Positions 1-64,000 of a stretch of 64,000 bases of DNA are shown here, piece by piece. Under the pieces are notes generated by a model that was not told the origin of the DNA, made no database searches, and worked only from the letters and a program-made list of their open reading frames with translations. Made by a program: the position numbers and the translations under genes. Location: positions 1 to 64,000 of the forward strand of contig CAUYUJ010000127.1 of NCBI GenBank assembly GCA_963575745.1. The letters run 5' to 3'. Position 1 is the first letter of the stretch; every line of letters starts with the position of its first letter. The DNA comes from Prorocentrum cordatum. Its lineage: Eukaryota.

Positions 1-514
1 GGAGAACGGAGACGACGGAGACGACGAGTCGAACGGAGAAACCCCTCACACACGCCGACAGGGTCGGCGGTGTTTTTTTTTCGTCCGCGGCCTTACGGTG
101 CGCGTGCGATCAGGAACCACGCGCACGGACACGTGCACACTGGCTGCAGACTTCGAGCCTCAGGACCTCGATGCTGCATCTCTGCAAAACCACGCGCATC
201 TCTCTGGGATTCGACGTTGCGAAAAACTCAGCATCGCCGAAACTCACGGCCCGAGCCCTAGACCCCATCTTTCTGCGGCATGTTTCTAGCCATATCGATG
301 AATAATGGCCCTAGGGCCCGAAAAGCGGGCAAAAACGCCTGGTGTGCAAAACTTGCAGCGCCCGGATCTAGGCTGAACGCCGCGATCGTTCGGGTGACCC
401 ACGTGGCGCCACCGAGGCGTGAGAGCTGCAGTGCGGGGTGGCATCCCCAGCCCAGCCCGGCCAATGAGGGGGCCATGTCTTTTCATTTTTCGTCGGAAGA
501 TGGACCTGAGCTGG

Positions 515-790
515 TGCGTCGGTTTGGCGGCTATGTGGCCGCCGTCGCCGCCCCGCCGTCGCCTCGTCGCCGCCCATCGTCTGGGCCTGTGTGTCGGTCT
601 GGCGGCTATGTGGCCGCCGTTGCCTCCCTGTCGACAACTCGTCGCCGCCCATCGTTTGGGCCTGTGCGCTGGTCTGGCGGATATGTGGCCGCCGTCGCCA
701 CCCCATCGACGCCTCGTCGCCGCCCATCGTTTCGGCCTGTGCGTCGGTCTGGCGGCTATGAGACTACCGCCGCCGCCCCGTCGACGCCGC
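515..790. repeat. 75-bp tandem repeat, ~3.6 copies
   Basis: GGCGG(C/A)TATG recurs at 526, 601, 676 and 751. The first two units hold a perfect GGCGGC-tatgtg-GCCGCC hairpin. Confidence 0.9.
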
Positions 791-799
791 GATTTGCAT

Positions 800-1145
800 T
801 GCATTGCAAAACACGGATTGCACCACATAGTTTGCACCACCTAGAACGCACCACGGTGATTGTACCACATATATCGCACACCATATACTGCACGATGTAG
901 ATTGCACAGCATAGGGTGCACCACATAGGTTGCACCACATGGATTGCACCACATAGATCGCCCAACATCGACTGCACTACACATGTTGCACAAAGTAGGT
1001 TGCTCAACCGCGCGACCTGCATTGCACCCCACAGATTGCACGACATAGATGCTGCACAACATACATGGCATCACAGATATTGCACCACGTAGACCGCAGC
1101 TCATATATCGCGCAGCATAGATCGCACAACATGGATTGCAGATAG
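800..1145. repeat. Degenerate ~14-bp minisatellite (TTGCACCACATAGA-like)
   Basis: Many variants of tgcaccacat(a/g)g; the motif recurs near 2011 and 4660-4700. Confidence 0.75.
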
Positions 1146-1169
1146 CATATTCTCTTTTCTCAAAAGAGA

Positions 1170-3920
1170 ATAGACTCTCCCCCCCGGTTTTATCTGTACA
1201 CTTTTGTGTTCCAATTTACACCCGAATCTGCCCCATCGTCCATCCTAAAAATGGATTCATACCAATACCAGCCGAGCCGGGTTCGACACCCCCCGCCATC
1301 CTCTGCAAAACATACCATGCGCGCGCACTCGTTTATCAATAATCACAAGTTTCCAAGAGTCCCTTGAAACCAATGGGACGAAGTGCGCACGCGCGCGTCG
1401 TCGCGCGCGCATGCCGAAATCCTTCAAAAACCTGCGGTGTCGTAAGGATTTCAAAATCGAGTGCCCCAAAAACATATCAACACATAGGGTTTCGCAACAC
1501 GAATGTTCAATATCAGCGTGCGCGCACGTTCTTGCGAATTCTTAAGTAAACCATTTGTTTTTTCAACACAGAACATGCTGCCAAACGGGCTTCGCGCACG
1601 CATGTCGAAGTCGTTCGAACGCCCTTGCGCGCGTGCCGCCGCGAGGATCCTTTGCAAACAATCTGTCGAAGTGCACGCGCGCACGCGTCGTCGCGCGCGC
1701 ATGCCGAAATCTTTCCAAAACTGGAGCTTCCGCATTTATGTCAAAACCGAACGTGCAACAAACATGCAAAAACACATGGTGGTGTTTCAAACTGCTCATG
1801 GGATTCTGTCAAACGGGCCTCGCGCGCGCGCATGTCGATAGCTGGCCGCTGCGCGCGCGTGCTAGGGTCGGTGCGGCCGCAGAGATGCACCAGCCAATGC
1901 CAAGCATTCATCGCAATGGCCACCGCATGGGTTTTGCAAACCAAGTTGCGGGTGGGCGGGTGGGAGATTTGCAAGAGCATGGGATGTGCCAACGCGTATG
2001 TTAAAATCAATTGCACCACATATATTATCCCTGCTAAGAAAAACGAATAGACTCTACCTCTTCTCCCCCCGGGATTATCGCCCCCCCTTTTCGTATTACA
2101 ATTTACATATGATTCTGCCCCATCGTCCATCCCTAGTATGAATTCGTACCATCCCAGGCAGGCCTGTATCCGCCCCACAGTCATCCTTTGCAAACAGTAC
2201 TATGCGCGCTTCCTTTTTTATCAAAAGGCAGAAGTGTTCAGAAGTGCACTCGCGCGCGTCGTCGCGCGCGCATGCCGGAATCCTTCCAAAACCTTCGGTG
2301 TCGTAAGGGTTTCAAAATCGAGTGCCCAACACATATACAACATAGGGCTTCGCAACACGGGTTTTCAAACGCAGCGTGCGCGCGCTCTTGCGGATTATTA
2401 AGGCAACTACTGGTGCTTCAAATGTTTTAAGAAAATGCTCCCAAATGGGCTTCGCGCGCGCGTGTCGAAATCGTTCGAACGCCCTTGCGCTCGTGCCGTT
2501 GCGAGAATCCTTTTACCATAAATGAGACGAAGTGCACGCGCGTGCGTCGTCGCGCGCGCATGCCGAAATCCGTACAAAAACCGGAGACGCCGTAGCGATT
2601 TCAAAGCCGAATGTCCAAAACACATACAAACACATAGTTTCGCAACATCAGTTGTCGAAAAAGCGTGCGCTCGCGCTCTTGCGAATTCTTCAGGAAACCA
2701 CAAGTTGTCCCATCAGTTCATGGAATTCTGCCAGACGGGCCTCTGGCACCGCAGGCCGACATCGTGCGCGCGTGCTGGGGGCGCACGGTCCGTGTCACAG
2801 AAAACCATGCGGGCCCTTTTCGCGCGTCGGCCGCGCGCGCATGTCGAAGTCTTTTCAAAACCTTTTATCGCGGACGCGAGGTCGCCGTCATCGTCGTCGT
2901 CGTGGCCGCGCCGTCGTCGGTGCGAACATCGTCACCACCATCGCTACTACCATCATCGTGTCTACCGATGTCGACGTTGCCATGGTACCGCGCCCACCCA
3001 AATCGCCGACTCGCAGTGAAATGCCCGCTGGGATGTGCCCAGCGGTCAGCGCCACGCTGGCCGCTGCGCGCTCGTGCTTGGGTTGGCGCGGCCGCAGAGA
3101 TGGACCAGCCAACGTCAAGCACTCCTCGCAATCGCCGCCGCATGGGGTTTTGCAAACCAACTTGCGGGTTGGTGGGTGGGATGATTGCGCGGGCGGTGCA
3201 CGGTAGTCAATTCTTCAGTTGAAAAATAAGTTCTACCATCCTCCCCCCCCCCGGACTGAAGACCCCCCAGGAACCGATGCAACACACATAGGGTTCTGCC
3301 CCATCGCCCATGCTTAATATGAATCCGTACCATCCCAGGCAAGCCGGTATCGCCCCCCCCCCCGACATCCTCCGCCAAAACATATGATGCGCGCGCATTC
3401 ATTTATCAACAAGCATAAGTTGTCAAGAACCCCTTGCAAACAACAAGTGCACACGCACGCGTCGTCGCGCGCGCATGCCGACATTGTTCAGAAACCTTCG
3501 GTGTCGGATAGATTTCAACCCCGAGTTCCCAGAAAACATGAAAAGGAGGGTTTCGCAACACTCGTTTCCAAGAAAAACTTAAACGCGCGTTCTTGCGAAA
3601 ACCCTACGGGAATCATAGGTGTTTCAAGATTCATAAAAGAAGAAATGTTGCCAAACGGGCTTCGCGCGCGCGCATATCGAAATCGTTCGACCGCCCTTGC
3701 GCGCGTGCCGTCGCGAGAACCTTCTGCAAACAATAAGCCGAAGTGCACGCGCGCGCGTCGTCGCGCACGCATGCGGAAATCCTTCAAAGACCATCGATGT
3801 CGAAAGGATTTCAAAATCAAGTGTCCAGAAACATACAAAACATAGGCGTCGCAACACGGATGTTCAACAAAAGCGTGCGCGCGCGCTCTTGCGTCGTCGT
3901 CGTCGCCGTCCTCCCTCCTC

Positions 3921-3952
<32 letters not shown>

Positions 3953-4700
3953 CACTGTCTTTCCTCGTCGTCGTCGTCGTCCTCTTTGGCGTCGTCGTCG
4001 TTTCCGTCGTCGTTGTCGCCGTGGTCGTCCTTCCTCCTCCCTCGTCGTCGTCGTCGTCCGTCGTCGGCGTCTCGTCGTCGTCCCTCCTATTTCGTCGCCG
4101 TCGTCTTCCCTCGTCCATCGTCGTTGTCGTCGTCGGCGTCGCCGTCCTCCCTCCTTCTTCGTCGTTCGCGTCGTCGCCGTCCTCCCTCCTCCCTCGTCGT
4201 TGTCGTCGTTGTCGCCGTCGTCGTCCTCCCTTTTCCCTCGTCGTCGTCGTCGTATTCGTTGGCGACGTCGTCGTCGTCGTCGTCGTCATCCTCGTCGTCG
4301 TCGTTGTCGTCGTGGTCGTCGTCGTTGAAGGCGTCGTCGTCGCCGTCGTCGTCGTCGGCATCGTCATGTTCGTCGTCGTCGTCGGCGTCGTCGTCGGCGT
4401 CGGCGTCGGCGTTGCCGTCGTCGTCGTCGTCGTCGTTGATGTCGTCGTCGTTGTCGAAGTCGTCGAAGACGTCGGTGTCGTCGTAGTCGTCGGCGTCGTC
4501 GTCGTTGTCGCTGTCGTCGTCGGCGTCGCTGTCGTTGCCAAGTGTAATTTGGTACCCACCGTCACGGTCTTAAGAAGTCTTGCGACCAAGTTGCTGGTGG
4601 GAGGGTGGGATGTTCGGACGAGCAGTGGAGAGGACAGCTTCAAGACAGTCAAAGTGAATTGCACCACTTACGTTGCACCACATGGATTGCACCACATACA
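1170..4700. repeat. Three diverged ~0.9-1.4 kb tandem units, each with two ~290-bp subrepeats
   Basis: AAGTGC..GCGCGTCGTCGCGCGCGCATGCCG occurs at ~1381, 1669, 2242, 2530, 3446 and 3741. A shared end motif TTGC(A/G)A(A)CCAAnTTGC..GGGTGGGA occurs at ~1933, 3150 and 4580. Confidence 0.8.
3890..4540. repeat. (GTC)n microsatellite expansion
   Basis: Imperfect GTC/TCG triplet run inside the third satellite unit. Confidence 0.95.
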
Positions 4701-5082
4701 TTGTTTTCTGAAGAGCCTCGCAGACTGCCGACGTCCCCGCCGCCCCCTCACTCTTATTATTCGATCCTGCAGGGTGCTACGTATGTTGGCCGTGGTGTAG
4801 CGTCAATCCCCAACTCCCTCGATACATTGCAGTCGCAACGCGCGACGAAAGGCGACCGAGCGAGGGTCCGCAGACGAACGGGGCGAGGGCCGCAGAAGAC
4901 GCCGAGCGGAAGGGACCGACCGAAACGCCGAGCAGGGGCCGAGAACCTGGCAGGGACAATACAACAGTCAGGGGAGGGGCACGGGCCGGGATGGAGGAGC
5001 ACGGGAGGAGGCGGGAGGGGAGGCTGGGGAGGACCGCGACCAGCGGGGCGCCCGCGCGGGGGGCGGGGCGGGGCATCGAGGC

Positions 5083-5151
5083 GTGGTGCTGGATGGCCAC
5101 GTGCAGCGGCGTCTTGCCGCCCGCGGCCAGCGCGTTCGGGCTGCGCTTGGC
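5083..5151 (-). CDS. Isolated exon encoding part of an ankyrin repeat (AKRSPNALAAGGKTPLHVAIQHH)
   Basis: G-x-TPLH-x-A ankyrin motif preceded by PN; every codon ends in G/C; AG|G acceptor and GC donor; 69 nt. No partner exon identified. Confidence 0.6.
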
Positions 5152-5626
5152 CTCCGCTCCGAGGGGGGAGGCCCTGCTTGTTCGAGTCGGCGGCGATGCG
5201 GTCGCGAAATTTTGGTTAGTGCGTCGCTCGATCAGTCCTGGCCCACCGCGCCTCTGCGCGACGCGCTACTTCGCGGTCCTCGGACGTCCGCGTGCCGAGC
5301 TTTTCCCCGCCTCCCACCTTGCGGGAGCGGAGCGACACGCCATCCGTTTGCAGGGCATAGCGTGTCGCCGGGGCCGCCGCCGCAACACGCTAGGCAAGAG
5401 TTCCCGACCGTATGGTCTTACTTCGGCGGCGAGTCCCCGGGCCTTCTGGGGAGTTTTTCTGTCTTCCCCGAAGACGCAGAAGCCTTCCCGGAAGGCGCGA
5501 GGGCTCCGGAAGAAGCCACGCCGCCGTCTGAGAAGGCCCCCTCCTCCTCACTTCCCCCCCCCTCGCTCGCCGCCGATCCTCGGGGTCCGAGGTCACCGCA
5601 CGGTCTGTCGCCGCACGGTCTGGCAG

Positions 5627-5734
5627 GCCCCCGGGCGCGCCCCCGAGGCCGCGGCGGGCAGCAGGCGGAGAAGCCCGCACGCAGAGGGCGGCAGCCACAA
5701 GAGGCACCACCCGTCGGGGAGCTCCCACAGCAAG
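5627..5734 (+). CDS. Candidate short exon (APGRAPEAAAG...PSGSSHSK), low complexity
   Basis: CAG|G acceptor, AAG|GC donor, 108 nt, GC3-rich; no recognisable domain. Confidence 0.35.
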
Positions 5735-6841
5735 GCGCGCGGGCGACATGCCCCGAGACCCGGGCGGTGAGAGGGAGGGGAGGGAGGGAGGGAGGGAGGG
5801 AGAGGAGGGAGGGAGGGAGAGGAGGAGGGAGGGAGAGAGGGAGGAGGAGGAGGAGGAAGAGGAGGAGGAGGAGGAGGAAAAGCAGGGAGTGAGGGAGGGA
5901 TGGAGGGAGAGAGGAGGATGAGGAAGAGGAGGCGGAGGAGGGAGGGATGGAGGAGGGAGGAGGGAGAAGGAGGAGGAGGAGGAGGAGGAGGAGGAGCCTT
6001 GAGATCTGGGCGTTGCAATTGTATTTACTCTGGGCGTCTTCGCCCGGTGTCGGGCCCCGGAGCCATCACAGATCGATCGGGCTCGGTAAATGCAGCAGAG
6101 CTATGCGGTCCGGGGCACTGGTCGTGATTTGGTTCGCGGTGTTGCATGTTGTTTTTGCAAGTTCGGATCGCAAGTTGGAAGCGAGGTTCAGGGCAAATGC
6201 CGACTATCAGAGTAGGGAAAAGCGTACGTACCGATGCCGATGCCCTGTCCTTCCCTCCCCATCCGTCCCCTCGGGCCTCCTGGGGGGGGCCCTCGCCGGA
6301 CTGGACCTACCTCGGCATCCTTGCCAGATCTCACCGTGGGAGAGGTCCAGGATGTAGCGTTCGGGGCTCATGTGACGGGGGCAAGCGCTAACGGGGGTCA
6401 GCAAGTCCCCGCAAGTAACTCGTATCTTCAGCTATTCATGTTGTATTGGGTTGTTTGGCGTGGGATTCGGGATCGTATAGAGAGGGACTGCGGTGCAAAC
6501 TGGCGTGTCCATGCTACTGCTTGCGCTACATTGCGATACATGTGAAGATTCTGGATGATACGAAGTGGGGGTATACATATCATTCCCCTGCTGCTGTCTA
6601 CTGCGACATGGTGCATTACTGTTGACACGCACGGCCAGTCTAGACCGTTACGCGGGCCACAGGATTCCCCAAGCGACTGACATGTTCATGCGCGTGCTTC
6701 ACGCTCGGGCTCGCGCACGGTTGACAAATTATCTTGTGCAGTCGCACACTCAGAACAGCAAGCATTCGGATGATGTGATCCGTGGTGGTAAGAAATCGAC
6801 CTCCAGCGCCCACCAACGCAGCATCCCGACCACCCTCTTCC

Positions 6842-9800
6842 ACCAACTCAGCACTGCGCCATCTAGCCACCAGCATCCATCTTCCCAGCTCCACCTCCAA
6901 CTATCGACCTCCCGCGTCCACAAACTCGGCATTATGACCCCCAGCCGCTAGCACCCAACTCCATTTCCACCTCCACCTATTGACCTCCAACCACCAGCTC
7001 AGCACCCTGACCTCTCACATCCAGCATCCGACATCAAAGTTCACACCACCACCCTGACGTCTGACCTGCCCCGACGCCTGCGCCGCCTCCGACTCTGCTC
7101 CTTCTGGCGCCTGCTTTATGCCCGATTGCAGCCCCAGCTACAACAGCGGCCGCCGACTCCAGCTCCCCACCGACTCCAGCTCACCAGCGACTGAATTCAA
7201 TGCACGACCTGCGCGCAGGGAGTTGCGCTTTTGGGCCCACGGCGCACCGGTACCAGGGCCCGTGCCCGTCACCCTGCAGCCTCCGCCCTGGCACGAGGAC
7301 GGCTACCTGAAATACCTGACGTGGTTCCGACGGGCATCATCAGTCGCAGCACCAAGATGGACAGGGAGGTCTCGACATTGATGCCAGGGTGCGACGCCAT
7401 GGTGGCCACGGTGTGAGCCATTCTCCCGCACGCCCGCTCCTTGGCGGGGTCTCCTCCTGTTCCTCCTCACCTTTTGACTGCGCTGTGCGTTTTGGGATTT
7501 TATATAAGTGGCCACTGGGGCCACTGGGGTTTCCCGCGCTGTGCCCCTGCCCCCTCCCCTCCCCCTCCCCTTCGTCTTCCGCGCCCCTTTTTGCTCCCGC
7601 CTCCCGCGCGATAGAAACATTGGCATATTTTCTATCAGCCGCGTCGCCGTACGGGTCGCTTGTTTCTCTGTTGCACTGTGCGCTGTCCTTGCTTTAGTCG
7701 TTGCGTGCTCCCTTTTTATATGAGTCGTCGGTTGGACCGTGTGGGGGTGCACATGCAGCGCCATGGGGCGCTGCAGATGTCACGGGGCCAGTGCGGCGCA
7801 GGTGGCGTTACAATTCTTAAAGTTGTTTTTCACCCAGTCCGGCGTCTCCCTCAGTAAAATATGTTGTAGTCTAGGCGCCGCTGCAGACAGCAGATCAGGG
7901 TATTCAAATTTGAATACCCAGTTAGCCTTGGTTCGCTGAGAATGTCCAGTCTTTAGTGACATGTTGCTGTTGGGCCGCTCAGGGAAAAATTACATATTCG
8001 AGACATTTCGCGTAACCCGACCTGTCCATCCAAAGACGATGCCCAGGCGAGTGTAGGAGCACGCAGTGGAATAGCGGGCTGCGGAAGCCTTCGTACCCCA
8101 AGAGGGAGCGGATGGAGGAGGAATCGGAAGAGGAGACGGGGGAAGCGAGCTTCCCAGGCTGCAGCCTTCGGCACGCGGGCTGTGGGGCCTCTGGCGGAGG
8201 CTACTTTCGCACGGCGCCGAGTGCTGTTTCTCTGAAGAGGCCCGAGACGAGCGGCTCCAGGCTGAGGCTGCTCTGTCGCCAGGTCTGGCCTGTCCCGTCG
8301 AAGAAGAAACAGCTGCAGAAACATGGTGCCTCGCGGGCCCGCGCGGTTCTTGGATCGGCGCTGGGCCCTGTGGGGGGTGCGATGAAGTCGTTCTGCGCCG
8401 CGCCAGTTTTGGCCCGACCCATGGAAGACCAAACACTTGCATACTACATTGAGCATTGCATCCGCAAACCACGCACAACCATTCTCCCGGTTTGGCGACA
8501 ACGCGACATCGGCGAGCCGCGTGCACAAGTTTGGAATGTTCGAGCGATGCGTTGAATTGTCCACCTCCACCTGTCGACTTTCAACTTCTACCAACTCAGC
8601 ACTGCGCCATCTAGCCACCAGCATCCATCTTCCCAGCTCCACCTCCAACTACCGACCTCCCGCGTCCACGAACTCGGCATTATGACCCCCAGCCGCTAGC
8701 ACCCAACTCCACTTCCACCTCCACCTATTGACCTCCAACCTCCACCAGCTCAGCACCCTGACCTCTCACATCCAGCATCCGACATCAAAGTTCACACCAC
8801 CCCCCTGACGTCTGACCTGCCCCGACGCCTGCGCCGCCTCCGACTCTGCTCCTTCTGGCGCCTGCTTTATGCCCGATTGCAGCCCCAGCTACAACAGCGG
8901 CCGCCGACTCCAGCTCCCCACCGACTCCAGCTCACCAGCGATTGAATTCAGTGCACGACCTGCGCGCAGGGGGTTGCGCTTTTGGGCCCACGGCGCACCG
9001 GTACCAGGGCCCGTGCCCGTCACCCTGCAGCCTCCGCCCTTGCACGAGGACGGCTACCTGAAATACCTGACGTGGTTCCGACGGGCATCATCAGTCGCAG
9101 CACCAAGATGGACAGGGAGGTCTTGACATTGATGCCAGGGTGCGACGCCATGGTGGCCACGGTGTGAGCCATTCTCCCGCACGCCCGCTCCTTGGCGGGG
9201 TCTCCTCCTGTTCCTCCTCACCTTTTGACTGCGCTGTGCGTTTTGGGATTCTATATAAGTGGCCACTGGGGCCACTGGGGTTTCCCGCGCTGTGCCCCTG
9301 CCCCCTCCCCTCCCCCTCCCCTTCGTCTTCCGCGCCCCTTCTTGCTCCCGCCTCCCGCGCGATAGAAACCTGGGCATATTTTCTATCAGCCGCGTCGCCG
9401 TGCGGGTCGCTTGTTTCTCTGTTGCACTGTGCGCTGTCCTTGCTTTAGTCGTGGCGCGTTTCCTTTTTATACGAGTCGTCGGTTGGACCGTGTGGGGGCG
9501 CACATACAGCGCCATGGGGCGCTGCAGATGTCACGGGGCCAGTGCGGCGCAGTTGGCGTTACAATTCTTAAAGTTGTTTTTCACCCAGTCCGGCGTCTCC
9601 CTCTGTAAAATATGTTGTAATTTAGGCGCCGCTGCAGACAGCAGATCAGGGTATTCAAATTTGAATACCCACTTAGCCTTGGTTTGCTGAGAAAGTCCAG
9701 TCTTTAGTGACATGTTGCTGTTGGACCGCTCAGGGAAAAATTACAGATTCGAGTCATTTCGCGTAACCCGACCTGTCCATCCAAAGACGATGCCCAGGCG

Positions 9801-10310
9801 AGCGTAGGAGCATGCAGTGGAATAGCGGGCTGCGGAAGCCTTCATACCCCAAGAGGGAGCGGATGGAGGAGGAATCGGAAGAGGAGACGGGGGAAGGGAG
9901 CTTCCCAGGCTGCAGCCTTCGGCACGCGGGCTGTGGGGCCTCTGGCGGAGGCTACTTTCGCACGGCGCCGAGTGCTGTTTCTCTGAAGAGGCCCGAGACG
10001 AGCGGCTCCAGGCTGAGGCTGCTCTGTCGCCAGGTCTGGCCTGTCCCGTCGAAGAAGAAACAGCTGCAGAAACATGGTGCCTCGCGGGCCCGCGCGGTTC
10101 TTGGATCGGCGCTGGGCCCTGTGGGGGGTGCGATGAAGTCGTTCTGCGCCGCGCCAGTTTTTGCCCGACCCATGGAAGACCAAACACTTGCATACTACAT
10201 TGAGCATTGCATCCGTAAACCACGCACAACCATTCTCCCGGCTGGGCGACAACGCGACATCGGCGAGCCGCGTGCACAAATTTGGAATGTTCGAGCGATG
10301 CGTTGAATTG
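6842..10310. repeat. Head-to-tail duplication of a ~1.75-kb unit (6842-8560 and 8590-10310)
   Basis: Near-identical sequence at offset 1748-1751, for example the ORFs at 7118 and 8869. The copies diverge after GTTGAATTGT. Confidence 0.95.
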
Positions 10311-10810
10311 TACAGCCATCTGCATAATTCCGCGGAGTTCCACGCGGCGCAGGCCCAACATGTTTTCGCGAACCTCTAACACACTGGGAGCATTGGGCAA
10401 GGAGCCCTTAGTTCAGGAACCGAGGGTCTGGAAGCCGTGGAACTCCAATCGCAGATCGGCCATGGATGTCACTGCCGCCTTCATCAACTGAGGAGACCCC
10501 CAGGGTGTGCGCCATCTGGGGCACATTCCTGAACGAACGTCTCCATCGTGTGAGAGATCCGTGATGAACGCCTCGAAACGTTTTGACAGCCTGAGGCTGA
10601 TGCAGGAGAAGGCGTTCCAGAGTGGAGGACGGGCTGGGAACAGTTTTTAGATTCCACGTTCGACATCTGCCAAGGTCAAGGTCAAGGTCTCGTACGAGCA
10701 CGAAGCCAGGTCCGATACCGGACGCACAGTGAAACAATGAGGTGTTGGTGTTGTTGTTTCTGTTGTTGTTGATTAATTGGCCAATCTTCGGGAAAAGGGA
10801 GGATGAGATG

Positions 10811-10845
<35 letters not shown>

Positions 10846-11900
10846 CAAAAAAAAAACAAGAGAGAGAGAGAGAGCGAGAGCGAGAGCGAGAGCGAGAGAT
10901 CATTATTCGATGGGCAAGGCCCAAGAGTACATGGGATTTGGCGAACTGCGTGGTTCAGCGAAGTGAAGAGGGCCCCGCCACTGCTCAATCAAGTAAGATG
11001 AGGAAGGGGTGGGATGGGGCGGAATAGAGAGGAAGACGGAGCGAAATGGGGAGGTGCTGGATTCGGGGGAGGGCGGAGGTGGGATGGGGGCTCGAGAACT
11101 CAGAAGGCAGGCTCTGGCTCTGGTCGACCTGGGCCGAGCCTGCCAGCAGCACGCCCCCTCGCCAAGGCTTCGGCGTCCGGTCAACCCGATAAGTCTTTCG
11201 TGCACCTCCCTTCAATGATGGGAACATTACTTCTGCGCGGGCTTATCGACATATTGGGGCCCAAACAATATTGGGCGTCTAATTCTCCCCCCGCGCGGGC
11301 CACCGCTGATGATCGGGGGGGAGATGGGGATCCCTGATGGTGATGATGGTGAGGGGAAGGACGAGGAGGGGAAGGACGAGTTGAATTGCCAGCCGAGAGC
11401 TGCATTAAAGACTTGACCGTGGTTTCAGTAGGTACGTCAAATCACAGACGTGCCTGGCGACTGGTGCCCCAAGATACTTGTTGATTTCCATTTGGGCCCG
11501 CAGACGCCTGGGGCACCCTGCGAGGCTCAGAGTCGACGAAGGATGTGCCCCCAGATTTCTTGTAGCAAGATGTCCTACCGTATGTGCCCACTGCACTCCT
11601 GGGAAGAGCGATGGCCAGCGGCACGCTGAGCCCGATTCGACAAGGGACATGCCTGTGTGACAACGGCCACCGCCGCTTTCGGACACGTTCAGCAGTGGGC
11701 CAAAGTCCCCGCACCTGCGCCCAACTCTCGGACGGGGCTAGGACGAAATCCGTCCCAGAGCGTTCCGGAAACGCTTTGAAAAGGCCGCGGCACCGGAGAC
11801 AGTTTCCAGAGCCGCCGGATCTCTGAGATTTGCGATGTATCTTCGCTCGTTCTTGTCCTTGTCCTGGCTTCGTCCTAAACTCTTCTCGTGCCCCGGCAAG

Positions 11901-11999
11901 GGCGCTGGCAGCAACGGCAGCGGCGCCGAGGGCGGCGCCGAGGCCGCTGCCGCGGGAGGCTGCGGCCCCGACGCGGCCGAGGCTCCGGCGGGCGGGAAG
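11901..11999 (+). CDS. Candidate short exon (GAGSNGSGAEGG...EAPAGGK)
   Basis: AAG|G acceptor, AAG|GC donor, 99 nt, GC3-rich; low complexity. Confidence 0.35.
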
Positions 12000-13089
12000 G
12001 CAGCACAGCAGGGTGCTTCTGTCCGGTGGGGCAGCATTCCACTCGCCCTCAGGGCCCCATAAGCGGGGACATTGATAAATCAGGACGTTGACGCGCCCGA
12101 GAAAGTTGTAGCCGTGGCTCGAAACATGGTCCATCCTTCGTTCTCTGCATGTGGACTTCTCAAAGTCCTGGTGCCTCCTGGGGCTTCCCAGGGCTTCTGG
12201 TGCCTCCTGGGGCTTCCCGGGCCCTGTGGGTTCTGAACGGGACATTGTCGACATGGACTCTGGAAATGATTGCCAGGGTATGCTGCCCCCCCCTGGCCAG
12301 TTCTACAATCTGTCCAGCCCCGGCCAGTGTCTCTGCTGTTTAGGATTCGTCCAAGCCGCGGCGAGGTGTTCTTCCTTGTTGAGCTCGAGGTCGCAGGAAC
12401 CATCTCCAGCGACAATTCGACTGCGCGAACAACCCTCCCTTCCGAGAGATTCTCAACAATTAATAATTACTTAGTTACGGTGCTGTCGCGGCATGTTGGT
12501 CAAGGGGGACGGGGGCCATGAGGGGGTCCACCAGCCACTGGAGCCAAGCCATAGGCCACGGGACGCCACTGAAGCCAAGGTGCAGACCTCATCCAGCACC
12601 CACCATGGGCGGCGCGAGGGAGGGTCGCCATGAAGGAAAGGGGTCGTGGAGGAATGGTGGCCTGGAGTTTTTGTTCGCCGTTTTCGACATCCATTGGCCC
12701 TTCCTGGGCCCCAGGACCGTCAAAACCTACTCAGGATGAGAAGCCGGTCCTGAGAAGAGCCCTGGGTTTGGGCGCTCGGCGCTTAGCGGTGGGCAGTAAA
12801 CGGGGGAGAGGTCGAGGATTGTATGAAAGTAGCCCTACGGGAACCCTAGACGGCTTCTAAACTGCCCCGATGAGACCACAGCTCCCCGATCACCTACCAA
12901 TGAGCGGACAGCCGGTCTCGTTCGACGTGTCCTTCCTCTTCTTCCATCCCTCCTTCTCCCAGACTGCGCTTTCAGGCGTCGCAGCGTTTCACCTTACATT
13001 CACACACCCGTGCTTTTCCGGAAGCTTCGGCACCACCCTGCAGCTCCCCGCCCCCGTGGTGCAGGTCGTGTGCCGTGTCGTCCGATGGG

Positions 13090-13293
13090 TCGGCGGCGAG
13101 CCCGGGGGCGAAGTGAGAAGAGGCGGGCCTTCTCGGAAGGTTCAGAAGTCCCCGGGCCTTCTAAGGAGTGTTCTCAGCATTCCCCGAAGACACAGGATAT
13201 CTTTCAGAAGGCCGCAGCAGTTCTGAGAAGCCCCGCCGCCTTCTGAGAGGGCCTTCTCCTTCTCACTTCCCCCCCCCCCTCGCTGGCCGCCGA
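13090..13293. mobile_element. MITE-like element, family C (relatives at ~5423-5576 and ~30120-30310)
   Basis: Imperfect long inverted termini TCGGCGGC..GGGGG.GAAGTGAGAAG..CCTTCTCGGAAGG / CCTTCTGAGAGGG..CTTCTCACTTCCCCC..GCCGCCGA. TSD not resolved. Confidence 0.65.
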
Positions 13294-14383
13294 GTGTCTG
13301 CCGATGGAGTGTCTTCCGATGGAGGGTCAGGTCCTGGGCCTGTGTCCACCAGGGCCCCTGTCCCTCACGCCGAGAGGAGGCCAGGGGCCACGCCTTGCCG
13401 CTTGAGACACGGTGCGGCACCCACGCATGGGGGGCACACGACGAGGGGGCCACGAGGGGTCCACGGGCCATGGCCACGGTGCCACGGGCCACCCAAGTCG
13501 AGGTGCGGCGCTCATCGAGAGGGCCACGAGGCGGCCTCGGGGGCACAGGGTTCACCCAGCGGGCCACGGGCAACAGAAGCCGATGTGCGACGCCCCCCTT
13601 CCCCGTGCAGCTAGGTAGAGATGCTTGCAGCTGCCGGCTGCTCCGAGAAACAGGATGATGAGTGATGCTGGTGCTGGTGCTGATGCTGATGCTGCTGATG
13701 GCGACGGTGGTGATGGCGATGGCGATGGTGATGATGAGGGGGAGGCCAAACACTCGATCTGCCTCTGCGACGCGAGCTGGCAGAAGAGTTGTCTGATATC
13801 CTCCGTGCTGGGTGGCGTCTCCAGCTCCTTCATGTATAGCTCCGTCTGTAACGCTGCGCCAGCCGCCAGCCTGCAGGACGCCGAACGGGAGGCCAGGGAC
13901 CCCCTTCTGTGATGTTCAGAAGAGCAAGATGCCATGACGATGAGTTATGCGCTCGATGGTTTCCACATTTCCCCGCTGCTTCGCACGGACTCCAGAAGAC
14001 GAGGGCCGCCATATGCTCTGCAAGTCCTGGAACGTATCCGCCTGTTGCTTCCGAGCCAGAGCTAATTTGGGAGCTGACTCCTTCTCCATCGAACTGGACT
14101 GCTACTTATCCACGTGAGGGGTTATCATCCGCCAGTCGTGCTGACATCGTTATCATCCTGATTACCCCTGGGAGTATGTTGCGAGCCTTCCTTTCGAGCG
14201 CTTGATCGCATCACCGGATCAGGTTCTGGTGCGTCGATACCAGCTGTTACTGTCAATGTCCTCAACGGCTCGAACCATGATGCGTTGTTATCAACATTGC
14301 GTGGTTGGATGCGTTAACGCGTGCTGTGCGCCCTAGACCTAAATTGGACCGGGGCTATAAGATACGCCCCGCCCCACTCCGAG

Positions 14384-14494
14384 GACGCCGCCTGCTGCGC
14401 CACGTTCGGCTGCGAGGGGGCATACGACGTGGCCCAGCCCTGCCAGTGCAACAGCAGGTGCGAGGAGTTCTCGAACTGCTGCCCGGACTTCCAG
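14384..14494 (+). CDS. Exon encoding a somatomedin-B (SMB)-like cysteine-rich domain
   Basis: DAACCATFGCEGAYDVAQPCQCNSRCEEFSNCCPDFQ matches the SMB core C-x-C-x3-C-x5-CC-x-D-[YF]. GAG|G acceptor, CAG|GC donor, 111 nt, almost all codons end in G/C. Confidence 0.8.
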
Positions 14495-14591
14495 GCCCGT
14501 CCTCGCTTTGCCCATCAAGACCTCGAGGAGATTTGGAAGAGGAAGAGGAGGAAGAGCAGGAGGAGGAAGACGAGGTGGATGATGATAATGC

Positions 14592-14613
14592 TCCGTAGCC
14601 CTTTTGGCTCAAG
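14592..14613 (+). other. Relic dinoflagellate spliced leader
   Basis: TCCGTAGCCCTTTTGGCTCAAG matches DinoSL DCCGTAGCCATTTTGGCTCAAG at 21 of 22 positions. Confidence 0.9.
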
Positions 14614-15136
14614 TCCGCATCGGTGTGGCTCAGGGGCTTGACATCGGAGGGGCGGCCCCAAACAATGTTGACCCGGATGTTTGGTGCTGCTGTCAGATAA
14701 CATATTTGTTCGCGCACTGGTTCTTCCCATGAGGTCGGCAATGATGACGAAGGAGGAGGGACAGCCAGAGTACACCCAATGTAACGACGATGAGGCATCC
14801 AGCCTCCCGTCCCAGGACCTTCCTCACAAGCCCTTAGAAGCATGATGCTGCCATCCGTGTAGCAGTTGCACCAGGTTGTACTTCATGGTCCTGATATCGA
14901 GCGATGTCTCAAGCAAGAGCTCGATGTTTGCGAGGAGCTGCATTCATCCATGCAAAACGGTTGCACTGGTCATGATGGTGAGGGGGTCTCAGGCGAGAGC
15001 CCCACTCTGAAAAGGGACCTGTCTCCATACATCTAACCATTCGATGTGTTTGAAGACGAGTGCGGGCAGCGCCAAGGCGAGAGCCCCATTTGGAAAGCCA
15101 GCTGCCCTCTACCCATGTAGCTATTTGAGGACTCGG

Positions 15137-15268
15137 GTGTGTGTGTGTGTGCGTGTGTGCGTGCGTGCGTGTGTGTGTGTGTTTGTGGTTTGTGGTTTGT
15201 GGTTTGTGGTTTGTGTTTGTGTGTGTGTGGGTGTGGGTGTGGGTGTGGGTGTGTGTGTGTGTGTGTGC
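15137..15268. repeat. (GT)n/(GTTTGTG)n compound microsatellite
   Basis: Direct reading. Confidence 0.95.
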
Positions 15269-15354
15269 GTCGCGCTTGCTGGTTCCTAGTGGCGCTCATC
15301 ATCCTCCTGTTCCTTTCCCACCTTTGTGTGGGCGCTGCTGCGGGCAGTACTTCT

Positions 15355-18118
15355 ATGCCGAGCTGCAGATCATGGGTAGCCACCGCTGCTGCGGGTGCCC
15401 CGCTATCCGTCGCTCAACGTCGCCGCCGTGAGCGGGATGCCTGGTATGCTACTTCCCATAGTGCACCTGGGAAGGCATTCGTCGAAGTGGACGTGGTCGA
15501 CAGGGCTGACGTCAAGCGCATGGCCCATGGCAAGGCCCTACACCGCCTTCTCGATGAGGATGGGCTCGCGCACGGACTGCCCCCTGCCGCTTCTGGCAAA
15601 GTCGCTGCGCATCGTGCTCTCCGCCGCGGGACTCTTACTCCTGCTGGCCATGCGGCAGCGCGTTCGACCTTGGAGCTGGCGGACGCCGCCAAGCACCACC
15701 ATCTTTCTCTTCAAGGCACAGCTGTCCATGCTGCGGAGCTACTTGCTGGACGCCGAGCTCCTGCTGGGCATCGGGCCCGTGCTGGAGATCGGGACCGTGT
15801 TGGAGTTGGGGACCCTTCTGGGCTTCGAGACCGTGCTGGACGTCGGGACCCTGCGGGAGATCGTGATCGTCCTGGGCAATTGGACCATCATGCTGCTCCT
15901 CGCCCTCGCTGGGCTGATGCACCTCTTGACAGCGACGATGCCGATGGAGAGCGCGCCCGAACCCCGCCTCGAGCGGGTGGCCAGGCCCTTGCCCACACGT
16001 TGGTGCCCCCCCGCTGTCCCACCTCAAGAGGACAGTGTCCCTCCACGAGAGGAAGACCATGCAGTCGACGCTCCTGCAGGTGATCTTCGTGCGGGTGTCC
16101 GTATGGAGGCCTGCGCCGACGTTGCTACACCTTCCCTGGCGGCGTCTCCTTCGGTTGATTTCCTCTTCTCGTGCATCGGCCAGCTCACGTACACGATGAA
16201 TGAGCTCATCTGCATGATGGCCACATTGCTCGCCGCACACAACGTGACCACCGCCTACTCCAACACCGACTTCCTCACTGCCTACACCAACGACCTGGTG
16301 CACCTGGACAATGGCTCTTTCCTGTCTGACCTCGACTTCGAGACCGAGCTCTGCATCTTCGAGGAACGCGCTCGGCTCCCTGCTGGCGTTCCTGGCTGTG
16401 GTGCTGCCGTTCCGCATACCGCTGATGTTCGGCCTGACGGGTTCGCGGAACCTCCTGGACCTCAAGATGCTCAACACTCTCTTCGTGAGATTATTCCCGC
16501 TAATGGTTCTGCTGGTGGCGCCCCTCTCCCTGCTCTTGGTGACGTTGCCGACCTCCCTGGCTCAGGCTCTGCGGGTGGCTATGCTGCTCCTCCTGCTGCA
16601 TGCGCTGTGCCTCCGGAAGCTCGTGTCGATCCTGGCCCTCACATCCGGCGTGCTGAGCATAGTGCTCCTCTGGTTCCTGACCCCGCTGACCCTCAACAAA
16701 ATCATTTGGGTGATGCGCCTGCCACTGCGGATGGTGGTCGTCTGGTTGCTGCTCGCGCTCCTCACGGCGGTTGCGCTGCTGCTGTTGCCCCTGCCCTTCC
16801 TCATTGGCACCGTGCTCGTGCCACGCGCGACTTCTACTGCCTGAAGGTCCTCCATGTGGGCCCGAGGATCTCGACTCGTACGGCATGCCGCTACCACCCG
16901 CGCTGTTCATTCGGAAATGACTGCAGCAACTCCCACCTGACAGAGCTGACCGACGAGGCTCTTGCCGCTGAGCATGCGCGCCTTTGCCGCCTCCAGCCTG
17001 AGTGTGCCGACGCTCAGCCGCTGACCGTGGAGCTCTGGCTGGCTCGGGCTGCCGGCCGCACTGCCCCGGAGGTGCACGCCTTGACTGGGCTAGCCGCTGC
17101 TCCTGCGTTTGACGCTGGCGCCAGTGCACATGCTGTCCTCCTAACTGCTCCGCCATCTGTCACCAAGGTTGAGACTGACGACCTGTCTCTCAACATGTCG
17201 GGGCCTCCGCATCAAGGTAGTGGACACCATAGTCCTCGGCCTCACTTACATGGGGATGTAGAGCCTACTGGTATTCTGGGCCTTTCTGCTGACGATGGTG
17301 CTGCTGAGGGTCCTGCCGCGGCTGATCACCCTCTCCCTGAGCTTCTTCCTCCACCAGACGATGCTGCTGGCGGGCTTTCTCTTCATCAACTTCCTGCTGA
17401 GCTTCTGCCTCATGAGAGTTGCGCTGCTGCGGGTCCTGCCGATGCTGGTCATGCTCTCCCTGAGCATCCTCCTCGACCAGACGATGCTGCTGGCGCACTC
17501 GCTGTACTTCCACCCCATGATGGGCTTCAGCTTCACGTCGACGGGGCTGCTGCAGGTCCTGCCGCTGCTGGTCACACTCAGCACACACATACGCCTCCTG
17601 CGGGACATCTTCCTCCACCTGACGGCGCTGGGCGGCCTCCCCCTGTAGGCGCTGCGCTGCTACTCCCTGGGCAAGGGCTCCATGGCGCAGGCGCTGATGA
17701 CCAAGGGTGCGATTTGGGTCCCATCGCTGCCAGCACTGCGGGGCAGAGCGTGCGTGATACAGAAGTTGGTGTGCACCTCAATGGGCGTGTGATGCCTGGC
17801 GCACGCTTCTTTCGGCATAACGATCTACTGCAGCCTCGCTCATGCAGCAAGGCTCTCCTCGCTCACGTCGACTTCCTTATCGTGCGCGGCATCACCGACC
17901 CGTGCGGCGTCATGGAGGCCGTCTCCTTCTACTCGGCGGGGGCTCCCCCCGCCTTCGTCTCTGCCCCTGCGGGCGCGGAGATCGACACAGACACACCAAA
18001 CTTCACGTTCGATGAGACGCCTGCAGTGAACACGTTCTCGACCGCCGTCGATGTCACCACCCCCGACCGCTACGCCATGCCCCTGAGAGGCTCAGAGGGT
18101 GCGCGGCGCGCGGCTTAG
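15355..18118 (+). CDS. Intronless Ala/Pro/Gly-rich protein with a CCCH zinc finger, split by a +1 shift near the C7 run at 16006-16012 (~920 aa if joined); probably mobile-element encoded
   Basis: Frame A (ATG 15355 to stop 16083) reads protein-like up to the C7 run and frame B (to stop 18118) after it. CRYHPRCSFGNDCSNSH (C-x5-C-x5-C-x3-H) lies at 16886-16936. No RT or endonuclease motifs seen. Confidence 0.55.
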
Positions 18119-18159
18119 GCGGGAGGAGACTGCACCCTTGGACGCTCGCTCCTCCCTCA

Positions 18160-18825
18160 TCCTCCCTCCTGCTCCTCCTCCTCCTCCTTCTTCTCCTCCT
18201 CCTCTTCCTCCTCCTCCTCCTCCTCCTTCTCCTCGTCCTTGTCCTCCTCCTCCTCCTCCTCCTCCTCCTCCTACTCCTTCCTTCGCAGGAACGGGGCCTC
18301 GTCCTCCTCCTCGTCGTCCTCCTCCTCCTTCTGCTCCTCCTTCTCCTCCTCCTCCTCGTCCTCGTCTCGTCCTCGTCCTCGTCCTCTTCCTCGTTCTCGT
18401 CCTCCTCCGCGTCCTTCTCCTCCTCCTCGTCCTCCTCCTCCTCCTCCACCTCCTCGTCGTCCTCCTCCTCCTCCTCCTCCTCCTCGTCCTCCTCGTCATC
18501 CTCCTCCTACTCCTTCTCTTCCTCTCCTCCTCCTCCTCCTCCTCCTCCTCCTCCCCCTCCTCCTTCTTCTCGTCCTCCACCTCGTCATTGTCCTCCTCGT
18601 CCTCGTCCTCCTTCTCCTTCTCATCCTTCTCCTCCTTCGGCTTCTCCTTGTTTCTCCGTTTCTTCCTTCTCCCTCTCGTCCTCCTCCTCCTCGTCCTCCT
18701 CCTCCTTCCCCTCCTCCTCTTCCTTCTCCCCTTTTCGTTCTCGTCCTCGTGTTCCTCGTCCCCCTCCTCATCCTCCACGTCCTCCTTCTCGTCTTCATCA
18801 TTATCACCATCACAATCACCATCAC

Positions 18826-18898
<73 letters not shown>

Positions 18899-20102
18899 TC
18901 ATCATCATCATCATCGTCATCGTCGTCATCACCATCACAATCGTCATCATCGTCATCATCACCATCCTCATCCTCATCCGCGTCATCATCATCAGCATCA
19001 TCAGCATCATCATCATCAGCAGCAGCAGCAGCATCATCATCTCCCTTCTCCTCCTCGTCCGCCTCGTCCTTCTCCGCCTCCTCTTCCTCGTCCTCGTATT
19101 CGTCCTCCTCATCGTCTCCCTCCTCCTCGTCTTCCTCCTCCTCCGCCTCGTTGTCCTCCTCCTCCTCGTCCTCCTCGTCCCCGTCCCCGTCCTTGCCCTC
19201 CTCTTCGTCCTTCTCGTCGCCCTCCTTCTCCTCGTCCCCGTCCCCGTCATTGCCTCCCTCCTCCTCCTCATCCTCCTCCTCCTCCTCCTCGTCCTTCTCG
19301 TCGTCCTCCTCCTCGTCCTCATCGTCCTCGTCCTCGTCCTCCTTCTCGTCCTCGTCCTACTCCTCGTCATCCTCCTCCTCCACGTCTTGCTCGTCCTCGT
19401 CCTCTTCCCCCTCCTCCTCCTCATCCTTCTCCTCCTCATCCTCCTCGTTCTCCTTCTCCTCGTCCTCCTCCTCGTCCTTGTCTTCCTCGTCCTCGTCGTC
19501 CTCCTCGTCCTCCTTATCCTCCTCCTCCTCCTCATCCTCCTCCTCCTCCTACTCCTCGTCCTCCTCCGCCACGTAGTGCTCGGCTCGCTCTCTCGTTCCC
19601 CCTCCTCCTCGCTCCCTCCTCCCTCCTCCTTTCCTTCTCCCCCTCTCGTCCTCCTCCTCGTCCTCCTCGTCCTCGTCCTCGTCGTCGTCCTCCTCATCCT
19701 TCTCCTCCTCCTCCTCCTCCGCCTCCTCCTCCTCCTCTTCCTCCTCCGCCTCCTCCTCTCCATCCTCGTCATCCGTTTCATCCTCCTCCCCGACCTCGTC
19801 TTCCTCCTCCTCTTCCTCCTCCGCCTCGTCCTCCTCCTTCTCGTCTTCCTCCTCCTCATCATCCCCCTCATCAGCATCATCAGCATCATCATCATCATCA
19901 TCATCATCATCAGCAGCATCATCATCATCATCCTCATCCGCATCATCATCAGCATCATCATCAGCATCATCATCAGCCTCATCATCAGCAGCATCATCAT
20001 CAGCATCATCATCATCAGCATCATCCTCAGCACTATCATTCTCAGTATTAGCGTAATCATCAGCATCAGCATAATCATCATCATACTCATCATCATCATC
20101 AG

Positions 20103-20175
<73 letters not shown>

Positions 20176-21000
20176 GCCATCGTCATCAACATCAACATCA
20201 ACATCAACATCAATATCATCACCATCCTCGTTTTCCTTGCCCTCGTCCCCGTCCTCCTCGTCCTCCTCGTCCGCCTCGTCTTCCTCGTCCTCCTCGTCCT
20301 CGTCCTCGTTCTCTTCCTCCTCCTCTTCCTCCTCCTCTTCCTCCTCCTCCTCCTCGTCCTCCTCCTCCTTCTCCTTGTCCTCCTCCTCCTCCTCCTCCTC
20401 CTCGTCTTCCTCGTCCTCCTCCTCTTCCTCCTCCTCGTCCTCCTCCCCCTCCTCCTCATCATCATCGTCCTGGTTCTCGTCCTCGTCATCCTCCTCGTGC
20501 TCCTCCTCCTCGTCGTCATCCTCCTTCTCCTCCTGCGCCTCCTCAAGCGCCTTCTTCTCCGCTTCCTCCTCTTCCGCATCCTTCTCCTTCACCTCCTCCT
20601 CTCCTCGTCCTCCTCCTTGTCCTCCTTCCTCCTCCTCTCCTCCTCGTCCCCCTTCTCCACCTTCACTCCCCCATGCGCTTCCCTCCCTCTCCTCCTCCTA
20701 CCTCCTCCTCCTCGTCCTCGTCCTCGTCCTCCTCCTCCCCTCATTCCTCCTATCCTCCCTCCTCCTCCTCCTCCCCTCCTCTCCTCCTCCCTGCCTCCTC
20801 CCCGTCCGCTCTTCCCTCCTCGTGCCCTGTTCCTCCCCCTCTTCCGCCCCCTCTCCTCCACGTCCCACTCTTCCTCCTGCTGCCTCCTCCTCCTCTTCCA
20901 CTCTTTTCCTCCTCTTCCTCCTCCTCCTCCTCCTCCTCCTCTCCTCCTCCTCCCTCCTCCTCCTCCTCCTCTTCCTCATGCTCCTCCTCCTCCTCTTCCA
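18160..21000. repeat. ~2.8-kb compound (CCT/CGT)n-(CAT)n microsatellite block
   Basis: Direct reading; source of the poly-P/S/L/E/D pseudo-ORFs. Confidence 0.97.
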
Positions 21001-21041
21001 TTCTTTTCCCAATGTATGATTTCCCCCTGTGGGCACCCCGA

Positions 21042-21720
21042 GGCCGGGCGTTTCGCCTGAGACTTCCTCACCATGTGTAACTCTGAAGCTTAAACGTTGG
21101 CAACGGTTTCACAGATGGAGGGTGGTTCTCAAAATGTGGCTCTCGCCTTCGCGCCGCTTTTAGAAATTTGCAAGAGCTTCACCGATTGAGGGCGGGTGGT
21201 TTTCAAAATGTAGCTCTCGCCTGAGCGCCGCGCACATTCGTTTTAAACAAATCCAAGAGCTTCATGGATTGAGGGCGGGTGGCTTTCAAAATGTGGTTGG
21301 CGCCTCAGCGCCACGCACATTCGGTTTTAGAAACTTTCAAGTGTTTCACGGATTGAGGGCGGGTGGTTTCAAAATGTGGTTCTTGCTTCATTGCCGCGCA
21401 CATCCGGTTTAAAAATTTGCAAGAGTTTCACGGATTGAGGGCGGGTGGATTTGAAAATGTGGCTCTCGCCTTCGCGCCGCGCACATTCTTTATAGAAATT
21501 TGCAAGAGTTTCACGAGTCCGGATCGTCAAGACGCAGCAGTCAGGTTGATCCGTGGCGTTGAAATCTCGAGAACAATGTTTCGGCATGCTTCAGGATCCT
21601 CAGACGGTTGTCTTCCAACGAGGCACTTCCCTCAATGGAAATGAACCGTTGTAGGGACCTGTGGAGAGGGAGCTTGGAGGGAGGGTTAATTTCAACATCG
21701 TTTATGGCCCTGGCGGTCCC
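21042..21720. repeat. Dispersed repeat with an internal ~83-bp tandem array (5 units)
   Basis: Starts GGCCGGGCGTTTCGCCTGAGAC; units ATTGAGGGCG..TCAAAATGTGG..GCGCCGCGCACATTC; right arm shared with 28235-29215. Confidence 0.85.
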
Positions 21721-21785
21721 ACTGCTCCTCCTCCTCCTCCTCCTCCTCCTCCTCCTCCTCCTCCTCCTCCTCCTCGTCCTCCTCT

Positions 21786-21817
<32 letters not shown>

Positions 21818-21877
21818 CTCCTCTTCCTCCTCCTCCTCCTCCGCCTCCCTGCCTCCCTGCCTCCCTTCTCCCTCCTC

Positions 21878-21908
<31 letters not shown>

Positions 21909-22089
21909 CTCCTCCTCCTCCTCCTCCTCCTTCGCCTTCTCGTCCTCTTTCCCCCCCCCCGTTCGTCTCCTCGCGCCAGGATCCCCAGAACTCCTCGACT
22001 GCCAGAACAAAACAACAAGCGGCGGGAGGTTCTCCGCTATTTTCTCTGCCTCGGGGCGCCCTCGCGGGGCCTCGGGAGCGGCCTCGGGG

Positions 22090-22127
<38 letters not shown>

Positions 22128-23064
22128 AGGAGGAGGAGGAGGAGGAGGAGGAGGAGGCGAGGAGGCGGAGGAGGAGGAGGAGGAGGAGGAGGGGAGGAGG
22201 AGGAGAGGAGGAGGAGGCGGAGAGGCGGAGGAGGAGGAGGAGAGGAGGAGGAGGAGGGGGAGGATGGAGAGGAGGAGGAGGAGGAGGGAGGAGGAGGAGG
22301 AGGAGGAGGAGGGCCCTCGAAACGACAGGGCCGTTTTTGTTACTGGTTCCGTTTGCCGTTTTTGCTGTTGGTTCCGTCGATTGCTGTTCCGGTTCCGGTT
22401 CCAAGCCCAGGGCAGTTTTGTTCGCCGTTTCCGGTAGTTGTGTTTGACCGTTTCCTTTTTCAGGGGACCTTTTTTCCCAAAGCGGTGAAAAAAACGGCCT
22501 TGCGCTTCCGGGGCCCATGGGGCAGGGGTCATTTCGATTCCTCCGATTCGATTCGAATCGATTTCGATGGCTTCCGATTCCGATTCGATTCGACTTGGGA
22601 TTCCGATTTGGGCTCCGATTTCTTATTGGAGGCATACTAGCCTGCCGATTTCCCCCGATTCGACTTTTCCCGATTCGGCTGCAGATTTCCGCCGATCCGA
22701 TTCATGCCGATTGCCGATCCGATTTATCGATTCGATTCTGGGCTCTCCTGATGGGGGAGACGGGTCCTGAGGGAAGCGGGTCCTGAGGTTTTTCGCCGAC
22801 TTTGGGCTCTCGGGGCCCTCCACGGGACCCAGGATGGTCCGAAACAGGATTCTGGAGGAAGAGCTCGCCCTGGGGGGGGGGAGGCCCTGGGGTCCAGGGA
22901 TCCGTTTCCCGCAGGACCCGTTACCTTGGGGGTCGACGTCATGCAAAGTGACGGCCGCGGGGCGTCTGGAGTCATGCCTGTGGCCACGGCGCCTCGGAGC
23001 GTTTCGGGGAGGGGTGGCGAGAGCCCGAGGCGAAGGCAAACGTCGTGGCCTCGACGGAGGCCAG

Positions 23065-23096
23065 GTCTTTTCGTCGCGCTTCCTCAGCGACTCGAG
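23065..23096 (+). CDS. Candidate micro-exon (VFSSRFLSDS)
   Basis: CAG|G and AG|GC borders; phase fits the candidate exons at 26360 and 29430. Confidence 0.3.
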
Positions 23097-23837
23097 GCTG
23101 TCAGGGCTCCTCCTCCTCCCTCCTCCCTCCTCCTCCCTCCTCCTCCCTCCTCCTCCTCCTCCTCCTCCTCCTCCTCCTCCTCCTCCTCCTCCTCCTCCTC
23201 CTCCTCCTCCTCCTCCTCCTCCCAGAGATTCGAGAGGCTGACGCCATCCACCCGGGCCCCGGAGGAGCGATGGCGTCCACGGGTGAAGCCTTTTGGGGGA
23301 CTCTTGGGGGGCCCTCTTGGGGGGCCTCTATTGGGCCTCTTAAGGGGGCCTCTCCGAGCCACGGGGGAGTTTTCGGGCGCATGCCGGCGGTCCCGGGGGG
23401 TCCTCTTGCGGCGGAGGGCTAAGAATGTCCATTCGAGTCGCCCCTCTTGGGCCCCTCTTGGGGCTCTCTTGGGCCAGCTTGAGCGCCTCTTGACCCTCCT
23501 GGGGGTTTCGTGGCTCGTCTTGGAGCGGTCTTGGGAACATCTTGAGCCGTCTTGGAAACTGTGGAGACCCCAAAAAGTGCGAACATACCCAAAGCGTTCG
23601 CATTCCCTGGGGATTTGCACGATTATTGCTTCGCGGTGCCCTGTCTTGGAGACCTCTTGGGGCGTCTGTGAGGCCTCTTGGGCAGTCTTGAAGCCACCTT
23701 GGTAGTCTGTGAGGACTCTGCGGCGCACTGGAGCCCAGCTTGAGCGAGCTCAGAAGGAATCTTCGGGCATCCCGGGGGCCACGGACTCTGGATTTGGGCG
23801 CTCCAGGGGCCCCGGAGAAGCGTTTATAAGCTCGACT

Positions 23838-24013
23838 TGGGCGCCGCGTAATGGGGGGGTCATAAATGGGGGTGCGGCGAGGGTGGTTCGAAAAGGTCCC
23901 CGAACGGTACCTAAACGAGCCCCCTGGGGCTCTGGAGGGGCCCGAAAGGGGCACGAAAAGGGACCGTTTCTGACCCCCCCATTTGTGACCCCCCCCGCAT
24001 TAAGCAACGCCCA
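23838..24013. mobile_element. MITE family F, TG...CA termini, 5-bp TSD CGACT
   Basis: Imperfect TIR TGGGCG..GC.TAATG.GGGGGGGTCA.AAATGGGGG; CGACT at 23833-37 and 24014-18. Confidence 0.85.
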
Positions 24014-24394
24014 CGACTCCCCCCCCCCCCCCCCGCGCCCCCAGACATGCTCCTGCCGCCCAACAAATCAGCACGGGAGACTGCTGGCTTCTCATTTTTC
24101 GGCTCCCTCGTCGGGCCTCTGGACCGTCAAGACACGACTCGGGATGAAAAGCCAGGAGGAGGAGGAGGAGGAGGAGGAGGAGGAGGAGGAGGAGGAGGAG
24201 GAGGAGGAGGAGGAGGAGGAGAGGGAGGCAGGAGGAGGGAGGGAGAGAGGGAGGAGGAGAGGGAGGAGGAGGGGGAGTCCTGGGCAGAGGGTTGAGACTG
24301 CCGCGGGCGCCGACATTGACAGACCAGGGCGGCGCGTGTCTGTCCCCCCCCCCCCCCCTTTCATCAGATTTCGGACCCCACAGGCGGGGGCAGA

Positions 24395-24570
24395 CCCAGA
24401 CCATGAAAAAAATCACGACGGGAGGTGTTTCTCTATTTTCGCCCTCCGGAGACCCCTACCGGCCCTCGGGACCGTCCAAAAACAACTCAGGATGAAAAAC
24501 CGGTCCCGGCGAATAGGTCCGGACCTCTGGGGGTCGCGTTATGAAAAAATCATGACGTCGGGGGTCTGGG
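24395..24570. mobile_element. MITE family A (CCCAGACC...GGTCTGGG), 2-bp TSD GA
   Basis: TIR and TSD visible; homologous to the copies at 26704, 38778, 43005, 43531 and 50125. Confidence 0.85.
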
Positions 24571-24799
24571 GAGGAAGGGAGACAACCAGTCATCTCAAAC
24601 GGCTTTGCGTTCCTGGCAAGCGGGGGTTGGCGGATCCATATCATTTGCGCCTCTGGTTTCCAGGAAAGGGTACCGACATTCCGAGACGCAGAGGGCTACT
24701 TTTCCTTATTAACCAGCGGCCTTCAGCATTACCATTGTCAGTGTTTTTTTTGTTACCAGCGCTGTTAATTATTCTCTTGCGCAGGGTGTCTAGAGCTCC

Positions 24800-25450
24800 G
24801 ACCACTTTATTCCGCGTCGCACCCCCCCCCCGCGTCCCCAGCGCCACAGAGGGCCCCCCGCGCAGTGGCTCTCTGCCCCGAGCCCCCCCGCGTCCCCAGC
24901 GCCCCAGCTGGAGCCCCGCCCACTGCCCCCTCCGCCACGAACGCTTTATTCCGCGTCGCACACCCCCGCTCTCCCCCCCCCGCGTCCCCAGCGCCACAGT
25001 GGGCCCCCCGCGCAGTGGCTCTCTGCCCCGAGCCCCCCCGCGTCCCCAGCGCCCCAGCTGGAGCCCCGCCCATCCCCTTCCGCCACGAACGCTTTCTTCT
25101 TCCGCGTCGGGACGCGCACCACCTCCCCCACCTCCCTCCCCGCGTCCCCAGCGCCCCAGTGGGGGCTTCCCTCCGCCCCGACCATTTTATTCCGCGTCGC
25201 GACGCACGCCGCCTCCCCCCTCCCCCCCGTCCCCAGCGCCCCAGTTGGACCCCCGCCCCGTGGCCCTCTGCCCCAAGCGCCGCCCAGTGCCTCCTCCGCC
25301 CCGACCATTTTATTCCGCGTCGCGACGCACACCACCTCCCCCCCCCTCCTCTCCGCGCCCCCAGCGCCCCAGTGGGACCTCCGCCCCGTGCCCCTTCCGC
25401 TCCGAGCACTTTATTCCGCGTCGCGACGCACACTACCTCCCCCCCCCTCC
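24800..25450. repeat. GC-rich tandem repeat, ~95-150-bp variable units
   Basis: TTTATTCCGCGTCGC...CGCGTCCCCAGCGCC recurs about six times. Confidence 0.8.
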
Positions 25451-26359
25451 CCACCTGGGATTTGGGCCCCGTTGCTGGGCCCCGAGGGGCGATGTCTTGC
25501 CCCCTCTTCCCCTTCCTCCTCCACCTCCTCCTCCTCCTCCTCCTCCCCCTTCCTTTTTGTGCAAGAGCCATGGCACACGTGCCAGATTCCCCTACCAGTG
25601 CTTGCACTGAAGGGGTCCTAGCGGATATCGAAAGATTTGTCGAAAGTTCCAGTCCGATATCGGTGGGCGGCTGGGTTCCCGGGTTCCGGTTCCGGGATCC
25701 TGGGTTCCCGGTTCCGGGCCGATTTCGGTGGGCGGCGGGGTTCCCGGGTTCCCAGGTTCTTGGTCGATCTTCTTATCCTTCGGTTTCACCATCGATCTCA
25801 TTACCCACTTTTCCATCGATCTTACTATCGATCTCACAGTCGATGTCAGCATCGATCTCACAATCGGTCCCACTACATAACGCACGAGCGATCTCACGAT
25901 TGATCTCACTTTCGATATTATGGAATCGTCTTCACTCGCGATCTCACGCTCAACCTTACAATCGTCCTCACTATCAAGTCCACAATCGATCTCACAATCG
26001 ATCTTAGTGTTTTCATCACTACTTTTCAAAACATCCACTGCTTGGGTTTGTTCTTTGGTGTATGTTTCCTGTCCAACGAGTAGTCGCCTGCGTATGATGA
26101 CGATGCTGCTGATGATAACGTGTAGCATTATTTATCGGAGTGCTAACAGCATTATCAGTACGACCATGCACTCTTCCACTGTTACGATTTCTGGTTGCAG
26201 TGCAATTCTCATCAGGCGCCGGTAGAAGCGGCGGACAGGAACGGGTCCTACGCAGGCTGGCGAGACGAATTGCAGCTCAAGGCGGCTGAGTCTTACATGC
26301 TGGACCCCCTGGATGGGCCTCCGAGGCGCAGTGGACGTGCCCGCGAATCTTGCCCGTAG

Positions 26360-26401
26360 CTATCGCGCGTGGCCGGGCGGGGCGCCAGCCATCCTGGGAC
26401 G
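26360..26401 (+). CDS. Candidate micro-exon (YRAWPGGAPAILG)
   Basis: TAG acceptor, GTGCGC donor, phase 2-2 fits the neighbouring candidates. Confidence 0.25.
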
Positions 26402-26703
26402 GTGCGCCCGTCCTGGGGCCGGGGGCAGGGCAGAAGGGGTTAGTTAAAACAAGGCTAGGATCGGGATAAATCGCTCCAGAGCGTTCCGGAGCGCTCTCAG
26501 AGCGTTCCGGAACGCTCTGGAGCGGCCGCGGCGCCCAACACATCCTCCAGACCCGCCGATTCTCAGAGGTTTCGAGTTATCCCGATCCGATTTTGTCCCG
26601 ATCTTCGCGTCGTTTTATCAGTGCACGGATTTGGGGGCTCAGGGTTGGCCTGGCCAGGCGTCCTTTCATCTGTGCGGCGCGCGCGCGGGGGTCGGCCGGC
26701 CTC

Positions 26704-26893
26704 CCCAGGCCCCCATCGCGTCGCGAAGGCTTCACGGCGGGAGGTGTCTCTCGCTGTTGTCGGCCGCTGGGGGCCTTCGCGGGGCCTTCGCGGGTGTCAG
26801 AAGACGGCTCAGGATGAAGAGCCAATCCCGGGAAAAGGGTCCAGGCCTTTGGGGGTCGACGCTGTGAAAGAATCACGACGACGCGGGTCTGGG
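26704..26893. mobile_element. Diverged MITE family A copy, TSD TC
   Basis: CCCAGGCCCCC...GGGTCTGGG flanked by TC on both sides. Confidence 0.75.
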
Positions 26894-27707
26894 TCATCCA
26901 TCTTGGAGGGTTGCTCCAGCCAGCGGCGTTCAGAAAAGTGTGCAAGTGTGTGTGTGTGTGTGTGTGTCTGTGAGTGTGTGTGTGTGTGTGTGCCACCCTG
27001 GTTCTGATGTTCCTCCTATCAGGGAGCCCTCCCTCTTCTTACTCGCCGGTCCTGCTCGTGAACCCCTCCTCTCCTCCTCCTCCTCCTCCTCCTCCTCCTC
27101 CTCCTCCTCCTCCTCATCTCCTCCTCTCCTCCTCCTCCCCTCCTCCTCCTCCTCCTGCTCCTGCTTCTCCTTTTCCTCCTCCTCCTCCTCCTCCTTCCCC
27201 TCTTCCTCCTTCTCGACCTTCTCAATTTCCTCCCTCCTCCTCCTCCTCCTCCTCCTCCCCTCCTCCCCCTCCTCCTCCTCCTCCTGCTCCTGCTTCTCCC
27301 CTCCTCCTCTCCTCCTCCCCTCTCCTCGTCCTTCCCCTCTTCCTCCTTCTCGACCTTCTCATTTCCTCCCTCCTCCTCCTCCTCCTTCTCCTCCTCCTCC
27401 TCCTCCTCCTGCTCCCCTCCTCCTCCTCCTGCTTCTCCTCCTCCTCCTCCTCCTCCTCCTCCTCCTCCTCCTCCTTCCCCTCTTCCTCCACCTTCTCCTC
27501 CTCCTTCGCCTCTTCCTCCTTCTCGACCTTCTCAATCTCCTCCCTCCTCCTCCTCCTCCTCTTCCTTCTCCTCCTGGTGGACGTTCGCTCCTCCTCGTCC
27601 TCCTACTACTATTCCTACTCTTCCTCCTCCTCCTCTTCCTCCTCCTCCTCGATTCTTTTATCGTATTTAAAATGATACTGGAAACAAAAACGCGATCCCA
27701 ATCTTTG

Positions 27708-28112
27708 TAGGGCTATAGGGTTATGGGGCTATAGGACTATAGGGCTATAAGGCTCTGGACCTACAGGGCTATAGGGCTATAGGGCCATAGGGCTATGGGG
27801 CTATAGCGCTATAGCGCTATAGCGCTATAGGGTTCTGGGCCTATAGGGCTATAGGGCTATAGGGCTATAGGGCTATAGGGCTATAGCACTATAGGGCTAC
27901 AGGGCTTTAGGGCCATAGGGGCTATTGGGCCATAGGTCTCTAGGGTTGTAGGGCTATAAGGCTGTTAGGCTATAGGGCTACAGGGCTATAGGGCTATAGG
28001 TTTATAGGGCTAGTAGGGCTATAGGGCTACAGGGCAAAAGGATATAAGGCTATAGGGCTATAGGGCTACCGGGCACCCCGGCACCTGGGCACCCGGACAC
28101 CCGGGCACCCGG
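27708..28112. repeat. (TAGGGCTA)n octamer satellite followed by (CCGGGCAC)n
   Basis: Direct reading; ~360 bp of the first octamer, then ~5 units of the second. Confidence 0.95.
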
Positions 28113-28234
28113 GCGTGCCGCCGGAATCGGCGCCGCAGCCTAACCTAACCATATGAGTCTGTCAGGACCCCTACAGAGGCAAGCTCTGATTGGGGAGTTG
28201 TCCTTGTTGCACCCAGAGGCCAGTTTTTAAGGTG

Positions 28235-29215
28235 GGCCGGGCGTTTCGCCTGAGACGTCCTCATCATTTATGATTCTGAAGCTTAAAGGTTGGCAACAGT
28301 TCCACATATTGAGGGCGAGTCGTTTTCAAAATGTGGCTCTCGCCTTAGCGCCGCGCACATTCGTTTAAACAGAAATGCAAGAGCTTCACGGATTGAGGGC
28401 GAGTCGTTTTCAAAATGTGGTTCTCGCCAAAGCGCCGCGCACACTCGCTTTGAAAATGCGCAAGAGCTCCACGGATTGAGGGCGAGTGGTTTTCAAAATG
28501 TGGATCTCGCTTCAGCGCCGCGCACATTCGTTTTGAACATGTGCAAGAGCTTCGCGGATTGAGAGCGAGTGCTTGTTTTCAAAATGTGAGCCTCGCTTTA
28601 GCACCGCGCACACTCGTTTTGAACATGTGCAAGAGCTTCACGGATTGAGGGCGAGTCATTTTCAAAACGTGGGTCTCGCTTTAGCGCCGCGCACATTCGT
28701 TTTGAAGATGTGCAAGAGTTTCACTTGCTGAGGGCGATTCGTTTTCAACATGTGGCTCTCGTTTTAGCGCTGCGCATATTCGTTCAAACATTTGCAAGGG
28801 TTTCACGGATCGAGGGCGGTTCATGTTCAAAATGTGGTTTTCGCTTGAGCGCCGCGCAAATTCGTCCATAAACAATGCAATAATTGCGCGGATCCCCATG
28901 ACCAGCGTACCAGAAATGGTGTTTTGGAACGATTCTGGATTATGCGGGTGTACAAGTTACGCTGGTTCGTGGTGTTAAAGTCCCAGGAATGGCGTTCTGG
29001 CACGATGCAGGATCGTCCAGACGCAACAGTCAGGTTGTTCTGTGGCGTTTGAATCCCGAGAACAATGTTTATCCATGCTTCAGGGTCTTCAAAAGGTTAT
29101 CTTCCAACGAGGCAGTTCCCTCGATGGAAATGAACCGTTATAGGGGCCTATGAAGATGGAGCTTGGAAGGCGGGTTTATTCTTACATCGTTGATGACCTT
29201 TGGGTTTACACTGGT
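28235..29215. repeat. Second copy of the dispersed repeat with the ~83-bp array (7 units)
   Basis: Unit anchors at 28308, 28392, 28475, 28558, 28644, ~28727 and 28809; same arms as 21042-21720. Confidence 0.85.
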
Positions 29216-29429
29216 CCTCTTCGTCCTCCTCCCTTTCCTCCTCCCTTTCCTCCTCCTCCTCCTCCTCCTCCTCCCCCTCGCCCCCCAACCTTCTCAATCC
29301 CCTCCCTCCTCAACCTCCCCCTCCCCCTCCTCCCCCTCCTCCTCCCCCTCCTCCCCCTCCTCCTCCTCCTCCTCCTGCCTCCTCCTCCTCCTGGCTCTCC
29401 CCCCCCCCCCTCGAGCCCGCGCCCGACAG

Positions 29430-29541
29430 GCCGCCCGAGGCGCCGAAGGCGCAGCCGCAGGCGGACGCCGGCGGCCTGCGGCGCACGCTCGGGGCCGACG
29501 CGCCGGCGGCCCCGCCGCGCGGCGGCCCGGCGTCGCGACAG
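29430..29541 (+). CDS. Candidate exon (PPEAPKAQPQADAGGLRRTLGADAPAAPPRGGPASRQ)
   Basis: CAG|G acceptor, CAG|GCGGGG donor, nearly all codons end in G/C; unique island between microsatellites. Confidence 0.45.
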
Positions 29542-30884
29542 GCGGGGCCTCCTTCCTCCGCCTCGCCTCCGGGAGTGGGGGGGGAAGGGGAAGGGGGAGG
29601 AGGAGGAGGAGGAGGGGGGGGGAGAGAGGAGAGGAGGAGGAGGAGGAGGAGAGGAGGAGGAGGAGGAGGAGGAGGAGGAGGAGGAGGAGGAGGAGGAGGA
29701 GGAGGAGGAGGAGGACGAGGAGGAGGAGGACGAGGAGGAGGAGGAGGAGGAAGAGGAGGAGGAGGAGGACGAGGCGGACGAGGAGGAGGAGGACGAGGAG
29801 GAGGAGGAGGAGGGAGGAGGAGGAGGAGGACGAGGAGGAGGAGGAGGACGAGGCGGAGGAGGAGGAGGAGGAGGAGGTGTAGGGGTAGGGGCCAGTGGCG
29901 CTGCTGGTGCCGATCGGACCACATTTCAAGAGAAGACCTTCGCTGCCGCTGCTCTCGTTCGGACTTGCTCAGGACTTTGGGGACCACCCCATTCGCCAGG
30001 CGACCTATATATTCACGCCCCGCACGTGTGGGGGGCGCACAGAGCTTGCCCGGAGACCAAAGCTGCTCATGAGCGATACCCCCGCAAGGCCCCCCAAAAC
30101 CATAAATGCAGAGGGAGGGAGGGGGTGAAGGAGAAGAAGAAAGCCCTCTCAGAAGGCGTTGGGGTTTCTCAGAAGCCCTCTGGCTTTCTGTGAAGTGTTC
30201 TGTGTTTTCGGGGTAGTCTTAGAAACTTTCTCAGAAGGCCAGTGAACTTCCGAGCCTTCTGAGAAGGCCCGCCCCCTTTCAGTCACTCCCCCACCCAGGC
30301 TAGCCGCCGAGGGAGGGCGGGGGTGAGGGAGGAGGGGGGGAGGAGGAGGAACTCTACCGCATCGCCCTGGAGCTCTACACCGTGCTCGCGCGGCTCGTGG
30401 TGGATAGTGTAGTTGGGGTGAAGAGAAGCCCTTCAGTACGGAGGAGGAGGGATAGGAAGAGGAATAGGAGGCAGAGGAGGAGGATGAGGAGCAGGGAAAG
30501 ATGCAGACGAGGAGGACCATGCTAATGATGATGAGGACGAGGATAGTGGTAAAGATGATGCTGATGATGATCATCATGGTGGTGATGTTGATGATGGTGA
30601 TGGTGATGGTGCTTATGTGATGCTGCTGCTGATAGTGCCGGTCATGATTGTGATGTTGATGCTGGCAGTGGTGATGTTGAGCAGGAGGAGGTGGAGGAGG
30701 AGGAGGCAGAGGAGGAGGAGGAGGAGGAGGAGGAGGAGGAGGAGGAGACGGAGGATGAGGGCAAGAAGAGGAGAGGGGAGGAGGCCCCTTCCTCCTCCTC
30801 CTCACCTCCTCCTCCTCCTCTCCTCCTCCTCCTCCTCCTCCTCCTCCTCCTCTCCTCCTCCTCCTCCTCCTCCTCCTCCTCCTC

Positions 30885-30906
30885 CCCGTTGCCATTTTGG
30901 CTCAAG
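30885..30906 (+). other. Dinoflagellate spliced leader at the LINE 5' end
   Basis: CCCGTTGCCATTTTGGCTCAAG matches DinoSL at 20 of 22 positions with the last 16 nt perfect; 93 nt separate it from the ORF1 ATG. Confidence 0.92.
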
Positions 30907-30999
30907 ATCGGGACAGGCCCGTTTTGAGTGAGGCAGCCCTTCCTCCAGGGCCTCCCAGCTGTCAAAGGCTGGCGGACACTCCCACCACCAGTGCGTCTC

Positions 31000-32184
31000 A
31001 TGGCTGATGCAGTCCCTGCCGCGCCTGCCAGTACCCAGGAGCGCCAGATGCTTGCTGAGCTTGAAGAGATGCCCACCTTCCCCGACGGCGAGCGCTCGGG
31101 CAAAGGCCAGGGGACGGGCCGCTTCACCCAGCGCAAGCGCCAGGCCCTCGCTTCGTCCAGTGCCGGTGCCCCTGTTCCCTCTCCTCACGATGATGACGAT
31201 GATGATGGTGACTTTCTTCGGCAGCTGTGCAGAGAGGAGTTTGCCTCAATGCGCGACACCATCACCACCGAGGTGTCAGAGTCGGTCGCCAAGACCATCA
31301 CCTCCAATCACAACACGTTGCTCAAGATGTTGTCCTCCATGCAGGGCGAGGTGGCAAAACAATCCAGTGCCATCGAGGGCCAGGTTCAATCGGCGATTGC
31401 CCCCAGGCTCGACTCGCTCAACAGACGCCTCCAAGCCCAGCTCGACGAGCAGAAGCGCAGCATCGACGCGCTGGAGGGCAGAGCTGACGGGCATGACAAG
31501 TCCATCCAGGATCTTCAAGACCAGCTGGCGGAGCTACGTCGCCAGATGGCCATCGCTGAACAGACTCCCAGGAAGCAGCTGGCTGCTCCCACATCCTTCG
31601 ACCGCGAGGAGGACACCACGATCGTCGTTGCCGTCTCGCAGCGACCGACTACCCTGGCATCAGTGGTCTCATCGCTGCGCCCATGGCTCGGCGAGATTGG
31701 CTTTGATGATGAACAGTATGAGATCAAGCAGAAAGGCGAGTCCCCGGCCAGGAGGTTCGAGATCTGTTTCTCGGGCTCGGCCACCATCGCCTCGCGCCGC
31801 GCCAGCAAGACCACCTCGCTCCTCAAGGGACCCGACGGCTGGAAAGAGTTCTGGGTCGACCCACCAGGCGCTGAGCGTTGCCGTTTGCACCTCGGCCCCG
31901 ACAAGTCGCCCAAGCGTATCAAGACCGAGGTTACCCTGCGCAAGGCCAGGGCTATCGTCGAGCTGCAGTACCCAGGCAAGCGATTCTACTCCGACAGCGA
32001 GCATGGCGTCCTCTCCATTGGGTGGGACAAGATCATGCATGTCAATGTCTTCCACGGCGACACCCCGCCCAAGATCTACTGGGACTCTGCGCAGCTTGCC
32101 AAGCACGCCATGGCTATCGACACGCTTCGCAATGCTGTCAAGGAGCTCACGCATCCGTCCGACCCCAGCCAGTGGTGTCTTTAG
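31000..32184 (+). CDS. LINE ORF1 protein (394 aa): coiled coil plus probable RRM/CTD-like region
   Basis: First ATG after the SL; heptads LDSLNRRLQAQLDEQKRSIDALEGR..IQDLQDQLAELRRQM; L1-ORF1p-like layout (RLHLGPDKSP); lies directly before APE-RT. Confidence 0.85.
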   Translation: MADAVPAAPASTQERQMLAELEEMPTFPDGERSGKGQGTGRFTQRKRQALASSSAGAPVPSPHDDDDDDGDFLRQLCREEFASMRDTITTEVSESVAKTITSNHNTLLKMLSSMQGEVAKQSSAIEGQVQSAIAPRLDSLNRRLQAQLDEQKRSIDALEGRADGHDKSIQDLQDQLAELRRQMAIAEQTPRKQLAAPTSFDREEDTTIVVAVSQRPTTLASVVSSLRPWLGEIGFDDEQYEIKQKGESPARRFEICFSGSATIASRRASKTTSLLKGPDGWKEFWVDPPGAERCRLHLGPDKSPKRIKTEVTLRKARAIVELQYPGKRFYSDSEHGVLSIGWDKIMHVNVFHGDTPPKIYWDSAQLAKHAMAIDTLRNAVKELTHPSDPSQWCL

Positions 32185-35100
32185 CGCTGCTGGACTATTT
32201 CATCTTCCTCCCCCGCCGCCTGGGTCAGCGGCGCCTACGTTTCGGATTGCTACTTGGAATTCTCGGGCGCTTCTTCAGGCTGGTGGGGACAAGGCCATTC
32301 TGAAGAGAAAGTATGTTCTCAGTCTCCGTCCCCTCTCCACGGTCATCGCGCTGCAGGAGGTGCACCAGGACCACTTCCAGCTCGACTCGTTCTTCAGATC
32401 GATCGCGTCAGGCCTCACGATCCACTCCAGCTTCATTTCCGACGCAGATGACGGGCATCGGCGGGGTGGGGTTGCTGTGGTGCTCCCGCCGTTGGCTTGT
32501 CAGGGCTTCTCCGCTCCGTCGTCATCCTCCACTGTCCTGGTACCTGGCCGAGCGATGCTAGTCCGTGTTTGGGATGACTGCCGCACGCTCGACATCTTCA
32601 ACATTCACAATCATGGTCTGTCCGCCCAGCAGGTTCGCGAAGTGGCTACCGCGATACGAGTATCGCAACGTGCTGCTGCCCTCGACCCCGACATGTACAC
32701 CACCTTTGTCCTCGGGGACTTCAATTTTGCCACGCGCGAGGCTCTCGCGCTCGCTGCCCCCGCGGCGGCCGTGCGCAAGCTGTCGAAGTGCCACCACGTG
32801 CAGGCGCCCAAGTGGCGCCAGGCCCTCGCCCTCCTGACAGAGATTGCGTGCGAGGACCCTACGCACTACGAGAAGTTCAACGACTCGTGCGCGACGATCG
32901 ACCGCGTCTTCTGCTCGATCACGGGCTGGCAGCTCTGCCAGTTGTATGTCCAGATTGGCACGCTTGGCACGCCAGCGGCCGTCTTTGACAAAAAGATCTC
33001 TGACCATGCTGCTGTTGTTCTCTCGCTTGCCTGCCGCCCGCCTCGACCAGTGGAGTCCCGCCCCATTCCCAAACACCTGTTCTCGGAGCCTGGTTTCAAG
33101 CGGCGCCTGGAGGGGCTGTGCTCCTGCATCCCGTGGGACTCCATGTCGCCCCCGTTCCAGGTTGAAAAGTACAAGGAGCTTTTGAAGATTTCGGCCGCGG
33201 AGACCAGGGACACCCTCTTTCGGGACAGGCCGCATCACCCGCGCACCTGCCTCCTGCTCGCTCGTGCTCTGGCCCGTGTGGTTTGGAGGCAAGACCTGCG
33301 TATGGCTTCCAGGCTCCAGGACTCCCACCCCCTGGCCATTGACATGATATCGATCACCGACGGGAAGGTCGAGCTCCGCCACCCGCCGTCCTTCCAGGCC
33401 TGGGTCGACCAAGTCCAGACTGAGGCTGCTGAGTCCGCGAAGGCTGAGCTTGAAGATCGCAGACGGCGTGAAGGTGACCGCGTCCAGATTCGTGCCCAGG
33501 TTCGCGCGCTTGAACGGCGTGCTCGTCTCTGGTCCCCTCTCAATCGAAGGATATCGCTCTCAGCGGTTATTGCGCCAGATGGCTCTGCGGTCAGCGTTCC
33601 ATCTGACCGTCTTCGGGTGCTCTCGGAGCACTGGGCCCCTGTCTTCCAGAAAAAGCCGTGGGACGTTGCTGCTGCTGCTCCCTACCTTCGCCGCCTTGCT
33701 CCTGACCTTCCTGCCGACCTACACCTCCCCCCGCCGTCGAAAAATATGCTACGTCGAGCAATTCGATCTGCCCAACACTCCGCTCCTGGGCCTGATGCTC
33801 TCCCGCATGCTGCGTGGGCGGCGTCCTCTTGGGGGGCTGACATATTATGGGACGCTCTTGGCTGGGTACTCAGGGGCCAAGAGCTATTTGCGAATACTAG
33901 TGACACGATCCAGATTTTTCTGCCCAAAAACGTCACGGACTTGGAGCTCCGCGATGCCAGCTGTTCCCGCTCCCCCGGCAAGGTTCGAGTCCTGGGCCTC
34001 AGGAACTGTGACCTGAAGCGCATCTCATCCACCGTCAATCGGGCGATCCGACCTGCCCTGGTATCCCTCGCCCCGCCGTGCCAGCGTGGATTCATACCGG
34101 GTAGGAATTTCGGCAACAACATCCTCGAGCTCGACGTATCGAGTCGTCAGATGTCGGTCGTACCTCACGGGTCTACCGATATCCCTGTGCTGTATTCCTT
34201 GGACTTCGGCCAGGCCTTCCCGTCTCTGAATCAGGACTTCCTCATTCTCTCCCTTAGGGCCCTCAAGCTGCCCGAAGCATTCGTGTCTTTCGTCGCGTTC
34301 CTATATGCATCGGTGGAAGGGGTTGTCTCGCACCTAGGTTTGCTAGTAGTGCACATCTTCTGGATCCAGAGCGGCATCATCCAAGGTTGTGCCTTATCGG
34401 GCACTCTCTATGCGTTGAGTACGGCTGTCTTCTTGGTCGACCTGGCCTCTCGGGTGGAGGCCGCTGGCCTTGGCCTGGTTCGGGCCTGTGCTGACGACAT
34501 TGGGGGCACGTTATTGGCCATACGGCACCTAGTTCATGTGTATCGGGTTATGCAGATGGCCTCGGACATGGCCAACCTCGCCCTGAAGGTCTCGAAATGC
34601 AAGATTGTCCCGCTGTCTGACAGGTTCTCGCCCGACCTCTCAGCCACAGTCTCCTACTGGGTCTCCCATCTGGTCCCCGAGTGGAGCTCGTTCGAGGTGG
34701 CTCCCAAGCTGCTCTACCTGGGCCTCTGGCTGGGGCCTGCTGTTGTTCCGTCCACTTGTTGGATTGACCCCGTCGCCAAATTGCGTCTCAGGGCCCAAGC
34801 CATCGGGCGGGGAACCACTCCTGCCAGCCTTTCCGCTACACTGTACAGTACTCGGGCCGTCACGACCATTTCTTACGTTGCCCAATTCTGCTGGCCGCCA
34901 TCGTCAGTGTTGCAGCCTGAGTTGGCGACGCTCGCGCAGGTGTTCCGCATCCCGCTCGGCACTTTCGCCCTCGACTTCTGGACGCAGATCGCTCAGTGGG
35001 GCGGCGCGCGCTGCACGCGGTGGGGGCACCTGGCCGTCGCCACCATCACTCGTGCTGCGTTGCGCACTTTCCCAGGCTGGGAGAGGCTCCTCCAGCAGTT

Positions 35101-37210
35101 GCGGAACCACGCGAGCGCCGCCCCGTACGATGCCACCCTGTCCATGCTGGCGACCGGCAAGCCGTGCCCGTCCTTCTGGTTGGCCCCCGCCTTTGTGGAG
35201 AATTTGGCGCTGGCCGCCGCTGGCACCCCTCCCCCTGGCCCGCTGGCCGTCTTTGGTGCTCGTGCTGCCGACGCTGCGCTGGCTGAACTTCGTGAGAGCG
35301 GCCGACTTCGTCCTCGACCTCAGAGAGCTGCTCACGAAGCGCTGCGGGCCTTTGCGATGCTGAACAAGCCCATCACTGACCTCTTCGTGCTCCGCCTGAG
35401 GAAGTTCGCTGGCAGGTCGGCGGGCCTCCTTTCGAACATCGACTGGGGCGAGTGCAAGTGCGTCCTCGCCCGCTGCCCGTGCTCGTGGGCCATGGCCGTC
35501 CTGCGCACTTGGTCTGATGGCTGGATGACTTCGGCCCGTATCATCTCACCTGACGGCCAGAAGCACTGCGTATTTGGTTGTCTAGGCAAACTCGACTCGT
35601 TGCGGCACTACGCGAGATGCCCTGTCATGCACCGTGCCCTTCGGCAGGCTCTCGCGAGACCGTTCCCGCTCCCGTGGATGACCAGATGGGGCCTATCTGA
35701 ACCCTCGCTGGCCACCTTCTCGGCGATGGCTGCCGCATGCAACATGTACAACGAAGCGAGGCTGGCGCCCGTGTGGCCCTTGCCCCCGTCCCTCCTCCGC
35801 AGCTGTGCTCTCGCTGGTGTATGTTCGATGCAGCTCGCGTCACCGCTGAAGTGCTCGGAGATCGACCGCGAGCAGCTCGGCCGTCGGGACTACCTCATTC
35901 GCAGTTCTTCATCATCTTCATCCTCGGGGTCGTCTCCACGGCTCACTCCTGCCGTTTCGTCGTCGGACAGCGACACGGCCACCGTCTCCACAGCCATCGC
36001 CACGATCCCGTCGGACTCCGACGCTGACGATGAACCTCAGCTGCCAGCGACGCCGCCAGCTACGTGCTCTCCTTCGGCTTCGGCGACCTCCCCCCCGCCT
36101 TCCTCCGCGCCCCCGTCGATGGCGCGCTCCTCATCAACTCTGAGGGCGGCCCCATCTCCATCAATGCCTTTGAGAACCTCACAGATGGCGTCCGCCTGCT
36201 CATCAATTTCGCCGCCGGCCCCAATTTCGCCCTGCTCTTGTGTGACGCCGTCCCCGCCAGTGACGTTGTCGTCTACGGGTTCGTATGCCTCGTCGCCTCC
36301 CATCGGCGTTAGATCGCAAGTCCCGTTGTCGTGTTCGGGCTCACTGTCGCCATGTGCTGGATGCCTCGTGACGCCCCAGCTGGGCCCAGGCGTTAGATCG
36401 CAAGACCCGTTGTCGTGTTCGGGCTACACGTCGCCACATGTACGATGCTTCGATGGGGAGCATCTCTCCCGTGGCGTTAGAATGCAAGTCCCGTTGTCGT
36501 GTTCGGGCTCGCCGTCGCCACATGATCGTTGCCGTGATTCGGGACGCTGGTCCGACGGCGTTAGATCGCAAGTCCCGTTGTCGTGTTCGGGCTCGCAGTC
36601 GCCACGTGTCGGACGAAATCCTGGGAATTTGGTGGCTGCACGACGTTCGGCGCGTTCATCGACCCCGGCTTCCGAGCGCTCCACTACACCGATGTCCACG
36701 TGCTTTCCGATGTCGCGCTCCCCTTCGGTGTCGCCGACGGCTCTGATGTCGCCCCCACCGTTGCCCTCTGAGTGCGCTTCGGAAAATGAGCAGCCTGTTT
36801 TATCTTTTCCCCCCCGCACGTCCGTCGCCCTTCGGCAGGCCGCCCTGGCCCCACCTCTCCCTCACGCGTCGCCCTCCTCAGACGAGCCAGATCTGACCTG
36901 TCACGCCACTCTCGAGGCTGGCCTTCCCCCCACCCGTCCTTCGCTCCCGAGTGCTGCCCCTGCCTCTGCTTGCCCCCCGCCTGCTCCCCCTCCCTCCGCG
37001 TTTGTGCCTGTCATGTTTCCCGATGTCTTTTCGTCGCTCGGCCCCTCGAGCTCATCGCTTGTACCATCTCTCGCTGGCGCCATCGCGCCCCGCCTGATTG
37101 AAATAGCCGCTCGCGACGTCTTCATCGCGGGCGGCACCGTGCTGGCCGACTCGGCCGTCAATGGTGCGCCCCGCCCGCCGCCGCCCGACGAGGCGCGCCG
37201 CAGGGGGTAG
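32132..37210 (+). CDS. LINE ORF2: APE endonuclease, reverse transcriptase, CCHC knuckle and long Ser/Pro-rich tail (start uncertain; frame open from ATG 31007)
   Basis: APE motifs ATWN, ALQEVH, VLGDFN, TIDRV, SDH (~32237-33030). RT motifs SAPGPD, QRGFIPGR, LDFGQAF, GIIQGCALS, CADD (34487-98), YLG. C-x3-C-x8-H-x3-C at 35567-35620. Confidence 0.93.
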   Translation: MLSRSSRIRPTPASGVFSAAGLFHLPPPPPGSAAPTFRIATWNSRALLQAGGDKAILKRKYVLSLRPLSTVIALQEVHQDHFQLDSFFRSIASGLTIHSSFISDADDGHRRGGVAVVLPPLACQGFSAPSSSSTVLVPGRAMLVRVWDDCRTLDIFNIHNHGLSAQQVREVATAIRVSQRAAALDPDMYTTFVLGDFNFATREALALAAPAAAVRKLSKCHHVQAPKWRQALALLTEIACEDPTHYEKFNDSCATIDRVFCSITGWQLCQLYVQIGTLGTPAAVFDKKISDHAAVVLSLACRPPRPVESRPIPKHLFSEPGFKRRLEGLCSCIPWDSMSPPFQVEKYKELLKISAAETRDTLFRDRPHHPRTCLLLARALARVVWRQDLRMASRLQDSHPLAIDMISITDGKVELRHPPSFQAWVDQVQTEAAESAKAELEDRRRREGDRVQIRAQVRALERRARLWSPLNRRISLSAVIAPDGSAVSVPSDRLRVLSEHWAPVFQKKPWDVAAAAPYLRRLAPDLPADLHLPPPSKNMLRRAIRSAQHSAPGPDALPHAAWAASSWGADILWDALGWVLRGQELFANTSDTIQIFLPKNVTDLELRDASCSRSPGKVRVLGLRNCDLKRISSTVNRAIRPALVSLAPPCQRGFIPGRNFGNNILELDVSSRQMSVVPHGSTDIPVLYSLDFGQAFPSLNQDFLILSLRALKLPEAFVSFVAFLYASVEGVVSHLGLLVVHIFWIQSGIIQGCALSGTLYALSTAVFLVDLASRVEAAGLGLVRACADDIGGTLLAIRHLVHVYRVMQMASDMANLALKVSKCKIVPLSDRFSPDLSATVSYWVSHLVPEWSSFEVAPKLLYLGLWLGPAVVPSTCWIDPVAKLRLRAQAIGRGTTPASLSATLYSTRAVTTISYVAQFCWPPSSVLQPELATLAQVFRIPLGTFALDFWTQIAQWGGARCTRWGHLAVATITRAALRTFPGWERLLQQLRNHASAAPYDATLSMLATGKPCPSFWLAPAFVENLALAAAGTPPPGPLAVFGARAADAALAELRESGRLRPRPQRAAHEALRAFAMLNKPITDLFVLRLRKFAGRSAGLLSNIDWGECKCVLARCPCSWAMAVLRTWSDGWMTSARIISPDGQKHCVFGCLGKLDSLRHYARCPVMHRALRQALARPFPLPWMTRWGLSEPSLATFSAMAAACNMYNEARLAPVWPLPPSLLRSCALAGVCSMQLASPLKCSEIDREQLGRRDYLIRSSSSSSSSGSSPRLTPAVSSSDSDTATVSTAIATIPSDSDADDEPQLPATPPATCSPSASATSPPPSSAPPSMARSSSTLRAAPSPSMPLRTSQMASACSSISPPAPISPCSCVTPSPPVTLSSTGSYASSPPIGVRSQVPLSCSGSLSPCAGCLVTPQLGPGVRSQDPLSCSGYTSPHVRCFDGEHLSRGVRMQVPLSCSGSPSPHDRCRDSGRWSDGVRSQVPLSCSGSQSPRVGRNPGNLVAARRSARSSTPASERSTTPMSTCFPMSRSPSVSPTALMSPPPLPSECASENEQPVLSFPPRTSVALRQAALAPPLPHASPSSDEPDLTCHATLEAGLPPTRPSLPSAAPASACPPPAPPPSAFVPVMFPDVFSSLGPSSSSLVPSLAGAIAPRLIEIAARDVFIAGGTVLADSAVNGAPRPPPPDEARRRG
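36305..36640 (+). repeat. Four 84-nt units with a conserved ~37-nt core and variable remainder, inside ORF2
   Basis: GGCGTTAGATCGCAAGTCCCGTTGTCGTGTTCGGGCT at 36305, 36389, 36473 and 36557 (0-2 mismatches). Confidence 0.92.
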
Positions 37211-38099
37211 GCAGGAGCAGTGGATCCTCCTGGTACGCTGGGCTCCTCCTCCTCCTCCTCCTCCTCCTCCTCCTCCTGCTCCTGCTGCTTCTAAGTGCAT
37301 TGTGTCCTGGTTTCCTTTTCACCATCCCTTCTCCCTCGTCCCCCCCCTCTTCGCGTCTCCCGCACTTCCTCCCTCCTCTGCCTCTCCTGCCTCCGTCATA
37401 CCTTCCTGGCTTCTTCCTCCCTTCCTCCTTCCCTGCCCTCTCCTCCTCCCAATTCCCTTTGCTCTCAAAAGGCAGACCTGCAGCCGCTGGCTGGGGGGGA
37501 GGACCAGGCCAGCGCTTCCGCAGCGGAGTCGCTGGTCAGGACTGCCGTGCTCACATGTTCCATCCTCCTCTTGTCCTTCCCTTTGTTCTCTGTCTTCCTT
37601 CTCCTTCTCCTCCTCCTCCTTTTCCTTTCCCTCCCCCTCCTCCTCGTCATACTCCTCATCGTCGTCGTCCTCGTAGTCCTCTTCTTGCTCCGCCTCCTCC
37701 TCCTCCTCCTTTTCCTCCTTTTCCTTCTCTTCCTCCTCCCCATCCTTGTGCCCTCCACCTCAATATTCGTCCTCCTCACCTCCTCATCCTCCTCCTCCTC
37801 TTCCTCCTCCTCCTCCTCCTCCTCCTCCTCCTCCTCCGCAATCTCATCATCCCCCATTCCCACTCCTCTCCTAATCATGATCAATCTTTACCAGTTTTGC
37901 AAACAGCATGAAGCTTTCTCCGCATCCTTGACCTTCATCTCCTCATCCTGCTCACATGTATCTTCCTCCTTCTCCTCCACTTTCTCATCCGCCTGCTCCT
38001 CCCCCTCTGCTTCCGCCTTTCGCTTCCTCCTCCCCCCTCCCCCTCCCCATCCCCGTCGCTCATCCTCCTTTGCCTACCCTTACCCGATGGAGCAATTAT

Positions 38100-38420
38100 G
38101 AAGGGAACCGGTAACTGCATGGGAACGTGGACGGAAACCGGGAGCCAGAAAGTTGGGAACCGGGAAGCGGGAACGGGAACCGGGAGCCGAAAACCGGGGG
38201 AGCTGGGAACTGGGAGCGAGAGCCAGGAGTCGGGAACCGGGAACGGGAATGGGAATTTGGGAGCCGGGAGTTGGGGACCGGGAGCCGGGAACGGGGAACC
38301 TGGAACCTGGAACCTGGAACCCGGAACCCGGAGTTGTGAATTGGGAGCGGGGAGCCAGGAGCCAGGATCTGGGAGACGGGAGCGCAGGACCTGGAGCATG
38401 TGTTCGGGAGTTGGGAAGCC
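38100..38420. repeat. (GGGAACC/GGGAGCC)n degenerate heptamer repeat (also ~46920-47050, ~47470-47620 and inverted at ~25670-25760)
   Basis: Direct reading. Confidence 0.85.
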
Positions 38421-38483
38421 AGGACGGAGGGAGAACGAAGGAGAGTGATACGCACATACATGCATATCTATATATATATATAC

Positions 38484-38526
<43 letters not shown>

Positions 38527-38777
38527 GATATGCATGTAGATATGCATGTATGTGTATATATATATGTGTGTGTACACCATGCCACACAGACATACGCACA
38601 TATGTACATGGGAGATCCCGACCCCAGGGCCCCACGCCTGTGCACTCTCGCCCCCACGCCCTGGGCGGTTCTCCCGGAGGCCCCCGAGGCTCCCGGACCG
38701 CCCGCGCGCTCCAGGAGCGCCCAGGGCATCCCGCCCAAGAGGCTTCCAGGACGCCCTGGCAGAGGCCCAAGAGCGCT

Positions 38778-38962
38778 CCGAGACCCCCTCGAGTCATGAA
38801 AAAATCACGACGGAAGGTTTTTCTATATTTTCCGCCTCTGGGGACCCTTACCGGCCCTCGGGACCGTCAAAAAACAACTCAGGATGAAAAACAGGTCCCG
38901 GCGAAAAGGTCCCGACCTCTGGGGGTCGCGTCATGAAAAAATCATGACGTCGGGGGTCTGGG
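38778..38962. mobile_element. MITE family A copy, TSD CT
   Basis: CCGAGACCCCC...GGGGGTCTGGG flanked by CT on both sides. Confidence 0.85.
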
Positions 38963-39559
38963 CTCCGGGACGCCACAAGATGGCCTCGAGAAGACCCAAG
39001 AGGCATCCCAAGAGGGCCCCAGGAGGCCAAAATCGCCCCATTCCTTTCGGAGAACGTGCACTTGCGTCCTCATCGTTTCTGTTCCATTTAGACGGGGTCC
39101 AGGACTGCCCAAGATGCCTTGGATGGGGGCCACAAGACGGCTCCAGAGGGCCCCAAGACGGCCCAAGGGGGCCTCAAGAAGACCCAGGACGGCCCAGGAA
39201 GGCCCCGGCAGGACCCCAGAGGAGCCCAAAGGAGGCCTCCAGATACCCACAAGAGAGCCCACGGACGCCCACAGCACCCGAAGACGGCACAGAACAGCCC
39301 TAGGGCGGCCTCAGGGGGGTTCGAACATCGCTCAAAGATGCCCCAAGAGGCCTCCCCAAGAGAGCCCAACGGGCCCCAAAACGATCGTTGAAAGTAGATA
39401 TTTTTGGGCTCCCAGATCCCAATCTATTCACTTTCGGCGCCTTCCTACTTGAATCAACGAGAGTCTTTCCATTTTCCTTTCTCTCTAGGGGGTGGGCGGA
39501 GACCCAATCTACTTCGATCAACACCTTCCTACATCACGTTTCTACCCACTTCCGACCGA

Positions 39560-40312
39560 CGGGTGTGTGTGTGCTTATGTGTACGTATGTATGTACGTGT
39601 GTACGTATGGATGTGTGCATGTATGTATGTATGCATGCATGCATATGTGTAGACAGGTAGGTCGGTAGGCAGTCATGTAGGTGGGTAGGTAGATGTTGCA
39701 TGCACGTATGTATGTATACATGCATGCATGCATGCATGCATGCATGCATGTATGTATGTATGTCTATAGACAGGTAGGCATGTAGGTAGGCAGGTAGGTA
39801 GGTAGATAGGTATGCATGCATGCATGCATGTACGTATGGGTGTGCGTAATCATGTAAAGTATGGATGCGTGGATGTATGCATGTAGGTAGGTAGGTAGGT
39901 AGGTATGTCTGTATGTATGTATGTATGTATGTATGTAGGTAGGTCGGTAGGTAGGTAGGTAGGTAGGTAGGTAGGTAGGTATGTGTGTCTGTATGCATGC
40001 ATGCATGCATGCATGCATGCATAGTTGGGTGTATATATATATGCATGTATGTATGTATGTATGTATGTATGTATGTATGTATGTATGTATGTATGTATGT
40101 ATGTATGTATGTATGTATGTATGTACGTGTGCATGCATGCATGCATGCATGTATGTATGTATATATGTAGGTATGTATGTTTGTATGTATGTATGTATGT
40201 GTGTATAAGTGTGTATGTAGTTGTGTATGTATGTATGCATACATGCATGTATGAATGTATGTATGTATGTGTGTATGTTTATACATATATACATATATAC
40301 ACATATCAAATG

Positions 40313-40346
<34 letters not shown>
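39560..40346. repeat. Compound (TATG)n/(TAGG)n/(CATG)n/(TA)n microsatellite
   Basis: Direct reading. Confidence 0.97.
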
Positions 40347-40347
<1 letters not shown>

Positions 40348-41033
40348 TCGTACCTATACGACCGCCCTGCGGGCGATAAGGAGGCTGGGGGTAGGTTGAG
40401 ACCAAATGCCCACCCTGACTGACGTCCAGCCTGTCACCTTGATCTCATCTCTCTATTTCTCTGTCTCTCTCTCTCTCTGTCTCGCTCTCTCTCTCTCTCT
40501 CGCCCTCTCTCTCTCTCTCCCTCTCTATCAGAGTCTCCCTCCACCACAATGATGATCGCGATGACGATGAGATCCCACGGGACGCCCGGGACACCCGGGA
40601 CACCCAGGACACCGCCCGGCCCAGTTGGGACACCTCCCGGCCACCGGCGGACGGGAAACGGACTTTCGCTCCTACTGACACCCGGGACACCCGGGACACC
40701 GCCCGGCCCAGCTGGGACACCTCCCAGCCACCGGCGGACGGGAACGGACTTTCGCTCCTGCTTCGGCCCAGCTACAGGAGGATCACGCGCAGCTTCGCCT
40801 CGCCCGCACGCGCGACGTCGAGCACGAAACCGAAGCCGATTTCCCGGTGGGGGGTCTCCGCTTCACGGCGATGTCACCCCCCAAACCTCCGATGTATGCA
40901 CACGGGTAACAGCAGGAGCGGGCGCTCGGGGCTCTTGGCGGGCGGCCCCAGCAGCGCGTGGCTGTTGCAGGCCTCCTGGAGCCCTCCGGAGGCCCTCCGG
41001 GCCGCTTCAGGCGCCCGGGTCCGTCCTTGCTGC

Positions 41034-41201
41034 TCACCACCCACCAAACCACCCCAACCCAACCCGAAGGTCTCGATATGCCCTCCATTTCCAGTTGGGG
41101 GGGGGTCGGGGAACATTGAGAAAACACGTATGGAACCCGTACCCCCCCCAACCCGAAATTCGGGTCTTCGGGTTGGGTTGGGGTGGTCTGGTAGGTAGTC
41201 A
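41034..41201. mobile_element. MITE family D, 5-bp TSD GCTGC (second copy 48390-48572, flanks TCCAC/CCCAC)
   Basis: ~35-bp TIR ACCA(A/G)ACCACCCCAACCCAACCCGAAG; termini TCACC...AGTCA. Confidence 0.88.
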
Positions 41202-41219
41202 GCTGCAGTCACCCCCAAA

Positions 41220-42440
41220 GTGCTCTCGAGAGCCTGGGGGACGAGTGAGAACGCGCCAAGGGCCGTCTCAGATGCTCAAGATGGCCTCAAGCAGCCACAA
41301 TGGCCTCCGAGAGGCCTCCCAAGAAAAAAACCCAATACGTCAAAGGCACTGACTTCCACAAGGTTTCAACAGATTTCAGCTTTCTCGCCTATTCGAGACC
41401 CGACGCTCCAAGAGGGCCCAAGAGGCCCGAAATATCGCACCAAGCTGGTCCAAGAGGCCCCTAAGGGGGGCCCAGACGGCCCAAGAGGCCGCCAAGATGG
41501 CCCGAGGGGTCCCCAAGACACCCCAAAAGAGACCCCAGAAAGGGAACACCACCCGGCATTTCGAGCCCTCCGCCCTCTGACGACCCCCGTGACCGCCAGC
41601 ATGCCCCCAAGAGCCCCCCAGAACCTCCAGGAGGCCCCCATGAGGCCCCACGAGAGCTCCAAGAGCCCCTCCCCCAAGAGGGACCCAACTGGTCATAATC
41701 ATCATATGTTTGATTGATTTGGGCGGTCTCGCCTTGTCGAGCTTCCGACGCATCAAGACTCCCCAAGGGGCCCCCATTTATTCGCCAAGGCGGCCGCAGA
41801 AGCCCCCAAGAGGGCACCCAGGCGGCCCAAGAGGGCCCCAAGACGGCCCAGTTAGAGTGGGCCCCAAGACGACCCAAGAGAGGCACCAGAAAGGCAAAAC
41901 ACGAACCGACATTTCGAGCCGTCCGCCCCAGCTCCAAGATGACCCCCGAGACCGCCAGCAGGCTCCCAAGAGCCCCTCTGAACCTCCAGGAGGCTCCCAA
42001 GAGGCCCCACGAGGGCTCCACGAACCTCCCAAGAAGACCCAAGATGTCAAAGCATTGATTTTCTTTTGGTTTTGGAATGATTGGAGCGTTCTCGCCTTCG
42101 CGGGCTTTCTGACGCTCCAAGACGGCTCAAGTGGCTCCAAACATCGCTCCGAGACGACCCAAGATATTCCCGAGAGGGCACCAAAACGGCCCAATAGGGC
42201 CCCACGACGGCCCAAGAAGACCCCGCCCCAAGAGGGGCCCTCAGGGGGAACACGAATCGACATGTCGAGCCCTACGCCCCAAGATGACCCCTGGGACCGC
42301 CAGCAGGCCTCAAGAGGCCCCCCAGAGCCTCCAGCAGGCCCCCAGAAGACGCCCAACTCAGGCCCCAAGCAGCCCTCAGAAATCCTCGAGAGGCTCCCAA
42401 GACTCCCCGCAACCGCCTCAAAGAGAGACCCCAAGTCCCC
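41220..42440. repeat. CCAAGA-rich dispersed low-complexity repeat (also ~38970-39400; inverted at ~23290-23720, ~54800-55100, ~56870-57110)
   Basis: Dense GGCCC(C)AAGA(G/C) motifs. Confidence 0.7.
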
Positions 42441-42520
42441 CTTCGGCCTCCTGTCACCATTCCAGCGGACTCGTACCGCCGATTCCGGGCCGTTGTCCCC
42501 CCCCCCTCCGGTAGGCAGGT

Positions 42521-42710
42521 GCATACTCCAGATTTCGTACTAAAAGGGAGGGGGTCTGGACCCTCCAAGACAAGCCATTTCAGACCTCCCCCTGTGGGAG
42601 AACCCTCCAAAACATCGTCCCCAGACCCCCCAGGCCCTCCAAGACAGCCTGGAAGAGACCCCCCCCCGAAATGAGACCCCCCTCCCTTTATGATGAAGTC
42701 TGGGGTAGGG
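42521..42710. mobile_element. MITE-like inverted-repeat element
   Basis: TACTCCAGATTTCGT..AAAGGGAGGGGGTCT is inverted to AGACCCCCCTCCCTTT..ATGAAGTCTGGGGTA. TSD not resolved. Confidence 0.55.
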
Positions 42711-43004
42711 TTCGCATGTGGCCCCCTAGCAAAGGAAGAGGAGGGCGAGGAGGAGGAGGAAGAGGAGGAGGAGGAGGAGGAGGAGGAGGAGGAAGAGGAG
42801 GAGGAGGAGGAGGAGTAGGAGGAGGAGGAGGGCGAGGACGATCTGCCCATTCGTAGCCCGCCGATCTGCCCATTCGCAGCCCCATCCTCCCGACCGCTTC
42901 TATGCGTGGGTGGCTTCCGTCCCCGACACCTTTAGGAAAAAAGGGCGGCGCGCCCTTGGATATCCGGCCTCCTCCCTGGGAGCATCGCCACGAGATCCTT
43001 GGGA

Positions 43005-43358
43005 CCCAGACCCCCTCGAGCCATGAAAAGATCACGACGGGAGGCTTTTCGCCCTTCTCGCCCTCCGGAGACCCCTACCGGCCCTCGCGAGGCCGTCAAA
43101 AAACAGCTCAGGATGAAAAACCGGTCCCGGCGAATAGGTCCGGACCTCTGTCAGGAGGGGAAAAAACACACAGACACAATTAATCGGCGATTCCCAGAAC
43201 ATATGGGAAAATATGGGAAGTGGGGGGGAAGACAGAAACCCAGAAAATATGCGAAAAGATGGAGGATCTTTTTATTTGTGTGTATTTATTTGTGTGTCCT
43301 GGAGCCCCTTCACTCTGGGGGTCGCGTCGTGAAAAAATCATGACGTCGGGGGTCCGGG
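43005..43358. mobile_element. MITE family A copy (TSD GA) interrupted by a family B element
   Basis: The family A sequence resumes exactly after the insert and the duplicated CTCTG. Confidence 0.9.
43151..43312. mobile_element. Family B element, 162 bp, 5-bp TSD CTCTG (others: 48752-48923; 50631-50851 TSD AGGGT; 51252-51413 TSD CTGTT)
   Basis: Termini TCAGGAGGGG...GCCCCTTCA; three copies have three different perfect 5-bp TSDs. Confidence 0.9.
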
Positions 43359-43530
43359 GAGGGAGCCTCCGGCGGAGGAGGGCCCGGGCGCCAGGGCCAC
43401 GCCTGGACTCGCCTGCGGTCGGAGACGGCGGGTCGGGCGAGGGGCGGTTCTCCGGGCGAGGCTGGGACGGCGTGATGCGTCGTTCCGGAGCGTTCCCGGC
43501 AGTTCTCGGAGCGCCCTGGAGCGCTCCAGA

Positions 43531-43716
43531 CCCAGACCCCCTCGAGTCATGACAAAAATCACGACGGAAGGTTTTTCGCTATTTTCGCCCTCGGGGGGCC
43601 CTTACCGGCCCTCGGGACCGTCAGAAAACAACTCAGGATGAAAAACCGGTCCCGGCGAATAGGTCCGGACCTCTGGGGGTCGCGTCATGAAAAAATCATG
43701 ACGTCGGGGGTCTGGG
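43531..43716. mobile_element. MITE family A reference copy, 186 bp, TSD GA
   Basis: Perfect 11-bp TIR CCCAGACCCCC/GGGGGTCTGGG, extending imperfectly through GTCATGA. Confidence 0.9.
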
Positions 43717-46700
43717 GAGCGGCCGCGCCGCCCGATACGTCCGTCCCCCAGACCCGATAGAGCTCAGAGGTCTCCGATTGATCCCGATCCGAGGCTGTCC
43801 CTGTCCTGGCGTCGTCTCAGGGACGGGGACTGCGTGCAGCTGGTTTCGGCCCCGCCGCCGGGCGCTTTCCTCGATGCGCCGCCGCCTCCTCCTCCTCCTC
43901 CTCCTCCTCCTCCTCCTCCCTCCTCCTCCTCCTCCTCCTCCTCCTCCTCCTCCTCCTCCTGCTCCTCCTCCTCCTCGTCTCCTCCTCCTCCTCCTCCCTC
44001 CTCCTCCTGCTCCTCCTCCTTCTCCTCCTCCCCCTTCCCCTCCTCCCCCCCCCCCAGGGCTGAGAGACGCCTGGAGCACCAGCTCCGTGAGCCGATTCGC
44101 CAACCCCCCCTCTCTACTACCCCCAACCTTTCGCCCGACCCGATCAGAGTGCAGTTCCTTGGCATCGCTCGGACGTGTGCATTTTTCCTTCGGCGAGGAC
44201 CATCGAGGAGCATCCTTGATCATTTGGCGAGAAAAAAAAACACGCACGGAACCCCCAAAAAACACAGGGAATGGACGTCCGAGCGATGGCGAGGTCCGGG
44301 AGAGGTCCAGGGCCCGGGGTCGAGGACAGGCGTCTCTCGCCGTGAAGCAAACGGACCCTGCGGGAAACGAGTCCTTGAAGTTGTTCGCCGCTGGCGGCTT
44401 CCAGGGGCCTCCCAAAATTCCGGGTCCGTCAAACAAAAATCCAGGACGACGAGTTGTTTTTGAGGGATGAATTGTAGATTGTTTCTCATTCTGCCTGCGC
44501 GTTTGCCTCGTAGAGACATTGCCTCCAGTTGAGGCAATGTCTCTACGCGCCCCCCCCGCGCGCGGCGTTCCCCACTACTCGCCCCACCCCGAAACGGTCC
44601 CACGACCAGAACGCGACCAGAATTCTAGTCGCGACAAGGCCGCGACTAGAACGCGACTAGAACGCGACTAGAACCACTACTTAACCACTACGATACAGCA
44701 AAACCCATGTCTTACCAGCCTCAACCACGCGGTTGTCAAATTGCGACGGTCGTGGTAAAATCGAAGCTGTGCGGTGGCGACAGTAGTCATGAATCCGGCA
44801 TGTGGTTTCGACGGCTGTCATGGTGATGGCGCGTTGCCGCCAGCATGTTCTGACGGCGTGGCTTCACCGCTGGAATCCTGGAGGGTGAGGGGATACTTAC
44901 ATGCTCCCTGCGCGAACCCAATCAGTGGTAGCACATGGTTGCAGGCATAGATATGCGTTTCCATGGGACGCAATGCAGTGCACGCAAGATCATCATAATG
45001 CACTTCGAAGCACAGCGGTATATAGAACAGGACCTCCTGTGTCTCTCGTGGCTTCGCAGCGTTGCATGACATGACATGCCACGTCACAGCACAACAGAGC
45101 CAAACGTGTTAGCGCATATCAATTTATGCTTCCGCATGCCATACTATTGCATTCCATCGAATGTCAAACACTGAACCCAGCACTACACGTCATGACGTAA
45201 CATTGCCTAGCATTGCATGGCATACCATGACGCATCGTGGAGTCCTACGGCGCCCCAATGCTTATAATTAACTGAATCGACCAGCGCTGTATTGGTCTGC
45301 GCAGTAGTAAATCGATATCATGCGAATATCAATACCCGTTTGCTGTTCATTTTGTTATTTAGCTCGGCAGATCATAACATGGCGTAGCATCGCATTGCAT
45401 TGCATAGCCCAGCATGCCATGTCTGTTCATACCATGTAAGGCGGTCGCATCGCTCTTCGTAGCAGACATCGCATGATATGGCTCAGCGTATCACCGTATG
45501 TATGTGTTACCGCATGTCACAGCGCAACATGGCATAGCATGCATTGCGCACTGTAGAGTAGATCGAGATACTGCATTGCATACTGCATCGTGACGTTGTG
45601 CTTCATAGCGTAGCATGAAGTATCATGGCATTCCATAGCATAGTGCAACATGGCGCCGTAGCGCTGCATTTTCCCTGGCCCATGGATTGGCGACCGATCA
45701 CTGGTCGACCAGTCGATGCGAGCGGAAGAGGAGGGATGAGCCAGACGCAGGAAACAAGGAATGTGGTACACATTATTCGTGACCGCCTTTCTGCTCTCAG
45801 TGCGGTCAGCACTGGAGCGACTAGAACTTAAGCGCGCGCCAAGCGCGCATGGTTCGAGTGTATGCATAAAGGTACACGGGGAGAAATAGAGAAAGAGAGA
45901 GAGAGAGAGAGAGATAACAACATATGTACATAACACAAATACACAGAGAAACAGAGAGAGAGAGAAAGAGAGAAAGAGGGAGAGCGAGAGAACACAGAGA
46001 GAGAGAGATATATATATATATATAGAGAGAGATAGAGATATAGACATAACCAAAATGAAGGGACAAAGAGAGGGTGGTACCTGAATATTTACGCACAGAA
46101 CTCAGCACCTGCACGCTATATAGATATATACATACACATGTGTGTACGCGTATAATTTCAATGTATATGTAAAGATATGTATACACACGCATGAATGTAG
46201 TTGTAGAGAGGGGGGGCGGTATAATGAGAGAGAGAGAAGGACACGGACACCTATAGATCATTACAGGGTTGCACATGTGCATTGTTATCCATAAGGTGTC
46301 AGGTTCAGCTAATTCAACTTCTATTCAGACAGAGTCATATACAGCAACATAGGCATTTGTGCATATCTACAAATGCTAAGACGAATACATACCACATCGT
46401 ATAGGAACATACATATCTATATATAGAGAGAGGGAAGCAGTAATCAAACGCAAGGGCTTCTAGAGGAATGTGTACTGAATGTGTGCACTCGGAGAAACGA
46501 GTGAGACTGATACACATATACATGTACATATATACAAAATGCGAACCTGTAGATACACACATGTATCTAAGCGCATGTAAGTATACTCACAGAAAGGCGC
46601 ACCTATAGGGACAACCTGAGCACACATGCACGGATATATGTGTATACATGTATTAAAAGATAGAAGACCCAGAGCAAGAGAGGGATGGAGTGAAAGAGAG

Positions 46701-47893
46701 AGAGAGAGTGTGTGTGTGTGCGAGGAGGAGAGAGGAGGCGCGGCCCATACATATACATGTGTATATATGTATATATATATATATGAAAGTCGATTGCTTA
46801 CACGTGTAAGTCGGAAGCGAGTAGACGCCAGCAGCACAATAATATGGAGAGAGGGAGAGAAAGGAGAGAGGAAGAGAGATAGACAGAGAGAGAGAGAGAG
46901 GACAAATCACAAAAAAGGGCCCGGAGCTGGGAACCAGGAGCCGCGGGAACCGGGAACCCAGAACCGAGAACCTTGAAACCGGGAACCGGGAACCAGGAAC
47001 CAAGAACCGGGAACCGGGAGCCTGGAGCCGGGAGCCGGGAACCCAGAACCAGCATGCGAAGCCAATTCTTATACACCACCACCGCTCGCAACAGTAATGT
47101 ACCGCAAGAAGTGTTAGGGGCAGGGTCATGCCAGACGACGCTGCAACGCCACGGCAGAAAGGAGCGCGGCGCAGCTCGCAGGCGCCGCGGCATGGGGAGT
47201 TCCTGAAGCAGAAACAGTACTTCTTGGTGGTGGTTGTGTATAACAATCGCTCCTCTCGGTAACCAAAACTTTATACACCACCACCGCGCGTGCTTCGATT
47301 AGTTATGTTTCGGTCCGTGAGGGGGTAACCCCAGGGGTTAGTCCGGTTGCCGTTGGCGGCGGGGAGGGGGGCTGCGGGCTTTTCACCAGAGCAAAACTGC
47401 ACCAAATCGCATCGCAGATTATTCTCGATCTTGGTGGTGGTAGTCATTTACTGTGCTCGGGCAGCCTAGGCCCCAGGAACCCGGATACCGGGAACCGGGA
47501 ATTGGAAATTGGGAGCCGGGAGCCGGGAACAACCGGGAACCCCAGGAGCCAGGAATCGGGAACCAGGAAGAACAGCTGAACCTCTGGAATTGGGCACCCC
47601 CGAAAGTGGGAACCGGGAAGTCGGCGACTAACAAAGCCTTTACTTCCTCCCCCTCCTCCTCCTCCTCCTCCTCCCTCCCTCCCTCCCTCCCTCCCTCCCT
47701 CCCTCCCTCCCTATCCCCCCCTCCCTCCCTGTCCCCCCTTCCCTCCCTTCCCTCCCTCCCTCTCCCTCCCTCCCCCCCCTCCCTCCCTCCCCCTCCCTCC
47801 CTCTCCCTCCCTCCCTCCCTCCCTCCCTCCCTCCCCCTCCCTCCCTGCCTCCCTCCCTCCCTCCTGCCTTCTTCTCTTCGCCCTCGCAATCAG

Positions 47894-47990
47894 GACCACG
47901 GTGCTCCTGTGGCTGTCCGCGGTCGCGCTGGCGCTCTCCTGGCTGCTCCCGTGCGCCCGGCGCCGCACCTGGCGGGCGGCGTCGAGGTGA
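47894..47990 (+). CDS. Candidate exon encoding a transmembrane-like segment and basic tail (TTVLLWLSAVALALSWLLPCARRRTWRAASR)
   Basis: CAG|G acceptor, all sense codons end in G/C; ends at either an AG|GT donor (47986) or TGA (47990). Confidence 0.5.
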
Positions 47991-48110
47991 TCTCGGCTGC
48001 CTCGGCCGCGCCATGTCCCGCTCCTCCTCGCTCGCCTGGCCCGCCCGCTCCGCCGGACCGCTCGCGCGCCCGGTGGCCACCCTCCGCTCCCCCGGCCTCC
48101 CCGCGTCTTG

Positions 48111-48323
48111 TCTGGACGCCCGAAATGGGTACCGAAAGAATGGGTACGATGCCCAACAGCAGTTCCTGTTCATTCTGAACAGGACTCGCTGTCCACGCCG
48201 CCGCGGCCTGTGTCCATTCGAGACAGAAGGCCGCCTGTCCAACAGCGGCCGCTGTTGGTTTGGGACAACATTTGTTGTTGGGCATTGTACCCATTCTTTC
48301 GGTACCCATTTCGGGTGTCCAAA
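48111..48323. mobile_element. MITE family E, ~50-bp TIR, 5-bp TSD TCTTG
   Basis: TIR T(C/T)TGGAC(G/A)CCCGAAATGGGTACCGAAAGAATGGGTAC(G/A)ATGCCCAACA; TCTTG on both sides. Confidence 0.9.
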
Positions 48324-49358
48324 TCTTGCACGCATAGCACAACGGGAGGGGCCTCGTTCGCGGGTCTCGGCCCCCGGGGGGCCTTCCACTCACCGCCCAC
48401 CAAACCACCCCAACCCAACCCGAAGGCCCACATTTATCCTCGATTTCCAGTGGGGGGGGGGTCGGGCAACATTGAAAAAACACATGGAACCCGTAATTAC
48501 CCCGCCCAAACCGAAATTCGGGCCAAATTCGGGTCTTCGGGTTGGGTTGGGGTGGTCTGGTATAGGTAGTCACCCACTGGGCCTCGGGGCCGTCCACGAG
48601 ACGACTCCGGAGGGACAGCCGGTCCCGGGGAGGGGGGTCCAGAGCTCTGCAGGGGGGCTCGACGCCGCGGACAACAATCACGACGTTGGGGGGGGGGGGG
48701 TCTGGGCCGCTCGCCTGGCCGCTCGCTCGCTCGCCGCTGGCCCGCCCGACCTCATGAGGGGAAAAAGCACACAGACACCATTAGTTAGTCGTCGACTCCC
48801 AGGAAAAGATAGGAGAACATGGGAAGTGGGGGGGGAGACAAAAACCCTGAAAATACATAGGAAAATAGGGGGCATGTTTTTTCATTTGTGTGTACTTCTT
48901 TATGTGTCCCTGGGGCCCCTTCACTGTTCGCTCCGTCTCCTCCTCCTCCTTCTCCTCCTCCTCCTCCTCCTCCTCATCCTCCTCCTCCTCCTCCTCCTCC
49001 TCCTCCTCCTCCCCCTCCTTCTCCTCCTCCTCCTCCTCCTCCTCCTCCTCCTCCTCCTCCTCCTCTTCCTCCTCCTCCTCCTCCTCCTCCTCCTCCTCCT
49101 CCTTCTCCTCCCCCCCTCCTCCTCCTCCTCCTCCTCCCCTCCTCCTCCTCCTCCTCCTCCCCCTCCTTCTCCTCCTCCTCCTCCTCCTCCTCCTCCTCCT
49201 CCTCCTCCTCCTCCTCCTCCCCCTCCTCCTGGGGCCCCGTCATGACCCTCGGCGGGTGTTTCTTTGCCGGCCTCGCGGGGTGGCTGCCGGCGGCCGCGCC
49301 CCGCCCCAGGCCGCCGCGAGGGCGCCCCCAGCGTGCCCCGCAGCGCCCCGACGGGCCG

Positions 49359-49586
49359 CCCTGACTCCGGATCCGCCCCACTTTGGGGAAATTCGTAAGT
49401 AGGGCGTGGAAGTTCCGCCTTACTTTTCAGGCCCCGCGGAGGCCTAAGTTCCGCCTCTTTTTTTCTGCGGCTGTTTCCGCCCAGTGCAGCAATGTCCGCC
49501 CTACTTTTTCCGCCTCTTACAGGTGGATTTCCGACGCAGTTTTAAGTTGGGAAAAAAGGCAAAGTAGGGCGGATTTGGAGTCAGGG
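49359..49586. mobile_element. MITE family G (CCCTGACTCC...GGAGTCAGGG), 2-bp TSD CG
   Basis: ~27-bp TIR; internal repeats of TCCGCCCTACTTT. Confidence 0.8.
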
Positions 49587-49661
49587 CGCCGGAGTGTCGG
49601 GGGCGGGAAACCTCTAGAGGTCCAGCGCATTGAAAAAGTCAAGGAACCCCAAGATCCAGCG

Positions 49662-49701
<40 letters not shown>

Positions 49702-50755
49702 AAAAAAATCAAGGCAGAGGTTTTTCGCCGTTTCCGGCCTTCCGAGGCCCTCGCCGGGCCTCGGGAGCGTCAAACATCGACTCAGGACGTCAAGCCGGTC
49801 CTGGGGAATGGGTCGAGGCTTCTGGGCACCCCGCATTGAAAAAATCACGGCCTCGGATCTCTGGCAAAGGGGGGGGTGATGACTAGGGGGGGGTATCATG
49901 GCGTGGGCCATGATATTTCCTCAGATTTCATAGCGCCTTTTTCTTATGTCATTCCGTCCCTGGCCCCCCCCCCGTGGGCCGCGCACGTGCCGCTGGCCAT
50001 GATTTGCGCCCCACCCCCTCGTGGACGCCCCCCTTTCGGCCGCCCCCGAGAGTGCCGCGCCATGACCCGACGGCCACACGTGCAATGCCGGGGAAAATTC
50101 TGGAAGGGGGCTTCTTCCCTTGAGTCCAGATCCCCTCGCGTTGTGACAAAACAAAAGACCACGACGGGAGGCTTTTCGCTATTTTCGCCCTTCGGGGGCC
50201 CCTGCCGGGCCCCAGGAGCGTCAAAAAGCGATTCGGGATGCAAAGCCGGTCCTGGGGAAGGGGTCCAGACCTTTGTGGGTCGACGTCGTGAGAAATCACG
50301 ACGTCGGGGTCTGGGATTCTGCCATCTCGCCAGAGGGTTGTACTGGAGGTGCCTCCAAAGGGCCCCGCAGGGAGGGGCGGGGGAGCCCGAGGGCGCCTGT
50401 TCCGGCAGGCGGTTCGCCCCCCCCCCCCCCCCCCCCCACACAAGCTCTCCGCTACTGGATCGTGTTTTGGCGCTTCTGTCGGGGAGATCTGCCCGGACAT
50501 GCTCGCGTCGTTCAAGGATCCGGACGGCCAGCTTTTCGTTGCTTTCGGCCCCCGGCCCCGGGGCCCTCGCCGGGCCCCGGGGAGCGTCAAAGAACGACTC
50601 GGGGTGAGAAGCGGGTCGTGGGGAAAGGGTCCAGGAGGGGAAACAAAAACAGACACAATGAATCGTCGATTCCTTCGAAAATATAAGAAAATATGGGCAG
50701 TGGGGGGGAAGACGAAATCCCCCCCCCAAATGGTGAAAGATGGGATTATATATAG

Positions 50756-50811
<56 letters not shown>

Positions 50812-53800
50812 TATTTGTGTGTATTGATTTGTGTGTCCTGGGGCCCCTTCAAGGGTCCAGACTTCGGGGACGCCGCCCTGAGCACACCCGGACGTCGCAG
50901 GTCTTGGCATGCTGGGGGTCCAGACGGCCGACGGCCACGAGGCCTCGTGGCACAATGTGTGCCGATTTGTGCACATGGCCGCGCTCCGCTGCGGATGCTT
51001 CGGGGGCTCTGCCGGGGTGATCCTCGCCTTCTTGACGAAAAATTGACAACCGTCCAAAGATATTCCAAAATGGACAACCAATACTCAACAAAATGGTCCC
51101 CAGGGTATTTTTTGATTATTTTGGGGGTATTCCTCCTGTAGAGGGACGGGCCCGACTTAACCTTTTTGTCCTCCGCCCAGCACCCCTCTGCTGCCCCCTC
51201 TCCTGCGGCTCCTCCGCCTCGTCCCGTTCTCCTCGACGTCACCGCCCTGTTTCAGGAGGGGAAAAACACACAGACACAATTAATCGTCGAGTCCCAGGAA
51301 AATATGGGAAAATATGGGAAGTGGTGGGGAAGACAAAAACCCAGAAAATATAAGAACATATGGGGAATCTTTTGATTTGTGTGTATTTATTTGTGTGTCC
51401 CAGGGCCCCTTCACTGTTCGCTCCGCACCTCCGCACCTCCGACGACGGGCCAGCCGAGAAACATGAGCTTAAGCTTTCGGAGCTCCTGGCGGGTTTCTTG
51501 GGCCTGCGCAGGGGGCCCCCTCCCTGGCGCCGGAGGCGCCGTTGGGGGATCGGCGCCAGAGGCGCCGCCAGGGGGGCCCCAGCGCCGCTCCGTGAGATCG
51601 GCACGGAGCTCCGCACGCGTGTGGTTGTGCAGCTCTCTTGTTCCTCCTCTTAGCCGCGGAGTCGTGCCATGGGATCTCGGAGAGCGGTGGAGTTGGACAT
51701 CTACCCGCCCTCCTGCGGGGGCGGGTGTCCACATCATCCACCGTTGCCCGAGGTCCCGAGCCCACGTCCCCGTGGCAGTGGATATGGACATATCTGGGCG
51801 GCACACGTCCCTCTTCCACCTTCCCTTCCTTCCTCGTCCCGTCCTCTGTCATGCACACGTTTTCCCTTCAGTCCTCGTCACTCCCTTTTCTTCGTCCTCT
51901 ATTCCCTTCCTCCCTCGTCTCTGCCTTCCTTCCTCGTCTCTGCATTATTTCCTCGTCTCTGCCTTCCTTCTCTCCCTCCTCTCCTCGTCTCTCCCTTCTC
52001 TCTTTCCTCGTCTCTACCGTTCTCCCCTCCCTCGCCTTACTATCCCTTCCTATCCTCGTCCCTTTTCTTCTTCGTCCCGTCCTCTGCCCTCGTTTTTGTT
52101 GGTGTCTTGTTTTTGTTTCCCCCCTCCCCCTCCCTCCTCTTTTTCCCTCTGTCCTCGCCCCCTCCCCCTCCCCCTCCTCTCCCTCCTCCCCCCTCGTCGT
52201 CGTCGTCGTCGTCCTCCTCCTCCTCCTCCCCTCCTCCTCCTCCTCCTCCTCCTCCTCCGCCTCCTCCTCCGCCTCCTCCTCCTCCTCCTCCTCCTCCTCC
52301 TCCTCCTCCTCCTCCTCCTCCCCTCCTCCTCCTCCTCCTCCTCCTCCTCCTCCTCCTCCTCCTCCCCTCCTCCGCCTCCTCCTCCTCCTCTCCTCCTCCT
52401 CCTCCTCCTCCTCCTCCTCCCCTCCTCCTCCTCCTCCTCCTCCTGTCCTCCTCCTCCTCCTCTTACCTCTGTCCTCGCCCTCTTCCCTCCTCGTCGCCCC
52501 CCTGCCTCCTCGCCCGCGGCACGATCGGGCGCCCTGGGGCCCCGTGGGCCGCACCTCGCCGCGCCTCGTCGTGCCTCTCCGCGGCGCCGCGCGGGTCCGC
52601 GAGGCGGCCGGCCCGGGCCGCTCAAGAGAGGCGCTCACCTGCCTCCTCCGGCCTCCTCCTGCCTCCCCCCCTCCTCCAGCCCCCCCCCCTCCTCCACCCC
52701 TCCTCCCGTTCTCCGCCTCCTTCCCCCTCCTCCTGCTCCCCCTCCCTCCTCCCTCCTCCCCCACCTCTCCTGCCTCGTCGTCCTCGTCCGCTGCCTCGTC
52801 GTCGTCGACCTCTTCCTCCCTCTCATTCCTCTTCTCTCCCCACCTCGTCTTCCTATCCCTCCCCGTCGTCCTATCCCTCCTCGTCATAATCCCCCGTGCG
52901 TATTCCGTTTCTTCCTCGTACTCCTCCTTGCCTTGCCTGCCCTCTTCGTCGTCTTCGTCCCCCTCCTCCTTCCCCTCCTCCTCCTCCTCCTCCTCCTCCT
53001 CCTCCTCCTCCTCCTCGCCCTCCCTCCTCCTCCTCCTCCTCCCTCCCTCCTCCTCCTCCCTCCTCCTCCTCCTCCTTGTTCCTTCTCTGTCTCCCCCTCC
53101 TCTCTTTCTCCTTCCGTCCCTCCTCTCATAGTCACTCCTGTCGCACAACCAGACGTATTCGTAAGCCCGGCGGGCGTTTCGCTGGAATCTTCTCTACACT
53201 CGGTTACCTTGGAAATTGCAAGCCTCAGCGATTACACAGATGGAAGTGCCTGTCGGTTTCAAGATGCGGCTCTCGCGTCAGCGCCGCGCGCACTTGTTTC
53301 AACCGGTCCCGGCAGCTGCGCGGATGGAGGGCCGGTCCTGTTCAAAATGTGGCTCTCGCATTGGGGAAGACGAGCAGTGGAGAGGAGGCGTACTGCCTAA
53401 GCGTGTCCAGATGTCTGGGATATGCAAAACAAGTGTCTGGAGTGCCAAAACATGCTTGACACATGTTTCGAGCATGTTTGAAGCATACAGGAGATATTTG
53501 AAGTACAGTTTAATTCAGTGATCGAATGGTTAGAGTGTCCATGCTCATGGCATCCACAACTCTCGCAATGTCTCCGCAAACATTCACCTCCTTCAGAAGT
53601 TACAGAGCTCGAGGGCTGGTCGTTTTCAACATGCAGCTCTTGCCTTGGCGCCGCACAGCCTCGTTCCCAATGCACGTTGGCACTTTGCAGCAGCTGCAAG
53701 GATGCAGGCTGGCTCGTGTTCAACACGCGCCTCTCGTTTCAGACATCTTCTCCTCCTTCTTTCCCCTCTCGCCGTGCTCCCTCTCGTCCTCTGCCTCCTC

Positions 53801-56173
53801 GCATTCCTTCCTCTTCCTTCCCCTTGTTTGTACCCCCCATCATCCATTTCCTCCCCTCGTCCTTTTCGTCCTCCTTGTCACTGGCCTCCCCCCCCAGCGC
53901 GCACGCCGCGATAGCAGCGGCTCGGGCTGCCGAGCGGGCGGAGGAGAGGTCCACGGAGCGAGCCGTTCCTTGTCCCTTTGCCTCTCCTCTCTCTACCCTC
54001 CCCCTCTCCTCCCCCTCCTTCCTCCCCCCTCCTCCTCTCTCCCCCTCTCCCCCTCCTTCCTCCCCCCTCCTCCTTCCTCTCCCCCTCCTTCCTCCCCCCT
54101 CCTCCTTCCTCCCCCCTCCCCCTCTCCTCCCCCTCCTTCCTCCCCCCTCTCTCTACCCTCCCCCTCTCCTCCACCCTCCTCCTCTCCTTCATTTGTCCCT
54201 TTGCCTCTCCTTCTCCTCCCCCTCCTCCTCAGCCCTCTCAGGCACTTCCGCGATTCGGTTCTCTTCCATTCCCACGGGTTCGGTTTGGGCAGTTGGTGCT
54301 GAACCTCCTCCTGCTCCGTGCTCCTTCGTGGTCCTCGAAGCCCTCTTCCTGTTCCTCCTCCTTGCCCCCGTGCTCCTGATTTCCGCTGCGTGCCCACTGG
54401 GTCCGGGCCCGAGGCAAGAGGGCGGACCTCCTGGCCACTCCCACGGAACTCGCCAGTTGAGGGTGTGGTTTCTTGACGCGCGTGTTCTCCGTGTCTCTTG
54501 CGCTGGATGGAAGCCTTCCATGATCCGGCCGTCTGCGGTACGTCCCGCCACCGCGCCAGCACAGCGTCCCGGGTGGCGACTGTTCGAGGGGACCACGGGA
54601 GTCCGTCACGTGTAGCACCTCATGCCCCTAAGCGTGGGGGAGCTTCGCTAGGGGATGATGCGGATGATGAGGTCGAGGCAGAGCAGCAGGAGAAGGTGGT
54701 GGAGGAGGAGGAGGAGGAGGAAGGGGAAGGCCATCATATGTGACACCTTTCGTTTCCACTCCTCGAGGAGCTCTCATGGAGCTGATTCGGGACGTCTTGG
54801 TGCTGGCAGTCTGGGGGGTCCATTTTGGCGGGCCGTTCTAGTGCCCTGTTGGGGCGTCTCGGGGCCCTCGCAGCCCATCTTGAGGCTCTCTTTGCCCGTC
54901 TTGGGGCCCTCTTGGCCACACAGAGGGTGTTTCGGGGCTGCCGTGGGGAGTCTTGACGCCGTCTTGGGCAGTCAAATGGCCTTCTGAGGTAGTCGTGGGT
55001 CTCTCCACAACAACCTCTTGGGCCGTCTTGGGTCCATCCTGGAGACCTCTTGGGCCATCATGGGGTGCTCTTGGGCCGTCTTGGGGCCCTCTTGCGAAGC
55101 GTGTGAGGCGGTTGCCGAGACAGTCTGGGGGACCGAATGCGGTACAACCCACTTAGGACTTCAGAGGAGCTCCCTATGCTGCAATGAAGCGTAAGAGCGG
55201 TGTGCCGAAATTGGCAGGGGAAAATGCGGTATCATCCCCCAGAGTTTCGTTGCAGCTTCCTACGGGGCCACGGAGCGTGTGAGGAACATGCCGACTTGTC
55301 GGGAAGCGTGTCAGGGGTGCGCATGAAGGAAAAAGGAGACGCGCTCGCTGCTGATTCAAAAGAGAGGCCGGAAACTTACTCCCCGATGCCCTCTCGGGAC
55401 ACTCCTGGAGCGCTCTCTTGGGCATGTTGCGCTGTCCCGCAATCTTTCTGGGCCTCTTGTGAGGCTCTTCTGGGCCAAATACGGGCCATCCTGAGGCCCC
55501 AGCAGCCCATTAGAAGCGAGAAGGCGATATTCCTAAATTCATTGCACAACGAAAGTACGTTGAACGATTTGAGCCTTCCCAGGGAACCCTTGAGCGACTT
55601 CGGAGACCGATGAGGCCTCCTTCGAGACATCTCGCAGCCTCCATGAGGCATGTAGGATGCCACACCCGTAGTCCAGCTTGGGCGATCTTGCGCCATGTTG
55701 GAGACCATCTTGAGGCAATTGGTAGCCCGTCCCCAGTTCTACATTGGCATGTTCCCGTCTCTTGGGCGCTCCGGCCCCGTCCTGCTCAGTCCCCTCGTGT
55801 AGAGACTCATGCAGGCAGTGCCACTGCCACTGTCACTTACGGCCATTGGGGCCATCGTGGGACCATCTTGAGCGCAACTATCTCCACTACCCCCCACCCA
55901 CCCACTCACCCGCTCACTTCAGACCCACGGGAGGGGGGGGAGGGTACCACCCTCCCCGAATTAGTAAGGAATGGGTTAGGAAGATCTGGCTCCCTCAACC
56001 AGCTGCGCCCAGAGGGTTGATGGGATCTACTGCAGGATTCCTCCAAATCTTGCCATTTCGCGAATCGCCACCAGCCCATCCAGGAACGACGCCCAGGCGC
56101 GTTGCCTTGATCACGGAAGTGTAGCAATATGTAGTGGATCTAAGATGGAGGGGAGTTTATAGATGGGAAAAAG

Positions 56174-56263
56174 GGAGGAGGAGGAGGAGGAGGAGGAGGA
56201 GGAGGAGGAGGAGGAGGAGGAGGAGGAGGAGGAGGAGGAGGAGGAGGAGGAGGAGGAGGAGGA

Positions 56264-56336
<73 letters not shown>

Positions 56337-56560
56337 GGAAAGGATGACGAGCAAGCAGAAGGAGGCAAAGAGGAAGAGGAGAAGGAGGTGGACCAGTGGG
56401 AAGAGGAGGAGGAGGAGGAGGAGGAGGAGGAGGAGGAGGAGGAGGAGGAGGAGGAAGAGGAGGAGGAGGAGGAGGGAGAGGAGGAGGAGGAGGAAAGGAA
56501 GAGGAGGAGGAGGAGAAGGAGGAGGAGGAGGAGGAGGAGGAGGAGGAGCAGGAGGAGGAG
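56174..56560. repeat. (GAG)n-(CAG)n microsatellite
   Basis: Direct reading. Confidence 0.97.
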
Positions 56561-57834
56561 CGGTAGCAGGAGGAAAATGATGACGAGCAGGCAGAAGGAG
56601 GGAAAGAGGAAGAGGATGAGGGACGGAAGAAGGTTACGACGACAACGACGAGTCAAGCAGAAAATGTTCGCGGAGCATTCGCTCCGCGAGCCTCTCGGAA
56701 GCCTCCCCGAGGCTTTTAGGAGTCATTTCTGATGACTTGGCGGCCCTCCTGAACCCCTCTTGTGAGCTTCTTGGGGCTGCTTAGGAACTCTTGACGCGAT
56801 CGTGGAGGCCACCGACTCAAAAGGGAGATTGCTTTAATTGGCGTTCACCCCCCAGAGACCGAAGCATAGCCTTTCGAGACGCTCTTGGGCGCCTCTTGGG
56901 CGCCCTTGGAGCTCTCTTGGGAGTCTCTTGAGCCGTCTTGGAGCCATCTTGAGACCTCAGAAGCTCATCAGAAGCGAAATGACGACAAGGCAAACATGCA
57001 TGGACTTCCTTATGCTGTTGAAGGATGTTGACGTCTTTGCGGATGTCTTGTTAAAGCCAGAGTGCATTTGAAACCGTCTTTGGGTTACTTGGGGCTATCT
57101 TGAGTCATGCGTTTGCCGATAGGGCCATCTCGAAGACCATCGTGCCGCATGTGGGGCCCGTTTAGAGTCATCTGGGTCCATCTTTGACGCTCTACCCGCT
57201 CGGGTGCGACCCACCGTTCAGACCCACGGGTAGGGGGTATGGGGGTGCGGTCAAGACGCTTCTCCCAGACGGAAGCTGCCTGGCTCACTCCCACCGCGCA
57301 TCCGAAGACACGAGTCGTACCCGGGTCTCGGCATGCTCAGCTGTCGTCTTTGGATGGGGAGCTATTGGGAACCAGTGCAGACCCCAGGTGCGCGGCGCTG
57401 GGGCAAGGTGCGCCACGTCGACCCGACTACCCGTGTCGAAAGCCAGCGAGCAATCGCGGTGGAGTGGCCATCATGATGTCTGGTGGGCCTTCACGCAGCA
57501 GGCAGTATGCCAGCACCACCGCCGTCACTGTCAAAAGCCCATAAAGGGTGATCGCGAGGTGCCCGCGCTTGACTTAGATTCCGCAGCGAAGTGCAGTTTG
57601 TATTGCTTTGATGGCAGGAGTGGTGGTCCCTGCGCGCAGCAGGCCACATGCTGGCGTTCCCGCAGTCCTTGTAAAAAGACAGTGCGTAGCACCCCGCAGA
57701 TGCGGATAAGAGTGAGGGGGCGGTGGGGACGTCAGCAGTCTGCGAGACTCTGGAGAAGCCCGCCGCAGGCGCCGAAGTTTCACAAATTATACAACGAGCC
57801 CGCCGCAGGCGCCGATTTTTCTTCAAACCAGTGT

Positions 57835-58160
57835 GGGTCGGTCGCGGGTGGGTCGCGGGTGGGTTGCGGGTGGGTCGCGGGGTGGATCGCGTGTTTGTCG
57901 CAGGTAGGTCGCGGGTGGGTCGCGGGGTGGGTCGCGGGTGGGTCGCGGGTGGGTCGCGGGCGGGTCGCGGGTTGGGTCGCAGGTGGGTCGCGGGTGGGTC
58001 GTGGGTGGGTCGCGAGTGGGTCGCGGGGTGGGTCGCGGGTGGGTCGCGGGTTGGGTCGCAGGTGGGTCGCGGGTCGCGGGGTGGGTCGCGAGTGGGGCGC
58101 GGGTTGGGTCGCGGGTCGCGGGTGGGGTCGCGGAGTGGGTCGCGGGTGGGTCGCGGGGGG
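57835..58160. repeat. (GGGTCGCGGGT)n G-rich minisatellite
   Basis: Direct reading. Confidence 0.93.
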
Positions 58161-58213
58161 GGACGACGACAACAACCACCAACAACAACAACAACAATAA
58201 TAATTTTAAGACG

Positions 58214-58422
58214 GTTCGCCCTTATATGCTCGAGTGTCCAATAACGCGTATTTCCCAAACCCTCGATCGAACCCCTTTTGGGGGGTATACTTTTCTTTCC
58301 TGCAGGCCGGGCCTCGGCAAGCGGCGGGGCGGCCGCGGACCGTCGGCCTGGCCAGCGGCAGCGCTGATCGGCGGGGCGGCCGCGGACCGTCGACCCGACC
58401 CCAAGAGGGACGGACAGGGGAC

Positions 58423-58454
<32 letters not shown>

Positions 58455-59388
58455 TCGAAGACGACGGCGACGACGACGACGACGGCGACGACGAGCGAAA
58501 GCGAGAGCGAGAGAGAACGACAGCAGGGCCACGAAGGGCACGAAGTAGGCCACGAAGGGCGACAGCGGGGACACGAAGGGAATGCGTATGGGGCCACGAA
58601 GAGTGCGAACGAGCGGGGGCCACGAAGTGCAGATAATGCGGGGCCACAGAAGGCAACTATGGGGCCACTGAGGGTAGCAACTGGGCCACGTAGGACAGTG
58701 AGGGGGACACAAATGGCGACAGCGGGGCCACGAAGGGCATGCACATGGGGCCACAACGGGCGCGACTCCTGGGTGCCTGGGTGTCGGGAGCGCGGCGCTT
58801 GGGCAAATTGCAAGACATTCCACGCAAGGCCATTCTTCAGAAAGTTTCAAGCAAGTCTCCAGCGAGAGCGCGACTCCAGAGCGCCAGGAGAGCGATTCCT
58901 GAATAGATTGTAAGGAAGTCCCAAACGAGAGCGCGATTCCTGAATCAAATGCGAAGAAGTCTCGTGCGGGAGCGGGAGTCCTGGCTAAATTGTAAGGAAG
59001 TCTCAGGCGGGAGCCGTTGTTGTTGTAACCTGGGGCCCGTGGCCCAGTTTGAGCAGGAAGACTTTCCTTGTCAAAAAACAGAGTGCGAGCGTCGAGGGGC
59101 ACACTTTGATGGAGAAAAATCAGTATGCACCGGTGGGGGGGGATCAACAATAATCATTCTTCAGAAGTGAGAATTCAAGAACAACAATCACAACAATCAC
59201 AACAACATCAACAACAACAACAACAATTACACCAAGCACGACAATCACAACAACAGCAATGACAACAATACCAATAACAATGACAGTGCCAACAACATCA
59301 ACAACAACATGAATAACAACAACAATATTAATAACAACAACAACGATCACAACAACAACAACAACAGCAACAACAACAACAGCAACAT

Positions 59389-59419
<31 letters not shown>

Positions 59420-59651
59420 AATGATACGACTGTTCGCTCTTATGTGCTCGAGTGTCCATTAACGCGTATTTCCCAAACCCTCGATACCCGCCATCTTCGT
59501 CTTCGATCGTGCCCCTCTTTGGGGGTACACCGTTCTTTCCTGCAGGCCGGGCCTTGGCAAGCGGCGGGGCGGCCGCGGACCGTCGGCCTGGCCAGCGGCA
59601 GCGGTGATCGGCGGCAACCCGACCCCAAGAGGGACGGACAGGGGACCGACC

Positions 59652-59684
<33 letters not shown>

Positions 59685-61053
59685 TCGACAACGACGACGG
59701 CGACGACGACGACGACGACGGCGACGAGCGAAAGCGAGAGCGAGAGAGAGAACGACAGCAGGGCCACGAAGGGCACGAAGTAGGCCACGAAGGGCGACAG
59801 CGGGGCCACGAAGGGAATGCGTATGGGGCCACGAAGAGCGCGACCGCGCGGGGGCCACGAAGGGCAGATAATGCGGGGCCACAGAAGGCAACGACGGTGC
59901 CACTGAGGGTGGCAACTGGGCCACGTGGGATGGCGAGGTGGCCACAACGGGCGACAGCGGGTCCACGAAGGGCATGCACATGGAGCCACGACGGGCGCGA
60001 CGGGACCACGAAGGGCATGCGTATATTGGGCCGCGGAGGGCAAGGACGGGGCCACTGAGGGCAGCAAGGGGGCCAAGAAGGGCAGCGAGGTGGCCACGAA
60101 GGGCGACGGCAGGGCCACGAAGGGCGTGCATATGGGGCCACGACGGGCGCGAACGGCCACGAAGGGCAGCGAGGGGGCGACGAAGGGCTGCAACGGGGGC
60201 CGCGCAGGGCAACGAGGGGGCCGCGAAGGGTTGCAGCGGGGCCACGAAGGGCAGCCAGCGAGGCGGCCGCGAGGGGCTGCAACGGGGCCACGAAGGGCAG
60301 CGAGGGGGCCACGAAGGGCTGCAAGGGGGCCACGAAGGGTAGCGAGGAGGCCACGAAGGGTTGCAACGGGGCCACGAAGGGTTGCAACGGGGCCACGAAG
60401 GGCTGCAACGGGGCCGCGAAGGACAGCGAGGGGGCGACGAAGGGTTGCAACGGGGCCACGAAGGGCAGCGAGCGGGCCACGAAGGGCTGCAGCGGGGCCA
60501 CGAAGGGCATCGAGGGGTCCACGAAGGCCTGCAACGGGGGGCGCGAAGGGCAACGAGAGGGCAACCGCGAGCTGCAACGGGTCCACGAAGGGCAGCGAGG
60601 GGGGCCACGAAGGGCTGCAACGGGCCACGAAAGTCAGCGAGATCCCGATTCCTAAGTAATATGTGAGGGAGACCCAAGCGTGAGCGCGACTCCTGGGTGC
60701 CTGAGTGTCGTGAATGCAGGAAATTCCAACGCAAAGGCGCTATTCTTGAGTAGATTGCAAGCGAGTGTCCAGCGAGAGCGCGACTCTTGCATAGTTTGTA
60801 AGGAAATCCGAAGCGAGAGCGCGATTCCTGCATAACATGCGAGGACGTCTCAGGCGGGAGCGGGGGTCTTGGCTTAATTGTGAGGAAGTCTCAAGCGAAA
60901 GCCGTTGTTGTTGCAACCCGGGGGCCAACAACACAGTTTGAGGAGGAAGACTTTCCTTGATACAAAATGCAGGGTGCGAGCGCCGGGAGGGGCTTTTCAA
61001 TGGAACAGTTCAATGTGCACCAGAGGGGGGATCAACAATAAATATTCTTCAGT
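58214..61053. repeat. Two tandem copies (58214-59165 and 59432-61053) of a composite repeat with an internal GGGCCACGAAGGG minisatellite, each preceded by (AAC)n
   Basis: Shared start GTTCGC.CTTAT.TGCTCGAGTGTCCA and shared end GGGGGATCAACAATAA..ATTCTTCAG; the minisatellite is much longer in copy 2. Confidence 0.88.
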
Positions 61054-61489
61054 GAAAAGAGCTGAACAACGCAACCAGCAGAATCCTCACCACGGATCCC
61101 CAGTTCAGCCACGCACCCAGGGACCATGAATGACCGCTCGGCCCCCCCAATCTGACAAGGCGCTCGCGGGCCCCCGGGACATGACCCAAGATTTTGACGC
61201 AAAGTGCACGTTGCATGGTTTTTCGACAGGGATGGCGGGGGGGCGCACTGACCCTGGTTTGTCGTCGGTCGGGTGGCGGAGGGATGTGTGTTTATAAGGG
61301 GCAGTCATCAACCTACTCCAAGGCGCAAGCCGTATCGCTCATTCCCATCCGGCATCCCGACATTCAGGCAGCATCCGAGCTTTGGACCCCGATCTCGATG
61401 ATTTCGTGAGTTAGGGCCTATCGTACGCGCGATGCACCAGCACAAATTGACAAATCGTGCACAGTGCACTTTGTATTGATTTCTGTTCG

Positions 61490-62140
61490 GGGTGATGGGC
61501 CTGCACAGAGCACTCAGTCAACGTCAGGACCTCCCCCCCGCCGCCCCCCCCTGTCAGAAGCAAATGAAACATGATGGCGGGGGCCACGAGCATGAATCAG
61601 ATGCTGCCACAACGTTTGTTTGGCATTGTGTGCTGACATGGATGGTGGGTCCGCGCGGAGCAGAAGATACGAGGGCGCCGCCGCCGCCGTCCCTGTCAAA
61701 AATCATTGCGAAGTGCTCATGGGAGCCCGCGCGCGGTCCAGATGTTTGGCGCACGGCGTGCTGCGCAAAGTGTCCTGACGGGGGTGGCGGGCCTGCACCT
61801 TGCGGACACTACGAAGGCGCCCCCGCGGGCCCCCAGTGAAAATCCAATGACACATGATCGGGGGGGTCGAGCATGAACCAGATGTTGCCACACAGTGTGC
61901 TTCGCATTGCGTTTTGACAGGGCTGCCTGGCCCGCGCAGGGCGGACAGTGCGACGGCACCGCCGCCGTCCCGGTCAAAAGCCCACGCGGGGTGCTCCCAG
62001 GACGCCCGCGCACGGTCCAGGTGTTGGCGCAGCCTGCATGTTGCGTCGGTGTTGTTGCAAAGGATGGCGGGGGGGTGGCATTGGCTGGGGTTTGTCGCCG
62101 GTCGGGTGGGAGAGGGGTGTGCATAGTTCTACGAAGCAGT
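61490..62140. repeat. Diverged ~285-bp tandem repeat
   Basis: ACATGAT.G.GGGGG..CGAGCATGAA.CAGATG.TGCCACA at ~61569 and ~61852; related pieces at ~61180-61280 and ~57500-57740. Confidence 0.65.
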
Positions 62141-64000
62141 GATAAAGCTACCCCCGCCGAAGCACGGCCGTCTCGCTCACTCCCACCCGCCCTACCACCA
62201 CACAATCAGCACTCCCTCGTGCTCTCCTCCTCCCTCTCTTGCCTCCTTGCTTCGCTTCTGTGGCTCTCGCCATTCCTCCGCCCCCCCTGCTCTTGGACTG
62301 TGCCGGGCTGGCCTGGCGCTCCATGGCAAGCTCGGGCTCAGGGCTGGGTTCCCCTCCTCGCTCCGAGGGGTGGCGCGCGGAACAAGAGCTACGTTTTCCT
62401 TTCGGCTCACGGTGTGTGGGTCCTTCGAATCTCGGCGTCCGCCCGTTGCGGTGCCCGCGCCCAAAAAAACAAAAACAGCACTCGAGTCTCAGTATGGGCA
62501 GGGGCCGCTATCGACCATGGTCGGGGACCGCTGTGGACGCCAGCCAGGTGCGCGATGCCCGCGAAGTGCGCCGCGCTTGCCGGGGCACCCCCACCGTCCC
62601 CGTCATGTAGCAGTGCTGGGTGACGGCGGGGCGCTGGCGCAGGATCAGTGCCAGCAGGGTCGTATTGTGTCGTGGAGGACGACCAATGGAGAGGAAGCGT
62701 GTTGCCAAATTATTCCCAGATGTCTAGACAAAATCTTTCAAACATTTTTTAAGGAAAAACATGCAAAGCAAACATGTTTGAAACATGTTTAGAACATGCT
62801 TTACACATGTTAACACATTTGGTAATTCGATGATAGGAGGGATAGAGTGTCCATTGTCATGGCATCCACAAGTATTGTATTGTTTGCTGTCAGGGATGAT
62901 GGGGCTGTGCGCAGCAGGACATATGCTGACACCCGCTTCGATTTCTCGTGCGAAAAAGAACATGCAATGTACTCGGTCGGTGCGACTGATCCATAGTTTG
63001 TCGCAACGAGCCCTCGGTATTATTTTTGTTGGGCAGGGGCGGTGGGGTGGTAATATTGTGGTTCCAGGTTCGCCCCCCTGTTTGGTGGGGGAGCGGGCGT
63101 ATATGAATAAGGAAGAAGCCTTTCCCCGAAGCGGAAGAAGGGTGTTGGCAGCGTCAGCACCCTTGACCACCTGCGCCCAGAGTGCTGGTATGATCTCGAC
63201 ATCCACGCTTCTTTCAAAGCGGGCCCGCGGGATTAGTCAGCGCTGGTGTGCTGTTGACTACCAGATGCATCTTGTTCTGAGAATAGTGCCGTCGGGGAAG
63301 GGCTCTGAGCGTGAGGCTTGGTCTGTCGTGCGAAGGTGCTCGGCAGTGCTCCCCCAGAGGGATGGAGACAACGGTCGCCTTACTATAACCAGTAGCACCG
63401 CAGTTAACGAGCACGAGGACGAGGGACCCATAGGTGTTCCAGGAACAAGTTCGAATTCATCTGGTCTTGACGCGTACGAAGAAGACGAGCAAATGGGACA
63501 TCATGAGGAAAATAGGACGAAGCTGCGTGTCATGCCAAGGGGAAACGCGCGACACTATCCTGCGAGAGGGTGACACCCAAGCATCCTGCGACTTGGGCTT
63601 ATCAAGACGCCCCCCCCCCCGAGGGCTAGACTCGTTCGCACGACCAGCTCTTCATCCTGAGTCGTTGTCTGCCTGCCTCGGAGGCTGGCGGAGGGCCCCC
63701 CAGAGGCTGGACACGGCGACAAGCTTCTGCTTCTCGAGACGTGGAAGGTCGGGGAGGAGCGACCACGTGAGGGTGACAGCAGGGAAGGCAGGAAAGACGC
63801 CAAGCAGGGAGGGGCAGGCTCAGGAGCTCCCCCGGCGCTGCCGCCGCACAGCCTCGCCTGGGGGCGCGGACGCTCCCCCCCCCCCCCTCCCTCCCTTCCC
63901 CCTTCCGCCCTCCCTCCTCCAGCCCTCCCTCCCTCCCTCCCTCCCTCCCTCCTCCCTCCCTCCTCTCTCCTCCTCCCTCCTCCTCCAGCCCTCCCTCCCT

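Follow-up and report, generated by a model that had tools for sequence, protein, structure and literature searches.

Introduction

Dinoflagellate genomes are rich in genes carrying relic spliced leaders (SLs), and in 2008 Slamovits and Keeling are said to have described relic DinoSLs in dinoflagellate retrogenes, together with the idea of mRNA 'recycling'. A different link between retroelements and SLs is found in SLACS, CZAR, CRE and NeSL-1: these are inserted in SL-RNA genes, with only a portion of the SL exon preceding their start, and rely on a restriction-like endonuclease. L1/Tx1-type LINEs are recognised by an APE, an RT, a C-terminal Cys motif and a coiled-coil/RRM ORF1p, and some members of the Tx1 group target microsatellites.

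Published work, cited here from excerpts of the papers, adds several points of comparison. In the relic pattern described for dinoflagellate retrogenes, a new SL is followed by CCATTTTGGCTCAAG, with the internal AG rather than the terminal one as the usual acceptor (PMC12014239; PMC5585692). Song et al. (2017) found 'RNA-dependent DNA replication' enriched among SL-tagged genes (PMC5585692), and relic-bearing reverse transcriptase genes have therefore already been seen in bulk. As the enzyme that retro-copies SL-capped mRNAs, both Ty1/copia elements and LINEs have been proposed, and in each case only proposed (PMC5585692, PMC6050394, PMC3942190). The trypanosome LINE L1Tc/ingi carries Pr77, a 77-nt internal promoter at its 5' end, and yields unspliced transcripts (PMC1874656; PMC8190864). 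Finally, SymbioLINE-Dnmt and other Symbiodinium LINEs are two-ORF dinoflagellate elements, with a DNMT as ORF1 of SymbioLINE (PMC5890265); the excerpt of that paper holds no mention of an SL at the SymbioLINE-Dnmt 5' end. A LINE with an SL as its own 5' terminus was not described in the literature searched, itself represented by excerpts.

Here we analyse a 64,000-nt stretch of the Prorocentrum cordatum genome (contig CAUYUJ010000127.1, positions 1 to 64,000; hereafter the window). On the strength of its sequence, we think it probable that this stretch holds a full-length, apparently coding-competent, L1-like APE LINE, set in (TCC)n and copied from a mature, SL-trans-spliced mRNA.

Results

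The 5' terminus of the insert is a relic DinoSL: CCGTTGCCATTTTGGCTCAAG, at 30,886–30,906 on the plus strand, corresponds to SL positions 2–22 and matches the 21-nt DinoSL core with one mismatch. Compared with the consensus DCCGTAGCCATTTTGGCTCAAG, as given in excerpts of PMC7245778 and PMC5585692, the match is 20/22 once position 1 is included, owing to a C at 30,885 in place of the consensus D; this C may equally be the final base of the (TCC)n tract, in which case the insert would start at SL position 2. At up to three mismatches the window contains two DinoSL matches in total, the second at 14,593–14,613, and 100 dinucleotide shuffles of the window gave a mean of 0.00. The relic is followed by a 93-nt 5' UTR (30,907–30,999, plus strand), which runs from the SL end at 30,906 to the ORF1 ATG at 31,000 and is consistent with the -50 to -100 placement of well-kept relics (PMC5585692, excerpt). 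Both marks of a relic-DinoSL retrocopy, the SL match and a short distance to the ATG (93 nt), are thus present. The sequence-only reading had placed a 20/22 DinoSL at the element start, adjoining a (CCT)n tract and 93 nt before the ORF1 ATG, and both the sequence and the shuffle test bear this out.

Other SL-like sequences in the window were of less interest. An ORF behind the second relic (15,437–18,118) has no Pfam match, and its translation appears non-coding. A candidate older, decayed relic at 30,919–30,933 matches at 10 of 15 positions and was set aside as weak, as such matches occur at a background of ~0.86 per kb; CCAAGACGGCTCAAG, found three times in the window, is part of a CCAAGAG-like low-complexity repeat and no SL.

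The sole mismatch within the relic, A to T at 30,890, converts the internal GTAG to GTTG and so destroys that acceptor, although the change could have arisen by chance in this copy after insertion. Scanning 30,780–30,906 revealed AG only at 30,782 and 30,905: the relic's terminal AG is the sole AG in 30,784–30,906, has a pyrimidine tract of ~100 nt directly before it, and is the first AG behind ~120 nt of pyrimidine-rich sequence. It holds this first place because the internal AG is mutated. A single SL heads the element, and no truncated relic follows it in tandem.

Microsatellite sequence bounds the element on both sides. Upstream lies an AG-free (TCC)n polypyrimidine tract of ~100 nt (30,786–30,885, plus strand), preceded by a (GGA)n arm of the host flank (30,680–30,785, plus strand) that pairs with it in a predicted hairpin of ~100 bp immediately 5' of the element; the RNA fold of 30,660–30,920 has an energy of -207 kcal/mol (z = -11). 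At the other end, a short 3' UTR (37,211–37,243, plus strand) terminates in ...GGTACGCTGGGC and passes directly into (TCC)n; it has no A-run, and hence the 3' poly(A) tail of the L1 clade is absent from the element's 3' end. This (TCC)10, followed by degenerate CT-rich flank (37,244–37,290, plus strand), may be a target-site duplication or a microsatellite tail of the element. The last perfect run of the upstream tract is (TCC)11 and that of the downstream tract (TCC)10, which resemble a possible target-site duplication, although (TCC)n is common in the window and a plain microsatellite or tailing would look the same. A perfect 12-nt (CCT)n lies upstream of just 1.7% of plus-strand positions in the window, and on both sides at the element's spacing at 13 of 57,642 window positions. 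The span originally assigned to the element, 30,885 to 37,247, holds at its 5' end to within one base; for the 3' boundary we prefer 37,243, as (TCC)n begins at 37,244.

We assign the SL to the insert rather than to the target because it sits at the extreme 5' end of the unit and (TCC)n lies on both sides, which upholds the earlier placement; the junction adjoins a microsatellite, and an assembly join could be an alternative. The element is likewise no insertion into an SL-RNA gene, as the sequence-only reading had argued: where an SL-RNA gene would have a GT donor, ATCGGG follows the SL; the flanking sequence is microsatellite; and an Rfam scan returned no SL-RNA family match, only sub-threshold miRNA-like matches that are hairpin artefacts, all from (GGA)n/(TCC)n.

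ORF1 (31,000–32,184, plus strand) encodes 394 amino acids, comprising a coiled coil followed by a C-terminal part with beta-alpha-beta-beta-alpha-beta, RRM-like order. In the predicted structure, the coiled coil (aa 68–187) has a pLDDT of about 90 and the C-terminal part one of 45–68. ORF1 has no match to Pfam Transposase_22, and a Foldseek search with this low-confidence model gave the human LINE-1 ORF1p trimer as its best nine matches (E = 1.2e-3 to 1.1e-2, low TM). The modelled fold is thus weakly L1-ORF1p-like.

ORF2 lies in a long open frame of 2067 codons (31,007–37,210, plus strand), which is shifted by +1 from ORF1 and stop-free throughout, even across the whole of ORF1 (P = 0.009 by synonymous shuffle, P = 0.0004 by codon-order shuffle). 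The APE region begins at about 32,237, and the closest preceding in-frame ATG is at 32,132. Pfam identified an APE-type endonuclease domain at 32,312–33,007 (plus strand; Exo_endo_phos, E = 1.1e-7, bit score 32.3, cut-off 24.5) and a reverse transcriptase domain at 33,974–34,612 (plus strand; RVT_1, E = 1e-11, above cut-off), the latter with the active-site motif ADD within ACADDIGG (34,484–34,507). Numbering ORF2 residues from 32,210, the catalytic columns E50, D170/N172, D231, S264/H266, D665 and A761-D762-D763 are unchanged relative to distant relatives. ORF2 gave five PDB matches, of which four are labelled L1 ORF2p and the fifth 'RNA-directed DNA polymerase'; human LINE-1 ORF2p entries are the closest relatives of solved structure (E = 2.5e-4). 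Further downstream, the Cys/His motif HCVFGCLGKLDSLRHYARCP (C-x3-C-x8-H-x3-C; 35,564–35,623, plus strand) presumably resembles the C-terminal CCHC motif of L1 ORF2; C1082 and C1137 are invariant across five distant sequences. The frame ends in a Ser/Pro-rich C-terminal tail of 436 aa (35,903–37,210, plus strand), within which self-BLAST revealed tandem repeats of ~84 nt (36,297–36,611). Over 35,540–37,210 the ORF2 frame is free of internal stops, whereas the two alternative frames have 12 and 13. No Pfam match, and so none to a restriction-like endonuclease, was found C-terminal to the RT. From the open ORF1, the stop-free ORF2 frame and APE and RT domains with their catalytic residues kept, the LINE is apparently coding-competent; the earlier description of an intact LINE with an APE-type rather than a restriction-like endonuclease is confirmed by these features and by the above-cut-off Exo_endo_phos match.

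The element is a member of a diverged multi-copy family in P. cordatum, judging from its sequence relatives. The nearest proteins are from this species: five, on different contigs, are 58–94% identical to ORF2 and one shares 86% identity with ORF1, while identity to ORF2 outside Prorocentrum reaches about 25–32% at best. The closest Atlas clusters carry RVT_1 and Exo_endo_phos, some also zf-RVT. From one public sequencing run (X1), 576 contigs align to the element at 85–100% likeness: 122 at at least 99%, 199 at 95–99%, 168 at 90–95% and 87 below 90%. This comparison skipped 30,850–30,897 and 37,236–37,300 as repeats and so covers neither junction, and cover is thin over 36,682–37,300, to which we attach no weight. 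Four contigs from other copies span 30,954–31,020, and only one enters the SL region, beginning at 30,901 inside the SL; the SL-headed 5' junction is thus read in one copy only. Some contigs skip or repeat 38–152 nt in the tandem-repeat zone of the ORF2 tail, and self-BLAST of the element found this internal tandem repeat only, with no terminal repeats. Among 29 of the 40 listed differences from other copies, synonymous changes make up 7 of 9 in ORF1 and, in ORF2, 12 of 20. This suggests that purifying selection acted as the copies diverged, and so that they passed through many cycles.

Searches of wider sequence collections gave distant relatives of the coding region. Locus scans based on ORF1 found no loci in metagenome contigs and none in viral contigs. 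One alignment scan with ORF2 likewise found none in viral contigs (A1), and another (A2) recovered 80 distant LINE loci at 20–36% identity. Neither the DinoSL (up to three mismatches) nor its 15-nt core (up to one mismatch) occurs at any of these 80, a neutral result; CCGTCACCCGGCTCAAG, upstream of the APE in one of them (L007), is within chance for an 8-mer. A 19-mer of the 5' UTR had no match in viral contigs, and its single match in a bacterium was dismissed as chance. The exact DinoSL occurs at 119 loci in IMG/VR, mostly at a GC content of 0.15–0.29, and no relatives of ORF1 or ORF2 were found there by tblastn or by hmmsearch of 1160 ORFs (0 in each).

Discussion

The locus shares features with several known systems and coincides with none. 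Like the relic-DinoSL retrogenes of dinoflagellates, it has a DNA-encoded DinoSL heading an intron-free unit, 50–100 nt before an ATG, but the tagged unit here is an autonomous LINE (ORF1, APE/RT) bounded by microsatellite. It has the marks of a non-LTR APE-type element, namely an RT with xADD, an N-terminal APE and many copies without terminal repeats. With L1/Tx1-type LINEs it shares two ORFs, an APE before the RT, and solved relatives in L1 ORF2p and, weakly, L1 ORF1p; it differs in lacking a poly(A) tail and a long 5' UTR promoter and in having the 436-aa Ser/Pro tail. Like SLACS, CZAR, CRE and NeSL-1, it is a non-LTR element joined to SL sequence in an SL-trans-splicing organism. However, it has an APE in place of the C-terminal restriction-like endonuclease without APE that typifies SLACS/CRE/NeSL, and it carries the SL to its last base, its own UTR and a (TCC)n site rather than an insertion in an SL-RNA gene. 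L1Tc/ingi is a LINE facing the same 5'-end/promoter problem in an SL-trans-splicing host, with a similarly short 5' region; its Pr77 transcripts are unspliced, whereas the DNA copy here points to an SL-spliced template. The two-ORF build and dinoflagellate host are shared with SymbioLINE-Dnmt, which differs by its DNMT ORF1. The SL-headed LINE can thus be seen as a variation on known SL-tagged retroposition.

The element opens with a 21-nt DNA copy of the DinoSL, and therefore the template RNA was a mature SL-trans-spliced mRNA; we infer that the SL derives from this template. Target-primed reverse transcription would have run to the extreme 5' end of the SL-mRNA, as with relic-SL host retrogenes. 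We give very little credence to the SL having pre-existed in the target as the relic of an older retrogene, with an SL-less LINE inserted right beside it. Relic SLs are indeed frequent in dinoflagellate DNA, and the window holds a second at 14,593, but the LINE would have had to land exactly at the SL's last base in an empty site of the order (TCC)n-SL-(TCC)n, and the CT-rich flank behind the element's 3' end shows no gene-like continuation. Equally remote is a chimeric junction formed when the reverse transcriptase, at the end of a cDNA of unspliced LINE RNA, switched templates to a second, SL-bearing RNA at the latter's 5' end. Template switching at L1 5' ends is known (e.g. U6/L1 chimeras) and SL-bearing RNAs are abundant; such a switch, however, needs an exact jump onto the SL's last base with zero extra nucleotides, which is unlikely, and the 93-nt UTR has the length typical of a trans-spliced mRNA.

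What happens to an SL-headed copy afterwards is a separate matter. As the sequence-only reading proposed, it may be re-expressed via upstream or read-through transcription: the microsatellite would act as polypyrimidine tract and the relic's last AG as acceptor, and trans-splicing at this AG would recreate an mRNA with the identical SL and 5' UTR, turning read-through RNA into a capped, translatable one. The single SL, the loss of the internal GTAG and the terminal AG behind a pyrimidine tract are consistent with this renewal step, and such re-splicing is plausible as a mechanism. In trypanosomes the acceptor is known to be the first AG downstream of a pyrimidine tract; a literature search on SL acceptor signals gave no such statement for dinoflagellates. 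The published pattern of internal-AG use counts against renewal at the terminal AG. On balance, we hold re-expression of the SL-headed copy with trans-splicing at the relic's terminal AG to be possible, at somewhat less than even chances.

Alternatively, the copy may be a dead end, with master elements that have their own promoter and a native SL acceptor before ATCGGG, no SL in their DNA, and SL-headed progeny from which no RNA with that 5' end is made again. Most retrocopies are promoterless (PMC12014239, excerpt; also general knowledge) and the SL-headed state is known from one copy, yet full-length progeny of an SL-mRNA would always bear the SL, so masters should be SL-headed after many cycles, and the intact ORFs and mostly synonymous differences between copies imply that full-length copies kept propagating; we consider this account unlikely. 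Still less probable, in our judgement, is that the TTT(T/G) motif makes the relic SL a portable core promoter instead of a splice acceptor, with transcription starting downstream and a new SL added at a downstream AG. This role, proposed for dinoflagellate retrogenes, whose best-kept relics lie 50–100 nt before the ATG, is a hypothesis rather than an assay result in the excerpts of PMC5585692 and PMC6050394. The relic here does retain TTTTG, and 93 nt separate its end from the ATG, but the 5' UTR would get shorter with each cycle, and the parent mRNA had its SL joined at 30,907, upstream of any start site set by the motif.

Two earlier suggestions lose force. That the 5' region leaves little room for an internal promoter is weakened by the existence of a 77-nt LINE promoter (PMC1874656, excerpt) and by the proposal of a relic-SL core promoter (PMC5585692, excerpt). 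The candidacy of ORF2 as the enzyme of host-mRNA recycling becomes generic only: the absence of a poly(A) tail hints that the RT recognises the element's own 3' end and not any polyadenylated mRNA.

An intact APE/RT LINE headed by a complete SL provides direct evidence, at the sequence level, that SL-capped RNA is copied all the way to its end by a LINE pathway in P. cordatum. Tentatively, and at less than even odds, we suggest a promoterless LINE family in which each full-length copy is SL-headed in (TCC)n and has its 5' end maintained by the host SL machinery. If the SL is constant in the family, the problem of regaining the LINE 5' end would be solved by host trans-splicing and not by an internal promoter; and if such an SL-maintained, promoterless family exists, the same family would be the long-sought RT machinery that copies dinoflagellate SL-capped RNAs.

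An intact L1-like LINE with overlapping reading frames

The feature is real. It is a P. cordatum LINE, L1-like and of the APE type, and this copy was made from an SL-trans-spliced mRNA and inserted into (TCC)n. The sequence-only reading had called it intact and assigned it an APE endonuclease, and both descriptions hold: the ORFs are open; in the ORF2 frame, which is open from 31007 to 37210, Pfam scores an endonuclease domain of APE type above the cut-off (Exo_endo_phos, E=1.1e-7) along with a reverse transcriptase (RVT_1, E=1e-11); and the APE and RT catalytic columns do not vary when aligned with relatives sharing 20-29% identity. ORF2 matched five distinct PDB sequences (best E=2.5e-4); four bear the name human L1 ORF2p and the fifth is listed as 'RNA-directed DNA polymerase'. 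A C-x3-C-x8-H-x3-C motif lies in the same frame at 35564-35623, and the 436-aa ORF2 tail is Ser/Pro-rich, its own frame stop-free and the other two carrying 12 and 13 stops (35540-37210). Inside this tail, contigs assembled from the public sequencing run X1 skip or duplicate 38-152 nt at a set of imperfect ~84-nt tandem repeats (36297-36611; 79-94% alike), which suggests that repeat copy number varies among family members. The 3' UTR is 33 nt long and without poly(A); (TCC)10 starts at 37244, followed by a CT-rich flank, so that the 3' boundary, previously set at 37247, is better placed at 37243.

ORF1 (31000-32184, 394 aa) returned nothing from Pfam beyond coiled-coil-type noise. In AlphaFold models, aa 68-187 form a helix predicted with confidence, and the C-terminal beta-alpha-beta-beta-alpha-beta part is of low confidence. 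Searching the PDB with the ORF1 model in Foldseek gave zero matches at E<=0.001; the human LINE-1 ORF1p trimer fills the best nine rows (E 1.2e-3 to 1.1e-2), and RRM domains come next. Weak as these scores are, the ranking is coherent and hints at an L1-type ORF1p.

Shifted by +1 from ORF1, the ORF2 frame is stop-free over the full length of ORF1 (31000-32184), and an ATG in this frame at 31007, 7 nt past the ORF1 ATG, opens a single 2067-codon ORF. Zero stops over ORF1 had P=0.009 in a synonymous shuffle and P=0.0004 in a codon-order shuffle; six of the nine ORF1 differences between copies alter the overlapping frame, whose amino-acid sequence is not conserved. The open frame may reflect leaky scanning or dual coding, a frameshifting-linked constraint, or chance.

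A relic spliced leader at the 5' end

A relic DinoSL, CCGTTGCCATTTTGGCTCAAG, occupies 30886-30906 (+ strand) with one mismatch against the 21-nt DinoSL core, and base 30885 is C where the consensus DCCGTAGCCATTTTGGCTCAAG has D (PMC7245778; PMC5585692), giving the 20/22 match claimed from sequence. Allowing up to three mismatches, the whole 64-kb window holds two DinoSL matches, at 30886-30906 and 14593-14613; none of 100 dinucleotide-preserving shuffles of the window contained any. As the sequence-only reading also stated, the relic adjoins a pyrimidine repeat, a (TCC)n tract with few interruptions (30786-30885, + strand), and ends 93 nt ahead of the ORF1 ATG at 31000. C30885 is equally readable as the tract's final base, so the insert may begin at SL position 2. 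Directly upstream of the element, (GGA)n then (TCC)n make up a ~100-bp hairpin (30680-30885; RNA fold -207 kcal/mol, z=-11), and dozens of sub-threshold miRNA-like Rfam hits are artefacts of this hairpin (30680-30880). Twelve nt past the SL, CCGTTTTGAGTGAGG (30919-30933) agrees with the relic core CCATTTTGGCTCAAG in 10 of its 15 positions and may be what is left of an older relic, although comparable matches occur at ~0.86 per kb of window.

Three observations indicate that the SL is part of the element: it does not lie inside an SL-RNA gene, since it is followed by ATCGGG and no GT donor, its flanks are microsatellite, and an Rfam scan of the region gave sub-threshold miRNA-like hits only; the same repeat brackets the unit from SL to 3' UTR, as (TCC)11 on the upstream side and (TCC)10 on the downstream side; and the 93-nt 5' UTR has the usual dinoflagellate length, within the distances at which relics are preserved best (PMC5585692; PMC6050394). 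An SL already present at the target would instead imply that the empty site read (TCC)n-SL-(TCC)n. In this repeat-rich window a perfect 12-nt (CCT)n precedes only 1.7% of + strand positions and stands on both sides at the element's spacing at only 13 of 57,642. Most simply, the template RNA would have been an mRNA that had received the SL by trans-splicing and was reverse transcribed up to its 5' end, as in the retroposition that gives host retrogenes their SL.

A diverged multi-copy family

The nearest proteins to ORF2 are five entries named 'unnamed protein product [Prorocentrum cordatum]' (58-94% identical), and the nearest to ORF1 is one P. cordatum entry (86%); several of these are gene models splicing ORF1 to ORF2. 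Outside Prorocentrum, ORF2 has many distant relatives, in 5698 clusters when the limit is E<=1e-3 and in 309 when it is E<=1e-30; the highest identity is 32%, and ten of these relatives were traced to contigs of metagenome, ENA, NCBI or Logan origin. Window G+C is about 0.6, in line with the 59.7% reported for the P. cordatum genome (PMC10666404). Within the window this copy is the only one; 576 run X1 contigs aligned to the element, 122 at >=99% likeness, 199 at 95-99%, 168 at 90-95% and 87 below 90%, and a further 67 and 48 contigs came from two metagenome runs. The element therefore belongs to a diverged multi-copy family.

Of the 40 differences with the best support, 11 fall in the tandem repeat and were set aside, and the other 29 were translated; 928 further differences lay beyond those 40. 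Between this copy and the contigs, 7 of 9 differences in ORF1 and 12 of 20 in ORF2 were synonymous, which points to purifying selection between copies and propagation via coding-competent intermediates, a signal that from 29 differences is only indicative. Candidate private SNPs of this copy include its C at 31020 and at 31179.

Possible renewal of the 5' end

In the proposed cycle, the relic's terminal AG would serve again as trans-splice acceptor, each round thereby rebuilding an identical capped 5' end with no promoter needed. This is a good hypothesis and not a result, and we consider it rather less than probable. The internal GTAG of the relic is GTTG in this copy (A to T), so that 30784-30906 contains no AG but the terminal one (30905-30906), which comes straight after ~100 nt of pyrimidines; this fits renewal. 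It also fits reuse of the terminal AG that the 5' end has one SL only, since use of the internal AG would leave truncated relics (CCATTTTGGCTCAAG) stacked behind it (PMC12014239; PMC5585692), and none is there. If full-length progeny always bear the SL, long-lived lineages must have the capacity to regenerate the same junction from SL-headed parents.

Against renewal, the internal AG is the usual acceptor in the relic pattern published in those same sources, and this copy alone may carry the A to T change. The acceptor rule applied here, the first AG after a pyrimidine tract, also comes from trypanosomes; a literature search for a dinoflagellate SL acceptor rule found no data. The run X1 alignment skipped 30850-30897 as repeat, and the sole contig reaching the 5' junction zone begins at 30901, within the SL. 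Alternatively, a short internal promoter may drive the element. The shortness of the UTR argues only weakly against one: the Pr77 internal promoter of trypanosome LINEs measures only 77 nt (PMC1874656; PMC8190864), and Song et al. proposed the relic's TTT(T/G) motif as a core promoter (PMC5585692; PMC6050394).

Other spliced-leader matches

Close upstream of the second relic (14593-14613, + strand; TCCGTAGCCCTTTTGGCTCAAG, one mismatch in the 21-nt core) are a coding-like stretch rich in Cys (14400-14500) and a (GAG/GAA)n run. Downstream there is no clear ORF: one of 893 codons (15437-18118) has no Pfam hit and looks non-coding. No usable 3' end was obtained for this relic. A (CTC)n-rich region starts at ~18140; inside a very (CTC)n-rich stretch, a minus-strand ORF (18894-20579) matches MFS_1 (E=6e-9, above the cut-off), so the LINE and at least one of its host gene neighbours differ in orientation.

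Among IMG/VR viral contigs, 119 'viral' loci (our L082-L200), many named GVMAG, carry an exact 21-nt DinoSL, often several per contig; at L105, [SL + 28-nt spacer] is repeated in tandem before a third SL (7000-7122). Most of these loci have a G+C of 0.15-0.29, and they look like DNA from an SL-using organism of very high A+T content that was binned into giant-virus MAGs, or else like viruses with SL relics. None of the 119 encodes a relative of the element.

Implications for SL-tagged retroposition

The element is a new variant within already known SL-tagged retroposition. A LINE with DinoSL as its own 5' end is not described in the passages of the dinoflagellate literature searched; the nearest precedent is the enrichment of Symbiodinium SL-tagged genes in 'RNA-dependent DNA replication' (PMC5585692), by which relic-bearing RT genes were already counted in bulk, not looked at individually. 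As the machinery behind SL-mRNA retrocopies, LINEs and Ty1/copia are both named only as candidates (PMC5585692; PMC6050394; PMC3942190).

The absence of poly(A) and the microsatellite 3' junction suggest that priming of the RT uses either its own 3' end or (TCC)n. In 'stringent' LINEs, own-3'-end priming would limit action on polyadenylated mRNAs, and by analogy the action of this RT on polyadenylated host mRNAs would be limited. For ORF2 as a candidate enzyme of host mRNA recycling, the element shows a P. cordatum LINE pathway that copies SL-capped RNA completely, but its 3' end suggests a restricted template.

Follow-up and report, generated by a model that had tools for sequence, protein, structure and literature searches.

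The window, i.e., the whole 64-kb stretch of DNA analysed here, contains a complete LINE on the + strand, from 30886 to about 37242, and the array of 84-nt units described below lies inside it. The element encodes reverse transcriptase and endonuclease in one ORF, has no LTRs and occurs in multiple genomic copies, as expected of a LINE. Five close public copies share 88–96% identity with it, its close protein relatives are named Prorocentrum cordatum, a red-tide dinoflagellate, and no second copy was found elsewhere in the 64-kb window. Both ends are bordered by (TCC)n-type microsatellites. The features of the locus are:

30790–30885, + strand: (TCC)n microsatellite directly 5' of the LINE (TRF period 3, 33 copies), the presumed target site
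30886–30906, + strand: relict dinoflagellate spliced leader at the LINE 5' end; compared by eye with the canonical DinoSL of PMC5585692, it has one difference in 21 letters
31000–32184, + strand: ORF1, 394 aa, coiled-coil-like, read in frame +2 as counted from the long ORF; public models P0003–P0005 match it with their N-terminal parts
31007–37210, + strand: frame-0 ORF of 2067 aa covering nearly the whole element
32270–33100 (approximate boundaries), + strand: apurinic-type (EEP) endonuclease region of ORF2, with invariant catalytic-type columns up to S244-D245-H246 in the alignment with relatives
33974–34612, + strand: reverse transcriptase domain (RVT_1), residues 990–1202 (Pfam E = 1.3e-11)
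35567–35620, + strand: Cys/His knuckle C-x3-C-x8-H-x3-C of the conserved C-terminal domain, invariant in four of four aligned relatives
35900–37210, + strand: non-conserved tail, without stops in frame 0, 49% Ser/Pro/Ala
36255–36304, + strand: degenerate older unit U0 (partial core 36255–36283 and linker-like piece 36285–36302)
36305–36640, + strand: array of four 84-nt units starting at 36305, 36389, 36473 and 36557
36310–36312, + strand: TAG in columns 6–8 of the first core, recurring in every unit
37211–37242, + strand: short interval that separates the frame-0 stop from the 3' microsatellite
37243–37283, + strand: (CTC)n at the LINE 3' end (TRF, 13.7 copies), a tail or target duplication

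The Pfam matches of ORF1 are to coiled coils only and are all below threshold. The endonuclease family PF03372 is carried by the relatives P0008, P0010 and P0011; on the window's own protein this domain is not reported by Pfam at E ≤ 0.1. The knuckle residues correspond to C1100, C1104, H1113 and C1117 in P0016 numbering. Dinoflagellate genomes are rich in LINEs copied from spliced-leader-capped RNA. The searched text of the P. cordatum genome paper (PMC10666404) contains nothing on the LINEs described here.

The array is a four-unit 84-nt minisatellite in the non-conserved 3' tail of the complete LINE. A repeat search returned four head-to-tail copies of 84 nt with spacings of 84, 84 and 84, and Tandem Repeats Finder reports 36305–36609 with period 84, 3.6 copies, 76% matches and a score of 329. 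Each unit consists of a conserved core of 47–48 nt followed by a divergent linker of 36–37 nt. A 38-nt core is present four times with 0, 2, 2 and 0 mismatches; 100 shuffled versions of the window contain no match to it. Seven of the columns 1–48 vary among the units (10, 11, 17 and 38–41) versus 31 of the 36 columns from 49 to 84 (Fisher p = 2.5e-11); pairwise, the units agree at 41–45 of 47 positions in the first part and at 12–19 of 37 in the last. The core begins sharply (column 84 is near-random, column 1 invariant), and at the other end conservation is lost little by little between column 48 and about column 60. CpGs at columns 3, 20, 26, 32 and 44 are intact in all four units; the one at column 11 is lost in unit 3.

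Most of what the original prediction had read from the letters holds: the exact 84-nt period of four units, their position in the 3' extension of the reverse transcriptase ORF (frame 0 of the 2067-aa ORF), the near-identical core, unchanged at third codon positions, the GTCGCCA that follows it (invariant, columns 42–48), a degenerate partial core upstream, a CCCG/CGGG stem and the uneven conservation along the unit. Its strongly variable stretch of ~32 nt is real as well, but measures about 36 nt and keeps a weak homology between units. The units are paralogues which arose by tandem duplication, with the older decayed unit U0 lying just upstream of the first one. The partial core of U0 is 69–79% identical to the array cores (nhmmer E = 0.28–0.45 for U0), and a profile search of the window found no units besides the four and U0. 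A 114-nt contig from a seawater metagenome run covers 36305–36418 with one difference; since this contig is independent, the array is not an assembly artefact of the window.

In five of the six pairings of linkers, the alignment beats at least 93% of shuffles, with 4 to 61 of 1000 shuffles scoring as high. The linkers are diverged paralogues of one another rather than foreign cargo, and the outcome foreseen by the original prediction as an argument for an ordinary repeat, namely spacers aligning as diverged paralogues, is seen in part. By our reading of the tabulated contigs, one linker variant from another run lies between units 1 and 2 in sequence and keeps their register. In the rest of the 64-kb window the linkers have chance matches only, none longer than 12 nt. 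Their variable columns are spread over codon positions 1, 2 and 3 as 11, 10 and 10. Every unit lacks A at 16 of these 31 columns and T at 11. A diversity-generating retroelement was rejected for this last reason, since differences in such an element would be confined to template adenines.

Copies of the tail were also found in other data. A DNA run from another sample yielded 135 contigs that map to the tail with 80–100% identity; two further runs of the same study yielded none. Of the differences from these contigs, 40 of 227 were listed, as were 12 of 143 contig pieces, so that core variants may be hidden; among the 40, 14 fall within the array, all of them in columns 50–77. Beside cores that are unchanged in the listed differences stand linkers with 6 and 8 changes in 37 positions; such variant contigs may be paralogous units and not orthologues, and would then be uninformative on stability over time. 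Contig depth peaks at the core-holding bins (170 and 304 versus 20–34 in the flanking tail, i.e., 5–10 times the flanks), and five contigs enter the core from unrelated upstream sequence (agreement 0.53). Together with this raised depth, three low-depth joints (“goes back 38,” “goes back 125” and “skips 152”) suggest that the number of units differs between copies. A search with the whole tail brought only two more copies, the models ending at ...YLIR or, in one case, five residues earlier. Further away, TRF found no tandem array of period ≥10 downstream of the match in ten metagenomic LINE loci, chosen as reaching furthest into the C-terminal part from 80 fetched at ≤36% identity; its absence from all ten of these distant relatives indicates that the array is young or lineage-specific. 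A 26-nt core pattern had no match in metagenome, viral and prokaryote-genome contigs.

In the consensus fold, GGCG (columns 1–4) pairs with CGCC (columns 44–47) and all seven variable core columns are unpaired. The hairpin stem has 9–10 bp. Read antisense, the 47-nt core folds better than shuffles in three of four units (z = −2.5, −0.2, −3.3 and −3.7), the four non-independent cores counting as about one observation among several windows tried. The sense strand folds no better than shuffles (z = +0.49 to −0.65), and for whole units neither strand gives a significant fold (z from −1.75 to +1.99). Covariation was not found in the core, where every predicted pair is invariant except that the antisense strand has one C-G pair changed to U-G. 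Rfam gave no match on the array, its one sub-threshold snoRNA match lying outside.

The conserved ORF2 protein ends near 35900. Over the next 1.3 kb frame 0 has no stops and the other two frames have 9 and 11. None of 2000 dinucleotide-shuffled tails kept frame 0 open, and 21 of 2000 did when units 2–4 were removed. In frame 0 the tail is composed of 21% Ser and 17% Pro and has 23 S/T-P dipeptides, for which 14 different codon pairs are used. GTCGCC-type fragments occur along it outside units 2–4 six times against 0.57 expected, an approximately 10-fold enrichment. Public models never use the frame-0 reading of the array. One of them, P0005, reads 36034–36309 in frame +2, a reading ended by the TAG of the first core. 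Coding in frame +2 is not supported: this piece is 67% identical to P0005 and 45% to P0003, versus 88–89% in the body, it does not resemble the tail of P0007, a relative with 48% identity, and its would-be synonymous position shows the fewest between-copy differences (2 of 14). The array peptide of frame 0 has no matches among proteins of 279–889 aa, and its three matches among 1.84 billion representatives are all to unrelated repeat proteins. Neither the tail nor the frame +2 piece nor the antisense ORF has a Pfam match, and the best protein Atlas score is 0.76, with low recognition.

Free variation of the core at synonymous sites, the mark of an ordinary protein repeat according to the original prediction, was not observed: third codon positions are identical across the four cores, and the frame-0 substitutions in columns 1–37 are all non-synonymous (V to D; S to M). 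The between-copy differences of the tail fall on codon positions 1, 2 and 3 as 12, 9 and 14 (35 differences listed), and neither units nor copies show the synonymous excess expected of a protein repeat under purifying selection. Since the cores lack third-position differences and their substitutions are non-synonymous while the linkers are near saturation, purely peptide-level selection cannot explain the cores, and a peptide repeat as the sole explanation is abandoned. This leaves a nucleotide-level cause, either selection or homogenisation. To this extent the RNA- or DNA-level element proposed originally survives, without its variable cargo, the linkers being paralogues.

We favour, with a probability of roughly 0.4, the explanation that the core is a cis-acting nucleic-acid module kept unchanged at the nucleotide level in the active lineage of the LINE. 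The module would comprise the first 47–48 nt of the unit and would most likely be a repeated protein-binding or hairpin site on the LINE RNA, the antisense strand giving the better hairpin. The 36–37-nt linkers would be free to drift, and the amino acid sequence of the tail repeat itself would not be under selection. We propose that the period is held at 84 nt, or 28 codons, because the tail must stay in frame and stop-free to about 30 nt before the 3' end. Several observations speak for a cis element: the contrast in variable columns (7 of 48 versus 31 of 36) combined with identical third positions in the cores; the confinement of the listed between-copy array differences to columns 50–77 and the depth peaks at the cores; the unpaired state of the variable core columns and the antisense folding in three of four units; the even spread of linker variation over codon positions, matched by between-copy differences that show no codon bias; and the rarity of stop-free tails among shuffles. 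It is weakened by the absence of covariation and of an Rfam match, by the non-significant whole-unit folds, by the interdependence of the four cores, by the core variants or paralogous units that the contigs may conceal and by the lack of a tail array in the ten distant relatives. “Stringent” LINEs, e.g., eel UnaL2, have a single stem-loop at the very 3' end, a structure shown experimentally. A short conserved 3' RNA element for the element's own reverse transcriptase is also the kind of role proposed for the core, but the core occurs four times, 0.6 kb from the end, its sense fold is no better than shuffles and binding is a candidate function. A core kept almost letter-perfect four times in a freely evolving tail is a concrete candidate for a LINE RNA-recognition signal.

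Neutral homogenisation is a strong rival to the cis element, although we regard it as somewhat unlikely. Here, short-tract gene conversion, unequal exchange or reverse transcriptase slippage would go on homogenising the core alone, which is still similar enough, and the diverged linkers would be locked out, with no function involved. The still recognisable paralogy of the linkers, the gradual decay from column 48 to about column 60 and the decayed unit U0 upstream all agree with this, as do the joints in the other-run contigs, which fit changes in unit number, and the lack of thermodynamic or covariation support for a sense-strand structure. The enrichment of GTCGCC-type fragments suggests long-running turnover along the tail. 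Conversion tracts should, however, grade on both sides, whereas the 5' edge of the core is abrupt. Conversion also lets the consensus drift, yet cores beside changed linkers look unchanged in the listed differences, and the five shared core CpGs are intact in all four units.

The VNTR of SVA is a minisatellite within a retroelement as well. For non-LTR retrotransposons, PMC2861651 describes 3'-region tandem repeats (minisatellites), as in Hebe and telomeric elements, which likewise fit a neutral origin. The array resembles them in its head-to-tail units of tens of bases, its location in the 3' part of a retroelement and perhaps also a unit number that changes between copies. It differs from them in lying inside an ORF with an exact period of 84 nt (28 codons) and in its mosaic units, made of a 47-nt core that hardly varies and a linker near saturation. 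Should the array be no more than a conversion-homogenised minisatellite, it would illustrate clearly that a mosaic repeat can pass for a repeat-spacer array in raw sequence.

Quite improbable, in our view, is a translated 28-aa repeat in a disordered Ser/Pro-rich C-terminal extension of ORF2p, its short linear motif GVRSQVPLSCSGSxSP (with C-x6-[CH]-x2-C in three of four units) being selected as protein and its identical codons explained by conversion. The period of exactly 28 codons would suit such a repeat, as would the frame open from 31007 to 37210 and ending 32 nt before the 3' microsatellite, and the Ser/Pro-rich tail with its S/T-P dipeptides drawn from 14 codon pairs. The relative P0010 has a long C-terminal extension too, unrelated to this one, but P0008 and P0011 stop at the conserved C-terminus. 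The exclusively non-synonymous core substitutions, the absence of codon-position bias within linkers and between copies, the failure to find protein relatives or a Pfam family (Atlas best score 0.76) and the public models, which never read the array in frame 0, argue against it.

We see very little chance that the units are retroelement-borne modules in which a 47-nt handle, folding best antisense, is joined to a fast-changing 37-nt segment, yielding processed RNAs or a multivalent platform. If true, such modules would act in retrotransposition or in the silencing conflict between element and host, as a eukaryotic repeat-plus-variable-segment system on a LINE.

A guide-like or small-RNA array, producing RNAs of ~84 nt or shorter with the core as a constant handle and a variable targeting part, is less probable still. 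It has in its favour only the repeat-spacer look, the fixed period and the diverse linkers of other copies; against it stand the mutual paralogy of the linkers, whose matches to the rest of the 64-kb window do not exceed 12 nt, and a hairpin stem of just 9–10 bp. The array shares with CRISPR arrays the fixed period and a constant repeat of about 38–47 nt alternating with a variable ~37 nt. Unlike them, it sits inside an ORF of a eukaryotic nuclear LINE, its spacers are homologous to each other and its palindrome is weak. A CRISPR array was therefore rejected: the linkers are interrelated and lack a window match above 12 nt, and the locus is a 2067-aa LINE ORF with Prorocentrum cordatum relatives, not a prokaryotic one. 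The original prediction was right to withhold that name from an array hosted by a nuclear LINE of a dinoflagellate, and we regard it as an unusual, not CRISPR-like, minisatellite with a nearly unchanged first half and a scrambled second half.

Least probable of all is an origin of the cores as decayed spliced-leader relicts that repeated retroposition would have stacked. In its favour, the core can be aligned to the 5' leader relict of the LINE itself (16 of 21 positions, one 2-nt gap), and PMC5585692 describes separated leader relicts upstream of genes, with gaps of 6 to about 450 bp. Against it, this alignment is a post hoc comparison in which 69 of 2000 shuffles score as well (p about 0.035), and relicts are a 5' feature that no mechanism puts 0.6 kb from a 3' end at an exact 84-nt period.

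In the tail of a P. cordatum LINE, the stretch from 35900 to 37210 or 37242 which follows the conserved ORF2 protein, lies a real minisatellite array, mosaic in build and specific to its lineage. None of the ten distant metagenomic relatives examined carries a tail array. Positions refer to the forward strand.

31007-37210: long ORF of 2067 aa holding the array; its frame is called frame 0
36255-36304: decayed partial unit upstream of the array (nhmmer E = 0.3-0.45)
36305-36640: array of four head-to-tail units, exactly 84 nt each

Tandem Repeats Finder reports a period of 84 with 3.6 copies (score 329), and a repeat search places successive units 84, 84 and 84 nt apart. A 38-nt core is found four times with 0, 2, 2 and 0 mismatches and is absent from all 100 shuffles of the window. 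With the columns of the unit numbered from 1 to 84, variation touches 7 of the first 48 (10, 11, 17 and 38-41) and 31 of the remaining 36 (49-84; Fisher p = 2.5e-11). GTCGCCA (columns 42-48) is unchanged across the four units, and the 5' boundary of the core is sharp. The exact 84-nt period with a conserved core and a variable remainder, as given by the original prediction, is therefore confirmed. An assembly artefact is excluded by a 114-nt contig from an unrelated seawater run, which differs from 36305-36418 at a single position. Outside units 2-4, the tail (35900-37242) holds about ten times as many copies of the hexamer GTCGCC as expected (6 vs 0.57), and by our count five of these six copies share one phase, reading Ser-Pro in frame 0. 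Pieces similar to unit columns 38-56 lie at about 36690-36760.

Across columns 1-37 the four units agree at all twelve third-codon positions, the linkers (the last 36-37 nt) are near saturation (12-19 of 37 positions identical), and the core substitutions are non-synonymous (V to D; S to M through two adjacent changes). Protein and Pfam family searches found no relatives of the array peptide. Peptide selection alone thus fails as the cause of core identity, which leaves nucleotide-level selection or homogenisation. We give a probability of roughly 0.4 to a joint reading in which the core would be a nucleotide-level cis element retained by an active lineage of the LINE, the linkers would be free to change and the period would be fixed by the need for an open frame. 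Neutral homogenisation confined to the core is a strong rival, somewhat less probable. Evidence bearing on the choice comes from a DNA sequencing run of another sample (a seawater metagenome, X1), for which 40 of 227 differences and 12 of 143 contig pieces were listed. Among these differences, all 14 within the array fall in columns 50-77, and cores without a listed change stand next to linkers that differ at 6 and 8 of their 37 positions. The core-holding bins have depths of 170 and 304, the flanking tail 20-34, and among the pieces listed at least five contigs enter a core from mutually dissimilar upstream sequence. The five CpGs that the cores share (columns 3, 20, 26, 32 and 44) are intact in all four units, a sixth (column 11) being lost in unit 3. 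Changed linkers beside unchanged cores, core depth, dissimilar upstream joins, the sharp 5' edge and intact CpGs lean towards selection. The variant contigs may derive from paralogous units, not from orthologues. Of the 227 copy differences over 35400-37400, 109 are transitions; A>T accounts for 25 and T>A for 23, many for a region of only about 35% A+T.

A translated motif combined with gene conversion is improbable. It can draw on the tail, where 35900-37207 holds no stop in frame 0 and 9 and 11 in the other frames. No dinucleotide shuffle out of 2000 is stop-free in frame 0, or 21 of 2000 once the redundant units 2-4 are removed. Three-base periodicity is strong (immediately before the array, 67 of 90 frame-0 codons have C as their second base), and the frame-0 composition is 21% Ser, 17% Pro and 11% Ala. 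All this counts for translation of the tail. A decayed triplet microsatellite would give the same periodicity, with fewer stops in all frames, which makes that feature neutral or contrary to translation. Because the 35 tail differences listed for other genomic copies are also even over codon positions (12, 9 and 14), the tail is kept open, or open by chance, without protein-level purifying selection.

A guide-like or small-RNA array, to which a repeat-spacer layout might point, is very improbable, as the linkers do not behave as the variable cargo once proposed. In gapped alignment of the 37-nt linkers, five of six pairs beat nearly all shuffles (4, 13, 14, 44 and 61 of 1000 reaching the score; 434 of 1000 for the sixth), and the linkers have no match longer than 12 nt in the rest of the 64-kb window. 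Unit-to-unit similarity fades by degrees between column 48 and about column 60. Among the differences listed, the dominant variant on unit 2 in the other run differs at columns 50, 53-55, 61 and 66, and in our reading it resembles unit 1 over columns 50-64 in the same register. Linker intermediates therefore exist, and divergence is by substitution in register. A diversity-generating retroelement mechanism is disfavoured, since linker differences also occur at positions other than adenines.

In the consensus fold of the core, GGCG (columns 1-4) pairs with CGCC (columns 44-47) round an AG.CCCG/CGGGCU hairpin. The seven variable core columns are all unpaired; every pair is invariant in the four units, so covariation is nil. 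Fold z-scores were as follows.

47-nt core, sense RNA: +0.06, +0.49, -0.15, -0.65
47-nt core, antisense RNA: -2.5, -0.2, -3.3, -3.7
47-nt core of units 1 and 4, single-stranded DNA, either strand: -0.2 to -1.6
whole 84-nt units, either strand: -1.75 to +1.99

The predicted antisense stem has 9-10 bp and uses G-U pairs. As the cores are near-identical copies, the antisense signal amounts to about one observation; we take it as a lead that the antisense strand may be the one to carry any structural role.

The host element has the following further parts.

30886-30906: relict spliced leader at the start of the element (LINE 5' end), 1 of 21 letters off the canonical dinoflagellate leader (DinoSL, as printed in PMC5585692)
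31000-32184: ORF1, in a frame other than that of the long ORF, matching the N-terminal part of public models
residues 990-1202 of the long ORF: RVT_1 domain

The leader at the start, the (TCC)33 microsatellite immediately 5' of 30886 and the (CTC)13 run starting 32 nt beyond the stop at 37210 indicate that the LINE is complete and is the copy of a trans-spliced mRNA, inserted into a TCC microsatellite. That the cores too are spliced-leader relicts is scarcely credible. Among public proteins, the nearest are five models (88-96% identity) that bear the name Prorocentrum cordatum and evidently bridge the ORF1 and ORF2 frames with predicted introns; more distant relatives (25-31%) carry the PF03372 endonuclease family. 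The reverse-transcriptase active-site box reads C-A-D-D (34230-34250, about residue 1080), both aspartates being kept. Frame 0 opens at an ATG 7 nt past that of ORF1 and is stop-free through all of ORF1 (31000-32269; 0 of 2000 dinucleotide shuffles; ORF1 codon shuffles average 6.0 stops, 4 of 5000 having none). This may be an overlapping frame or a leaky-scanning design, and is partly a general bias, since +1-frame stops in the ORF2 body are also below codon shuffles (19 vs 31).

In alignment with three distant relatives, conservation ends near nucleotide 35900, at about residue 1200 of the trimmed protein. P0008 and P0011 end there, and P0010 continues into an unrelated extension of its own, about 500 aa long. 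Three public P. cordatum models end in ...YLIR, where a Ser-codon microsatellite begins, and a fourth ends five residues before. Two others switch into frame +2 for 36034-36309; one ends ...HRR, after which the window has TAG (columns 6-8 in the first core). Between copies with bodies 88-89% identical, identity of the frame +2 reading drops to 67% and 45%, and the tail of a 48%-identical relative has nothing similar to it; the tail of this LINE is thus evolving far faster than its body. The family's models (P0003-P0005, P0017, P0018) appear to link ORF2 to the frame +2 piece by predicted introns, others ending at or just before the Ser-codon microsatellite (35900-36310). Such models are probably annotation artefacts of a transposon.

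Tandem repeats in 3' regions of non-LTR elements are already known (PMC2861651), so the array appears to be a variant of such repeats and is of moderate interest. Other repeats surround the element: just 5' of the insertion point, (GAG)n passes directly into (TCC)n (30679-30885), an inverted microsatellite of about 84% over about 200 nt by self-BLAST. Downstream lie (GGGAACC)n at 38155-38332, about 175 copies of (TGTA) at 39580-40278 and two copies of an 87-nt unit (95%) at 40590-40759.
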